Shown here: in pieces, positions 1-51,693 of the stretch
How the letters are laid out: each line of letters starts with the position of its first letter
Position numbering within the stretch: position 1 is the first letter of the stretch
Source of the DNA: a virus
Taxonomy: Duplodnaviria > Caudoviricetes
Strand: one strand, 5' to 3'
DNA: 51,693 nucleotides
IMG/VR virus record: IMGVR_UViG_3300022863_000003
Span: 1 to 51,693 of that record
Position numbers and translations under genes: made by a program
Notes under the pieces: generated by a model
Databases searched by the model: none
What the model was told of the DNA's origin: nothing
What the model saw: only the letters and a program-made list of their open reading frames with translations

Positions 1-97
1 GTCGTGGCCGCGGTCGCGGTCGTGGTCGGGGTCGCGGTCGTGGTCGCGGTCGCGGTCGCGGTCGGGGTCGCGGTCGTGGTCGCGGCCGCGGTCGTAA
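1..97 (+). repeat. 6-bp tandem repeat (GGTCGN) encoding the Ser-Arg/Trp/Gly C-terminus of a truncated CDS
   Basis: Frame 2 reads SWPRSRSWSGSRSWSRSRSRSGSRSWSRPRS then TAA at 95-97; the next gene's SD (GGAG) follows. Confidence 0.75.
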
Positions 98-123
98 GTT
101 AAGCGAAGAAAACGGAGACAAAA

Positions 124-753
124 ATGAGCATCGAGATTAAGGTTTACGGAACCACCGCCGACGAGGCACTGGCCGAGCTGAAGACATTTTCGGCGGGGTT
201 GATTGGCGGTACCTTTCTGACGCCTGCTAAGAATGCCGGTGGGGACTTATTGGGTTATGCGGAAGCCGTACAGCCGGAAGACCGCCAGGAAGGAGAAACC
301 GAGGAGCAGCACGGCGAGCGCAAGCGTAAGCGGCGCACCAAGGCCGAGATGGAAGCGGCGCGGGCTGCGGAGGCCAACGAGGCGCACGCTGAACTGACGC
401 CGGTCGTCGGCGTTGACCAGGGCGCCGGGGACATTGATGTCGTCGAGTTGACGCCTGCGGCAGAAGAGGGCCGACTGACCGGCGCAGAAGACCCGTTCCC
501 GCTGTCCGACGAACTGAGGACTGCGCCTGCTGCTGTGGATTTCGCCACCGCCTACGCGCCGTACAAGGAAGCCAATCCCGACAAGGACGAAGGGGCTTTT
601 CTGCGGGCCGAGTTGCAGAAGCTGGTGGACAAGAGCGGCATGGACGCCGCCCGCGAGTTCATGGTCGCCAACGGCTACGGCGCCGTCAGCAAGATCAAGC
701 CCGAGGAGCGCACTGCGTTTCTGACGGCGGTTTACAGTAAGCTGGCGGAATGA
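124..753 (+). CDS. Hypothetical protein upstream of DUF2800
   Basis: 209 aa, GGAG SD, RKRRTKAE motif, ATGA overlap with the next gene. Confidence 0.75.
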   Translation: MSIEIKVYGTTADEALAELKTFSAGLIGGTFLTPAKNAGGDLLGYAEAVQPEDRQEGETEEQHGERKRKRRTKAEMEAARAAEANEAHAELTPVVGVDQGAGDIDVVELTPAAEEGRLTGAEDPFPLSDELRTAPAAVDFATAYAPYKEANPDKDEGAFLRAELQKLVDKSGMDAAREFMVANGYGAVSKIKPEERTAFLTAVYSKLAE

Positions 754-1949
754 CCCGCGCTCACTCCAAAATCGGGGCGTCCTCGGCAAGCCGCTGGTTT
801 GCTTGCCCCGGCTCGGTTCGGCTCTGCGAAGGAATTCAGCAAGTCGAATCCGAGTACGCCCGAGAGGGCACGGCGGCGCACGCCTTGGCGTCGCATTGCC
901 TGGAGAACGGGTACGCGGCGAAACGGTTTACCGGATGGCACGTATCCGATTTAGGGGAACTCCGCCAAAAGATGCCCCCTATGTACGCCGAGGGGGAGTG
1001 GGTTTTTGTTTCCGATGAAATGACAACGGCGGTTCAGGTCTATCTGGATACCGCCCGCGCCATCGCCACGGAGAACGTCAAGCGTGAACTCGACGTGGAG
1101 GTGCGCTTTCATCTGGAACAGATTCACCCCGATCTGTTTGGCACCGCCGATTGCGTGATTTATGACCCGGATACCGGAGAACTCTGGGTTCTGGATTATA
1201 AGCACGGGGCGGGGGTGCCGGTGGACCCCGAGGACAACCCGCAGCTCCTCTATTACGCGGTCGGCGCCGCGCTCGCCAAGGCCAACCGGCGGGTCACTCA
1301 GGTCCACCTCGCTATCGTTCAGCCCCGCGCTATGGGGTCGGACGTGAAGTGGTGGGACGTTGACGCTATCGATCTGCTGGACTTCGCTGACCGGCTCGCC
1401 AATGCCGCGAAAGCGACGGAAAGCGAAACCGCGCCGCTCTTCGCCGGAGATCACTGCAAATGGTGCCCGGCGCAGCCGGTGCCGGGGTTATGCGCGGCGA
1501 TTGATGATCTGACGGAGACTGCGCCGCTGGACACGTTTAAGGGGCCTCGCTACGATCCGCGGGCGCTTGCCGATAGCCTCGGCAAAGTGAAGGCGCTGAA
1601 GGGTTGGATTAAGGCTGTGGAAGACTTCGCCCTGGCGGAGATGCAGCATGGCAAGCCGGTCCCCGGCTACAAGCTGGTGGAGAAGCGCGGCGTGCGGGCG
1701 TGGGAAGATGAGGACGCGGCGGTGCGGACGCTCATGGGCGACGGACTGGCCGAGTCGGATATCTACGAGCCTGCTAGGCTGAAAACCCCGGCGGCGCTGG
1801 AAAGCCAAATCGGCAAGACGGAATTCGCCGCACTGGTCGGGGATTTTGTCAAGTCCGAATCGTCGGGTCTGACGTTCGCGCCGGATTCCGATAAACGGCC
1901 CGCGGTCAATCGTGATTTGAAGGCTGACTTTAGCCCGGTGGAGGGGTGA
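750..1949 (+). CDS. DUF2800-family PD-(D/E)xK (Cas4-like) exonuclease
   Basis: HSKIGASSASRWFACPGS, EGTAAH, FGTADC, VLDYKHG, NPQLLYY and CKWCP motifs; typical DUF2800-DUF2815-PolA synteny. Confidence 0.9.
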   Translation: MTRAHSKIGASSASRWFACPGSVRLCEGIQQVESEYAREGTAAHALASHCLENGYAAKRFTGWHVSDLGELRQKMPPMYAEGEWVFVSDEMTTAVQVYLDTARAIATENVKRELDVEVRFHLEQIHPDLFGTADCVIYDPDTGELWVLDYKHGAGVPVDPEDNPQLLYYAVGAALAKANRRVTQVHLAIVQPRAMGSDVKWWDVDAIDLLDFADRLANAAKATESETAPLFAGDHCKWCPAQPVPGLCAAIDDLTETAPLDTFKGPRYDPRALADSLGKVKALKGWIKAVEDFALAEMQHGKPVPGYKLVEKRGVRAWEDEDAAVRTLMGDGLAESDIYEPARLKTPAALESQIGKTEFAALVGDFVKSESSGLTFAPDSDKRPAVNRDLKADFSPVEG

Positions 1950-2138
1950 ATGCCAAATCGCGTTAAGTGGCGGAGTTCGGCCAGTATTAAAGCCGTAAAG
2001 GTTATGCTGGATAGGCTTATACAGTCGTCGCTTGACGGTGCCGTGGTCGAAGTGCCCATCGGCCTCGCCCGGTCGCTATCGGAGGTGTGCGCTCAAGCGT
2101 CACCTACCGAGGAAGGGCACGAATTTTTTTGCGGATAG
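1950..2138 (+). CDS. Small hypothetical protein
   Basis: ATG directly after the DUF2800 stop; 62 aa. Confidence 0.45.
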   Translation: MPNRVKWRSSASIKAVKVMLDRLIQSSLDGAVVEVPIGLARSLSEVCAQASPTEEGHEFFCG

Positions 2139-2196
2139 GTCTCTCCCGTACCCTGCAATCACGCAAAAACGGAAAAATGCAAGAGGAAAAATCAGA

Positions 2197-2769
2197 ATGG
2201 GCATTGATGTCAAAATTCCCAAGTTCCGGGGCTCTTATGTGTCCCTGGACAAGCCGAAGAAGGTGAAGGGCTCTGATAAGGAGACTTTCTCCATCATGGC
2301 TCTGTTCGAGCCCGGCCAGGATATCTCCGTGCTGAAGAAGGCCGCTTTGGAAGCTGCAAAAGAGAAGTGGGGCGACAAGGCCGAGGCTGTGCTGAAGCAT
2401 CCCAAGTTCAAAACTCCTTTCAAGGATCAGGCCGAACTGGTGGACGCGGACGGCGAACAGCGCCCCGGCACGGTGGCCGGCGGCATCTTCCTGAATTTGT
2501 CCAACGTCTTGAAGCCGCTGGTGCTGAATCAGGCTGTGGAGGAAATCACCGATCCTCGTGACGCCTACAGCGGCGCTTACTACGTCGCCAAGGCCAGCGT
2601 CTACGCCTGGGAACACGACGTGGGCGGCAAGGGCATCACCTTCAGCCTCCTCGGCGTGCAGAAGGTGGCCGAGGGCGAAAATCTCGGCGGCACCGGCTCT
2701 CGCGCCAGTACCTCTGACTTTGAGCCGGTGGAAACGGCGGGCGACACGGCGTCTGACATGTTCGACTAA
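2197..2769 (+). CDS. DUF2815-family ssDNA-binding protein
   Basis: Start moved to ATG 2197 (GAGG SD); RGSYVSL, PFKD, YSGAY and GVQKVAEGENLGG motifs; acidic tail ending DMFD. Confidence 0.88.
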   Translation: MGIDVKIPKFRGSYVSLDKPKKVKGSDKETFSIMALFEPGQDISVLKKAALEAAKEKWGDKAEAVLKHPKFKTPFKDQAELVDADGEQRPGTVAGGIFLNLSNVLKPLVLNQAVEEITDPRDAYSGAYYVAKASVYAWEHDVGGKGITFSLLGVQKVAEGENLGGTGSRASTSDFEPVETAGDTASDMFD

Positions 2770-2777
2770 GTGAAATC

Positions 2778-2810
2778 GCTGGGCGCCGGTTTATCCGGCG
2801 CCCAGCTTTT
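2778..2810 (+). terminator. Intrinsic terminator
   Basis: 12-bp stem GCTGGGCGCCGG/CCGGCGCCCAGC followed by TTTT. Confidence 0.85.
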
Positions 2811-2827
2811 CTCGGGGGAGAAAAACC

Positions 2828-2995
2828 ATGTTCTGGCTACAGATTATCATTGACCTGGGTTTCCTGATCGGCGGCGGGGCCATCGGCTACGCCCTTGGCT
2901 TGATCCGCGAGCGCGACAAGAAAATCAAAGAACTCAACGACCGGCCAAAGCGTGACGCTAAAACGGGTCGGTATGCAACACGGAGTGTAAAATGA
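2828..2995 (+). CDS. Small membrane protein (55 aa), not in the ORF track
   Basis: GGGGAG SD; MFWLQIIIDLGFLIGGGAIGYALGLIRER...; ATGA overlap with the next gene. Confidence 0.7.
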   Translation: MFWLQIIIDLGFLIGGGAIGYALGLIRERDKKIKELNDRPKRDAKTGRYATRSVK

Positions 2996-3270
2996 GCGAA
3001 CGCGGTGTCGGAGATAACAGTCAGATCGGCGGCATCGCTGCCGAGGCGCTTCAGCAATATATTGACCGGATCGAAAAGCTCGCGGAAGAACAAGCCGCGC
3101 TGGCCGAGGACGTGAAACAGGTCTACGGGGAGGCCAAGAGCACCGGCTTCTCGCAGAAAACCGTCCGGCGCATTGTCCGCGAGAGAAAGGCCGACAAGGA
3201 AAAGCTGCGGCTGGAGCAGGAGGAATACGAGCTCTATGCCAAGGCCATCTCTTGGGACATTTTCGCTTAA
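2992..3270 (+). CDS. gapR: GapR/DUF2312 (UPF0335) nucleoid-associated protein homologue
   Basis: GIAAEALQQYIDRIEKLAEEQAALAEDVKQVYGEAKSTGF matches the DUF2312 pattern. Confidence 0.85.
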   Translation: MSERGVGDNSQIGGIAAEALQQYIDRIEKLAEEQAALAEDVKQVYGEAKSTGFSQKTVRRIVRERKADKEKLRLEQEEYELYAKAISWDIFA

Positions 3271-3285
3271 CCGGGGGACGGGGAA

Positions 3286-3498
3286 ATGAACGAACGCAAT
3301 CGAGTTATCGCCCTAGCGGTGTTTCTTGTGGTGCAGCTGATCTGGGATATTTTCCTCGTCGGGGGCTGCGCTTATCTGGTCTTTTGGCGTGCTGAAAGCG
3401 GCTGGTGGTTCGTACTGGCTGTCGCGCTGGGGCAATACTCCACAAAACTTTTCCGCCAGTACATCGGGGAAATTCCTGAAGAGGAGGAAACGCCATGA
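3286..3498 (+). CDS. Small two-TM membrane protein
   Basis: 70 aa with two hydrophobic segments; coupled to the next gene. Confidence 0.65.
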   Translation: MNERNRVIALAVFLVVQLIWDIFLVGGCAYLVFWRAESGWWFVLAVALGQYSTKLFRQYIGEIPEEEETP

Positions 3499-3707
3499 TC
3501 GACATCGATGACAACTCGCTCTTGAATATTGAGCTACGCCACAAAGGCAACAACGACGTGACGGAGCTGGTGCGGGCCGTGGTGATTCTGCGCCGGGAGA
3601 ACAAGGAGCTCGCGAAAAAGGTGGACACCCTTGAGGGGGAGCTTGCTGACGAGCGCAGCGGTCGGCTGAACGTCGGCAACCCGGCGGAGGAGGATATCTT
3701 CGGATGA
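3495..3707 (+). CDS. Hypothetical coiled-coil protein
   Basis: GGAGGA SD; ATGA overlaps at both ends. Confidence 0.7.
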   Translation: MIDIDDNSLLNIELRHKGNNDVTELVRAVVILRRENKELAKKVDTLEGELADERSGRLNVGNPAEEDIFG

Positions 3708-4849
3708 CCACGCTGCATCGGGACTACGAAACGCGGTCAGCCTGCGACCTCCGGACTTCCGGCGTCCATAAATATGCCGAAGACCCCTCCACGGAAGTCC
3801 TGTGCATGAGCTACGCGGTGGACGACGGCCCGGTGAAGATGTGGCGCTGGGGGGAGCCGTGCCCACCCGAGTTCATCGAGTGCGCCAAAAACCCCGAGTG
3901 GCTGGCGATGGCGCACAACAGCCAGTTCGAGCAGACGATGGAGCGGTATCTCTTGTCCAAGCGCTACGGCTGGCCGGTCATCCCCCGTGAGCGGGAACGC
4001 TGCACAATGGTTATGGCTCACGCTATGTCAATCGCCGCGAGCTTGGAGAACGCGGCTGCGGCCACCGGTCTGGAAGTCCGCAAGGACACGGAGGGCCGTA
4101 AGTTGATGATGAAAATGGCGCAGCCGCGCCGCGTTACCGCCCCCGGCGAGAAAACCTACGACGCGGATTTAGCCCTGGCGAAGTCCGACAAACGGATTGC
4201 CACGCTTCTCCCCGGGGGCGAAGTGGCGGTCTGGTGGTACACCGCCGAGATGATGGACCGGCTCTGTGAATATTGCGCCACCGACACCAAGGTCGAACGC
4301 GCTCTCGAAAAGCGGCTTATGACGCTGATCCCGTCTGAGTGGGATTTCTGGGTTCTGGACCAGGAGATCAATGATCGAGGGATCTTTGTGGACCTCCCCG
4401 CCATCGACAATGCCCTTAAAATCGTGGAGCTGGAAAAGGCTCGCCTGGATAAGGAAATGCTGTTCACCACCAACGGCGCGGTGCGGACTTGTTCGCAGGC
4501 GGCGGCGCTCCTGGCCTGGCTAACTGGGCAGGGCGTGCCGATGGAGGCCGTTGCCAAGGGGGACGTCTTGGCGGCCCTGGCACTGCCTGGCTTGCCCGAG
4601 GTGGCCCGGAAGGCGCTCATGCTGCGCCAGGAGGCCGCAAAGTCGTCTACGGCCAAGCTAAAGGCTATGCGGCTGGGGGCGAGTTCAAACGGGCGGGTGA
4701 AGGGCACGGCACAGTTCCACGGGGCCAGCACCGGCAGATTCGCGGGGCGGCGGCTTCAGCCACAGAATTTTCCGAGGCCGTCTATTTTGACCGACAAGAA
4801 AAGCATCGCCATCGGGGAAGTGATGGACATGCTGGGGGATGAGGCATGA
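3704..4849 (+). CDS. polA: Family A DNA polymerase, N-terminal part (3'-5' exonuclease and thumb)
   Basis: ExoI DYETRS, ExoII AHNSQFE, ExoIII YCATD; DQEINDRG; GASTGRFAGRRLQPQNFPRP. Confidence 0.92.
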   Translation: MTTLHRDYETRSACDLRTSGVHKYAEDPSTEVLCMSYAVDDGPVKMWRWGEPCPPEFIECAKNPEWLAMAHNSQFEQTMERYLLSKRYGWPVIPRERERCTMVMAHAMSIAASLENAAAATGLEVRKDTEGRKLMMKMAQPRRVTAPGEKTYDADLALAKSDKRIATLLPGGEVAVWWYTAEMMDRLCEYCATDTKVERALEKRLMTLIPSEWDFWVLDQEINDRGIFVDLPAIDNALKIVELEKARLDKEMLFTTNGAVRTCSQAAALLAWLTGQGVPMEAVAKGDVLAALALPGLPEVARKALMLRQEAAKSSTAKLKAMRLGASSNGRVKGTAQFHGASTGRFAGRRLQPQNFPRPSILTDKKSIAIGEVMDMLGDEA

Positions 4850-7815
4850 CCCCCAACGAGATCGCGGACAACATCCGCTTGTTTTATGGCCCGCCGATGG
4901 GCGTGCTGTCGGATTGCCTCCGCTCGTTCATTCGCGCGGCCCCCGGCAAGAAGCTTGTCGTAGCGGACTATTCTAACATCGAAGGCCGGGGGCTCGCTTG
5001 GCTGGCCGGCGAGGAATCTAAGCTGGAGGCGTTCCGGGCGTTCGACCGTAAGGAAGGGCCAGATTTATATCTGGTGACGGCGGCGGCGATTTATGGCGTC
5101 CCGGTGTCCACCCTCAACAAGGAGTCCCCCGAGCGACAGCCTGGGAAAACGTGCATCGCGGAGGGGCAACTTGTTCTCACAGATTCCGGCCTTGTACCCA
5201 TAGAGAAAGTAACTACTTTCCATAAATTGTGGGATGGGGTACAATGGGTGTCTCATAAAGGGACCGTGTGTAACGGCCTAAAGGAGACTATCTGCTATGA
5301 CGGACTTGTCGCTACCCCCGACCACGTTGTCTTCACTTTCGACGGGAGAGAACTCCTATTTGAGCAATGCGCCAGGGAAGAAATCCCCCTCGCACAGACC
5401 GGAGTTGCTGGGGAAGCAATTTGGATGGGTGGTGGTAACTTCTGCGGAGGTCGTGTGGCGGGGGAAGCTAGACAAGCACGGGCACCAATCGAGGTTCCGT
5501 TACCTTCATACTCGTTGCGTCAAGTGCGGCACCGAGAAATTGATCAATTACGACAACTTGGTCCGGGGGAAGACGAAAGGCTGCCAGTCGTGCAGCCAGA
5601 CTATTCACCCCATGCACAACTGGCTCTCGAAACGGCTGCACGCGGCGCACAACCGCTGCGTAAACCCGAGATACCGTCAGTATTCGAACTACGGGGGGAG
5701 GGGGATAACTTTCGACTTCCCGAGTGTACCGGAGGCTATACGGTGGGTGCTGGACAACCTGGCACTCCCGGAGGAGCCCGACCGCAAAATCGAAATAGAC
5801 CGTATAGACAACGACAAGGGCTACGCCCCCGGAAATCTTCGGTTTGCCCCCCAGTCTACAAACCAGATCAATCGTCGGATAACTCGGTCCTCGGAGGTGA
5901 AGGGGATTCGCGCTCCGAACGTGGAGGCTATCCACTTATTTCGAAAGATGTACCCCGAGGTCAAGTACGCCGACGCGACGTTGAAGCGGTTAATGTACCA
6001 CTTCACGGACGCCGAGATAGCCGACCGATTCTTCAATCTTCCGTCGTGCAAACCAAAAGGCGTGTATGGGACATTCTCGACGCCGGACCCCTCCATCGTT
6101 TCACGGTATCTGGAAAGCTAGTGCATAACTGCGAACTGGCCTTCGGATATCAAGGCGGCGTCGGTGCGTACCGTAAAATGGAATCCGGCGCCGTTGGCGC
6201 GGCTACGTTCTCTGACGCCGAGGTGGATGAATTCAAGAAAAAGTGGCGGGCGAAATATCCAAAGATCACGCAGTATTGGTATGACCTGGAAGCCGCGGCA
6301 GTCGCCGCCGTTCGACAGCCGGGCAGCGTTACAGAAGCTGGCGAACCGGGGCGTCAAATACGCTTCCGAAAGTCAGGGTCGTTCCTGTGGGCGCAGCTCC
6401 CGTCCAAACGGTGCCTGTGCTATCCGTACCCCGAGCTCCGAGTTCAATGGCTTGCCCGTGCCCCCGGAAAGCCCGCGCTGATCGAAGAGGCGGAAGAGAT
6501 CATCCCCCCGATCAGGGAAATCCGCAAGATCAAGGCGAGCGAAGTCAGGGAGTACGAACGCGACGGCTGGGAGACATGGCAGAAAGACCAGCTAACCTTC
6601 ATGGGCGTCCACGCGCAGACTAAGCAATGGGTTCGCCAGTTCACGTATGGCGGAAGTCTGTGCGAAAACTGCTTGAGCCTCCGTACCGATGTGCTATCGT
6701 ACAGAGGTTGGATTTCTATTTCGGAACTTCAAGCGGACGATCTTCTGTGGGATGGCGACTCATGGGTCAGCCATGGCGGCCTTATCAGCAAGGGCACCCA
6801 GCCTACCATAGAAGTAAGCGGCGTTCGTATGACGGGGGACCACCGCATCCTCACCATTGAGGGCTGGAAGAATGCATCATCGTGCGAGGGACTTGACCGG
6901 GCAGACGTTCGGATACCTGACCGCGGTACGATACGACGGCTCGGACGGATGCAAATCATATTGGGTCGCGCGCTGCGTTTGTGGAAAAGAATCAAGGTAC
7001 GTGGCTTCGGACTTATCGCGTTCCCGAGGCATGGCCTCACGGTCTTGCGGGTGCAAGTCCAGAGAGCTTATCGGGAAAGCCAATTCTACTCACGGAATGT
7101 CCGGACATCCCGCGTTTCATGTGTGGCGGTCCATGCTGGACCGATGCCGTTTACCGACACATCAGGCTTGGCACAATTACGGCGCTCGGGGAATCAGCGT
7201 TTGCGAGAGATGGCGGCAGGGGTTTCAGAATTTTTGGGACGACACGGGCCCCGGCTATCGCCAGGGGTTAACCCTAGAGAGGATAGATGTGAACGGGAAC
7301 TACACCCCGGAGAATTGCACTTGGGCCACGATGAAGGCGCAGGCCCGCAATCGCAGGGACAACCGAATAATCGGCACGATTTTTGGGGACATCACCGTGG
7401 CGGAAGCCGCGGAGAGGTCGGGAATAAACTACACGACCATCCTGTATCGTTTGGACCAGGGGTGGCCCGACTCCATGTTGCTGATACCCCCGGATTTTAC
7501 GAACAGGTTGTAGATATCCTCGATTGCGGACCTCGCAACCGTTTCGTTGTGCGCCCCGAGGGCGGAGGCCCCGCGATGGTCGTCCACAACTGTACCCAGG
7601 CGATTTGTCGTGACGTGCTGGCCGAGGCAATGAAGCGCCTGGACAAAGTGGGCTACGAAATCGCCTTCACCGTCCACGACGAAATCGTTTGTGAAGTGCC
7701 CGAGGACTTCGGCTCCCTGGCCGAGATGGAGCGGGTCATGTGCGAACTGCCCGCTTGGGCCAAGGGCTTCCCCATAACGGCGGAGGGGTACTCCGCTAAA
7801 CGCTATAGGAAATAG
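4846..7815 (+). CDS. polA: Family A DNA polymerase, C-terminal part (palm/fingers) with two inteins; about 356 aa after splicing
   Basis: Motif A VADYSNIEGR; motif B RQPGKT/CELAFGY and YGGSLCEN/CTQAICRD are restored after splicing; motif C TVHDEIV. Confidence 0.93.
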   Translation: MTPNEIADNIRLFYGPPMGVLSDCLRSFIRAAPGKKLVVADYSNIEGRGLAWLAGEESKLEAFRAFDRKEGPDLYLVTAAAIYGVPVSTLNKESPERQPGKTCIAEGQLVLTDSGLVPIEKVTTFHKLWDGVQWVSHKGTVCNGLKETICYDGLVATPDHVVFTFDGRELLFEQCAREEIPLAQTGVAGEAIWMGGGNFCGGRVAGEARQARAPIEVPLPSYSLRQVRHREIDQLRQLGPGEDERLPVVQPDYSPHAQLALETAARGAQPLRKPEIPSVFELRGEGDNFRLPECTGGYTVGAGQPGTPGGARPQNRNRPYRQRQGLRPRKSSVCPPVYKPDQSSDNSVLGGEGDSRSERGGYPLISKDVPRGQVRRRDVEAVNVPLHGRRDSRPILQSSVVQTKRRVWDILDAGPLHRFTVSGKLVHNCELAFGYQGGVGAYRKMESGAVGAATFSDAEVDEFKKKWRAKYPKITQYWYDLEAAAVAAVRQPGSVTEAGEPGRQIRFRKSGSFLWAQLPSKRCLCYPYPELRVQWLARAPGKPALIEEAEEIIPPIREIRKIKASEVREYERDGWETWQKDQLTFMGVHAQTKQWVRQFTYGGSLCENCLSLRTDVLSYRGWISISELQADDLLWDGDSWVSHGGLISKGTQPTIEVSGVRMTGDHRILTIEGWKNASSCEGLDRADVRIPDRGTIRRLGRMQIILGRALRLWKRIKVRGFGLIAFPRHGLTVLRVQVQRAYRESQFYSRNVRTSRVSCVAVHAGPMPFTDTSGLAQLRRSGNQRLREMAAGVSEFLGRHGPRLSPGVNPREDRCERELHPGELHLGHDEGAGPQSQGQPNNRHDFWGHHRGGSRGEVGNKLHDHPVSFGPGVARLHVADTPGFYEQVVDILDCGPRNRFVVRPEGGGPAMVVHNCTQAICRDVLAEAMKRLDKVGYEIAFTVHDEIVCEVPEDFGSLAEMERVMCELPAWAKGFPITAEGYSAKRYRK
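5152..6129 (+). mobile_element. Intein 1 (326 aa) inserted in PolA motif B
   Basis: Starts CIAEGQLV; block B TPDH; block F VWDILD; ends VHN; +1 Cys at 6130. Confidence 0.93.
5297..6121 (+). CDS. HNH homing endonuclease nested in the +1 frame of intein 1
   Basis: AAGGAG SD at 5281-5286; GKQFG, CVKCG, GCQSC, RCVNP..YSNYGGRGI, IDRIDNDKGYAPGNLRFA..NQINRR. Confidence 0.88.
   Translation: MTDLSLPPTTLSSLSTGENSYLSNAPGKKSPSHRPELLGKQFGWVVVTSAEVVWRGKLDKHGHQSRFRYLHTRCVKCGTEKLINYDNLVRGKTKGCQSCSQTIHPMHNWLSKRLHAAHNRCVNPRYRQYSNYGGRGITFDFPSVPEAIRWVLDNLALPEEPDRKIEIDRIDNDKGYAPGNLRFAPQSTNQINRRITRSSEVKGIRAPNVEAIHLFRKMYPEVKYADATLKRLMYHFTDAEIADRFFNLPSCKPKGVYGTFSTPDPSIVSRYLES
6670..7590 (+). mobile_element. Intein 2 (307 aa) in PolA
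   Basis: Starts CLSLRTDV; block B TGDH; block F VVDILD; ends VHN; +1 Cys at 7591. Confidence 0.93.
6872..7513 (+). CDS. HNH homing endonuclease nested in the +1 frame of intein 2
   Basis: ATG 6872 with GAGG/GGAAG upstream; DLTGQTFGYLT, CVCG, SCGC, THGMS, YGARGISVCERW, TLERIDVNGNYTPENCTWAT..QARNRR; C-terminal HTH-like segment. Confidence 0.9.
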   Translation: MHHRARDLTGQTFGYLTAVRYDGSDGCKSYWVARCVCGKESRYVASDLSRSRGMASRSCGCKSRELIGKANSTHGMSGHPAFHVWRSMLDRCRLPTHQAWHNYGARGISVCERWRQGFQNFWDDTGPGYRQGLTLERIDVNGNYTPENCTWATMKAQARNRRDNRIIGTIFGDITVAEAAERSGINYTTILYRLDQGWPDSMLLIPPDFTNRL

Positions 7816-7819
7816 GGTC

Positions 7820-8020
7820 ATGCACCAAGAATTCACCTACCCCATGCTGCCAATGGAAATCGCCGCCGTACGAAACGGTGTCGCGCCGATCCCGTCAGCA
7901 GAGCGGCTTATGCTGACTGTGCTGCACCTGGACGAGAAGCGGGCGGAGCTGGAAAAGGCGAACGCTCTCTTAGCCGACGGCCTCCTGAGCGCACGGTCCC
8001 GGCCCGTTCAGCGTATATAG
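7820..8020 (+). CDS. Hypothetical protein
   Basis: 66 aa, last gene of the + operon. Confidence 0.55.
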   Translation: MHQEFTYPMLPMEIAAVRNGVAPIPSAERLMLTVLHLDEKRAELEKANALLADGLLSARSRPVQRI

Positions 8021-8021
8021 A

Positions 8022-8074
8022 AAAACGGCGTTTCCTTAACATGTCGCGTTGACGTGTACAGGAAACGCCGTTTT
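8022..8074. terminator. Long hairpin between convergent operons (bidirectional terminator candidate)
   Basis: 14-bp arms AAAACGGCGTTTCC/GGAAACGCCGTTTT plus an inner ACATGTC/GACGTGT stem. Confidence 0.7.
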
Positions 8075-8081
8075 CCTTTAC

Positions 8082-8282
8082 TTAAGCCGGGTTCTCAACC
8101 TGCGCGGCCTTAGCGGCAGCGACGGATTCAAGATTAGCGATGACGGTCCACAACTGCGCGGCCTGCGCCGAAGTCACGGTCTGGCCGGAGATGATGGCTT
8201 CAGCGATGGGGACGATCTTCTCGATTTCCGGCAGCAGCGTGGCGGCGGCGTTGAGAAGCGCGAGGATAACGGTCAAGTCCAT
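8082..8282 (-). CDS. Small hypothetical protein, lysis region
   Basis: 66 aa, hydrophobic N-terminus. Confidence 0.65.
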   Translation of the reverse strand: MDLTVILALLNAAATLLPEIEKIVPIAEAIISGQTVTSAQAAQLWTVIANLESVAAAKAAQVENPA

Positions 8283-8284
8283 GA

Positions 8285-8614
8285 TCAGTTGCTCCCGATC
8301 TTGTTTGCGGTCAGAAATTCCTCGAAAGCCGTAACCGCGGCTTGGGCGGCGGCGGCTTCGTCGCTGGTCGGCGGTGTACCGGAACCGGCGGCTTCGGCCA
8401 GGGGGGCGAGAACGCCGTGAGCGTTCAGGCGGTAGCCCTCGATCTGCTTCACCAGCACAGGGTCCGCCTTGCCGCTGTTCAGATAGACGATTTCAGCCGA
8501 CACGGCCCCGGCATACGCGGTTTCAGCGGTGACGATGGCGGTGGTCGGGTCGTTCAGGTTGGCGCAGCCGGCCAGCAGGGCCAGGGCGGCGAAGGGCAGG
8601 AGAACTTTACGCAT
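8285..8614 (-). CDS. Lipoprotein (spanin candidate)
   Basis: MRKVLLPFAALALLAG-C lipobox. Confidence 0.75.
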   Translation of the reverse strand: MRKVLLPFAALALLAGCANLNDPTTAIVTAETAYAGAVSAEIVYLNSGKADPVLVKQIEGYRLNAHGVLAPLAEAAGSGTPPTSDEAAAAQAAVTAFEEFLTANKIGSN

Positions 8615-8957
8615 TGGACGGCTCCGGGGTAATCGCCACAGGGGCGGGTTCAGTGCCCGGCGCGGGAGCCGGGGCTTCGATTTGCTTCACAACAGCCTCG
8701 GCGGCGGTCGCAACGGGCAGCAAGCCCTGAGCCTGCAAGGCCGGGGTGACGATGCGCAGCAGCCAAGTGGTGAACGGCGGCTGGGCTCCGTTGCTGGCAC
8801 TGGCGATATTCACGGCCATGAAAGACAGGATTTTGCGCGGCACCAGCCAATGCGAGCCGGGTTTCGGCTGCGGCAGGGCGGCGTCGATGGTGGAGGCGAC
8901 GGCGACGACGGCCCCCAAGTAGGGCCAAATGCTGGTCCAAATCGTGGTCAGGTCCAT
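8607..8957 (-). CDS. Membrane protein (holin candidate)
   Basis: N-terminal TM segment; lysis context. Confidence 0.55.
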   Translation of the reverse strand: MDLTTIWTSIWPYLGAVVAVASTIDAALPQPKPGSHWLVPRKILSFMAVNIASASNGAQPPFTTWLLRIVTPALQAQGLLPVATAAEAVVKQIEAPAPAPGTEPAPVAITPEPSNA

Positions 8958-8968
8958 AATTTCCCCTT

Positions 8969-9526
8969 TCAGGAAAGCGCGGCGAGATACCGTGCTATGG
9001 CGTGATCTGCGATTGGTTCCCCAGCCACGCCGATTTCAGTAAGAACCGCCGGATGCTCAAACCCGGGCGGAACCTCTGGTACAATATCTATTCCGTGGCG
9101 AAACATCAAGATCGGAACGTTTTGCAGCACCAAACGCGCACGCCCGCCGATAGAAATCCGGGGGGCGCCGAACGTGAACACGGCCTTCGGCGGCGCCCCG
9201 TCCAGCGTCATTCGTGCGGCCAGCAGCAGCGCGAGGGCGCCGCCCAGGCTGTGCCCGGTGAGGATGATCGGCTTCTTGGGGATAACGGCGTCGTAAATCC
9301 CGTCGAGAGCTTCCCAGAAACCCAGGTGAACCAAACCGAGCATTCTGACCACGCAAGGGATGAATTCCAGGTCGGTGAGCGCGGAAGCGCCGTCGTCGGT
9401 TCCCCGGAAAGCGGCGCAGCGCCCGTACTCGGTATCGCGTAGAATCAGTCGGGCGGATTTGTGTTCTAAATCCGGCTCACACGAATAAGCCTCGTTGCAT
9501 AGCTGGGCGAAGACCCGGGGGTCCAT
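8969..9526 (-). CDS. Class 3 lipase / alpha-beta hydrolase
   Basis: Start at MDPRVF (TGATG coupling); AFRGT, VHLGF, GHSLGG, TFGAPR, DIVP and terminal DH motifs. Confidence 0.88.
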   Translation of the reverse strand: MDPRVFAQLCNEAYSCEPDLEHKSARLILRDTEYGRCAAFRGTDDGASALTDLEFIPCVVRMLGLVHLGFWEALDGIYDAVIPKKPIILTGHSLGGALALLLAARMTLDGAPPKAVFTFGAPRISIGGRARLVLQNVPILMFRHGIDIVPEVPPGFEHPAVLTEIGVAGEPIADHAIARYLAALS

Positions 9527-9969
9527 CAGCCGCCGTACCCCGCGGGCCACGCTCCATTCGCCAGCATAAACGCCGTGCGATGTGCGCGATCGGGAACTTG
9601 GGTAGCGTAGCGGCTGGCGAGGCAAGCCTCCCCGGCGGTTTCCCACGCCTGCTGGCGCACGGCCAGGAGCATATGGGGGAACCCAACTAGGCCCGCTTTT
9701 CCTAGTTCGTAGGCCATGTCGGTTAGCGCCGCCTGGCGGATTGGGTCCAGCGCCAGCCAGTCAGAAGCACCCAGATCGGCTTGCGCCCAAGCGGCAGCGT
9801 TCGCGTAATCAATGGCGAATTGATCGTCGGCCTGTTCCTGCGTCCACACGGCGTCGGGGACGATAGACGGGCTGTTGTGCCCGTAGCCAATCTCGAAATT
9901 ACCGCCCAGGTCTAGCTTTGCGGTGAGATTGCAGCCCTCGCAGAGCTTGGTGTATGTCGTCCCGTCCAT
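9526..9969 (-). CDS. Endolysin (GH24/T4-lysozyme-like)
   Basis: EG..L....D..G...IGYGHN, RQAALTDMAYELG, QVPDRA; GAGGT SD before ATG 9969. Confidence 0.85.
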   Translation of the reverse strand: MDGTTYTKLCEGCNLTAKLDLGGNFEIGYGHNSPSIVPDAVWTQEQADDQFAIDYANAAAWAQADLGASDWLALDPIRQAALTDMAYELGKAGLVGFPHMLLAVRQQAWETAGEACLASRYATQVPDRAHRTAFMLANGAWPAGYGG

Positions 9970-9977
9970 GAGATACC

Positions 9978-10451
9978 TCACTTGAGATGCAAGGCTACCC
10001 ACTCGATAGCTTTGCGGATATAGTCCTGAAACATGATCCCGGTCACGCTGGCGACGCCGCCGAGGATGACGTGCTTGCGCTCGATCTTGCTGAAGATAGA
10101 TTCAGGGTCTTCGATCTTCGCCGCGCGCTGGAGAACGGTGACTTCAGTGCGCATGGTGCCTACCTCCCCTGCGAGGGATTTCATCTGCGCGTGCCAAGCT
10201 ATCCGCCACTGCTCCTCGTTCTCTGCGTGAGAGTTAAACGAGGTAGACAGCTCAGTGACTTGGTTGGACAGGCTGTTCAGTTTTTCGAACTGTAACGCCC
10301 GCTGGCGTATGCCTTCTTCCATGTCGGCGCTCAGTTTTCCCATCAGGAGTAGTATGTCGTCGCCGGCCACGGATTTTTCCTCTTCCCCTACCCGGCTTAC
10401 ACGCGGTTTAGTTTCGCGTAAGCCGGTATCCCAGTCTAGGGAGTTTTTCAT
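9978..10451 (-). CDS. Coiled-coil protein with C-terminal TM (lysis-associated?)
   Basis: 157 aa, directly upstream of the endolysin. Confidence 0.6.
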   Translation of the reverse strand: MKNSLDWDTGLRETKPRVSRVGEEEKSVAGDDILLLMGKLSADMEEGIRQRALQFEKLNSLSNQVTELSTSFNSHAENEEQWRIAWHAQMKSLAGEVGTMRTEVTVLQRAAKIEDPESIFSKIERKHVILGGVASVTGIMFQDYIRKAIEWVALHLK

Positions 10452-10463
10452 ATTTTCAACGGA

Positions 10464-10832
10464 TTAAGCCTGAATCTTCGCGGCGGCGATGAACAAGGAA
10501 TCCACTTGGGCGGATGTGAGGCTCAAAGTCGCGGCCAGCGCGGTCATCGTCGGGGACGTGCGTTCGAAGCTCTGGGCGTTATCCCATGCTAGGAGCGTCA
10601 GCCCGCCCGCCGCGTTGACTGCGGCTTGCGCTTGCGTCAGCAGGCCCGCGTTCGACAGCGCGGCCAGCGCCTGGAAGCGCGTGACGCTGGCAGGGACCGG
10701 CGTGGGGCCAATTACCCAAGCGCCGTTCTGCCAGATATAGGTGGCGTCGGGGCGTTGCGGAACCGGCTGATCGTCTGCAAAGACCGCATCGCCTTCGTGG
10801 TAGCCTTCAGTGGGGGAATACCAGTAAGTCAT
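10464..10832 (-). CDS. Tail fibre-associated/chaperone-like protein
   Basis: GGGAGG SD; PQRPDATYIWQNGAW and SVTRFQALAAL..W..A..F.R..P motifs, as seen after phage tail fibres. Confidence 0.6.
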   Translation of the reverse strand: MTYWYSPTEGYHEGDAVFADDQPVPQRPDATYIWQNGAWVIGPTPVPASVTRFQALAALSNAGLLTQAQAAVNAAGGLTLLAWDNAQSFERTSPTMTALAATLSLTSAQVDSLFIAAAKIQA

Positions 10833-10834
10833 GA

Positions 10835-12781
10835 TTAAAAACCTCCCTTGACGCGAACGCGATAGGCCCAGTTTGCGGGAGTAATACCGCCAAAGCCGCC
10901 GCCGGTACTGAGGTTTACGAGGTACCACGCACTGCTCAACCCCGTGACGAATACACTGGAATTACGACGCTTTGCGGGGGTAAATTGCATGGCAAAAGCG
11001 CTGCCTGGTGACGTCCCCGGTTCCACTATATCCCCGACACTATACCCGCCTTCCGCCGTGAGGTTCATAATCTCAATCCTCACATCCTTAAGCGAAGTTC
11101 CGAGGTTATCCGCCACTGTTACAACCGTCACCGTACCCGGAAGCGTGTTCGTCCAGGGGGGGACGTACTGACGCTGAAAGGCATAGCTGACCACGCTGGT
11201 AATCGTGCTGGACCCGGCTACAGCCTCTCCAACGAATACCGTATTGCTCGCTACCCAAGCAGAGCCGCTCCAAGACTGCATCACGTAGGCCGCGGTGTTG
11301 AACCAGTACTGCCCCGTCGAAGGGGCGGAGGGCGCGGTTGACTGGTATACCGGCTGTAGCGACGTGCAGCCCCAGGTCACGCTGGTCGCACTGGCGTAAG
11401 TGGCGTAGACGTAATCGGTATTGCTCGCAGGGCAGGCAGCAGTGGCCGTCCCCGACGACAGCGAGGTTACGAGGTCAGCCGCGCCGTTCGCGCCGAAGCC
11501 CCCCGCGAAAGTCATCACCAATGGCGCGGTGGCGGTGAAGGCCGGGGTGAGCCCGCTGCCCGTCGTCATAAAGCTCGCTACGCCAGAGGTCGCGTCCCCC
11601 GACAGTACGGTCTGGCGTACCGGGATATTGGGAGCCGCTGCCCAGGTCATCGGGGAAGACCCGCCGCCAGCGGAGGTCAGGACTTGCCCCGTCGTTCCCG
11701 CCGTGGCCGGCAGGTTGAAGTTGTATGCCGTAGTGGCGCTGGGGTTCTGTACCGTGACCGTCGCGCCCGACCCTCCGCCATTGGCGAGGCCGACAGTACC
11801 GGCGGTCGCAGCATTGACGCCCAGCACCGGGGCCGAAGTGCCCATCGGCAAGCCGCTGGACGACGTAGCGTTCGCCAGAACCTGCCCGCCGCTGATATTG
11901 GCGAGGCCGATGGTGCCAGATGAGGTGATCGTGCCGCCGGTAACGCCGTTGTTGGTGGCGATGCTTGTCACGGTGCCGATGCCGGTAATCGTCGCCCAAG
12001 CCGGGTTTGCGCTCGCGCCCTGCGTCTGGAGCACTTGCCCCGACACGCCGGGGGACAGCGCGGACCAGCCGGCGTTGCTGCGGTATAGAACACTGCCCTG
12101 CGTGCCAGAGAAATTGCGGTCGAGCAGGGAGGTCAGGGTGGTCGAGGTCGGCTCCTGACTGCCCGCCGAGCTATTGCCGAGGACGTTGCCGCTGGCGACA
12201 TTAGCAAAAGCGAGCTTGGAACTGGCGAGGGTGAAATTGGTGTCATAGCCCGCGGTAGCCAGGGCGCTAAAGGCGGTCCCGTTGGTGCTGGTGCAGGTGA
12301 TGACGCCGACGTTCGTGATCGAGCAGTCACCCGTCAACGGAACGCCCGCCGACATATTGGAGGCGTTGCCGACGAACAGGTATCCACTGGTCAGCGGCAG
12401 GCTGGTCCCGGAGGTGGACACTTGGAAAATGGTCGTACCATTCTGGATGATCTGGAACGGCGTGGTAGCGTCACCGCCAAAATTCCCGATGCTCAGGTAC
12501 GCGCCCGAGGTCGAAATACCGGAGCAAAGCTGGGAGTAGCCCCCGGTGAACGGCCCGGCGGTGGCGCTGCGGGTGATGCAGAGCGGGGTGCCGCCATTGC
12601 CGTACAGCCCGAGGGAGTTGACCTTTCCGGCGGTAGCCGTGCCGGCGTCCTGGAGCACGCCGGAGGTCGCCCAAGATGACAAATGCCCCGTCGTAACGGA
12701 GCCGCTTTGCTGGACGGATTGCGCGGAAGCCGCAGTCGCGCCGCCGAGAAGCAGAAGAGCTAAGAGAATACGGCGGGTCAT
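10835..12781 (-). CDS. Gly/Ser/Thr-rich tail fibre-like protein with an N-terminal signal peptide
   Basis: MTRRILLALLLLGGATAASA|Q; GQVLTS.G...P.W repeats; APSAPSTGQYWFNT. Confidence 0.65.
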   Translation of the reverse strand: MTRRILLALLLLGGATAASAQSVQQSGSVTTGHLSSWATSGVLQDAGTATAGKVNSLGLYGNGGTPLCITRSATAGPFTGGYSQLCSGISTSGAYLSIGNFGGDATTPFQIIQNGTTIFQVSTSGTSLPLTSGYLFVGNASNMSAGVPLTGDCSITNVGVITCTSTNGTAFSALATAGYDTNFTLASSKLAFANVASGNVLGNSSAGSQEPTSTTLTSLLDRNFSGTQGSVLYRSNAGWSALSPGVSGQVLQTQGASANPAWATITGIGTVTSIATNNGVTGGTITSSGTIGLANISGGQVLANATSSSGLPMGTSAPVLGVNAATAGTVGLANGGGSGATVTVQNPSATTAYNFNLPATAGTTGQVLTSAGGGSSPMTWAAAPNIPVRQTVLSGDATSGVASFMTTGSGLTPAFTATAPLVMTFAGGFGANGAADLVTSLSSGTATAACPASNTDYVYATYASATSVTWGCTSLQPVYQSTAPSAPSTGQYWFNTAAYVMQSWSGSAWVASNTVFVGEAVAGSSTITSVVSYAFQRQYVPPWTNTLPGTVTVVTVADNLGTSLKDVRIEIMNLTAEGGYSVGDIVEPGTSPGSAFAMQFTPAKRRNSSVFVTGLSSAWYLVNLSTGGGFGGITPANWAYRVRVKGGF

Positions 12782-13434
12782 GGCGCGGTCGTTCCTTCAG
12801 TCCAGGTGATCGTGACTTGCATGGATTCCCCCGTCAGCGCCGAACTGTTGGTTTGCACTTCGAGACACTGGCTGGTCCCGCGCAGGGTAATCGGCTTTCG
12901 TCCAGCCGCAGCCGTTAGCAGGGAAGGCGTCTGAAGTCCGAGAGAGGTGCCCAACGGGAACCCGGCGGTGAACACGTCAATCGTGCCTACCGGCGTCCCC
13001 GCGGTGGGGGCCGAGGTATAATACGCCGCAGTGGCGGTCGCTGCGCTGTCGTTCGAGTCCACAGAAGTCGGGGTGATCGCCGTGCCCGCGCTGGGGGCGG
13101 TAGAGGTCTTTATCAGGTTGATAACCTGCGACCCGGCGGTGGTAGCCGTGCCCCCCAGGAGGATACTCCGCAGTTGCACTATTTTGGTCGAGGAACCGCA
13201 AACCGCGAACAGCACCCCCGTCGTAGCCGCGAAAGACTGCGAGGCCGTGTACGAGGGCTCCAACCCGGTAGCGTCGTTCAGTGGAACGGCCATCACGTTC
13301 GCCGGGTTCGGCGCGGTGATCAACTGCCCAGTGGGGGTTTGCCCCGTGACAGAATAGGTTGTGACGGCGGCTTGGGCGAAGGCTTCGCCGCTGACAAGGC
13401 AGCACGCCAAAGCGATAATGAGACGACGAATCAT
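12778..13434 (-). CDS. Thr-rich beta-type protein with a signal peptide
   Basis: MIRRLIIALACCLVSGEAFA|Q; GGAGG SD. Confidence 0.7.
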   Translation of the reverse strand: MIRRLIIALACCLVSGEAFAQAAVTTYSVTGQTPTGQLITAPNPANVMAVPLNDATGLEPSYTASQSFAATTGVLFAVCGSSTKIVQLRSILLGGTATTAGSQVINLIKTSTAPSAGTAITPTSVDSNDSAATATAAYYTSAPTAGTPVGTIDVFTAGFPLGTSLGLQTPSLLTAAAGRKPITLRGTSQCLEVQTNSSALTGESMQVTITWTEGTTAP

Positions 13435-13492
13435 CAGTGAAATCCTCCACCTTTTTTCCCGTTACGGGGCTTCGGCTTTTTCACTGGTCGCA

Positions 13493-13783
13493 TTAACGCC
13501 GCACCCAATGAATCGCCAGGACAAAAACCCCGTACAAGCCGAGGCCGATAAGTTGATTGGCGCTCGGATTGATCGGGAGCGCCTCGTTAAACAGCCACCA
13601 CGTAGACCCCACGGCGGCGACGGTGAACAGATTGGACAGAGCAATCAGCGCCCGCTGGCTGATCGTTTTGATGCTTAACAGCAGCAACTGCATGGCGGCA
13701 GCCGCTTGGTCATTCTGTGGTGTCTCCGGGATCACTCGATCCTGGCCCACCTGTTGCAGCCGCGATGCGTTTCCTGAAGTCAT
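13493..13783 (-). CDS. Two-TM membrane protein
   Basis: Two hydrophobic helices and a basic C-terminus; start uncertain. Confidence 0.55.
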   Translation of the reverse strand: MTSGNASRLQQVGQDRVIPETPQNDQAAAAMQLLLLSIKTISQRALIALSNLFTVAAVGSTWWLFNEALPINPSANQLIGLGLYGVFVLAIHWVRR

Positions 13784-13985
13784 GAATCGAACCTTCCCCG
13801 TCGTCATCAGTTGTGGTTTTCGCCGCGACCTTCGTGGTGTTGACATAGTAAGTGGTCAACTGCTTAAAAGCATCTAAGCGATCCACCAACAGTACACCCT
13901 CCGCATTGGCGTCGTCAGCAATTTTCAGGGCCAAGGCGGCGAGTTTCGCGCCGATGTCGTCCTGTTTGGGGGGTTTTTTGGTCAT
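13710..13985 (-). CDS. Hypothetical protein
   Basis: 91 aa, ATGA overlap with the upstream gene. Confidence 0.6.
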   Translation of the reverse strand: MTKKPPKQDDIGAKLAALALKIADDANAEGVLLVDRLDAFKQLTTYYVNTTKVAAKTTTDDDGEGSIHDFRKRIAAATGGPGSSDPGDTTE

Positions 13986-15898
13986 TTCATCTGGCCCTTG
14001 AGGTCTTCCAGTACGTCTTGCGGGCTCCCTCCGAACATCCCGCGCTGGTACGCCTCCGAGGAAGTCACTCCTCGGGACAACTTACGGGTCATCGCCCCGA
14101 GCGCCGGAACGACGTTTCCCTTCGAGGCTTCGTGAACTGCATACCCCAAGTCCAGCCGGCTAATATTTTCCGTCCCGCCGAATTGCGCGGGTCGCTGCAT
14201 AGCCTTCGGCATTCTCTCGGCTGCGGTAGCGATGTCTTTTAACCCGCCAGAAAGCGGTCGGCCATGCGCGGCCAGCGCAGCCAGCCGGTGCGGGATAATT
14301 TCTCCACTGGCCGTGGTCGCGTCTTCGATGTCGTAGGACTTCGCTATCTTGGTGCGGGCGTCTCGAAAGGCTTGCATAAGGGACGAGCGCGTTTTCAGGT
14401 CGTTCACGCGCGCGGCTTTCCCTAAATTTTCTTCCAGTTCGGCGCTCAACCCGGAAAGCCGTTTCCGGCCCTCCGCGATGTCTTCGCCCAAACGCTCCAG
14501 CGCGGCGTCGTGTCGAGCCGCCTCCGAGAAAGTGTAGTGCATCCCCGCTGGCTTCTTAAGCTCTGCGGCCACGGCGTTGGACTTTTGGGTGATGTCTTTT
14601 ATCAGCCCGGTTTGCTCGGCTCGCAGGGCTTTAATGTTGCTCGACAGGAGCTGGGGCGCGCTGTTAATTCCGGTTTCGATCTGCCGTTCAACGGCGTCAG
14701 CCTGCGCTTTCTGCGCCATCCCGAGACGTAATTTCTCCGGGTCTGCCGCGCCTTTGAGGTTGGCCTTAGCGTCGAACCGCAATTCTTTCACCCATTGGAC
14801 CGCATCCGAGGGCGAGAGCTTACCATCTTTCACGTACTTATCCGCGAAGGTAAACTTGGACAGCTTATCGCCCACCGGCATTGGCGGGATAATCGCCCGC
14901 ACAGCGTTGTATGCGGGGCGACCCACTTTCTCCCGGTAGGCTTCCAGGGATTCGTGCGACAGGTTATCTTCTTCGCCCATCCCCAAGTCAGCCTTCGCTT
15001 TCTCGGTAGCGATCTTAAAATTCGCCTCAGAATACGCCTGATTGATCTTCACCTTGCCTTGGAGCCCGGACAGAAGATCGGCAGCAGTTCCTGGGTTTTC
15101 TACGGCTTGCGCAGGGGGCACTTTCCACCCGGCGCGGTGAAGGTCGAGCATGCCCTCTCTCGGTGTCCCCGCTGCGAGGGAGCCAAGCTTTTCAACGGCC
15201 TTTGCCCCCACATCCGCGACGGCTTTCGCCCCCGACGCAACTTTCCCGCCCGCCGTTTTCGCGGCGTCGGCCAGTAACTGCGCTTCCAGCGTACCCCCCA
15301 GAGCCTTGGCCCCCTCGACACCTCCGAGCAGCACCCCGCTCCCGACGAGTTTCCCCCCTTCAGACGCAACTTTCGCGGCTTTACCGGCCCCTGCCACCGT
15401 CGCTCCCGGCGCACCGGAAAGCATACCGCCTGCGTCGATAAGACCTTTTGTGTCGCGCTCCATCTTTGCGCGGCCTGTCTCCGGGTCAAAACCCAGAGCC
15501 CGATACACCGTGTCAGGGACTACCGCCGCTGCGCCTATCTGGGCGGTACGGCTCAACGCTTCGGGAACTCGGTTTGCCACTACGTCGAGCGCGGCGCTTC
15601 CCCCCTTCAGCAACGGGCGATTCACCGGGTCCATCGTGGCCCCGCCTCCCGTTATCTTCTGGTAGGTGTCCTCGCTCATGCCCAACGGCTCGCTGAACGT
15701 GTCGCGCCAAGCGGATCTTATCTTGTCGCCAGTCGAGGGCTCCGCTTTGGCGGGGGCGTAGGTTTTGCCGGGCTGCGGGATGTCGTCGCCAGGAGCGTCC
15801 AACTTGAACCCCGGCGGAAGATCGGACACGGCCTCGTGCGGAGGCGTATCAAGCGTAAACCCCGGCGGAAGATCGGAATTATTTGTAGGGGTCGCCAT
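13982..15898 (-). CDS. Putative internal virion/ejection protein
   Basis: 638 aa, Ala/Gly/Lys-rich and helical; duplicated SDLPPGF.LD motif; position after the tail genes. Confidence 0.6.
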   Translation of the reverse strand: MATPTNNSDLPPGFTLDTPPHEAVSDLPPGFKLDAPGDDIPQPGKTYAPAKAEPSTGDKIRSAWRDTFSEPLGMSEDTYQKITGGGATMDPVNRPLLKGGSAALDVVANRVPEALSRTAQIGAAAVVPDTVYRALGFDPETGRAKMERDTKGLIDAGGMLSGAPGATVAGAGKAAKVASEGGKLVGSGVLLGGVEGAKALGGTLEAQLLADAAKTAGGKVASGAKAVADVGAKAVEKLGSLAAGTPREGMLDLHRAGWKVPPAQAVENPGTAADLLSGLQGKVKINQAYSEANFKIATEKAKADLGMGEEDNLSHESLEAYREKVGRPAYNAVRAIIPPMPVGDKLSKFTFADKYVKDGKLSPSDAVQWVKELRFDAKANLKGAADPEKLRLGMAQKAQADAVERQIETGINSAPQLLSSNIKALRAEQTGLIKDITQKSNAVAAELKKPAGMHYTFSEAARHDAALERLGEDIAEGRKRLSGLSAELEENLGKAARVNDLKTRSSLMQAFRDARTKIAKSYDIEDATTASGEIIPHRLAALAAHGRPLSGGLKDIATAAERMPKAMQRPAQFGGTENISRLDLGYAVHEASKGNVVPALGAMTRKLSRGVTSSEAYQRGMFGGSPQDVLEDLKGQMK

Positions 15899-17564
15899 TC
15901 TCGTTCACCCAGCCGTTGGGGGTTTTGTAAATCTTCGCGCCATTCGGGCCTGTGGCGGAGGTAAGCCCGGTCGGGTCAAAAGTTTTCCCGCCTTTACCCT
16001 CGTGGTTTTTCTTGTACTCACGAAAAGCGGCCTTCGCGTCATCGGATAAGAAGTCCGCGCCTTCGAAGCCGTCCTTCATCTTCGTGGTTCGCTTGTACTG
16101 CCGCTCCAGCTCGGTGAGCTGCCCGCCCATGAGGCTGGACAGACCTTTGACCACGCCTTTGTAGGCTTTTGGGCTGTCTGCCGCTTCGAAGCTTTTGCCG
16201 ACTTCTTCGCGCTCGTACACCGAGCCATGGCCGGGGACGATGCCCTTGAACACTTCGTCGCCGACCAGTTGCTTGATCGCGTCGTAGGTCTTGACCTCGG
16301 GATGACCGAGTTCGGAAGAAATTGACTGGATCAGCTCGTTAGCCTTCGGGAGGTCGCCGCTGTCCAACGCGGCCTTGGCCTCCGACAAAGTGCCAAGGTG
16401 AGAAACTGCGGTGCTGAACGCGCGGACTTGGTCGCCCTGCGTCCCGGTGCCGAAGTCCCGGTACGCTTTCGCCCGCTCTCCTATCTCAGCATAAGCCGAG
16501 ATTTCGTCGTCAGCGGTGGCGTTCGGGTGCTCCTCTTTCCATTTCTGGAGCATCGCGGACACCGGAGAGCGCGGCGTACTCTGGCCGGCGGCTTTGACTT
16601 CCTTAATCGCGTCGATAGGCGACTTGCCCTGCGCGATAAGCGCCTGCGCGGCTTGCGCCTCGACCGTGCTCATGGTCGGTAGCTGGCTGCCGGTGCTTTT
16701 TGCCTTGGCGTCCTTGGACTCTTCCAGCCGTTGCCCTTCCTTCGCCCACGCCAGCATCTGCTGCTTGACCTGGGGGTCGTTCGGATTCGGTTTCACGCCG
16801 GGATGCGCGGCCATCCACTCTTGGGCCTTGCCCTCGACGTACTGCTGGACGGCGGCTTTCGTTTCCATGCGTTGCAGCGTTTCGTCGGCGTAGACACTCG
16901 CGTTGTGCGACATCTCTTGCGCGGTTTTAGCCGTATTCTGGCGAGACTGCATCAGCTCCTGATACCCTTCGACCCCCTTGGCTTGAAGCATGTAGGACAT
17001 GGCTTCGTCTTTATTGGCGGCGGCGGCAGCGGAAATCTCGGCCATCTTCTCGTTGTGCGACAGCCCGGCGCGTTTATAGATACCGTCGTACACCCGTAGC
17101 TCATACTCGGACTGCTTCATCGCCAGTTCGGTATTCTCTTTCCAGGCGTCCCTGGCTTCCTTGTACGCGGCCAGATCGTTCGACCGCTGCGCGTTCATGG
17201 CGGCGGCGGAGGCGTTCAGCGCACTCGACAATGGTCGGCGAGTGAGGAGAGAACCGAGGACGCCGACGGCGGAGGCCCACGAGCCGAACGACTTCACTGG
17301 GTCATTCTCTGGCGGCGTCTGCGTCCATTTTTCCGCGTGAAGCGCGGGCGGCGGGCCGAGTGCAGAGACTTCCTTGTCGTAGCGAGCGGATTCGGCCTTC
17401 GTGTCGGCGAGCTGCTGCTGCGCGCCTTCGCGCTGCTTCGACGCAGCCGCGTTCACGTCAGCGAGATAGCCGCCGGCGCCGGAGGCTTTCGGCTTCGTCG
17501 CCTTGTCCAGCGAAGTGGACATGTCGCCATTAAGCGCGGAGAGAGTGTCGCTGGCGTCGGTCAT
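15879..17564 (-). CDS. Putative internal virion/ejection protein
   Basis: 561 aa, helical and Ala/Gln-rich; synteny. Confidence 0.6.
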   Translation of the reverse strand: MTDASDTLSALNGDMSTSLDKATKPKASGAGGYLADVNAAASKQREGAQQQLADTKAESARYDKEVSALGPPPALHAEKWTQTPPENDPVKSFGSWASAVGVLGSLLTRRPLSSALNASAAAMNAQRSNDLAAYKEARDAWKENTELAMKQSEYELRVYDGIYKRAGLSHNEKMAEISAAAAANKDEAMSYMLQAKGVEGYQELMQSRQNTAKTAQEMSHNASVYADETLQRMETKAAVQQYVEGKAQEWMAAHPGVKPNPNDPQVKQQMLAWAKEGQRLEESKDAKAKSTGSQLPTMSTVEAQAAQALIAQGKSPIDAIKEVKAAGQSTPRSPVSAMLQKWKEEHPNATADDEISAYAEIGERAKAYRDFGTGTQGDQVRAFSTAVSHLGTLSEAKAALDSGDLPKANELIQSISSELGHPEVKTYDAIKQLVGDEVFKGIVPGHGSVYEREEVGKSFEAADSPKAYKGVVKGLSSLMGGQLTELERQYKRTTKMKDGFEGADFLSDDAKAAFREYKKNHEGKGGKTFDPTGLTSATGPNGAKIYKTPNGWVNENGDPYK

Positions 17565-19015
17565 GTATTACCCTGGCTCTTCACCCCCGCGCCGGCCAGG
17601 GCCGCGGAGAAATTACCGATGGATGAGGACAGCGCGGCGTCGGACTGCGCGTTGACATTCATTATCTGCTGGTAAAGGTTCGCCGCCATACCGCTTTCCT
17701 GCACGCCTTGCTGGTAAAGCTGATCGGCCATTTGGAAGCCCTGTGCGGCAACAGTCTGGTCAACGCCGGCCAGGGCCTGCGCTTCCATCGTGGAGCCGGA
17801 CAAGCCGCTGGCGGCGTAGGTAGAGCGGATTCGCGCCTTGGCCGAATTACTGGCCTGATTAAGCGCCGACTGCGCCCCCGCAGGCAGCGCGCCGTTAAGC
17901 GACTGCTGGAGAGCCGCGCCCTGCGAGGCGAGCTGGTTTGCCTCACCGGATACCTGATTGTAGCCCTTGGGCTGCTGCTGGCTAGTAAGTGCGGAAGCAC
18001 CTAGGCCGAGCGCGCCGACAACCGCGCCGGGGTTATTGACGACCGCGTTCCCTAGACCGCTCGCAACGCCGCCCAGGTCGCCCTGCCCGAGAGCGTTAAG
18101 AATTTGCTTCCCCGAGGAGACGTTTCCGCCCGCAGCGGCTCCGTTGGGCGTACTTCCGGTCGCCCCCGCGCCCGACGAGCCGAGGCCGCTGCCGGGAGTT
18201 TGATTATTGGTCAGCCAGTTGCTGGCATCCGCCAGGGAACCCTGGCCTACGCCCGTGCCGCCGCCCGTGGGGAAGCTACCAGTGGATGACGCCCCGGTCC
18301 CGTAGATCGGGTTGTTGACAAAACTGCCGGTGCCGCCGGCTTCGGGGGACGTGATCGACCCCAAAACCTGCGACGGGTTAGCGTTTCCTGCGAAAACACC
18401 GACGTTGCTTAGCGGGGAGGACGTGATTGGGCTGGTATTAGACCCCCAGCCAACACCCTTTGCGGAATCCATGTCCGTCACGCTTACGGCAGGCTGACCG
18501 GAGGAACCGGCGGCAGTCCCTGCGGTAAGGTCGTCGGGGATAGCTCCCGGCGCGGAAACATTAGCGCCCCCGGCGGAAATCGCGGAAGTGCCGCCGCCCG
18601 TTCCGGTGGTCGGGGTAGCGTTGGCGGTGTCTGCCGCGGAAACCCCGGCATTACTGCTCCCGTACCCACCCACACCACCAATAACGCCGCCCAGTCCGGC
18701 GCCCTCCAGCATGTTACCTCCGGTGATACCGGAACTAACCACGCCGCCGAGCGCGCCGGCCAGTGCCCCGCCGCCAATGTCACCCGCCGTGCCGGCGCCG
18801 AAAGCCCCGGCTTCCGCGCCCACGCCGAAACCCGCGCCGAGCCCGCCCGTGACCGCGCCGCCGAGCGCGCCACCTTCTATACCCGTGAGGATATTTCCGC
18901 CGGTCGCGGCAGCTTCAATCCCGCCAAGGCCCCCGCCGACCGCGGCACCCGTTGCGACGCCCGTTGCGACATCGGCAAACGTCAGCGCGGCGAAAGATTC
19001 AATTATTCCGCCCAC
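17561..19015 (-). CDS. Gly-rich ejection/pilot protein
   Basis: GTG 19015 with GAGAGG SD; Gly-zipper N-terminus, Gln-rich helical C-terminus. Confidence 0.6.
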   Translation of the reverse strand: MGGIIESFAALTFADVATGVATGAAVGGGLGGIEAAATGGNILTGIEGGALGGAVTGGLGAGFGVGAEAGAFGAGTAGDIGGGALAGALGGVVSSGITGGNMLEGAGLGGVIGGVGGYGSSNAGVSAADTANATPTTGTGGGTSAISAGGANVSAPGAIPDDLTAGTAAGSSGQPAVSVTDMDSAKGVGWGSNTSPITSSPLSNVGVFAGNANPSQVLGSITSPEAGGTGSFVNNPIYGTGASSTGSFPTGGGTGVGQGSLADASNWLTNNQTPGSGLGSSGAGATGSTPNGAAAGGNVSSGKQILNALGQGDLGGVASGLGNAVVNNPGAVVGALGLGASALTSQQQPKGYNQVSGEANQLASQGAALQQSLNGALPAGAQSALNQASNSAKARIRSTYAASGLSGSTMEAQALAGVDQTVAAQGFQMADQLYQQGVQESGMAANLYQQIMNVNAQSDAALSSSIGNFSAALAGAGVKSQGNT

Positions 19016-19857
19016 GGCGTTACCTCTCGTTCCAGAGACAACCGGATATCTCCCTCCGGTGACAGGGTTAGCTCGGTATGATCGAACCAAATGCAAACGG
19101 GGTCCGCCGAAATAAGTCTCGACAGCAGATGCGTCGGACGATACGACGCCAGAGCCCATCGATTGTAGAGCGTGACCCCGCGCCCCGCGTTTCCCCCGAG
19201 AGCCATGTGATACGCCAGGCCGACGTACCGATTGTGGCTGGGCTTTTCTTCATGCAACTCGCCCCATTTGATTCCGCGTTCGAGAGCTTCGCCCTTCGGC
19301 TCGCCCACCAGCCCCAGGCGTTCGCCTTCTTCGGCAAACCGTTCGTGGAGCCAAGCCCCCGTCTCTTCCATTTCAGGAGCGCGAGACGCCCATTCCTGCA
19401 AACGGATCGAGTATATATGAACCGGACGCAAACGGCCACGGAACAAATACGGGGCATCGGGAGTGAACTCGTAAGTCATGCCGGACCGGATTGTTGTTGC
19501 CTTGGCGGGCAAATGTCCTTCAGGAACGCGGGTAACAATCTCGAAGGCATCCGTGTTCGTGAAGACCCACCGAATACCGGCCTGTATAAAAGAATCCGTC
19601 CACTCCCCCCGTCCGTCAGGGAGAACCTGCGTATGAACTTCCAGAACCCCCGGCATTAGCCGACGCAGGACGAAGACGCCGTAATCCCCGAGCAGAATGA
19701 AAATGTCCGGGTGCGCCGCAACCGGGGCCAAGTCAATTTCTCCGGTTCCTAGAGCGGCCACGTATGGCCGCACAGCTGGATGGTTGATTATTTCGTTAGC
19801 TCGCGCCGCTTCGAAAACCCGTTCGATCCTTGGCAGTTTGCTCTGAAATACGCTCAT
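19003..19857 (-). CDS. GNAT-like virion-assembly protein (DUF2824/P22 gp14-like)
   Basis: NHPAVRP, LEVHTQVLPDGRG, IVTRVP and G..YE motifs; position between tail and ejection genes. Confidence 0.6.
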   Translation of the reverse strand: MSVFQSKLPRIERVFEAARANEIINHPAVRPYVAALGTGEIDLAPVAAHPDIFILLGDYGVFVLRRLMPGVLEVHTQVLPDGRGEWTDSFIQAGIRWVFTNTDAFEIVTRVPEGHLPAKATTIRSGMTYEFTPDAPYLFRGRLRPVHIYSIRLQEWASRAPEMEETGAWLHERFAEEGERLGLVGEPKGEALERGIKWGELHEEKPSHNRYVGLAYHMALGGNAGRGVTLYNRWALASYRPTHLLSRLISADPVCIWFDHTELTLSPEGDIRLSLEREVTPWAE

Positions 19858-20867
19858 GCCGCGATACTCCGCCCTTTTCGCATATGGGCAAACAGCAGCA
19901 TCGATTGCACCAGCGGCAGCTCCCCTAACTCAGGCATAAGCAGCCCGCGGGCCGGGGCGTGCGTCAAGTCATCCAAGTCAATCTCGTCCACGGACGGCCA
20001 GCGGAGCAGAAAGAAGTCCCGGTTCCCCACTTTCACGATCAGCACGTAGGGGTGGCTCCCCTTCATCACGCGCCCCGTCAGCCCTCGGGCGACAAGTTCA
20101 TAGTTAAACGCGTGAACCAATTCGGACAAGGCCATCGGCGTTCCTAAATCCGTGCCGATCGCTCCGGTGACGCGCATGCGGATGTATGTTTCTGGGGGCA
20201 GATCGAGCGATAACGCCGCGTCCAGCGCGGGGCCGACATCTTCGGCTTTGCAGATGGAAAACGCAACGTGCCACAGCCCAACGGGCGAGTGACGCAAATT
20301 CGAAATGGCCCGCAGCTTGGCTTCGTACAGTTCCCGACCGACGTACTCAGGAAATTGCAGAGACACCGCCGTAGAGGTTAACCCCGCGTCGGCCAGGGCC
20401 ACTAGGTATCGTCGAGAAGCCAGCTTCACCCCGTTTGTGTAAAGCGCCACACGTTTCCCGGTTTCTTCTCGAATGGCGGAGACTAATTCCGGCAGATCGA
20501 CGCGAACGGTGGATTCTGCCCCGAGAAGACAAATCGTTCTCTTCGTGGCGAGCCGGGCGATGTCCACGACATCGGAAATTGGAGGATCGGGGCCCTTGTC
20601 CGGCTGGTGATAGCACTGCGGGCAAGCCATGTTGCAGCGGTCGGTCGTGTTGATCATTGTGGCTTGCGTCCGCGCCGCCACGGCATCGGCGTCAAACACG
20701 GTGTCAGCCATCCATCCGTAGAACCGAGCATTTGGCTCACGGACGACCGTCGTCTCGCCGTGTGTCGGGCAACGCTTAACGAGCACGACGGCACCGTTCA
20801 CGATTCGCCGTTCAGCCGGCACCGTCTGGTAGCAAACGGGGCACATGCTGCGGGTCTGCGTATTCAT
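19854..20867 (-). CDS. Radical SAM protein with a Tes/MJ0619-type N-terminal metal-binding domain
   Basis: TRSMCPVC...KRCPTHG; TDRCNMACPQCY (CxxxCxxC); LLGAEST; YTNGVKL; coupled by TGATG and ATGA overlaps. Confidence 0.88.
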   Translation of the reverse strand: MNTQTRSMCPVCYQTVPAERRIVNGAVVLVKRCPTHGETTVVREPNARFYGWMADTVFDADAVAARTQATMINTTDRCNMACPQCYHQPDKGPDPPISDVVDIARLATKRTICLLGAESTVRVDLPELVSAIREETGKRVALYTNGVKLASRRYLVALADAGLTSTAVSLQFPEYVGRELYEAKLRAISNLRHSPVGLWHVAFSICKAEDVGPALDAALSLDLPPETYIRMRVTGAIGTDLGTPMALSELVHAFNYELVARGLTGRVMKGSHPYVLIVKVGNRDFFLLRWPSVDEIDLDDLTHAPARGLLMPELGELPLVQSMLLFAHMRKGRSIAA

Positions 20868-21370
20868 CACAGCTCCAAATAACAGATGGAGCGCCACTTG
20901 AACTTGGGGAACGCCTCTTTTAGAAGCTCCTTCCGCGCCCCAGCGGCTTTTTCAAACCGGAACTCGGTGGCGTGGACCCGCTTGCCCCATGCCTCGAAAT
21001 GCCGGTAAATCTCGATGCCGTCCGTCTCGAAACCGGGCTGGCAGAAGGTAAAAACCTCCTCCACAATCGGCGTCGGGTCCATCGGGTCGTTGACGATCTG
21101 GGCGAGCCCGACCGCGTGGTCAGAGCAAGCGATGTTAAACTGGTTCTCCAGCATCCACATCCGCAGCCAGCCGTTCACGATGGTCTGGTTCTGCACACCA
21201 AACTGCTCTTGCAGCAGCGGCACCAGCCAGGGGGCGAGCAAATTCAGCGCGGCCTGATCCAGCCGGCGGATAATCGGTTTGACGGGTCTGGTGTCGAAGA
21301 CCGGAGCGGGCTCCGGGGGTTGGATTTCTTTGCGAGGGCGTCCCAGGCCTCGGCGGAGTTCGTCAGTCAT
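20867..21370 (-). CDS. Hypothetical protein, possible GNAT fold
   Basis: VEEVFTFCQPG..GIEIYRHFEAWGKR resembles GNAT motif A; start at MTDELRR. Confidence 0.5.
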   Translation of the reverse strand: MTDELRRGLGRPRKEIQPPEPAPVFDTRPVKPIIRRLDQAALNLLAPWLVPLLQEQFGVQNQTIVNGWLRMWMLENQFNIACSDHAVGLAQIVNDPMDPTPIVEEVFTFCQPGFETDGIEIYRHFEAWGKRVHATEFRFEKAAGARKELLKEAFPKFKWRSICYLEL

Positions 21371-21372
21371 CG

Positions 21373-21702
21373 CTAAATCCCCAATATCTTTGCGGCTTGG
21401 TAATGCTCTTGCGCGTGGAGCCAGATCCACGACGAAAGCTCACTCGGCTTTTTGAAGTCTACATCCGAAAGGTCGTTCCCTGCAATCCCCAGCACGGCAT
21501 TCATCAGATTGTGGACATTCTGGTGAGTTTGCAGCCAGTTTTGCTGGTCAGTCGGGATCGGGTCCAGCACGTAATCAGGCATCTGGATGCTGTATTTTTG
21601 CAAAATACCCAAGTTGATCTGTGTGTGTTCGTCCGCATTGGCGAAGCTGAATTGCGCCAATGCGGTTTTGTCCTTCGGTATGTTGTACAGCGACGCCAGC
21701 AT
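21373..21702 (-). CDS. Hypothetical virion-module protein, His-rich
   Basis: 109 aa; repeated W..H...H pattern. Confidence 0.65.
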   Translation of the reverse strand: MLASLYNIPKDKTALAQFSFANADEHTQINLGILQKYSIQMPDYVLDPIPTDQQNWLQTHQNVHNLMNAVLGIAGNDLSDVDFKKPSELSSWIWLHAQEHYQAAKILGI

Positions 21703-22838
21703 TAGAAGGTGTAGCCAGTGATCGAAATCGTCGTGTTGACGGTATTCGTCCCGGCTTTCCAGGCAACCTGCTGGGCGGTGGTCAGCGGCACCGCGTTGAA
21801 CGTCCCGGCAGAGCCCCAGCTATCCAGGGCAGTTCCAGACTGGCCGGAGACAACGTGCTGCGCGTACAGGCCCGCGGTCGTGGAGGCGATGGCAACCTGG
21901 GCGGCAGCCGCCGTGCTGGTCGAACCCGCCGTACCGAACACGGTCAGCGCGCCGTAGGGCACCGCCGACGAAATCGCCAGGGTAGCATACGTGTTGGCCG
22001 TGCCTGCGGTGCCTGTGAAAACCTGCGTCGGCCCGACGAACACGGTTCGGTCGAATTGCTGGAACGGGAGAACATTGCCCGAGCCGTCCGTTAAGCCGGT
22101 CCACAGCAGCACGGAGAACACGTAGCCTGCGGGCATGTGCGTTCCATGGTACACGGCGGCGGGGGCAACGGAGGCAGAGGCGTAGCCCAACGTACTCCAG
22201 GTGGCGGTGGACGGGTTGTAAATGGCGTAGACGGCCAGAGCGCCGGAGGTCGGGGGAGCACCCGTGTCCATGCCGCCCGCGCCTGTGGTGGCACCGTTGA
22301 ACGACAGCGACTGGCTGGCGCCCTTCACCGACAGTCCGCCGAGGGTGGCGGAGGCGGTCAATTCAGGCACGACCCAAGTCGCGGTCTTGGCGGAGCCGGG
22401 GGCAACGCCGCTCAGGGTGCGGGCAACGCCGGTCTGCGGCTGCACGGAATTGGAGGCCGAAACCGTCAGATGCCACCCGCCAGCGCCGCTATTCAACGCG
22501 CTGTCGTAAGTGTACACGACCAGATTGTTCGGCGCGATTTCGTAGCCAGTCAGCAGCGCCGGGCCGGCGGCAGTGTCTTTGTAGACGTTGACGCCGGGGA
22601 GCGTGCCAACTTGCATGGTCTGCGCGGAGGTGTTGTACGCCGTCGCCACCGCAGAGAAGGTCGTGTAATTGGCGTAAGCCATGATAGCGGGCAAGCTCGT
22701 CGGCGGGGTCAGCGTGACGGTGTTCGTGCCGGTCAGGGTGCAGGGGACGACAACGCTTGCGCCCAGCGCGGCGAAATTACCGTCTAGCTCTTGGCCGGTG
22801 GCCTGCGTCAGATTGGCGAAAAGGGTGAAAGTCATCAA
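21702..22838 (-). CDS. Tail/tail-fibre structural protein
   Basis: 378 aa, Thr/Ala-rich; N-terminal ELDGNF motif. Confidence 0.6.
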   Translation of the reverse strand: MMTFTLFANLTQATGQELDGNFAALGASVVVPCTLTGTNTVTLTPPTSLPAIMAYANYTTFSAVATAYNTSAQTMQVGTLPGVNVYKDTAAGPALLTGYEIAPNNLVVYTYDSALNSGAGGWHLTVSASNSVQPQTGVARTLSGVAPGSAKTATWVVPELTASATLGGLSVKGASQSLSFNGATTGAGGMDTGAPPTSGALAVYAIYNPSTATWSTLGYASASVAPAAVYHGTHMPAGYVFSVLLWTGLTDGSGNVLPFQQFDRTVFVGPTQVFTGTAGTANTYATLAISSAVPYGALTVFGTAGSTSTAAAAQVAIASTTAGLYAQHVVSGQSGTALDSWGSAGTFNAVPLTTAQQVAWKAGTNTVNTTISITGYTF

Positions 22839-22844
22839 TGCCTC

Positions 22845-24890
22845 CTACAGATTGGCCTGGCGTACCGTCTCGACAAGCGTCAGAGACATGATGGAAAGAT
22901 CAGGGGCGGCGGTCGAAACGGTCAAACCGAGCAACGCCCCTGAGAGAGAAACGGCCAGGGGGCCGAAGATGGACTGCCCGCCGGAATACCAAGTCATCGG
23001 GACCGCCCCCAGGGCCGTCCACGAGATGGCGGCTCCGCTACTATTCGTCCACGTCATCAGCCCGGGAGGCATGACGGGAGTGGCCGTAGTCGCGGACACC
23101 GTGCCATTGTCCAGCGTCACGGTCAGCGGCTGCGTGGACGCCACGTTATACTGGACCATCCCGTAGAGCCGAGCGGCCATTTTGGTAAAATAATACCCCG
23201 GCGCATCCCATAATTTTGACTGGACCGTCTTCGTCAGCGCCGTGGATGGCTGCTGGAATAACGGGTACAACGACGCTCCGTCTGTCCCCCAGGCGGTCAT
23301 CACCGAGTTAAGCTCTTGCGTGGCGATAAAAGTCAGGCTCGGCTCTTGGTTTGCCGTCCACCACCGCTGGCCGTCCCACATCATCAGCTTATTGACGCGC
23401 TGGCCCGTCACTTGATCGATAACCGGGAGCAACAACATGTAGACGTGAATACCAAAAATCACCGCCACTGCTGATGACGGATAAAAGCCCGTCAGAGAGG
23501 ACACCGACGCAAAGAACCCGTCCAACTGCGGCGAAACTTTCGTCACCGCACCGCCGTAAGACACATGCACCCCGAAAGAATTAGCGAACACAATATTACG
23601 GGAAAACACTTGAACCGAGCCCGGCCAGGGGGTGCCGATCTGCGGGTCCACGTTCTGATTGGTGAATGTGGTCGTCGGCGGGGAGCCTGCCGTCTGAACG
23701 CCCGAGATATAGTTCATGGACGAATCAGCCAGCAGGTACAGAAAGCCGTTCGACTGTTTCAACGCGGAAAAACCGATACGCAAAAACGAATCATTCGAGG
23801 TAAACGCCCCGCCGCCGTCGGAGGCCCCAAAGTCGTTCACACTGGCAGGGGCAGTGAACAGGATTTTCGCCCCATTCGCGGTCCAAACGCGGGACTGGAA
23901 CGTCTCCACCGTCGTTCCGTTCACACCAAATGGCATGGCCGACACGGTAGCGGTGGCGACGGTGTTATTATAGTCCGTGATAATCACGGTCGGGGCGGAG
24001 GTGTATCCCTGGCCCGCCGTAGTGACGTTGACCGCTGACACGGACCCCCCGGCTACCGAGGCCGTGGCTACCGCCCCGCTACCGCCGCCGCCCGAAATCG
24101 TTACGGAGGTCGTGCTGGTGTAGCCGAGGCCGGCGGTGGTCACGTTGATCGAGGAAACGGACCCGCCGGAGATAACCGCCGTCGCCTGCGCCGTGGAATT
24201 GACGTTCCCGCCCCCTGAAAAAGATAGGTAAACCGAGTCCGTGTAGGTATATCCCGAGCCCGGGTTTGTCACGCTGATCGTCTCAATCGCGCCGTCCTGG
24301 AGCGTGGCTACGAACGTCGCCCCGGTCCCGGCGCCGCCCACAGCGGTAATCGTCGGGGCGGAGGTATAGTCAAACCCGCCGCTGTTGATATCGACATAGG
24401 AGCCCAGCGTGCCGGGCTCGTAAAACAACAGCCCGTCCCACAGGAAATAGCCATTCGGCTGCGCGGACACGATGATAATGTACTGGCTGCCCCACTGCGA
24501 CAGCCCGACCGAAGACGGCGATGGGTTATCGATTGTCCCGACTGGAGCAACAATGACGGCAACGCCGGTCGTAGTGTTGACTTGGACGATACTACCGTCC
24601 GACAGGAAAACCATGCAGATCGGGGTGGAGGCGATGTTGCCAAAGCCATAAAACACGATGGTTTTGCCCGAGGGCGCGGTGTACATCGCCGGGCCGGCGC
24701 CGAAGAGCGTGCGCAGGTTGTTCTTTCCGAGGGGGATAAACCCGTCGCAGATGAACATCTCCTGGTCTTCGATGGCCGGGCGCGTCGGGCGCGTATTCAG
24801 CCCGGCAAAGCCGTCCCACACGATGGGGAGCGGGTTGCTCGGGAAACCCGGTGTCTGGGGCGGGGATGCGGGGAGGGAGCCGTCAGCCAT
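22845..24890 (-). CDS. Tail tubular/nozzle protein with inserted Gly-Tyr beta repeats
   Basis: 681 aa; FAGLN N-terminus; position after the adaptors. Confidence 0.65.
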   Translation of the reverse strand: MADGSLPASPPQTPGFPSNPLPIVWDGFAGLNTRPTRPAIEDQEMFICDGFIPLGKNNLRTLFGAGPAMYTAPSGKTIVFYGFGNIASTPICMVFLSDGSIVQVNTTTGVAVIVAPVGTIDNPSPSSVGLSQWGSQYIIIVSAQPNGYFLWDGLLFYEPGTLGSYVDINSGGFDYTSAPTITAVGGAGTGATFVATLQDGAIETISVTNPGSGYTYTDSVYLSFSGGGNVNSTAQATAVISGGSVSSINVTTAGLGYTSTTSVTISGGGGSGAVATASVAGGSVSAVNVTTAGQGYTSAPTVIITDYNNTVATATVSAMPFGVNGTTVETFQSRVWTANGAKILFTAPASVNDFGASDGGGAFTSNDSFLRIGFSALKQSNGFLYLLADSSMNYISGVQTAGSPPTTTFTNQNVDPQIGTPWPGSVQVFSRNIVFANSFGVHVSYGGAVTKVSPQLDGFFASVSSLTGFYPSSAVAVIFGIHVYMLLLPVIDQVTGQRVNKLMMWDGQRWWTANQEPSLTFIATQELNSVMTAWGTDGASLYPLFQQPSTALTKTVQSKLWDAPGYYFTKMAARLYGMVQYNVASTQPLTVTLDNGTVSATTATPVMPPGLMTWTNSSGAAISWTALGAVPMTWYSGGQSIFGPLAVSLSGALLGLTVSTAAPDLSIMSLTLVETVRQANL

Positions 24891-24904
24891 TTTCTATATC
24901 CATC

Positions 24905-25831
24905 TCAACGACTTGAACCGTACGGGTTAACGGCGCGGCCAGGGCTAGCCGCGCCTCTGCTACGCACCAAGAACTCATCCGCCATTTTTCGATAATACGC
25001 GGCACTGTTGAGGTTTTGCAGTTGCAGATAGCAATAGTGCGCCGCCAGGAACTGCACGGCGTCGGACCACGGATGCGGAATAACGTCCACGTCCTGGTCG
25101 GTCTGCAAGTCTTGGGGCAGGCACAGGCAGTCAATTTCCATCTGGTACGGCTGACTGGCGATGGGATATAGATACAGCGATCCGTTCGCGCCCTGCCCGA
25201 ACTGAGCGGCGGCGGTGGGCACGTACTGATAGGTCAGCGGGAACTGCCGAATATATGCCTGATAGGAGCTGAAGGACCAGACCGGCAGAGAATAGCGGTA
25301 ATTGGCAAAAATAATGCTAACCGAGCGCACGGCGATGACCTCTGCCACACCGGGGAACGTCGAGAGGTCGAACGAGGAGAACGGATAAATCTCCTGGCCG
25401 TCCTGCGTGATATTCGTGGGGGATGTCGCGGCCCGGGCCGAGGCGTTGACGCCGGTGGGGTCGGTGATCGTGATCTGGGGCTGGAAATAGCCGCTGCCGC
25501 CATAGGTCACGTCGATATTCGTGATAACGCCGGCCTGCACGGTTGCCTGGGCGGTCGCCTGCGCGCCCAGCGGGTTCTGCGCGGTGCCGTTGGGAAAATC
25601 CGGGGCGGTCACGGTCACGACGGGCGCGGTGTACCCCGTGCCGCCGTTAACCACCGTGATCGTCGTCACGCTGCCCGATATGGGCGGCAGAATACGAACG
25701 CACTGCGAGCGCATGGCGACTTCGCGGCGGGCGTAGTTAATGTGGGAAATCAAGTCGGCGGGGTTGATCAGCACTTGGCTGGTGTCGTTGATCAGGCGCT
25801 GAACCTGTTGCATATAGGCAAATAGCGCCAT
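24905..25831 (-). CDS. Head-tail adaptor paralogue B, with an inserted beta module
   Basis: INYARRE..CVR, QFGQGANGSLYLYP, IPHPWSDAV. Confidence 0.65.
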   Translation of the reverse strand: MALFAYMQQVQRLINDTSQVLINPADLISHINYARREVAMRSQCVRILPPISGSVTTITVVNGGTGYTAPVVTVTAPDFPNGTAQNPLGAQATAQATVQAGVITNIDVTYGGSGYFQPQITITDPTGVNASARAATSPTNITQDGQEIYPFSSFDLSTFPGVAEVIAVRSVSIIFANYRYSLPVWSFSSYQAYIRQFPLTYQYVPTAAAQFGQGANGSLYLYPIASQPYQMEIDCLCLPQDLQTDQDVDVIPHPWSDAVQFLAAHYCYLQLQNLNSAAYYRKMADEFLVRSRGAASPGRAVNPYGSSR

Positions 25832-26539
25832 TTACTGCCCTCCCGCAGACGCGCCAAGCTGGCCGGCGCGGGTCGGATTTCCGCTCTGCGCCGCTTGCAT
25901 CGGGTTGACCGAGGGATTGGACAGCTGCCGCGCCCGCTGCATAAACGTCTGAAATTGCTGCCACATGGCCTGCGCGTCGGTGGTGCGCTGCGCGGACATC
26001 AACGCGAGGTACGCCGCATAATAAGGCACACAGTCTGTCCACGGGTATGGGATGGCCTCGGCGGTCGTGTCGTCCACCAGCACGACCGGCAGGCATACGC
26101 AATCCAAGTTCAGCGTATATGCTTGGTCGGGCACCGGGTTCACGTAAAGCGAGCCGCCCGCCCCCTGGCCGAATTGGGAATACTGCTTGGTAATCCCCTG
26201 CTGCGGCACCGGATTATTCAGGTAATAGGTCTGGAAATAGGGGAACGCCCGGGGATGCAACCACGCCTGCCCGCTCGCTACAGAAACCGTAGCGCCGCGC
26301 ACGGTTAGGGCGCTCGCCACGCCTGCGGTTCCGCTCACGCTGATCGAGGCCAGGGGGTAAGCCTGCGTGCCGCCGGTCAGCGCCAAGGTTCCCATGACGC
26401 GGATGCACTCGGCCTCGCCCGCAATCTGACCGCGCGCGCTGTTTATGTACGAAGTCAGGTCTGACGTAGCGTACAGAGAAGCCGCAGCCGGGGGGTTCTG
26501 GAGCAACTGCGTCGTGCGTAGCAGGTAAGCGGCGAGCAT
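25832..26539 (-). CDS. Head-tail adaptor paralogue A
   Basis: INSARGQ..CIR, QFGQGAGGSLYVNP, IPYPWTDCV. Confidence 0.65.
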   Translation of the reverse strand: MLAAYLLRTTQLLQNPPAAASLYATSDLTSYINSARGQIAGEAECIRVMGTLALTGGTQAYPLASISVSGTAGVASALTVRGATVSVASGQAWLHPRAFPYFQTYYLNNPVPQQGITKQYSQFGQGAGGSLYVNPVPDQAYTLNLDCVCLPVVLVDDTTAEAIPYPWTDCVPYYAAYLALMSAQRTTDAQAMWQQFQTFMQRARQLSNPSVNPMQAAQSGNPTRAGQLGASAGGQ

Positions 26540-26550
26540 CTAATACCCCT

Positions 26551-26582
26551 AAAAAAGAAGGGCGGGTTTTTAGGCCCGCCCT
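26551..26582 (-). terminator. Intrinsic terminator after the capsid genes
   Basis: AGGGCGGG-CCTAAAAA-CCCGCCCT-TCTTTTTT on the - strand. Confidence 0.85.
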
Positions 26583-26606
26583 ACTGTACCAGACTCGGAA
26601 CGGAAC

Positions 26607-27722
26607 TTACAGAGGCTGGATGTACGAGGTATCCGAGGTGCTGCCCAGGGTCAGGACCAGGGTAGCGGCGGTGGTCGCCACGGCATTGGTCAGAACTAGG
26701 GTAGTCGGGGTGCCCGCGTACAAGCCGCCGTCGTAAACGGTGCCGATGGAGGTGATCGAGGTGCCGGACACGGCCACGGACATGGCGGCGGGGCGGGGGT
26801 TCAGAATCTGAGCCTCGATAGCCGGGTTGGTGTAGACCGGGGTAGCCGCCGAACGACCGCCGAGAGAAGTGACTTCGGTCGAGGTGGTGTAGCCCGCGCC
26901 GCCAGCGGTGACGGAGGCGCCAGTGGCGGTCCAGCACATGGTGGCGGTGGCAGCGGCAGAAGCGCCGACGCCAGCGATGGTCAGGGTCGGGGCGGAGGAC
27001 TGCGGAGCGCCATTGTTGGTGCAAAGCACGGCGGTCACGGTGCCCGAGCCGGTCAGGGTCGAAACGGCGGTGGCATTCACGATGCTGCCGTAGTTCGGAT
27101 CATAGGGGCTCGGCAACAGGGTCACGCTCGGGGCGGACAGATAACCGGCGCCCTGGTTGGCGATGGTGATGCCGCTAACAGTGCCGCTGGAGATGCTGGC
27201 GTAGGCGGTGGCCTGCACGCCCGGATAGGTCAGGGCGGTGTTGGTCGGGGCCGGGATCAGGACCAACGGGGGAACGGTGTAACCGCTACCGGCGCTGGTG
27301 ATGCTCAGGCTGGTGTTCAGTGCGCCGCCGACGATGGCGCTCCAGAGCGAGCCGCCAGCGGAGGGGCTGACGGTGGTGCTGGCCTGGACGTAGTTGGTGC
27401 CGGCGTTGGTGATCACCGCTCCAATCGGGCAACCCGTCAGATTGGCGATGCGGATGTTCTGGCCGTCAGAATGAATGAACTGAGTGCCCAGCTCGCCGCT
27501 GGTGCCGACCCAAATCCCGGTAATCGGGTCCAGGTACTGGATCAGCGTGTACTTGCCAAGGTTGAGCGCCCAATCGCCGCCGGGGATGGTCAGCGCCTGA
27601 CCGGCAGCGAGGGTGAGTTCGTTGGTGGCGGGCGTGGGGGCCGCGCCGGTCAGCGAAGTGGGGTAGAGGGCTTGCGGGAAAGACAGATTTAATCCCGGGC
27701 CTGAGAGGCGGTTTTGAGCCAT
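26607..27722 (-). CDS. Capsid decoration/minor structural protein
   Basis: 371 aa, S/T/G-rich, strong codon bias; lies between MCP and the terminator. Confidence 0.6.
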   Translation of the reverse strand: MAQNRLSGPGLNLSFPQALYPTSLTGAAPTPATNELTLAAGQALTIPGGDWALNLGKYTLIQYLDPITGIWVGTSGELGTQFIHSDGQNIRIANLTGCPIGAVITNAGTNYVQASTTVSPSAGGSLWSAIVGGALNTSLSITSAGSGYTVPPLVLIPAPTNTALTYPGVQATAYASISSGTVSGITIANQGAGYLSAPSVTLLPSPYDPNYGSIVNATAVSTLTGSGTVTAVLCTNNGAPQSSAPTLTIAGVGASAAATATMCWTATGASVTAGGAGYTTSTEVTSLGGRSAATPVYTNPAIEAQILNPRPAAMSVAVSGTSITSIGTVYDGGLYAGTPTTLVLTNAVATTAATLVLTLGSTSDTSYIQPL

Positions 27723-27749
27723 GATACTTTTTCCTTTCGTCCCAGAATA

Positions 27750-28769
27750 TCAGAAGGCGCTGCCAGCAAAGCCGGTGATGACGGCATTCGCGGACGGCTT
27801 GGCTGTTACAATGTTGTAGCCCAAGATTGTAACACCCTGCTGTCCGATCTGGCCGAGCGGAACCAACGAGTAGAAACCACTGAAATCGAAGGCGGCGTCT
27901 TCGCTCGTGTAGAACGACGTATACTTCATGTTGATGAAGTACGCAGTTCCCTTGGGGCAGAAGTGATCAGCGAAGATCGGCACACCTGCGATATTCACGT
28001 TCGGGAAGGACGACCGGACGGGAGTGCCCATCGAGTATTCACTGCCCGGCTTGGTGAAAATCTGCTCAACGCCGATGAAGTCGTTGTTCAGGGTGGCGAA
28101 GTCACCCGGATTCATCACGCCGAAGGTCGGGGCTTCGCCGCCGGCCACGTCGGTAATCTGGATGATGTACTGGCTCATGGTCTTGCGGGTAAAGCCCGTG
28201 GTCAGGGCGGAAGCGTTGAAGTAGTTGCCCTTCCAAGTCTGGTTGCCCGCGGACAGGCGGTTGATGCCGCCGTAGCTCGGGTAGTTGGTGCCGTTGTCGA
28301 AGCCATCGGCAAAGCCGTTCGGCTGAAGCGAGTTGGTCGAGCCGGAGAACATCAGCGGGGCCAAGTTCTGCACACTCACGGCGTACACGTCGTTCATGCG
28401 GGCCTTCAGCAGAGAAATCTCGCGCTCGCTGGCCTGGATGACGGTTTCGCCGAAGGGCAGGGGGACCGGAACAACCCAATAGCAGGTGTTGAACTGCGCG
28501 TCCTGGATACCGGGAGTGATGTTCGGCTGGTTGAAGCCGCCGCCGTAGCCGGTGAACTGGCCCTGGACCATGCTCTGGCCCTGCACCGGGATGGTGATCT
28601 GGCTCAAGCCGCCCGCGACCTTCTGGGCGTTGCCCATCAGATAAAAGAACGTGGGGGTTGAGTAGTACATCTGCACAAACAACCTTGGGACGAAAGCTCT
28701 ACGAGTTACCGAAGAAAGCTCCCCATACAGACTTCCAGTAGGAACGGCCCCAGTACCAGGAATAGCCAT
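27750..28769 (-). CDS. Major capsid protein
   Basis: 339 aa, AAAGGAG SD; YGGINR and GVPIFADHFCPKGTAYFIN C-terminal pattern; synteny. Confidence 0.8.
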   Translation of the reverse strand: MAIPGTGAVPTGSLYGELSSVTRRAFVPRLFVQMYYSTPTFFYLMGNAQKVAGGLSQITIPVQGQSMVQGQFTGYGGGFNQPNITPGIQDAQFNTCYWVVPVPLPFGETVIQASEREISLLKARMNDVYAVSVQNLAPLMFSGSTNSLQPNGFADGFDNGTNYPSYGGINRLSAGNQTWKGNYFNASALTTGFTRKTMSQYIIQITDVAGGEAPTFGVMNPGDFATLNNDFIGVEQIFTKPGSEYSMGTPVRSSFPNVNIAGVPIFADHFCPKGTAYFINMKYTSFYTSEDAAFDFSGFYSLVPLGQIGQQGVTILGYNIVTAKPSANAVITGFAGSAF

Positions 28770-28836
28770 GATGAAACTCCTTTACTTACGGAATGATCCC
28801 GGCTACACTCATCTCGTACTTGTAGAGGAGAGCAAC

Positions 28837-29631
28837 ATGCCGATTGTTAAAAACTGCGAGAATTGCGCCAAGCAGTTCTCGGTGAAGCCCAAAGACCACG
28901 CGCGCAAATTCTGCTGCGTGACGTGCCTTCGGGAATACGAAAGCGTCCACGGTCGGGCCGTCAGCCGCGTACCGCGTATTGAAATCCCGTGCAAGATTTG
29001 CGGGACGGTAATCTCCCTTCGCCCAGGGGATATCGCTACCTACCGAAACAAGCACGGGAAAGACCCGCAGTACTGCTCGGCAAAGTGCATGGGCGCGGGC
29101 TTTCGCGCGGCGGCGGAAAGCCGGAATGTGTTCGCCTGCGAGCATTGCGGGAAAGAGCATTCCATGAAGAAATTTCAGGGCGACGGGCGTGTGGTCTACT
29201 ACCGAGCGCAACGCTTTTGCAGCAAGGAATGTATGTACGCCTACCGCGTCGAGCACCGCGCCACTGAGTTCGCTAAGTCCGTTGCCGAAGGCGAAGGCTT
29301 CCCCCGCCACCAAAAGCGGAATGGCTACTGGGGCGTGTCGGTCCCGTCCGGCGTCACCGGAAAGAAGCACTCGGTTTTCGAGCACCGCTTCGTCATGGAG
29401 CAGCACATCGGGAGAAAGCTTCTCCCCGAGGAAACCGTCCATCACGTTGACGGAAACCGGAGCGACAACGCGCTGGGGAACCTCGAACTGTTTTCCAGTC
29501 GGCACGGCCCCGGCCCGCGCGTCATCGATAAAGTCGCGTTCGCAATCGCCATGCTTCAGCAATATCCCGACTTCGCTGCCGAAGCCGGGTTCAAGCTGTG
29601 CAAAATTGGCGACTGCGGCTGCGGTCATTAA
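28837..29631 (+). CDS. Free-standing HNH endonuclease with three Zn-finger repeats, antisense to the head operon
   Basis: GAGGAG SD; three CxxC...(F/Y)CxxxC units; EHRFVMEQHIGRKL.PEETVHHVDGNRSDNALGNLEL. Confidence 0.9.
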   Translation: MPIVKNCENCAKQFSVKPKDHARKFCCVTCLREYESVHGRAVSRVPRIEIPCKICGTVISLRPGDIATYRNKHGKDPQYCSAKCMGAGFRAAAESRNVFACEHCGKEHSMKKFQGDGRVVYYRAQRFCSKECMYAYRVEHRATEFAKSVAEGEGFPRHQKRNGYWGVSVPSGVTGKKHSVFEHRFVMEQHIGRKLLPEETVHHVDGNRSDNALGNLELFSSRHGPGPRVIDKVAFAIAMLQQYPDFAAEAGFKLCKIGDCGCGH

Positions 29632-30203
29632 CGCCCCCGCACCGAGCGCAGGGTGTCGTTGATGGCGGCATTCAACGCCATTTCGTTATCCGGGTTCTCA
29701 TAGAGCGCCTTCATGTGGTCACTGGTGCGGTCAGCCGGTTCGAAAATATCGAAGCGGTTGCCCCCGGTGGCCTTGATAGGCTCGTGAGCGGGGTGGAGCT
29801 TTTCGAAGGCGGCGGCACCGATCTCGTGATCAGCGATACCCTTGTCCTCCATGAACTTCTCGACCTCGGTCAGCCCCTCGTCCGTGTAACCGGACGAACG
29901 CAGACCGGCCCGACCGCGATCCCAGCGGGACTGCAACTCGGACATGCGCTTCTCTTTCTCGCGTTCGGCCTTATCGGCAGCCTGCGAGGTGGCGAACTCG
30001 TCCAAACGGCTGTTCAGCTTGACGAATTCTTGGCGCAGCGGTTCACCGGCATCCAGTTCGGGGATGACCATGTTCGGGTTGAGGGTCTTCTGAGCTTCCA
30101 GAATCTGCCGGCGGGTCTTGGGGTTATTCAGCATCTGCTGCATAACGTTCGTGACCTGTCTGTAGCTGGCGAGTTCGGTGTCTTCGATCTCGACGAGCGC
30201 CAT
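29628..30203 (-). CDS. Capsid scaffolding protein (putative)
   Basis: 191 aa, charged and helical; upstream of MCP. Confidence 0.6.
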   Translation of the reverse strand: MALVEIEDTELASYRQVTNVMQQMLNNPKTRRQILEAQKTLNPNMVIPELDAGEPLRQEFVKLNSRLDEFATSQAADKAEREKEKRMSELQSRWDRGRAGLRSSGYTDEGLTEVEKFMEDKGIADHEIGAAAFEKLHPAHEPIKATGGNRFDIFEPADRTSDHMKALYENPDNEMALNAAINDTLRSVRGR

Positions 30204-30205
30204 GA

Positions 30206-30373
30206 TTAGCCTCGGTTCGGAACGTGGGAGATGCTCATGTCAGAGGACTTCTCCGACCGAGGCAAATGGTCCTTGCGACCGGCGATCTCGTTCTGGTCCA
30301 TCGGGGTCCGAACGATCTGCGAGTCAGAATTCTTGGGGATCGACTTGGTGTCGTTCTGCCAGATATTAACCAT
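30206..30373 (-). CDS. Small hypothetical protein (55 aa), not in the ORF track
   Basis: MVNIWQNDTKSIPKNSDSQIVRTPMDQ...; AAGGA SD; fills the gap exactly. Confidence 0.65.
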   Translation of the reverse strand: MVNIWQNDTKSIPKNSDSQIVRTPMDQNEIAGRKDHLPRSEKSSDMSISHVPNRG

Positions 30374-30385
30374 CGTCTGAATTCC

Positions 30386-30802
30386 TTAAGCTTGAGGCGG
30401 AGCGCCGGGTGGCGTCCCCTGCTGTTGTCCCGGCTGCATGGCGCGCATCGCGGCGATCTGCGGGGCCATCTGCTTCTGCTGCTGCATCAAGCGTTCCATC
30501 GTGGACTGCTGGATGCCTGGAGAAACGGCGCCGGGCGGGACATGCTTGGCGAGATTGCTCAACGCTTTCACTAAGTCCTTGCCCGGCTCCGAACCAACTC
30601 CCAGTAACGGGATGGTTTCTTCCATAAGCCGGATGATCACGCTCAAACGGGACAGACCCGCAGCTTCATGCCCCCTGTTCGGAACGGGTTGACTGACCGG
30701 GGAGGAGCCAAAAGGCGGCTGACCCGGTGCAGAACCTGCGCCGGCTCCGGGAGGAGCGGGGGGCGCTACGGGAGCGCCTGGGGGAGCGGGAACTTCCGGC
30801 AT
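30386..30802 (-). CDS. Pro/Gln-rich head-associated protein
   Basis: 138 aa with low-complexity ends. Confidence 0.65.
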   Translation of the reverse strand: MPEVPAPPGAPVAPPAPPGAGAGSAPGQPPFGSSPVSQPVPNRGHEAAGLSRLSVIIRLMEETIPLLGVGSEPGKDLVKALSNLAKHVPPGAVSPGIQQSTMERLMQQQKQMAPQIAAMRAMQPGQQQGTPPGAPPQA

Positions 30803-30806
30803 GGAA

Positions 30807-30842
30807 TTACTTGCGACCCTTGCGGTGCGACTTGCGAGCCAT
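30807..30842 (-). CDS. 11-aa basic micropeptide MARKSHRKGRK
   Basis: GGAGG SD 5 nt upstream; stop 4 nt before the next ATG. Confidence 0.55.
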   Translation of the reverse strand: MARKSHRKGRK

Positions 30843-30966
30843 GATGGCCTCCATGTCTAAGGTTACGACGTGATCCCAAGGGACTCCTCTGTCAACAACC
30901 GCCACCAACGTCCGTAGACCTTGAAGGCAACTGCCTCGGGTTCATTGCTACCATGGCCTGTTCTTA

Positions 30967-30995
30967 TTGACGGGGAAACTTGGAGGATGTAGCCT
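30967..30995 (+). promoter_or_regulatory. Sigma70-type promoter
   Basis: TTGACG-N17-TAGCCT upstream of the HTH gene. Confidence 0.6.
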
Positions 30996-31030
30996 GTTGC
31001 CTGTTTAGGGGCTATCCGAAGGGTAACAGC

Positions 31031-31210
31031 GTGTTTGAGGAATGGCTTACCGTTAAGCAAGCCGCCGCATACTGTGGCGTGTCCCGCTGGTTCTTATCGG
31101 ACCACCGGGGCGACGGGGTTGGCCCGCCCTGCCACCAACGTGGTGTGCGCGTTCTTTATTCACGGCCCGAGCTAGACGACTGGATTAAACGCAATCGAAG
31201 GGGACGCTAA
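31031..31210 (+). CDS. AlpA/excisionase-like HTH DNA-binding protein
   Basis: WLTVKQAAAYCGVS..L...R..G.GPP....G.RVLYSRPELDDW. Confidence 0.8.
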   Translation: MFEEWLTVKQAAAYCGVSRWFLSDHRGDGVGPPCHQRGVRVLYSRPELDDWIKRNRRGR

Positions 31211-31555
31211 ATGGCCGATATTTTTGTGGTGACTGTCACTTACGGGCCGCGCGCCACGCAGGACAGTCTATTCTTTAAGACCCTGGCCGCTGCCCAGACC
31301 GCCGAAGGGCAGTTCTGCGAAGGCGCCTTGGTGTCGCCGGATGACTTCGGCAACAATCTGTCGGTGTTCGGGGAGTTGCAGTCGGTGCGCCTGTCCCACA
31401 TGGAAAAATCGTTGGACGTGCAGATTGAGCAGTCGATTTGGCACGCTCGGGCTCAGGCCAAGACGCAGCGGCTCGCCTCGGCGGACCCGGTGTTGAAGCT
31501 GGGCGGCGGTTTGCCCGTGGCCGGCGGAAACATCACGCCGTTTACGGGGCGGTAA
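31211..31555 (+). CDS. Hypothetical protein
   Basis: 114 aa, abuts the HTH gene. Confidence 0.7.
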   Translation: MADIFVVTVTYGPRATQDSLFFKTLAAAQTAEGQFCEGALVSPDDFGNNLSVFGELQSVRLSHMEKSLDVQIEQSIWHARAQAKTQRLASADPVLKLGGGLPVAGGNITPFTGR

Positions 31556-31558
31556 GAG

Positions 31559-31588
31559 AAAGGGGGCCGCGGAGGCCCCCTTTTTTTT
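31559..31588. terminator. Bidirectional terminator
   Basis: AAAGGGGGCC-GCGGA-GGCCCCCTTTTTTTT between convergent genes. Confidence 0.85.
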
Positions 31589-33248
31589 ATTTCTTGGGCT
31601 TCTGGTGTGTCAAGAGTTCGGGGTGCTCTTTAATCATCTCGGCCTTCTGCTTTTGCATCTTGATGTATCTCTGCTTCAAAAGCTCGCGGCTGGGAAACGG
31701 CAAAAGGTCAATCGCGGAATCGCCGCCGATAAAACCAGCCTTCATACCGAAAGCAATTAATTCCTGGTGATTTTCAGCGAAAATCGGGGAGGATGAGTGG
31801 CTGTCCACCGTAATCCGGCGGTCTTCCGGCAAATCCGCCAGTAGGAACTCGCTCGGCTCCCCTTCTGTGGGGTCGGTGAAGTAGGCTTGAGCGTCTTTCG
31901 CCTGGAGCAAGTCCAGCGTCTTGTCGGCGGCGCTGGCGCACTGCCGCTCTACCATCAACGCGCGGTCTTTGAGGCGCGGCGAGGCCATTTTAATCATCTT
32001 ATCGGCTTGATCCCCCGACCGGACGCCGGGCTCACCCTGCCCGCCGAGCATATTGCCGAAGCCGCTGACCTCATCCATCTGCCGCTTGAGCATTTCTATG
32101 GCCTGGAACGCGGCGGCGGGTAGCTGGGGGGTCAAATCCTCGACAGACCCCCCCGGGCCGAGGTTAGCGTAGCCGCTGGAGCGGAATTGATCGTAAAGTT
32201 CGTCTGTCATGCCCTCGGAGCCGCCAAAAGCGAGCAATTTATCGTACTGGACGCCCATGACGCGCCGGATGTCCTCCAGCCACGTCGCTAAAAGCCCTTG
32301 CGGCGCCATCAAATCGACAATTTCTGACCTCCCCCAACAATAGCCGGGCACTCGATTGGCCTGAACCAGGGTAAACGGCTGGACTTTGGGGGCGAATTGG
32401 TTGGTACGCTTGAACTGCGGGCTGACCAGGATGTCCGGTTCCAGCAACAGGATGGTCACATAGTCCTCGGTGGCCTCGTCCTTAACGTAAATCTCGTGAT
32501 AAGACACCAGATCAGTGTTTATCTCCGGCCCGAGGAGCGCCGAAGACGGGTCATTCCCCAATTGCACCACGCCGCCGGGCTGAACGCGCTGCGTGGTCAG
32601 GTCCGTGTTGAGCGTGCTGGTGGAGATGACTTGGTGGAAGAAACTGGTGTTCGTGTCGTCCCCCGCATCCCGGCGCGCATGGGCCAGAATACGCTTGTAC
32701 ATGTCCTCCGCCCCCGAGAGATGGCTAATCCGGCGCCACACCTCGTGGATGGTCATGTGACCGCTTTCGCAAACGGCCTCCTGGTCATCCAGATTGTTGA
32801 TGTCCTCGCGGTACACGCCGAACTGCCAGGGCATCAGCAGCGTGGCCTCGACGCCGGAGTGCCCCCACATCTGCTTGACGATGGCCGCGCCGTAATCCAG
32901 CGACACGCCGACCGCGGAGCCGAACAGCATGTCGATGTCCTTGCGTTCCCACTCACGGGTGATGACCCGCGCCGCCATCTCGCCCTTGTGCAGGGTTTCC
33001 GCGGGGTAGTGAGCCTCAAAGTCCATCGTGAACCGCAGCTCTGCCGGACTGAAAAGGTGCGAGGCGAGCCGATCATTGTGGGCGTAGAGAGTGTTGATCA
33101 GCGCCCGCTGGCCGGTATTCTGCCCGGTCTGAATCCACATGTTCTGCACCCGGGCCAAGGCGGCACGCTGCGAGGCCGACGCCCGGCAGGTTTCCTTGAT
33201 ATCGATAGCCTTGGCGATCAGGTCTTTTTTGCTGCTGGGGAGAATCAT
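31587..33248 (-). CDS. Portal protein
   Basis: 553 aa; N.LY..ND.LASHLF, YCWGRSEI..L...Q; synteny between terminase and capsid. Confidence 0.8.
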   Translation of the reverse strand: MILPSSKKDLIAKAIDIKETCRASASQRAALARVQNMWIQTGQNTGQRALINTLYAHNDRLASHLFSPAELRFTMDFEAHYPAETLHKGEMAARVITREWERKDIDMLFGSAVGVSLDYGAAIVKQMWGHSGVEATLLMPWQFGVYREDINNLDDQEAVCESGHMTIHEVWRRISHLSGAEDMYKRILAHARRDAGDDTNTSFFHQVISTSTLNTDLTTQRVQPGGVVQLGNDPSSALLGPEINTDLVSYHEIYVKDEATEDYVTILLLEPDILVSPQFKRTNQFAPKVQPFTLVQANRVPGYCWGRSEIVDLMAPQGLLATWLEDIRRVMGVQYDKLLAFGGSEGMTDELYDQFRSSGYANLGPGGSVEDLTPQLPAAAFQAIEMLKRQMDEVSGFGNMLGGQGEPGVRSGDQADKMIKMASPRLKDRALMVERQCASAADKTLDLLQAKDAQAYFTDPTEGEPSEFLLADLPEDRRITVDSHSSSPIFAENHQELIAFGMKAGFIGGDSAIDLLPFPSRELLKQRYIKMQKQKAEMIKEHPELLTHQKPKK

Positions 33249-33360
33249 GGTCTTGCTTTCCGGTCACAGTGGCCGTAGGATTTGCCTCTCCCAAGAGGGT
33301 TGCTTTCGGACGCGCCCTAGACTTTAAGCCCCCTGTGTTTGCGCACCGGGGGCTTTTCTT

Positions 33361-33894
33361 TTAGCTGCCGTTGTACGATCCCTGCTGCCCCGAACGCGCA
33401 ACCTGGGCGGCGCGTTGCTGGTGGTTTGCGACGATACCCTGGCGGGCGGATTCTCCGGCACGGGCGAAGGGGCCGCTGTTGGTGGAGGCCGCGAAGGACG
33501 CCGCCTGACTGGCCGACTGCAAACCGCCGACGCCTGTCTGCGCCATGAAGTTGCTGACCGGATTGGCCGCAACTACGTTTGAGGTTTCACCCTCGCGGGT
33601 GTTGTCCTTGATGTCCGTGACCTTCATGGCGCTCATGTCGGACACGTCGCAACCAAGATGTTCCGCCGCCATTGCCGCCCGCTGGGCCGAGCCGTCCTCC
33701 ATGCCACGATAAACGGCATCGCCGGTTTTACCGATGGACTTGGCGATACGCGGGGCCGAGAGTTCCGGCTGCACGTCGCTGGTGGACGCGCCGCAGAGCG
33801 GGCAGAAAGCCGGGGGCTCGTCCGTGCTGCGCATATGCAGATGGTCAAAAATACCCTGGCAGTCGGGGCATTGGTAGCTGCGCATGACCGGCAT
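33361..33894 (-). CDS. FmdB-like Zn-ribbon protein
   Basis: MP...YQCPDCQGIF...CPLCG. Confidence 0.75.
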   Translation of the reverse strand: MPVMRSYQCPDCQGIFDHLHMRSTDEPPAFCPLCGASTSDVQPELSAPRIAKSIGKTGDAVYRGMEDGSAQRAAMAAEHLGCDVSDMSAMKVTDIKDNTREGETSNVVAANPVSNFMAQTGVGGLQSASQAASFAASTNSGPFARAGESARQGIVANHQQRAAQVARSGQQGSYNGS

Positions 33895-33899
33895 GGCGG

Positions 33900-34187
33900 T
33901 TAGACCGCCGGAGCGGGTTCAACGGCAGGAGCCGGTTCGGGAGTCGGGGCCACTGGGGCGGGTTCGACAACCGGAGTGGGCTCGACGACGGGGGCCGGCT
34001 GCGCATCGGCAGCGGCGACCTCGTGAACCCATTCAGCGACCTCGGAGAACACCAGCCAGCCGCCATCGGCCAGGACTTCTCGCCACTGGCCGTTCCAGAA
34101 GGCGGCGCGAACGGTAACGCCGTTGTCCGTCACGCTAACGAACACGCCCTCGGGCGGCAGATTGGAAATCGGGTAGCTCATTCTCAA
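33900..34187 (-). CDS. Hypothetical protein with a Pro-rich tail
   Basis: About 93-95 aa, GAGGAG SD. Confidence 0.6.
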   Translation of the reverse strand: MRMSYPISNLPPEGVFVSVTDNGVTVRAAFWNGQWREVLADGGWLVFSEVAEWVHEVAAADAQPAPVVEPTPVVEPAPVAPTPEPAPAVEPAPAV

Positions 34188-34194
34188 AAACTCC

Positions 34195-34443
34195 TCAAGC
34201 CGTCAACTCTTTGACCGTCCACATGACGGACTCTTCAAGCGCGGTCAGCCCGAGAGAGCGATAGCGCCCCGGCTTGACCTGTTCAAACAGCTGCTCCAAC
34301 TCGGCAGCTTTGGCCTTTATGTCGTCATGCAGCAACTTCTCGGCGTCAGTCAGCGCACGGTAGCGGGGCCGGAACCGCGAAACTGGTTCGGCGACGTCAC
34401 TCGACTGACGGGCGTCGGGTGCTCCCTCGAAGACATTGCTCAC
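34195..34443 (-). CDS. Acb2-like (anti-CBASS cyclic-nucleotide sponge) protein
   Basis: YRALTDAE..HDDIK....L....PGRYRSLGLTALEESVMWTVKELT matches the Acb2/Vs.4 pattern. Confidence 0.65.
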   Translation of the reverse strand: MSNVFEGAPDARQSSDVAEPVSRFRPRYRALTDAEKLLHDDIKAKAAELEQLFEQVKPGRYRSLGLTALEESVMWTVKELTA

Positions 34444-36357
34444 TTAACGTCCCTTCCATGCGTTGCGCCGCGCATCGGCGGCGGCTTGACGGCGCGCTCC
34501 CTCTTTCGTGCGAAAGAAGCGGTCCAGTTGATACTGATTTAATAGCTGCATTTGAGCTTGCGGCGTAAGCGATTTTTTCGCAAGCTCAAAAGTTTTCCCC
34601 TGCGCGATCAAGGACCGGCGCTCGTGCTGCTCCCAGCAGGCGATGCCGATAGCCATGGCGAGAACGCGGTCGTCGTGATCGCTACCCTCGGACTTGATGC
34701 TGTCGCCGTCACGGGTGACGGTACGCATCTCGTCAACAAGCTCGCGGGACCGGATAATCAGAATTCCGTTGGTCGTAAAGTCGCGCATACGCTCAAGAAG
34801 CGGGACTTTGTTGACGCCGGTGGTTTTCCAATGGAACGACCCCATGCCAGGGGTCATGGCGTCGGGGCGGGAATAGATGTAGGTCTTGGCGTTGTTGAAG
34901 ATCGCACCAAAACCGTTCTCAACTGCGGCCTCACGCAGATACCCCTGCGTCAAAATCTTCTTCAGGCTAACGAATTCCTGCCACACCGCCACGCCCGGGC
35001 CATTGATTTCCAGCATCAGGCGAACGTTGCGGTAGTAGCCCAGCAAATGGGCCATGATCCAAGCCAGTTGGTGCGGCTGGACCATCGTGGCGCAGAACTC
35101 CGCGACCTGCTCCAGGCGGTCGGCGTAGCAGCGCATGATCTGGATGGCGCTGCGGTCGTTATGCTCGTTTGAACCGTATGCGGGGTCCACCGCCATAACG
35201 TAAACCCCCGCCGGGTCCGGCTCTTCCCACAATTTTAGCTGCGTGGCACGGCGGTTAGGCGCTTTCACCACCGACATGTCCATGAAGTCCATACCGGGGT
35301 AGTAGCACCACGCTGTGTAAACCTCAGACGCCATGTGTTTAGAGATGTCCGTCAGGCGCTCGGCGGGGAAGAATGTGCTGCCCGACTGCGAGAATGCCTC
35401 GTCTTCCGTCCAAGGCTGCTCCCGACCGAAATACTCGTCGTCCGAAAGATCGTCGTCCTCGGTCTTCTCCGAATTCGGGTTGTAGCCGCGGGGATTCGAC
35501 GCCTGCCGATACCAAGCCAGCATCTCTTGATCCACGACCTTGCTGTATCGGTCGAAAACCTCGTCGATTTTGGCCTGTTCCTCCGCCGTTGGCGGGGCGG
35601 AGCCGTAGCGCTCAAACGCCTTCGTGCCGCGCTCGGTGCGCTGGTTCGGCTTGGACCACCAACCGAGAAACACGCACCGCTTACTAAGGTCGTCAGCGCG
35701 GGCGTTCATCCACAGATCATACCACTGGTTAAATCCTCTGCCCGTCGATTCCCAAATGTATAAGCGGTTCGGGAAGACTTCGGATAGGGACTTACGGAAA
35801 GACGAAACACCTTCGTCATTGTTCCAGGTACACATCTCGCTGCAATGGGCGAAATTCGTTCCAGTGCCCCGACCCAACGCGCCGCCGGACGATGTATTCT
35901 TTGTGCCAGCGGACATGAAGTTGATGCGAGAGCCGTTACTTAAGCGAAGACTGCTGCGGTTAGCTGACTCTACTACGGGGAACTTCATGCGGGCGGGGAG
36001 GCGCTTAATGATCGCCTCGATCTCTCGGCGGGCGTCCTCTTTGTGGTCATTATTGTCCAGGATGACCGCGCCGTTCAGGCCGTCGTGCATCCCAAGCCAA
36101 AAGACGGTCAGCGCGCGGGTCAACGTACTCATGCCGAGCTGACGACTCTTGAGGACGTAAATATCGTGGATATCATCGGCCAAGGCGCCGAACACCGCGT
36201 CGAGAAAGCGGACCTGCGCGTCATACAACCTACCCCCGAGGGGGATGTTTCCGTCGTCCTTGGAGTCGATATAGACGTAGTGCAGAAATTCCTCGAATGC
36301 CGCCCGGAACGAGGCGACTTTCTCCGCGTCCCAAGAGCCCGCGGCTTCGTAAGTCAT
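34444..36357 (-). CDS. terL: Terminase large subunit
   Basis: Walker A LKSRQLGMST; Walker B AHCSE; ESTGRG; nuclease VDPAYG and HDDRVLA. Confidence 0.92.
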   Translation of the reverse strand: MTYEAAGSWDAEKVASFRAAFEEFLHYVYIDSKDDGNIPLGGRLYDAQVRFLDAVFGALADDIHDIYVLKSRQLGMSTLTRALTVFWLGMHDGLNGAVILDNNDHKEDARREIEAIIKRLPARMKFPVVESANRSSLRLSNGSRINFMSAGTKNTSSGGALGRGTGTNFAHCSEMCTWNNDEGVSSFRKSLSEVFPNRLYIWESTGRGFNQWYDLWMNARADDLSKRCVFLGWWSKPNQRTERGTKAFERYGSAPPTAEEQAKIDEVFDRYSKVVDQEMLAWYRQASNPRGYNPNSEKTEDDDLSDDEYFGREQPWTEDEAFSQSGSTFFPAERLTDISKHMASEVYTAWCYYPGMDFMDMSVVKAPNRRATQLKLWEEPDPAGVYVMAVDPAYGSNEHNDRSAIQIMRCYADRLEQVAEFCATMVQPHQLAWIMAHLLGYYRNVRLMLEINGPGVAVWQEFVSLKKILTQGYLREAAVENGFGAIFNNAKTYIYSRPDAMTPGMGSFHWKTTGVNKVPLLERMRDFTTNGILIIRSRELVDEMRTVTRDGDSIKSEGSDHDDRVLAMAIGIACWEQHERRSLIAQGKTFELAKKSLTPQAQMQLLNQYQLDRFFRTKEGARRQAAADARRNAWKGR

Positions 36358-36605
36358 CGAAAGCCCCTCCGCTGCGGACCTCCGGGTTGATCTTTTTGCA
36401 ATTCCTCAATCGCAATCTCGACCATGCCGCGCAAGTTCGAGAAAAACGCCGGAATATTCGGCTTAGACGACACCGAGAGCCCGTCCAACGGCTCGCAATC
36501 GCCGGGAGGCACGACGAGAAAGGCGCCGGAGAACTCCTCGTCGGCGTTTTTCTCGATGCGATCGGCCATCTGGCGGAATAGCGCCGCTGCGTCGTTGCCG
36601 TTCAT
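36354..36605 (-). CDS. Hypothetical protein
   Basis: 83 aa, ATGA overlaps at both ends. Confidence 0.65.
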   Translation of the reverse strand: MNGNDAAALFRQMADRIEKNADEEFSGAFLVVPPGDCEPLDGLSVSSKPNIPAFFSNLRGMVEIAIEELQKDQPGGPQRRGFR

Positions 36606-37075
36606 TTTGGGGCGTCCTCCCACTTATTTCGGTGCGTCATCGACTGGTAGAGAACACCGTCATACCCGCGCTGTGCCCAGTACCCATGACCGCGTAGCGC
36701 CTTCTCGTCCATAGAGGAGGGCAAGCACGATTTCTGAAGCTTCCAATTCTTCTCGCAGAGGCGCAGATACCACTCAAAGCGGTAGAACGCGGAGTAGAAC
36801 GCCCGGTTACCATAAGCGCCCAGCCGAGCCTTGAACGTCGGGTAGCGGCACAGGTAGAGCGTTTCCGCGACCAGGGCGTCACACGCCGCGTCGTCATCGG
36901 GATTATTAACTACCGCGCGCAGAGTCGGGTTCCGGTCCAGCGTGTCTCGGCACAGGACGGTAAACAGCCGATTCCCCGAGAGCGAAGTCTCGTAAATCCG
37001 CGCCATCCGACGGTGATATCGCGCGGTCACCAGGCGAGAGATTTGCGCCTGAAGTTTAGCCCAGAGTCTCATCAC
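36602..37075 (-). CDS. Hypothetical protein
   Basis: Coupled within the operon. Confidence 0.55.
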   Translation of the reverse strand: MMRLWAKLQAQISRLVTARYHRRMARIYETSLSGNRLFTVLCRDTLDRNPTLRAVVNNPDDDAACDALVAETLYLCRYPTFKARLGAYGNRAFYSAFYRFEWYLRLCEKNWKLQKSCLPSSMDEKALRGHGYWAQRGYDGVLYQSMTHRNKWEDAPK

Positions 37076-37308
37076 TCGAACTCCACGTTATCGCGGATGT
37101 AGTCCTGTTTCAGAACCTCCATCGCGCCGATAGTGTTCAGAACATTCTTGCAGCCGACACAGCCGGTGTGGAAGGAGTTGTCCGACTCGAAATAGACCGC
37201 CGCCACGCCAACGACACGGCCTTCTCTCGCCCCCTCCAGCAAATCCTCAAGCGCGAGGACCAAGTTATCCTGGCTGTTGAAGGCGACACGCAGCACGTTG
37301 TCCGTCAT
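37072..37308 (-). CDS. Hypothetical protein
   Basis: 78 aa; LEDLLEGAREGRVVGVA. Confidence 0.65.
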   Translation of the reverse strand: MTDNVLRVAFNSQDNLVLALEDLLEGAREGRVVGVAAVYFESDNSFHTGCVGCKNVLNTIGAMEVLKQDYIRDNVEFE

Positions 37309-37414
37309 TTCAGCACATAGTAGAGCAGCATAGGCGGGCCAAACAGAAAAACCGCTATCACCTGTATCTGGACTACGACGACAACCATATCGCGCAACCA
37401 GGCTAACAGCCTAC

Positions 37415-37606
37415 TCATCGCGTCACCTTCAACTGAGCGAGAAACTTTTTGGTGAACCAATGCCGGGGGAACTTTAGCTCTTTGACCTGACTTATGCCCT
37501 CGCCAAAACGAACTCGAACGCGCCCCGTCACAACGTCGAACGAAAAGTTAACGTCTTCATCCGCAATCCCACCGCCGATCATATACGGCACGTTAATCTC
37601 AGGCAT
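37415..37606 (-). CDS. Hypothetical protein
   Basis: 63 aa, AGGAGG SD. Confidence 0.5.
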   Translation of the reverse strand: MPEINVPYMIGGGIADEDVNFSFDVVTGRVRVRFGEGISQVKELKFPRHWFTKKFLAQLKVTR

Positions 37607-38405
37607 CCCGTCCTCCTAGACACTCGGGCCAGCTATCCGGCCCCTCGATTTCTTCGAACCCGTTTACCTCGGATTTATATTCGACCGGCACGCAGAGCAT
37701 ATTCTGCGAAACGATCCCGGGCCAGAAATTCTCTTCCTCGCCGGCGAAGTTCAACGGATTAAACAGCGGCGGTGTGTGCCAGTAAAGCTTATACCCGAAC
37801 GACTGGAGAAGCGAGATAAGCCGCGCCGACTTCTCGCGGCGGTCATTCTCGACATACATCAACGGACGGAACCGCTGAATGGTTTCCTCGGCGCCGGTCA
37901 GCGCCTCGTATTCCATGCCCTCCACGTCGATCTTCATGAAGGCACAGGCCGGCAGGTTCAGGCCGTCAATCGTGACCATCGGAACCGAGAACTGTCCAGC
38001 GCCCAAGGCCACCCCGCCGAAATTCCCCTTCACGCCGTAATCCACGTCGGGCACGGATATCTCCCCGCTCTCATCGCCCACGGCGGCGTTCACCAGGACA
38101 GCGTTACTGACCTTGTTGGCTTCGCAATTGGCCTTCAGTACGCCGAAGATGGCCGGCTGGGGCTCAAAAGCGATGACGCGGCCCTCCGTACCGACCAATT
38201 TCGCCAGGGGCAGGGTGAACGCGCCGAGGTTGGCCCCGATATCGAGAACCCACTGGCCGGGCTGAACCAGTTGCTTGAACAGGTCCACCTCGCCCTCGGA
38301 ATATTCCCCGCAGAAGTCGAGCGCCTTGCCGATGAACGTGTCTTTCACCGGCACCCACATCCGACCGTGTTTGCAGTTTCTGGCGACGACTTCGGGGTAA
38401 TTCAT
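37599..38405 (-). CDS. FkbM-family methyltransferase
   Basis: VLDIGANLG, AFEPQP, MKIDVEGME, YVEND. Confidence 0.92.
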   Translation of the reverse strand: MNYPEVVARNCKHGRMWVPVKDTFIGKALDFCGEYSEGEVDLFKQLVQPGQWVLDIGANLGAFTLPLAKLVGTEGRVIAFEPQPAIFGVLKANCEANKVSNAVLVNAAVGDESGEISVPDVDYGVKGNFGGVALGAGQFSVPMVTIDGLNLPACAFMKIDVEGMEYEALTGAEETIQRFRPLMYVENDRREKSARLISLLQSFGYKLYWHTPPLFNPLNFAGEEENFWPGIVSQNMLCVPVEYKSEVNGFEEIEGPDSWPECLGGRDA

Positions 38406-38629
38406 TTCGGCGCGTCCAAATACGAGTGATCGAATTTACCCCGGACGTGCGTGTGCAGCGCCTTCCCGACCGACTCCGCCGTCATCACCCTGTGCGCGAC
38501 TTCCGCCGGCACGCCGTTGTGCGCGCTGGTCTTACCGTTCTGGTAGACCACGGTGAGCCGCCCGGAGGCATCATCGTAAGACACGCGGTCGATGTGGCTG
38601 GAGAAGACGGACTTATGGGTTACGGTCAT
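38402..38629 (-). CDS. KTSC domain protein
   Basis: SSHIDRVSYD...L.V.YQNG.....GVP......AESVGK....VRGKF. Confidence 0.85.
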   Translation of the reverse strand: MTVTHKSVFSSHIDRVSYDDASGRLTVVYQNGKTSAHNGVPAEVAHRVMTAESVGKALHTHVRGKFDHSYLDAPK

Positions 38630-38766
38630 GTCACGTCCTCCGGCCAGGGCGCACCCTCCGCGACGTAGACCAAGATGTCCTCCCCGCCAAGGGTAAGGAA
38701 ATCAGCAGCCGCGTCAACCGGCAGAAGGACCGTGCCGACAGCGGCTTTCAGCAAGCTTTTAAACAT
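38626..38766 (-). CDS. Small hypothetical protein
   Basis: MFKSLLKAAVGTVLLPV..; GGAGG SD; coupled. Confidence 0.55.
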   Translation of the reverse strand: MFKSLLKAAVGTVLLPVDAAADFLTLGGEDILVYVAEGAPWPEDVT

Positions 38767-39026
38767 CACTGAACCTCCGCATCGTAAAATTCTTTTGAGG
38801 CGGGCCACGCATGAAGATGCGCACCCCAATAAGCCCAGAACCTAGGAACCCCGCGAAGGGCTCCCTCGCCGGGCACTTTACCCGCCCGCATACAGCGAAA
38901 CCACGCACGCGGGACTTTCGACAGCCGGGCGTGCGCCCCCAGCCAGTCCGCGTCCAGGGTTACCCCAATTTCTGGCCGGCGGATGGCGTACATCTCTTGA
39001 CCAGGGACTATCCTAACGCGGGGCAT
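38766..39026 (-). CDS. Hypothetical protein
   Basis: 86 aa, coupled. Confidence 0.5.
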   Translation of the reverse strand: MPRVRIVPGQEMYAIRRPEIGVTLDADWLGAHARLSKVPRAWFRCMRAGKVPGEGALRGVPRFWAYWGAHLHAWPASKEFYDAEVQ

Positions 39027-39146
39027 TCGACGCGCCTACCGCGGCAAGGTATTTCCGCACCGCGTTGTCCGCTTCGGCACCGGCATTGTCGTGGACGGTG
39101 CGGAGTTCCGCTTCCAGACCGAATAATTCTTCACTGGTGGACATGC

Positions 39147-40103
39147 CTAAGCCTCCGCGCATTTCATCTTGAACCACTGGACCGCCCGGGCACCGCAGGA
39201 ACCGAGGATCTTCCCCTCATCGGCTTCAAGCACGGCCATCTCTTCGGCGCATTCCTTCTTGATGTCGCCCTGCACCCACTTCAGGAACTCTCCCGTCTTC
39301 TGGATGAACGCTCCGTCTGGGCACACTTCGGACAACGCCTGCTGAAGCCGGGCCTCCGTGACCGCGAATGCCACGAACTCGGGAACCCCCTCTAACAGAG
39401 CCGTCGAGATGGCGACCGCTTCTTTGTGCCCGTTGACCCGGTGTGCCTCGCCCTTGGCCTTGAACACCCACCGCCCGAGGTACTCAGGGGAATCATCCAA
39501 GACGCTCAGCGCCTGACCGTCGCCGAAGATGTTCACCGGGTAGTAGACCAGTCCTTCTCCCGTTCCGTCCACGCCGAAGACTTCCTTGGCCCAGGGGTCG
39601 GCGGCTTCCACCGCCGCTACCTGTCCATTCATGTGGGCAACGATGCTCTGCGGAACGCTGAAGAAGTTAATTTCAAATTCACCCCCGTACCACGGCAGAA
39701 CAAAAACATCGGGGTGTACGGGCACGTAAGCCCGCAGGTCATTCGGGTCCGTCAGGAAGTTGTCGCCCACTTTCACGGCAAAGACCGCGAAGATTTTCCG
39801 GTCCAGTTTTGACACGGCAACGCCGCGCTGCACGCCCGGACCGCACCATTCCCCGAAAACGGTAGCGCCCTCAGGGCCGGTAAACCCGGCATCGGCCACC
39901 CATGCGGCGAAACCGGCGTTGTCCTGCTCCAGCGTAATCAGCCGGGTACGGCTCTGCGCCACGGGGCCCGTTGGGGTGAACGTGAACGCGGCGTTCGTCC
40001 CGTGCAGCTTCACTTTCCCCCGATATTTGACCGTGCCACGGCCCGCGCTGTTGTGAACCACGGACTTGAACGCCTCGATCGAGGGCCACTTAACAAATTC
40101 CAT
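39147..40103 (-). CDS. Rnl2-family RNA ligase
   Basis: Motif I KLHGTN; QSR; FGEWCGPGVQ; GEGLVY; FKAKGE; GGGAG SD. Confidence 0.85.
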   Translation of the reverse strand: MEFVKWPSIEAFKSVVHNSAGRGTVKYRGKVKLHGTNAAFTFTPTGPVAQSRTRLITLEQDNAGFAAWVADAGFTGPEGATVFGEWCGPGVQRGVAVSKLDRKIFAVFAVKVGDNFLTDPNDLRAYVPVHPDVFVLPWYGGEFEINFFSVPQSIVAHMNGQVAAVEAADPWAKEVFGVDGTGEGLVYYPVNIFGDGQALSVLDDSPEYLGRWVFKAKGEAHRVNGHKEAVAISTALLEGVPEFVAFAVTEARLQQALSEVCPDGAFIQKTGEFLKWVQGDIKKECAEEMAVLEADEGKILGSCGARAVQWFKMKCAEA

Positions 40104-41425
40104 CACAACTCCCCCGCGACAGAAGAAATAACCGACGCCCAATCTCCGATCCGCTCTTGCCGGTGCAATCGAGCGGTCGGATACCAAGGCGTTTCAGAAC
40201 CCGCGTGGCCCCAGACAAAGTGCTGGCCGTGTCTCGGCAGCACGATATGGGTTTTCAGGCCCAGAGAGCCCGCCAAATGCGCCGTAGCGGTGCAGACGGT
40301 CACGACGGCGTCCATTTCGCACATCAGCGCGGCGGTGTCGGTGAAATCCCGGATGCGCGGCGACAGGTCAATAACCAGCGGTGCATGTTTCCGGCACTCT
40401 TTGGCCCGGTCCCCGACTTGGAACGAATAAAGCTGCACGCCTTTCGCCTCGTACAGCCCCAGGAAGTCCTCGACGGTGGCTGAACGGTGGTGGTCGTTGT
40501 CTTGGTCAGCGCTCCCGGCCCAGATGATGCCGATTTTCTTACGGTCGCTGTGAAGGTGCTGCGCAGGAGCATGCGCCCCGGAAAGCCAGGGCGTTGGCAA
40601 GGCCGCGATAGCGGAGTCGGGAAGCCCTAGGGCAACCGGCAGCGACATCACGGGGCAGAAAGCGTCAGCGGCGGGAACCGCGCAAGGCATCTCAAGAGTA
40701 ACGACGTTTTCCAGTCCGCGCAGAGCCACGGCGATAAGGGGCGCGATCTCCTCCTGAACCGACACGATCAGCTTACCGACGCGAACAGCCGCCCACTCAA
40801 CGAACCGGCCAAACTGAAGCGTGTCCCCCAACCCCTGCTCCGCCGGAACGAACAACGTATCGACGTAGCCCCCATCCCAGCGCGGCATCGGGTACGACAG
40901 GAACTCCGGCATCTTGTAAGGGAACCGCCACTCGTATTCCCGCAGGCCCTCCGCCCACTGGCCGTCCATCATCAGCGCGAAGGCCAGGGCCATGTGGTGC
41001 TGGGCCTCGTCAGGAGCCAGTTCAACGGCTTTCCGGGCGTCATATATCGCCCGGGTGGGGTTGTGCAGAGAATTGTGGGCGAGGGAACGGTTGGACCACG
41101 CCAGGGGCAAATCCGGGTTAGCGGCAATCGCCCGCGTCAAAACCTCGTAGGCAGCGTCAAATTGCCCGGTCAACTGCAAATTCCAGCCGAGGTTGGTCAG
41201 GGAATATGGCTCCTCGCCGGCCAGTTCTTCACAGCGGCGGAGCGCGGCAACCGCGCCCAGCTTATCCCCGGCGTTGTGCAGATCGGAGCCGAGATTATAC
41301 CACGCCCCCGGCAGTGTATCGTCCACCGCCAGGGCGGCTTGGATCAGCTTCTTGGCAACGCCACGGTCGCCGCGCTTGCGGGCCGCTTCCGATTGGTGGA
41401 ACAGATTGACGGCGGCTTCGTTCAT
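40103..41425 (-). CDS. TPR-repeat glycosyltransferase (GT9-like C-terminus)
   Basis: TPRs; EYEWR, EQGLGDTLQF, DFTDTAALM..D.V.TV.TATAHLAGSLG, WYPTARL.RQ. Confidence 0.9.
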   Translation of the reverse strand: MNEAAVNLFHQSEAARKRGDRGVAKKLIQAALAVDDTLPGAWYNLGSDLHNAGDKLGAVAALRRCEELAGEEPYSLTNLGWNLQLTGQFDAAYEVLTRAIAANPDLPLAWSNRSLAHNSLHNPTRAIYDARKAVELAPDEAQHHMALAFALMMDGQWAEGLREYEWRFPYKMPEFLSYPMPRWDGGYVDTLFVPAEQGLGDTLQFGRFVEWAAVRVGKLIVSVQEEIAPLIAVALRGLENVVTLEMPCAVPAADAFCPVMSLPVALGLPDSAIAALPTPWLSGAHAPAQHLHSDRKKIGIIWAGSADQDNDHHRSATVEDFLGLYEAKGVQLYSFQVGDRAKECRKHAPLVIDLSPRIRDFTDTAALMCEMDAVVTVCTATAHLAGSLGLKTHIVLPRHGQHFVWGHAGSETPWYPTARLHRQERIGDWASVISSVAGEL

Positions 41426-41649
41426 CGCCGCACCTGTGAATTTCGCAGAAGAACCGCAACCGGGTTCTCTCCGCAAAACATATCGAGCATCTGCTGAGTG
41501 AAGTCATAGCTTGTTACGTATTTCAGCCGCCGGTTGAGATAGCCGCTATACGTCCAGGGCGTCGGCGTAAACATCTCGTGACGACTGCCACGGACGAACA
41601 GCACGACGAGCGGGGAGAGGCAGGCCAGGGAGAACAGGAAGTCTGTCAT
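41422..41649 (-). CDS. Small membrane-anchored hypothetical protein
   Basis: N-terminal hydrophobic segment; ATGA overlaps. Confidence 0.5.
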   Translation of the reverse strand: MTDFLFSLACLSPLVVLFVRGSRHEMFTPTPWTYSGYLNRRLKYVTSYDFTQQMLDMFCGENPVAVLLRNSQVRR

Positions 41650-41849
41650 CGCGCCACTCCCTTCGCTGGGGCCGGGCTTTCGCACACCAGCCGAATGTGG
41701 CCGGCCACCCGCTCGGTGATCGGGGTTTCCCCGTTCGACCAGCGCCGGACGGTGCGCTCGTTCACGCCCGTCTCGGACGCTAACCGGCGCAGCCAGTCTT
41801 TGGCGCCGAAACGCTTGACGGCCAGGGCTTGGAGTTCGAAAGGTGTCAT
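41646..41849 (-). CDS. Cro-like HTH protein
   Basis: RLASETGVNERTVRRWSNGETPI. Confidence 0.75.
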   Translation of the reverse strand: MTPFELQALAVKRFGAKDWLRRLASETGVNERTVRRWSNGETPITERVAGHIRLVCESPAPAKGVAR

Positions 41850-41870
41850 TCAGTCCCCACTGAAAGGTTT

Positions 41871-41947
41871 TGGTTGCGGGTGACGGATTCGAACCGCCGA
41901 CCTTCAGGTTATGGGCCTGACGAGCTACCGGACTGCTCTAACCTGCG
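41871..41947 (-). tRNA. tRNA-fMet (initiator, CAT) with encoded CCA
   Basis: CGCAGGTTAGAGCAGTCCGGTAGCTCGTCAGGCCCATAACCTGAAGGTCGGCGGTTCGAATCCGTCACCCGCAACCA; C1:A72 mismatch and A11-U24. Confidence 0.95.
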
Positions 41948-41949
41948 AA

Positions 41950-42414
41950 ATTTGTACCGGTCTTTCCCGGCTGCCAGACCACCGTGACACGCGATTTTCA
42001 CGCCGCGTTCGGAGTACTACACCTCGGTCAGCGAAGCCGGGTCGCACGGCTAACCTCGTGAACTTTGTGCTGTCTCTCCAGCTGTCACGTCCTGGTGCCT
42101 GTGACGCTTGACGTTGCGTCCGAGTGCCCGACACCTGGGAGCAAGATCGTCAAAGCCACCGATCCGCTTGCCTAGTTTCTACTTCACCTGAGCCCTCAAA
42201 CACGCCGCCAGCCGAAGCCAGGGTGCCGTAAACACAGGAAATAGGTGGCTAACTAACACCTCAAAACCCGATTTCTCGGGAAACTAGGTCATCCTGCGGG
42301 GCGATAGCTGGAGCTTTCCGCCTCGCTTACCGGCCCCAGGAACATCGGCACCGCCACTAGGACGAATGGGCCTTTGGGACTTACGACCTGCGACATGTAG
42401 CCCCGCAGGATGAC
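41950..42414 (-). ncRNA. Putative structured ncRNA(s) upstream of the tRNA
   Basis: No credible ORF; 15-bp and 9-bp long-range stems; GAAA/GUAA/UUCG tetraloops; duplicated motif; promoter points at the first stem. Confidence 0.6.
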
Positions 42415-42421
42415 AAGATCG

Positions 42422-42450
42422 TTTTTAGCCGGGGTTGGACATGGTGTCAA
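42422..42450 (-). promoter_or_regulatory. Sigma70-type promoter for the ncRNA/tRNA unit
   Basis: TTGACA-N17-TAAAAA; predicted start about 42415-42414. Confidence 0.6.
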
Positions 42451-42480
42451 TGGATATTTAAGCGGCGGAGCGTCCGGTAA

Positions 42481-43164
42481 TTATTTCACCATCCTCATAA
42501 TCTGGGTTGCTTGGAACGGCGTGCCGGAGCGCGACACGAAGCCCTCTCTCGCCAGGGCCTGGACGACGCCGCGGAGCGACGATCCGCTCGCATAAAGCGC
42601 TTTCGCCCGGCTCAAAACGACTTGCTCTCCGGGCTTCTCGACAAGAACAGCGTCACGGCCAAGGCCCTCGACGCGAAAGCCGTAGGGCGCTTGCCCGCCA
42701 GTGTGCCCGCCCTTAGCCTTCTTGCCCTTCCGGCCATCGGCCATGCGTTCCAGGATGCGGCCCTTCTCAAACTCCGCCATCGCGGCCAGGACGGTGAACA
42801 GCATCTTGGACACGCCGTTCTCCGTCACGGGGTCAGTCCCCATGTCCACCAGAATTAATTTAACCCCGGCTTTCTTAAATTTATCGACGGTGTTAAGGGC
42901 ATCTTGGGCCGAGCGGAACAGGCGGTCCATCTTAGCGGCGATCACCACGTCCCCCGCTTTAAGGGCGCGGAACATCCGGCCACCCTCCGGGCGTTCGGCC
43001 AAGGGGGTCGAGCCGGACACGCCCTCGTCGGCGTAGATGTGGTCAACGGCCCAGCCATTGGTCATGGCGGCTCCGGTGACACGGTTGCGTTGGTCGTCCA
43101 GCGACGTGCGGCCCTCGGCGGCTTGCTCGGTGGTGGACACACGGATGATTCCGTAGACGGGCAT
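42481..43164 (-). CDS. Serine recombinase (resolvase/invertase family)
   Basis: YGIIRVSTTEQ (catalytic Ser), DEGVSG, RP, KMDRLFRS, AEFEK..I.ER. Confidence 0.92.
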   Translation of the reverse strand: MPVYGIIRVSTTEQAAEGRTSLDDQRNRVTGAAMTNGWAVDHIYADEGVSGSTPLAERPEGGRMFRALKAGDVVIAAKMDRLFRSAQDALNTVDKFKKAGVKLILVDMGTDPVTENGVSKMLFTVLAAMAEFEKGRILERMADGRKGKKAKGGHTGGQAPYGFRVEGLGRDAVLVEKPGEQVVLSRAKALYASGSSLRGVVQALAREGFVSRSGTPFQATQIMRMVK

Positions 43165-43179
43165 GGCTTGTCTCCTCTC

Positions 43180-43929
43180 TCAAGAAAAAATGTCGTCTTT
43201 CAGTCGGTCAAGCGCCATTTCACACGCTATCCCGCAGCTTATGTCCGGCTCCGCCTCGTACCTCCCGCGCCGGGGGTCGAGGTCGTACAGCGGAACAGGG
43301 CCATTCTCGTCTCGAAGAATGGTTCGCCCCATCGTCTGCTCGTAGAAGGCCATGCGCTCGAACACCTCGGGAAAGTCTGTGCGAATCTTATTCCAGTATC
43401 CCATGCCGCCTTTGACGCACCCGATGCAGTTGTTGTTGCGGTAGCCGAGCTTATACATCGCGGGTAACTCGATACCAACCTCCCGGAGGAGAGCGAAACA
43501 GTCCGCCTTCGTCATCTTCGCCTCGATCAGGGGCCAGTAAGTGTCTAGCTCCGGGAACTCTTTCTCGAACCGGAGAGCGCGGGCTTCTTCCTCGACGGTG
43601 TATCCGAACGCATGGACGTCACCCGGGCGCTGGTACGCCGCGCGAACAGCTTTTTTAAGATCCAGCGTGCAGCGAGCTCCCTTTGGTCCAACGAGGTATT
43701 TTGTCTTCTCAAAAACCTGCCATATGCTCTCGTATTTAGCTGATCGAAGCGCTATGACGGGAACCCCGAACCACGCCGCGCATTCCGCCAGGAACCGGGC
43801 GTTATCCGGGTGCTCGCTGCCGGTGTCGCAATTCAGTATCTCTGTCTGCGGCCATTCTTCTGCCAGCAGCAGCTTGCAAGCGACCGCCGACGCCGCACCT
43901 GACGAGAACCAGCCAAGGGTTCGACTCAT
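43180..43929 (-). CDS. PAPS-reductase-like (adenine nucleotide alpha hydrolase) protein
   Basis: WFSSGAASAVA PP-loop variant, EHPDN.RF, CTLDLK, YRNNNCIGCVKGG; AGGAG SD before ATG 43929. Confidence 0.8.
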   Translation of the reverse strand: MSRTLGWFSSGAASAVACKLLLAEEWPQTEILNCDTGSEHPDNARFLAECAAWFGVPVIALRSAKYESIWQVFEKTKYLVGPKGARCTLDLKKAVRAAYQRPGDVHAFGYTVEEEARALRFEKEFPELDTYWPLIEAKMTKADCFALLREVGIELPAMYKLGYRNNNCIGCVKGGMGYWNKIRTDFPEVFERMAFYEQTMGRTILRDENGPVPLYDLDPRRGRYEAEPDISCGIACEMALDRLKDDIFS

Positions 43930-44095
43930 TCCGATCTCCTGTTTCGACGATGTTGTTACCGTAACACGGACAGCACTGTTTTGCGAGGAAAAAAAAATAT
44001 GGGCCGGGAGGGGTAGGGTATCCCTGTATTCTGGAACGGCAAGGCCCATCGAGACTCTAGCAATGTAACTTTCGAGGCCGGATTGCCCCAGGGTA

Positions 44096-44124
44096 AGCGT
44101 ATACCATCCTGTTACGCCTGTCAA
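44096..44124 (-). promoter_or_regulatory. Sigma70-type promoter with a GTAACA box in its spacer
   Basis: TTGACA-N17-TACGCT. Confidence 0.65.
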
Positions 44125-44230
44125 TCGACAATGTAACGAACGTAGACACAGTGTTTTAGGATTGTAACACGCGGAAGCCCTAGCGTTTCTGCCGTTCCTC
44201 GGGTTATCCTGATACGGAGTTTTGACTCGG

Positions 44231-44251
44231 CGACGACGACGACGACGACGA
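44231..44251. repeat. (CGA)7 microsatellite
   Basis: Read directly; 15 nt upstream of ATG 44267. Confidence 0.9.
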
Positions 44252-44266
44252 AACGGGGAAAATCCG

Positions 44267-44686
44267 ATGCAAACGACTGAAGACGTGCACACTTTCGCCG
44301 CGCACTTGCCCAAAAGGGGCAGGGGCACTGTCCTATTTCCAGTGGCACATGCTCAAGTGCACGCAGCCGCGTTGTGGGCTGAAACAATCCAAGCCATTTG
44401 GCCCTGGCGAGATAGGCAATATCAGGGGTATGGGCCGGAAGCCTCAAAGGCTTTAGGGCTGAAACTGAACACGGTCTACCGTTGGCTTTATAAGGGAGCT
44501 AACCGTATATCGCCGGAAAGCGCGGATAAGATCGCCGCGTTATGCCTCTCAAGAGGAACGGCGCTACTTCAGCTGGCCGAAGAATGGCGCAGGTATAGCG
44601 AAGACCGGACGGCAGACATAAAAGCTAACAAGAAAAATCCCCCAGCTTGCCCCCCTGGTGGTTTCCTAACTTCAAAAAAGCGTTAA
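44267..44686 (+). CDS. HTH protein (repressor-like)
   Basis: ASKALGLKLNTVYRWLYKG...ISPE. Confidence 0.6.
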   Translation: MQTTEDVHTFAAHLPKRGRGTVLFPVAHAQVHAAALWAETIQAIWPWRDRQYQGYGPEASKALGLKLNTVYRWLYKGANRISPESADKIAALCLSRGTALLQLAEEWRRYSEDRTADIKANKKNPPACPPGGFLTSKKR

Positions 44687-44728
44687 TTTCTGCCATTTTC
44701 ATAGCGTTTCAGCAATGTCATTTTGTGC

Positions 44729-44757
44729 TTGCAAACTGGCAATCTTTGCAGTATTGT
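44729..44757 (+). promoter_or_regulatory. Early-type sigma70 promoter with a GGCAA-N3-TTGC palindrome in its spacer
   Basis: TTGCAA-N17-TATTGT. Confidence 0.6.
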
Positions 44758-44792
44758 CTGTCTTAACGAAACGCGAATTGGAGTTAACGAAA

Positions 44793-44987
44793 ATGGCATA
44801 CGAGTTAATTGTGGGAAATCTCGGAAAAGTCCATTTTGGATCAGACGAAGCCGAAGCGCGGATGAAATTTGCGGCATACGTTATCTGCTCTGAATCCCCT
44901 CATACCCGCGCCTCCGGCGAAGATGTTACTCTTCTCGAAGACGGCGAGATTATAGCGGAACACTCAAGCAAAAACACGGACGATTGA
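44793..44987 (+). CDS. Small early-region protein
   Basis: MAYELIVGNLGKV..RASGEDVTLLEDGEII; GGAG SD. Confidence 0.7.
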   Translation: MAYELIVGNLGKVHFGSDEAEARMKFAAYVICSESPHTRASGEDVTLLEDGEIIAEHSSKNTDD

Positions 44988-45100
44988 CCGCGTTCGCCAG
45001 TGACCTACGCCAGTACGCCAAACTGTCTGAGTGCAATTGGCGGGAACTCGCACAATCCGAAATGGAGGTCTGAACCATCGCACCCGAACCAGAATGTTCG
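44982..45100 (+). repeat. Degenerate duplicate of 45389-45548
   Basis: Near-identical sequence lacking a 39-bp internal segment. Confidence 0.9.
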
Positions 45101-45132
45101 GGACGGCTGGGTCTAAGAGATCCAGCGTCGAA

Positions 45133-45181
45133 TAACACTTTAGGCTTGCCGGGCCAAGCGCCCGGTTTTCCTAAACCGTTA
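45133..45181 (+). repeat. 49-nt intergenic hairpin element, copy 1
   Basis: TAAC-AC-TTTAG..CCGG..CCGG..CTAAA..GTTA; second copy at 46587-46635. Confidence 0.8.
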
Positions 45182-45250
45182 AACTGAAGGAAACCGAAAA
45201 GTGGCAAAGATTGCCGCATTGTCTGTCTTAACGCAACGGGAGCTACCGAT

Positions 45251-45520
45251 ATGACCGACACCACCTATCAAGGCTGGAGCAACCGCGCGACATGGAACGT
45301 CGCCTTGTGGCTCAACAATGACTACAGCCTGTATCGCGGAAAGGAAGACCTCGCCAAGCGCTACCGCGACAGCGAGGACCGCGCCGACCAATTGACCGCG
45401 TTCGCCGGTGAACTACGCCAGTATGCTAAAGACACTTGGCCGAACGGCGAAACCCCAGACAACGCCAGACTGTCTGAGTGCAATTGGCGGGAACTCGCAC
45501 AATCCGAAATGGAGGTCTGA
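45251..45520 (+). CDS. Hypothetical phage protein (YxGWxNxxTWNVALW family)
   Basis: YQGWSNRATWNVALWLNND; GGGAG SD. Confidence 0.75.
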   Translation: MTDTTYQGWSNRATWNVALWLNNDYSLYRGKEDLAKRYRDSEDRADQLTAFAGELRQYAKDTWPNGETPDNARLSECNWRELAQSEMEV

Positions 45521-45651
45521 ACCATCGCGTCCGAACCAGAATGTTCGGCAAGGCCGGCGCTTTGAAGCACGAACGGCTTTAGTCAGTTTTAACCTTGCGC
45601 TTGACAAGTTAGGCGCAAGTGTAAAACCGATTAGCTAGAAAGGATAAAATC

Positions 45652-46239
45652 ATGTCCCGCACTATCGAAAAGACCGTTTTCACTTTTGACGAATTGAGCG
45701 AAACCGCCAGGGAGAAAGCCCGCGAATGGTACAGGGAAGGCGCGCTGGATTACGAATGGTACGACGCTGTTTACAAGGACGCCATGGCTTGCGCCAAAAT
45801 CCTCGGAATCGACATTACCAAAATATATTTCTCTGGCTTTTCTAGCCAAGGGGACGGCGCTTGCTTTGAGGGCAGCTATTCCTACGCCAAGGAAGCGCCG
45901 AAAGCGATTAAGGCTTACGCGCCGAACGATAAGGAATTGCTCCGCATTGCTTACGCCCTGCAATCAGCGCAGCGCAAAGCCTTTTACCAGCTTTATGCCA
46001 CAACTGAGCATCACGGCCATTATTATCACTCCGGCTGCATGGCAGTTTCCGTTGAGCATGGAAACCGCGACGTTTCCGAAGCCGAAGAAGACGCCGTAAC
46101 GCAAGCCTTGCGCGACTTTGCCGGGGAGGTATACGTTTCGTTGGAGAAGGAATACGAATGGTTGGATAGCGACGAACAAGTAGACGAAAATATCATCGCC
46201 AATGAATACGAATTCACCAAGGAAGGGGCGAGCGCATGA
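45652..46239 (+). CDS. Conserved acidic hypothetical protein
   Basis: VFTFDELS..AREKAREWY, YFSGFSSQGDGACF, ANEYEFT; AAGGA SD. Confidence 0.8.
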   Translation: MSRTIEKTVFTFDELSETAREKAREWYREGALDYEWYDAVYKDAMACAKILGIDITKIYFSGFSSQGDGACFEGSYSYAKEAPKAIKAYAPNDKELLRIAYALQSAQRKAFYQLYATTEHHGHYYHSGCMAVSVEHGNRDVSEAEEDAVTQALRDFAGEVYVSLEKEYEWLDSDEQVDENIIANEYEFTKEGASA

Positions 46240-46403
46240 CTCCCGCCGTCCAAGCCAAATGGCTGGAAACCCGTGCCAAAGAGGCATGGAATCTCGCCCA
46301 AAAGTACCGCGCTAGTGACCCGGAGTTAAGCCGCAAATGGCTTTCTGCGGCGACCAGACTAGCCGAAATATCGGCTGAACTAGTGAATTTGGAGGATTGA
46401 AAA

Positions 46404-46589
46404 ATGACCGCTTTTTATCTCCAGGATGTAACCGGCGAAACTCGCTGCTACACGATTGCAGATATCTCTTACGAACAGAGATTCCGCACGCACGCGGCTT
46501 GGTATCTCCGCCAACGGAACCTGAAAAATAGCAGAGGGGAAAACATCTATCCGCTTATCAAGCCCGTCAAAATTGTTATCGAGGACTAA
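46404..46589 (+). CDS. Small hypothetical protein
   Basis: GGAGG SD. Confidence 0.6.
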   Translation: MTAFYLQDVTGETRCYTIADISYEQRFRTHAAWYLRQRNLKNSRGENIYPLIKPVKIVIED

Positions 46590-46635
46590 CACTTTAGCTC
46601 TGCCGGTCTGACAAGCCGGCTTTCCTAAACTGTTA
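46587..46635 (+). repeat. 49-nt intergenic hairpin element, copy 2
   Basis: Same outer stems as 45133-45181, different inner sequence. Confidence 0.8.
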
Positions 46636-46651
46636 ACCGGAGGCAAAAATC

Positions 46652-46861
46652 ATGCCAGGCGAATTTCCTATCGGCACGGAATACATGACACGCGGAAAGC
46701 ATCCGCGCAAATGCCGGGTTATCGACGTTTGGAAAACCTACAATTCCGCCGGCGAACTTGTGCATACGCGGTATGTCACAGAGCACGAATTTTGCAGCCA
46801 AATGGTCCGGGAATTCGACGTTGTGCAGACCACGATTGCAATGGGGCGGGTGACGCCATGA
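46652..46861 (+). CDS. Small hypothetical protein
   Basis: GGAGG SD; FPIGTEYMTRGKHPRKC. Confidence 0.7.
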   Translation: MPGEFPIGTEYMTRGKHPRKCRVIDVWKTYNSAGELVHTRYVTEHEFCSQMVREFDVVQTTIAMGRVTP

Positions 46862-47049
46862 CTCAAAAACGTAACGCGTTACTGGGTGACACTCGATTCT
46901 GCGACAAGTGGCTAGGCGCACACCATACCGCCGAAGAAGCCCGTGCGGCTTGCGCTGAGTACGATGAAAGCCGCTGGCTGGTGCAGGCGTAGCCGAAGAG
47001 GCTTCCTGCCGCCCCGTACCCTTTAAAACCGATTTTTGGAGTATCCACC

Positions 47050-47382
47050 ATGAGCTTTCATCGCACCCCCACTGGCCACGTCGAGTTCATCGCGAAATGG
47101 GGACACGGTCGCGGTTCGCCGATCAACCCTAGGCGTCCCGCCACCGTCACCACCAACGACGGCGACGGGCATTACGCGGGATGGAGATACGTCGGAAACC
47201 AGCTAGACGCGCTGACGACCCTGGCGCGGCGAGAGCGTCGACTGAGCTCCGGCAGCGGATGTGTCGCCGTCCGTTATAACAACGGCTACGTCCTTGAATC
47301 CGCACCTGACGATTTCTGGATCGAAGAAGACGGCGAATTCCGCCCGAATATCGCCGCTTACCCCAATATCATCGCGTGGTAG
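47050..47382 (+). CDS. Hypothetical protein
   Basis: GGAG SD; 110 aa. Confidence 0.6.
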   Translation: MSFHRTPTGHVEFIAKWGHGRGSPINPRRPATVTTNDGDGHYAGWRYVGNQLDALTTLARRERRLSSGSGCVAVRYNNGYVLESAPDDFWIEEDGEFRPNIAAYPNIIAW

Positions 47383-47520
47383 CCATGAGCCACGCCCGAC
47401 ACTCTCACGCCCCGCAACCCCATAGCGGAGGCCTAGTGATACTGATCCTCGCCGTCTTGGCCGTCATAACCTGCCGGCTCACTCTCAAAGCGGGCCGGGC
47501 CATTTACCGGAGAACGAAAA

Positions 47521-47972
47521 ATGCAGTTTGAAATCACGAACCGTTGGGCCGGAAAAGTCCAAGTTACCGCCGAAATAGAAGCCGACGAAAGCGCCGCCAT
47601 TCCCATCAGGATCGGCCTAGCCGTCAGGTGGGCAGTTAAGTCAGGCGCGTACCTCATAGGCGCGAACCTCAGAGGCGCGTACCTCGAAGGCGCGCGAACC
47701 TCAGAGGCGCGTACCTCGAAGATCAGTCGAAACTGACCGGGGAGCGCCCCATCCTGATCATCGGGCCACTCGGGAGCCGTTGCGCGTATTTGACCATCTA
47801 CCGAACGGACGGAGGTCTTCGCGTCAAAGCCGGTTGCTTCTTCGGGTCTGACACCGATTTCGAGAAAGCCGTCACGGAAACCCACGGCACCCGCAAACAC
47901 GCGACCGACTACGCCGCGGCCATCGCCTTCGCACGTATCGCGCTTGCGGAGGAACCGGCCAAAGAGGACTAG
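47521..47972 (+). pseudogene. Pentapeptide-repeat protein with a +2 frameshift
   Basis: Five 15-bp GA(Y/N)Lx units; the fourth carries an extra CG, and removing it joins the ORF to IGPLGSR..AGCF.G. Confidence 0.75.
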
Positions 47973-47978
47973 ACCCCA

Positions 47979-48014
47979 GCCCCCGCCGCTTCACGGTGAC
48001 GGGGGTTTTCTTTT
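47979..48014 (+). terminator. Intrinsic terminator
   Basis: CCCCCG...CGGGGG followed by TTTTCTTTT. Confidence 0.7.
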
Positions 48015-48036
48015 GTCCAGGTTTCCGGCCAAGGCC

Positions 48037-48271
48037 TTAAAATCTTATCCTGTTATTTTGTATAAAACCGACCGGGAGATAATTTATAAAACTCTTCTCT
48101 CCCTTCAGGCATAAACGATAATGCAGGCCATAATGCACTAGCACCCCCCTAAAGGGGGGATGCATTAATGCATTATTGATGTGCCTCGGCGGATAATGCG
48201 CATTATTTTGAAAATGCATTATTGCATTATCCTAGGCTAACCCATTGATCTTCCTGCATTTCCATAATGCA
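48037..48271. other. Putative replication origin (AT-rich, with ATAATGC iterons)
   Basis: About nine ATAATGC/GCATTAT-like copies in both orientations around CCCCCCT-AA-AGGGGGG; at the 3' end of the primase-helicase. Confidence 0.6.
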
Positions 48272-50203
48272 CTTTGCCTCGACAAGCTGCTTTACGGCAC
48301 GGCGAAAATTGCCAAGCCACGCATTATTGTCCCTAAGCGCCTCATCCCCCATTTTAACCCGGTCGGCAGCCGCACTTTTTCCCATATCTCGCGTATAATC
48401 GCGCCACTTATCCATCGTGATAAAATTAAGTCCGTCGCTTCTGGCTTTATCTAAAGCGCCGTTGAAGGCGTCCAGCATGAACAGCGCCCGGTCTGGAAGC
48501 TTCCTTTTAGACGTTTTGCCAGCCTTCACCTCTGGCGCCGACGCCTCCGCCGGTTGAATGACGCAAGAGGTTATGTTCTTTCCGTAGGGGTTTACCCCCA
48601 ACGTGATGACCTTCAGATCAAACCCCAGCGGGCGGGAAAACTCCATCTCGCGCTGCTTGACCGTGTGGATGGTGTTCGACACCACCTCGATTTCGGTGTC
48701 CACCGCGGCCCGCAAAGAGGAATGTCCCCGGGCCCCTCGCTCGCTGTCCTTACCGCAATGGTGGACCGACATGGCGTGTGCGCGGGTCGCGTGCCGGAGC
48801 AGGTCCACCGTGGCGATGTAGGCGCCCATGTCCTTCGGACCATTCTCATCACCGCCGGCCATCGCCCTGGATAGCGTATCGATCACCACCAGCTCCACCC
48901 CCGCGCGATGGCGGAGCTGTATCCCGAAGATGGCGTTCTTTACGCGCACGGCGTCATCATAATTAGATCGAAGGTCCACCGAAGCCGGAATCACGTACAG
49001 CGGAACGTCGTCTAACGCGCGGCCTTCCTCTTTCAGCCGGTCGGCAAACTCAATCTGAAGCGCGGCCATGCGCGAAGAAATTCCTCCGCCCCCCTCTGCT
49101 GCGATAATGACCGTTGGACCCTGCGAGACTTTGCGGCCCATCCAGTCCCAGCCCGCGGCGATGTGCCACGCCATATCCACCGCGACAAAGGTCTTGCCTG
49201 CGTTGGATTCCCCGAACATGACACTCATCGCGCCCTTGGACAGCATCCCCTCAATCAGATCCACCCGGTTGAGATCGGGCTTGCAGGCGTTGAAGTGGAC
49301 GATGGGAAGCGGCTTCGGGCCGTCTTGGGTAGCGGGGGCCGGGGCTTCGCCCATATCGACGGGCTCCGCCCAACTGGCATCCACGCCTTTGGACCCGGGG
49401 GCGTTCTGCCCGTTCGCGTAAGCCGAGTTGACCTTGACAGCCAGGGCCTCCGGCTCCCACGGGGGCGAGCAACGCGGATTGAAGTGCTCCTCAATAAGGG
49501 CTTGGCACAGGGATCGGGAAATACCGAAGTCCTTGACCATCGCCGCTGTCTGGTAAGTGAGGGTATCTCCGCCTTGGCCTTGAATGGCCGGGGCGGTTCG
49601 CTCCAGATAGTCGGTGGCCCGATTGATATTGAACGGCTGGTCTAGCTCTGTGACCGCCGCCTGCTCCGGGTTGCGGTGCTTCGCCCGGCTCTTGATTTCT
49701 GTGATCAGCCAATCGGGGGCCTCGGCTATCGGCGCGTCTTGGGCGACTGTGTATTCGCCTTCGGGGGTAGACGACCCCGGCGCGACGACGTAGCCGCCCT
49801 GCGACCGGATGTCGAGCCCTTCGCCCAACACGTCAACGCCGGATGCGACTTTAGCCGAGGTGCGAAAATAGAGGTGCCGCCCGCCGGTGGGGGTGCGGAC
49901 TTCATAGGTGGCCGGCAAGTCGTCGTGCATCATCTGGAAAAGAGCCAGGGCGCGTTCGCCGTCTTTTCCCTTCTTCACGTCAACGTCGATAACAAGCAAA
50001 GCTTCCGAAACGCGGTAGCGCCCGGTGAACACGCCCGCATTGTAGTTTCCCGTGGGCAGCCACCCCAGCCGGTCCCACGCGGAAGACGCGCGGGCCTGCC
50101 ACTCTTGCACGGCGGGGGTCTTCCCGTTGGGGATGACGGGGAACAGCTTGACGTTTTTGCTGTCGGGGAGCGACTTCATCAATTCGAGGTCCATGGCAAT
50201 CAC
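48227..50203 (-). CDS. Prim-Pol primase fused to a RepA/AAA_25-type helicase
   Basis: KTP, VIDVDVK, TPTGGRHLYF, DIRSQGGYVVAPGS; GESNAGKT, VVIDT, HHCGKD..RGARGHSSL. Confidence 0.92.
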   Translation of the reverse strand: MIAMDLELMKSLPDSKNVKLFPVIPNGKTPAVQEWQARASSAWDRLGWLPTGNYNAGVFTGRYRVSEALLVIDVDVKKGKDGERALALFQMMHDDLPATYEVRTPTGGRHLYFRTSAKVASGVDVLGEGLDIRSQGGYVVAPGSSTPEGEYTVAQDAPIAEAPDWLITEIKSRAKHRNPEQAAVTELDQPFNINRATDYLERTAPAIQGQGGDTLTYQTAAMVKDFGISRSLCQALIEEHFNPRCSPPWEPEALAVKVNSAYANGQNAPGSKGVDASWAEPVDMGEAPAPATQDGPKPLPIVHFNACKPDLNRVDLIEGMLSKGAMSVMFGESNAGKTFVAVDMAWHIAAGWDWMGRKVSQGPTVIIAAEGGGGISSRMAALQIEFADRLKEEGRALDDVPLYVIPASVDLRSNYDDAVRVKNAIFGIQLRHRAGVELVVIDTLSRAMAGGDENGPKDMGAYIATVDLLRHATRAHAMSVHHCGKDSERGARGHSSLRAAVDTEIEVVSNTIHTVKQREMEFSRPLGFDLKVITLGVNPYGKNITSCVIQPAEASAPEVKAGKTSKRKLPDRALFMLDAFNGALDKARSDGLNFITMDKWRDYTRDMGKSAAADRVKMGDEALRDNNAWLGNFRRAVKQLVEAKCIMEMQEDQWVSLG

Positions 50204-50373
50204 TCCGCCGTCAGAATTCCTCGGGCGGCCAGTGCTTCGCGCACCAAGACCTGCATTTGCTTCGCCTGCGAGCGGAATTCGCTCTGCGCCAGTTTGGCGA
50301 CGGCTTCTCGCAATACCGGATCAAGGTCGGAGATGCAGAAATCCCGCCCGGAGCGGCTTTTCTGTTCAGTCAT
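50200..50373 (-). CDS. Arc/ribbon-helix-helix regulator (57 aa), not in the ORF track
   Basis: MTEQKSRSGRDFCISDLDPVLREAVAKLAQSEFRSQAKQMQVLVREAL; GTGA overlap with the primase. Confidence 0.7.
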   Translation of the reverse strand: MTEQKSRSGRDFCISDLDPVLREAVAKLAQSEFRSQAKQMQVLVREALAARGILTAE

Positions 50374-50830
50374 TTTGGAGGGCCCCCTATGAATGGTGTT
50401 ATCTTTTATAGCTTGATGTGGGGAGGGGGCGGCGTCAAGATGTTTTGCGGAAGGGTTTTGACCCTACACTGAATTTTCTGAGAGGAGCAAGGCCGTGGCC
50501 ACCGTTCGATGCGTCGATTGACGACATTTTTGCTTAGCTTAACGACGCCAGGGAGGAGGGGGCGATGTACCCTCCAGAGGACAATCCGTTTCTTTGGCGG
50601 AAAATCTGGCCCCACATATCAGACGTGAGAATCGGTGCATCGCCCAAATCACTACGAGAAAACTCAACACTTAGCGCTCGGTCTCCTTAACAGGAGCCGA
50701 GCAACTGCCCGACCAAAATAGATAAAAAGAAACCGTCTCTCGGCTCAACGCCCCGCTAGGTCGGGGACACACCCATCAGGGCGGAGCATGAGAGACGGTT
50801 TCCGTTTGGCAGAATGACTTGTGCGGGGAT

Positions 50831-51049
50831 TTACGTCAAGTCTGCTTCCTCCTCGTCCACGTAGCCGTCAAATTCGTTTTGGAATCTCTCCAGCTCCCGG
50901 CTGCCAGATTCGCCATCGGCCCAATTGTTTTGCGCTATTTTACGGGCGTAGAAACAGTTTTCGCTGTCTCCACCTGACGCACAGCTATCCCCCAGCGTGT
51001 CGAAGTGCTTTCGGCATTTTGGGCACGGCTGCAATCCTGTCTTACGCAC
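50831..51049 (-). CDS. Small hypothetical protein (CxxC)
   Basis: 72 aa, coupled to the upstream gene. Confidence 0.55.
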   Translation of the reverse strand: MRKTGLQPCPKCRKHFDTLGDSCASGGDSENCFYARKIAQNNWADGESGSRELERFQNEFDGYVDEEEADLT

Positions 51050-51261
51050 TACCCCACCTCCACACTATCAACGTCCACCTGAAACTCCCGGCTAGTGCCG
51101 TCATCGTCGCCCCAGGCGCCCACGATGTAGCCGGTGATCGTGACACGGACTTTCTTGTCCTCGTTCGGTTTCGGCCCGCTGGGCGTTGGGCCGAGTAGTT
51201 TGAACAGGGCCTTGCGGCCCTTCTTCACGTCGAGTAGGGCGAAGTCAGACTGTATCTTCAT
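51049..51261 (-). CDS. Hypothetical protein
   Basis: GGAGGT SD; ATGA overlap. Confidence 0.7.
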   Translation of the reverse strand: MKIQSDFALLDVKKGRKALFKLLGPTPSGPKPNEDKKVRVTITGYIVGAWGDDDGTSREFQVDVDSVEVG

Positions 51262-51530
51262 TCGTTACCTCCCGGCGCAGGCTCGGCGGGGGTGAGGGCG
51301 TTGTCGAGCGGTTTGCAGCGGATATGCTCCCAACGCGCAGAGATAAAGCACACTTCGCCTGCGTTAGGCCGATATGTTGACTTTCCGCCCTTGGTCCAAC
51401 TGTTGGAAATGTCCGGTACTGACTGAATCTCTTGGTGGGCCTGAAGAACCGCATAGGCCGCCGTCAATTTTTGCAGCCGCGCAATTTCGGCGTCCTTGGC
51501 CTCGATCATGGTGGTGATGTCGTCAGTCAT
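51258..51530 (-). CDS. Hypothetical protein
   Basis: Start at MTDDIT via an ATGA overlap. Confidence 0.55.
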   Translation of the reverse strand: MTDDITTMIEAKDAEIARLQKLTAAYAVLQAHQEIQSVPDISNSWTKGGKSTYRPNAGEVCFISARWEHIRCKPLDNALTPAEPAPGGNE

Positions 51531-51693
51531 TTTTCTTCCCCTAACAGTTCCGTGAGCCGTTGTTTCTGCCACTCAAGTTCGGCGGCACTGGCGGCGGCAC
51601 TGGCGTCCCAGGCGGCGTCCCTGGCGTCCCAGGCGGCGTCACTGGCGGCGGCACTGGCGGCGACACTGGCGGCCCAGGAGGCGTCCCAGGCGG
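51527..51693 (-). CDS. C-terminus of an Ala/Trp (AAWDA)-repeat protein, truncated by the window end
   Basis: AWDASWAASVAASAAASDAAWDARDAAWDASAAASAAELEWQKQRLTELLGEEK*. Confidence 0.75.
   Translation of the reverse strand, partial: AWDASWAASVAASAAASDAAWDARDAAWDASAAASAAELEWQKQRLTELLGEEK

Follow-up and report, generated by a model that had tools for sequence, protein, structure and literature searches.

The window, meaning here the whole 51,693-nt stretch analysed (positions 1 to 51,693 of IMGVR_UViG_3300022863_000003, Caudoviricetes), carries a family A DNA polymerase gene in two pieces (Table 1). The stop of the N-terminal piece overlaps the start of the C-terminal piece (ATGA), a split which among 49 polA segments is present in two, i.e., the window and its 99% sister. 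The C-terminal piece is a stop-free ORF within which both inteins lie, and which comes to 356 aa without them. Polymerase motif A is found at 4966 and motif C at 7672, with motif B spanning intein 1.

Table 1. Features of the interrupted polymerase gene; a slash within a site marks the point of insertion.
Feature	Position	Strand	Basis
Phage family A DNA polymerase, N-terminal piece, 381 aa	3704..4849	+	phrog_17 DNA polymerase, E 3e-44
C-terminal polymerase precursor, 989 aa, two inteins	4846..7815	+	PF00476, E 6e-11
Intein 1, 978 nt/326 aa, site PGKT/CELAFGY in motif B	5152..6129	+	Splicing motifs
Shine-Dalgarno-like AAGGAG, 10-nt spacer to HNH1 ATG	5281..5286	+	Sequence
HNH1, 274 aa, +1 frame	5297..6121	+	phrog_374, E 1e-26
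HNH1 C-terminal tail (KPKGVYGTFSTPD), overprinting intein block F	6050..6088	+	Tail motif, lowered synonymous divergence
Intein 2, 921 nt/307 aa, site SLCEN/CTQA before motif C	6670..7590	+	Splicing motifs
Shine-Dalgarno-like GAGGG, 8-nt spacer to HNH2 ATG	6859..6863	+	Sequence; missed in the first-pass annotation
HNH2, 213 aa, +1 frame	6872..7513	+	phrog_374, E 1e-60

Class 1 (standard) inteins are marked by Cys or Ser at position 1, by TxxH in block B, by a terminal His-Asn, and by Cys, Ser, or Thr at position +1. Both inserts display these marks: intein 1 has Cys1, TPDH (5314-5325), VWD (6064), VHN, and +1 Cys, and intein 2 has Cys1, TGDH (6832-6843), VVD (7507), VHN, and +1 Cys. Removal of the inteins restores the PolA motifs, and homologues lacking an insert are found in relative L240, in APSE, and in jersey-like phages. 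Protein splicing of both inteins is predicted from these features, and the first-pass annotation's description of two stop-free inteins with splicing ends holds as to both coordinates and motifs. A profile of the intein family N-terminus matched 17 PDB sequences, 16 of them intein/Hint chains (best E 0.0014), and Hint_2 was matched in 9 of 21 family members, intein 2 not being among them. A single-sequence structure model of the intein (pLDDT 33) was uninformative for Hint fold. Pfam and NCBIfam gave no match for the intein-frame middles, nor for either intein or either nuclease as single sequences, in agreement with the earlier description of those middles as without a recognisable domain.

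With canonical full-length inteins the endonuclease is encoded in frame, between blocks B and F. Here both nucleases are instead in the +1 frame, each as a complete ORF lying over a stop-free intein frame. These ORFs, and the AAGGAG preceding the first of them, are as originally called. HNH1 starts ahead of block B and stops inside block G, and the HNH2 stop is, as had been noticed, a TAG within the GTA-GAT (Val-Asp) codons of block F. The overlapped intein sequence had been viewed as spliced-out linker. The nucleases do overlie the intein middle, but HNH1 covers splicing blocks B, F, and G as well.

Both +1 proteins match PHROG HNH families (phrog_374), which bears out that portion of their original designation as HNH endonucleases, but an Arg, invariant in both nuclease families, aligns with the His of 1u3e. 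The catalytic His of canonical, I-HmuI-type HNH homing endonucleases is, that is, absent. The His-less HNH1 core is DRIDNDKGYAPGN (5798-5836), with D168, R169, Y176, N180, and N189 invariant in the HNH1 family. HNH2 consists of an N-terminal Cys-rich beta domain, a His-less core (ERIDVNGNYTPEN; 7277-7315), and a C-terminal helical domain. An invariant Tyr is present in the nuclease families (Tyr144/Tyr176). For the HNH2 AlphaFold model (pLDDT 82), the top structural match is PacI (Z 6.2, rmsd 2.1, 72 aligned), which is under the tool's firm-match level and compares with 5.7 for an unrelated chain. Foldseek gave 0 PDB matches at E<=0.001, and phmmer with HNH2 gave no real PDB match. In PacI a loop Tyr stands in for the His, according to the sections consulted of PMC5714182. 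Going by the model, the nucleases look like His-less, PacI-like members of the HNH fold, with nuclease activity lacking a catalytic His being putative, by way of a parallel with PacI that is based on a modest match. PacI-type His-Me finger enzymes (group 20 in those same sections) would be alike in possessing a beta-beta-alpha-metal core, no His, and a loop Tyr. PacI, however, is a 142-aa dimeric restriction enzyme, whereas the window proteins are extended at both termini by domains resembling those of phage homing nucleases, and the likeness as seen with the HNH2 model covers 72 residues only.

The absent His may be viewed from a different perspective, i.e., with both copies immobile now, their nuclease genes being relics or inactive DNA-binding proteins that are inherited vertically. 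Consistent with that would be decayed or deleted nuclease versions in relatives L083, L233, and L238, and also that no empty allele was found at either site in the window's own population (contigs of four runs). Both window proteins, however, are full-length and retain the family-invariant Arg, Tyr, and Asn, purifying selection is seen family-wide, and PacI in any case replaces the His with its loop Tyr (PMC5714182, in the sections consulted). We consider such immobility to be improbable.

Junctions at which a nuclease codon ending in T precedes AA, AG, or GA, a count that the first-pass annotation had proposed, number 0 versus an expected 9.0 (HNH1) and 7.4 (HNH2). Given shuffling of synonymous codons, 0 of 200 shuffles are stop-free for either gene, with means of 8.4 and 6.1 intein-frame stops versus 0 observed. 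Stops in the third frame are as expected (14 vs 14.3; 11 vs 10.7). By these sequence counts, the open intein frame across the nuclease genes is maintained by selection. Differences between the window and its 99% sister are too few for a selection test of their own, and pN/pS values refer instead to pairs of family members. Within the overlap core (16 and 11 disjoint pairs of relatives) these are, for the nuclease frame, 0.30 and 0.26, as compared with intein-frame values of 1.50 and 1.79 for the same pairs. Over the splicing ends, the intein-frame values are 0.28-0.33. As judged from relatives, the frame under selection is one that switches along the element, with each frame constrained in its own part. 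At block F the HNH1 C-terminal tail appears to be under constraint in both frames: its motif, KP[KR]G.YG, is present in 51 of 55 HNH1-family members, and intein-frame synonymous divergence is 0.27 there vs 0.52-0.66 in other splicing segments.

With Shine-Dalgarno (SD) pairing set at -4 kcal/mol or better and the intein protein held fixed, a start codon together with an SD is found in 66 of 72 HNH2-type elements vs 22.1 expected and in 43 of 55 HNH1-type elements vs 20.6, i.e., a two- to threefold enrichment, though these counts are not independent draws because family members are related. The nuclease start is found at several alternative positions across the family, the position of the window's HNH1 ATG being the top-scoring one in 16 of 55 HNH1-family members. 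Independent translation of both nucleases from their own starts is, on this evidence, likely. Folding around the internal SD sites is unremarkable as regards a masking hairpin (z-scores 0.02 and 0.88), and a search for an internal promoter gave 1 weak sigma-70-like site vs 1.6 expected. The nuclease might instead be made via +1 ribosomal frameshifting, as an extein-intein-nuclease fusion and with no independent initiation. In many HNH1-type elements the +1 frame indeed stays open from well ahead of the nuclease domain, and 6 of 55 such elements have no ATG or GTG start in the region scanned. Frameshifting alone, however, would not predict SD enrichment; HNH2-type elements usually have a +1-frame stop a few codons before the conserved start, with ATG or GTG there in 69 of 72 vs 36.7 expected; and HNH1 of the window has a stop five codons upstream of its ATG. 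We allow frameshifting only a small chance.

An RNA-level explanation would place the nuclease in a self-splicing RNA intron within a mini-intein. Phage group I introns often carry HNH genes, which counts for such an explanation, as does a RefSeq note of 'type I self-splicing intron' on the nested gene of Sodalis phage SO-1. Rfam gave 0 matches at E<=1 within 3000-9000, however, and the nuclease ORFs occupy the whole of the middle as well as overlapping splicing motifs, so that a ribozyme core would have nowhere to fit. There would, furthermore, be no need for an RNA intron to lie in an open intein frame, which 151 cases nonetheless retain, and, if weakly, an RNA-run contig runs without change across the junction at the 5' end of intein 2. 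This explanation is very improbable. Contigs from that RNA run (X14) span both nuclease genes, giving neither strand nor level and with DNA possibly present.

Paired sequencing frameshifts could also, in principle, be masking a canonical in-frame HNH intein, and in relative L211 a frameshift does join the N-intein to the nuclease. The check for compensating indels that the first-pass annotation called for revealed no frameshift: the 99%-identical sister contig differs by 4 substitutions and 0 indels over both inteins, and contigs from 3 DNA runs and 1 RNA run have a single in-frame 12-nt indel, in the extein (about 5191-5490 uncovered). Cultured phage genomes share the same register. An assembly frameshift is ruled out on these grounds, its probability being close to nil.

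The nesting recurs, as the same annotation had suggested looking for. As most loci were retrieved by way of a nuclease query, the collection falls short on mini-inteins and on inteins whose nuclease is of another kind. It comprises 211 distinct nuclease cores, and 151 of these lie inside an intein without stops, within PolA and helicase genes, 139 in the +1 and 12 in the +2 frame. Intact in-frame cores number 0 of 211, including 0 among the 160 flanked by both intein halves. Among 46 free-standing cores, the matching frame is without stops in only 2. In this family of inteins an off-frame nuclease is the rule. The intein N-terminus is matched in 192 of 50,697 phage records, and 13 of 15 matching records examined have a long nested nuclease ORF, the other 2 being mini or partly deleted. 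Other forms are mini alleles, with 639 nt of the nuclease region gone and the intein kept; split-looking ones, with the nuclease between intein halves (L112, L121, L124, L282, L103, L275, L280, L294); and precise empty alleles, which in APSE and jersey-like phages occur alongside occupied alleles. The expectation of an empty target is borne out by these relatives, but the form proposed for intein 2, CEN/CTQ, may be wrong, as the nearest intein-free relative, L240, reads SLCEN/LTQA. Universal import of the +1 Cys is rejected: a Cys is already there in 6 of 6 jersey-like alleles that lack the intein, so such import is not general. In a FastTree phylogeny (102 columns, many weak forks), nested nucleases form three groups, with free-standing ones between.

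How widely this architecture has been reported was left by the first-pass annotation to a literature check, and the architecture is not new: inteins with out-of-frame homing endonucleases are, as a general kind, already described in 2025-26 preprints, and RefSeq annotates the nested gene in APSE-1 (NC_000935) and SO-1 (NC_013600). Gosselin, Arsenault, and Gogarten (bioRxiv 10.1101/2025.01.02.630785) describe inteins of actinobacteriophages in which the homing endonuclease is out of frame or antisense. These are alike in their intact splicing ends, unstructured in-frame middle, and nuclease as a second ORF, as well as in the origin proposed, whereby a free-standing nuclease invades, and split and mini inteins arise as by-products. 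By that account, however, the same-strand case is endonuclease VII-like and in frame 3, the HNH cases are in frame versus +1 in the window, the splicing domain is typically clear of the second ORFs whereas here HNH1 extends over blocks B, F, and G, and the layout is called rare rather than, as here, the rule. The preprint also conveys Dassa et al. 2009 on fractured genes, where split inteins flank a free-standing endonuclease. The eight split-looking loci listed above resemble these, but the window inteins are contiguous, and the fractured-gene nuclease is reported to be Vsr-like. Phillips, DeSimone, and Gogarten (bioRxiv 10.64898/2026.09.14.751524) describe, with credit to Gorbalenya 1998, a LAGLIDADG ORF at +2 within the DnaX intein of cyanobacteria. 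That intein likewise has an off-frame nuclease on the same strand, with a putative SD and with dN/dS that switches frame, and it too comes as full, mini, and empty alleles, but it differs in its cellular gene, LAGLIDADG nuclease, and single insertion site.

Belonging to the window's own intein family, and laid out alike, are the APSE-1 P45 polymerase intein with nested P46 (+1, 47% identical to HNH2) and the Sodalis phage SO-1 gp38/gp39 and Jerseyvirus polymerase inteins, whose nuclease is in +2 and whose insertion site is that of intein 1. A +1 element 52% identical to HNH2 is present in Caulobacter phage RW, a cultured carrier. In APSE-1, SO-1, and the jerseyviruses the nested gene, however, is annotated only in some records, once as an intron, and the portions of APSE literature consulted do not describe the nested nuclease. 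The ShiLan domain (Arsenault et al. 2025, PMC11855218, in part) similarly is an open in-frame insertion with an HNH gene read in a different frame, in phage methylases and with sporadic spread, but it lacks intein splicing domains. No paper describing the PacI-like intein nuclease family was found, with subscription journals thinly covered and the Gosselin supplementary tables possibly listing relatives.

We place at about 0.82 the probability that each insert is a two-gene selfish element, i.e., an intein predicted to splice plus a separate, +1-frame, PacI-like nuclease. Its proposal as a dual-coding selfish element is supported by frame-switching selection, by start and SD enrichment beyond what the intein protein demands, and by empty alleles. 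The polymerase frame would supply a self-splicing intein with an unstructured middle, with ribosomes starting internally at 5297 and 6872. During co-infection the nuclease would then nick or cut the empty allele near the insertion site, with repair copying the element into the intein-free polymerase gene, at times along with flanking codons including the +1 Cys. As to origin, free-standing phage nuclease genes would have entered mini-inteins, all of one family, on three or more occasions, giving rise to the nested form where the intein frame was kept open, or instead to a split intein, nuclease between its halves, where it was not.

Off-frame intein nucleases are treated as rarities in published work but the norm in a large family which includes cultured phages, the window representing one further member, with two elements in one gene. 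As the nested gene is unannotated in most records, these inteins look nuclease-free; probably they are mobile. Nested, split, mini, and empty forms represent natural controls for the model of intein origin in which splicing comes first and the nuclease later, and the family also adds up to a sizeable collection of long gene overlaps in dsDNA phages. More tentatively, and with the odds somewhat against it, one widespread phage lineage (PolA, helicase) may never have fused its nuclease in frame, having instead made at least three PacI-like captures, with start signals in splicing blocks, a functional block F tail, and a +1 Cys of its own, with which it could colonise neighbouring sites that lack the nucleophile. 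If true, then nested, split, and mini forms would be a living series for endonuclease gain and split-intein origin.

A helicase-to-polymerase origin of intein 1 was considered and set aside, the trees differing on it. In the splicing-domain tree (a quick tree), 14 PolA elements nest within helicase ones (SH-aLRT 95), and in the nuclease tree HNH1 falls outside of the helicase group. A one-helicase-clade constraint is compatible with the data (p-AU 0.64; 54 rows, 5 skipped).

Just over four chances in five is what we would give the two polymerase inserts of being real, selected and most likely functional homing inteins, with nucleases that, as read from sequence, would be translated separately. 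Each insert has Cys1, TxDH, VxD, HN and a +1 Cys (the first extein residue), and excising both leaves 356 aa of polymerase, in which motifs A, B and C are present. Each also holds a complete +1-frame ORF matching PHROG HNH families. The first-pass annotation's account of intact splicing ends over complete nested genes is confirmed in coordinates and motifs. No further such inteins or nucleases are present in the whole record, i.e., 51,693 nt, 84% complete as estimated by a completeness tool. Around the inteins is a replication module (DUF2800 nuclease, ssDNA-binding protein, family A DNA polymerase), and the runs containing this DNA are peat and permafrost metagenomes.

Coordinates of features in the window and in fetched related loci (L-numbers)
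Feature	Position	Remark
Polymerase ORF	4846-7815	no stop; two inserts inside
polA break	4846-4849	variable loop ahead of motif A
Intein 1	5152-6129
HNH1	5297-6121	+1 frame of intein 1
Second Cys	6661-6663	three residues ahead of intein 2 site (GGSL|CEN)
Intein 2	6670-7590
HNH2	6872-7513	+1 frame of intein 2
Inverted-repeat stretch	8018-8080	3' of polymerase
Dense difference patches	1268-1298, 2277-2400, 4754-4798, 6293-6354	846-8201 vs sister contig L136
Intein halves flanking related nuclease	L112:647-1641, L121:461-1482, L124:461-1482, L282	PolA RWxG|S site
Broken frame	L103:2235-3216, L275, L280, L294	sites contiguous in relatives
N-intein joined to nuclease by frameshift	L211:2335-3275	C-intein stranded
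Free-standing HNH2-like gene	L092 ~2500-3150	right after intein-less polA

The claim that the intein frame stays stop-free across both overlaps held up as well: codon junctions create no stops, versus 9.0 (HNH1) and 7.4 (HNH2) expected, and 0 of 200 synonymous shuffles of each gene were stop-free, the third frame being as expected. Free-standing homologues, the comparison earlier proposed, average 5.9 stops per core in the matching frame (2 of 46 stop-free), and seven split +1 cases average 7.3. Assembly artefact, that is, the compensating indels which were to be checked for, is ruled out by a sister contig (99.0% identical over 7.4 kb; 4 substitutions and no indels in the inteins) together with contigs of four other runs (three DNA, one RNA). 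The latter, which leave ~5191-5490 uncovered, have no frameshift in the remainder of the inteins, their single indel being 12 nt, in-frame, and in the extein. Differences from the sister contig are clustered in patches alternating with near-identical stretches, which suggests recombination.

Selection was assessed using 133 dereplicated, stop-free elements (from 140), with pN/pS calculated from 16 and 11 disjoint pairs in the two families. Over the overlap core they have pN/pS values of 0.30 and 0.26 when read as nuclease versus 1.50 and 1.79 when read as intein; at the splicing ends the intein frame gives 0.28-0.33. Low in one frame and above 1 in the other, these ratios mark the intein-frame middle as what is, to judge from sequence, passive text, required only to remain open. 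The earlier description of a junk linker stands to that extent. In the HNH1 family the last 26 intein codons have a pS of 0.27 versus 0.52 in the HNH2 family and a +1-frame pN/pS of 0.69 (286 codons), which suggests that the nuclease tail written over block F (a splicing motif) is itself constrained; its motif is found in 51 of 55 members.

Initiation independent of the intein frame is supported by comparison with a null model in which the intein protein is fixed and randomly recoded. A start with a Shine-Dalgarno (SD) site of -4 kcal/mol or better, scored against the generally accepted anti-SD motif, is seen in 66 of 72 HNH2-type elements (22.1 expected) and 43 of 55 HNH1-type elements (20.6 expected), counts that are inflated by kinship among elements. 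Start positions shift among a few places near block B, and a separate purine-rich site goes with each of them.

Homology between HNH1 and HNH2 is supported at a probability of 99%, and their families have invariant Tyr and Asn residues. Their designation as HNH endonucleases agrees with the PHROG matches, but Arg replaces the catalytic His of I-HmuI. The best structural match of the HNH2 model (pLDDT 82) is PacI, with a modest Z of 6.2 and 72 residues aligned. As PacI works with a loop Tyr in place of His (PMC5714182, PMC3384342), enzymatic activity is, by analogy, plausible.

Whether +1 nesting recurs can be answered affirmatively. A motif search of fetched loci, using a core motif that failed to pick up the window's own HNH2, turned up 211 distinct cores. 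Nesting in +1 accounts for 139 of them and nesting in +2 for 12; 9 lie between two intein halves whose frame is broken, 5 have a single recognised half, 46 stand free, and no intact in-frame core was seen. Nuclease-free members are under-sampled, as queries were mostly nucleases. The first 8 cultured-phage polymerase inteins all carry stop-free nuclease ORFs (+1 in 5, +2 in 3), as do 5 of 7 additional ones, the other 2 being mini or partly deleted. Annotations of a nested gene already exist in RefSeq, as P46 for APSE-1 and as gp39 for Sodalis phage SO-1. Host genes are PolA and what look, from their flanks, like superfamily 2 helicases, both at several sites, and the window's pair is not unique since other genes carry two elements too.

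On a weakly resolved FastTree tree, nested nucleases form three groups (two +1, one +2) with free-standing ones between, and the label requires 7 changes. Mini alleles (L015 has lost 639 nt relative to L016) and split-looking forms complete the series. The RWxG|S loci are candidate naturally split inteins, with 21-23 intein-frame stops in L112, L121 and L124; the broken-frame loci may be split inteins, decay or assembly error. L211, the sole near in-frame case, is possibly an assembly error. The L092 gene, whose start overlaps the polymerase stop region, is a possible ancestor or escapee.

Precise empty alleles occur alongside occupied ones in APSE (4 empty in 17 records) and jersey-like phages (166 of 650 matches cover the intein; among 60 matches listed, many span flanks only). 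The +1 Cys often differs between them: empty APSE alleles read GGKI|IEN versus GGKS|CEN when occupied (2/2), and at site 2 the nearest relative with an empty allele has CEN|LTQ. A regex census of empty motif strings found Cys in 0 of 66 for the intein 1 site and in 3 of 52 for the intein 2 site; empty jersey-like alleles have it in 6 of 6. The difference may stem from co-conversion of the Cys codon by the element or from the persistence of Cys-less alleles as resistant ones; both ideas have been discussed for an archaeal intein (PMC10643990). Four occupied jersey-like alleles (L004, L235, L239, L334) share upstream ERKDLRQ where five empty ones (L328-L331, L333) read NFK(D/E)IRQ, a difference suggestive of a co-converted tract. 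The window's second Cys is at a position that is the insertion site in relatives such as APSE-1, and is empty in both the window and L240, a related locus.

Inteins with nucleases in another reading frame, a property shared with the window's, are already described: an endonuclease VII-like other-frame case as well as antisense cases in actinophages (10.1101/2025.01.02.630785) and a +2 LAGLIDADG nuclease in a cyanobacterial DnaX intein (10.64898/2026.09.14.751524, crediting Gorbalenya 1998). The ShiLan domain (PMC11855218) similarly is an off-frame HNH but lacks an intein. The literature, taken exclusive of preprint supplements, yielded no paper on a PacI-like PolA/helicase intein family.

The polymerase gene itself is split, in 2 of 49 polA segments, i.e., in this phage and its 99% sister only. 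The TGA of a 381-aa piece overlaps the ATG of a 989-aa piece, with GGGGG ~10 nt upstream, and contigs from two other runs span the break without indel; this is possibly a two-chain PolA. The inverted-repeat stretch, 97% conserved in L240 versus 86% identical flanks, is possibly a regulatory element.
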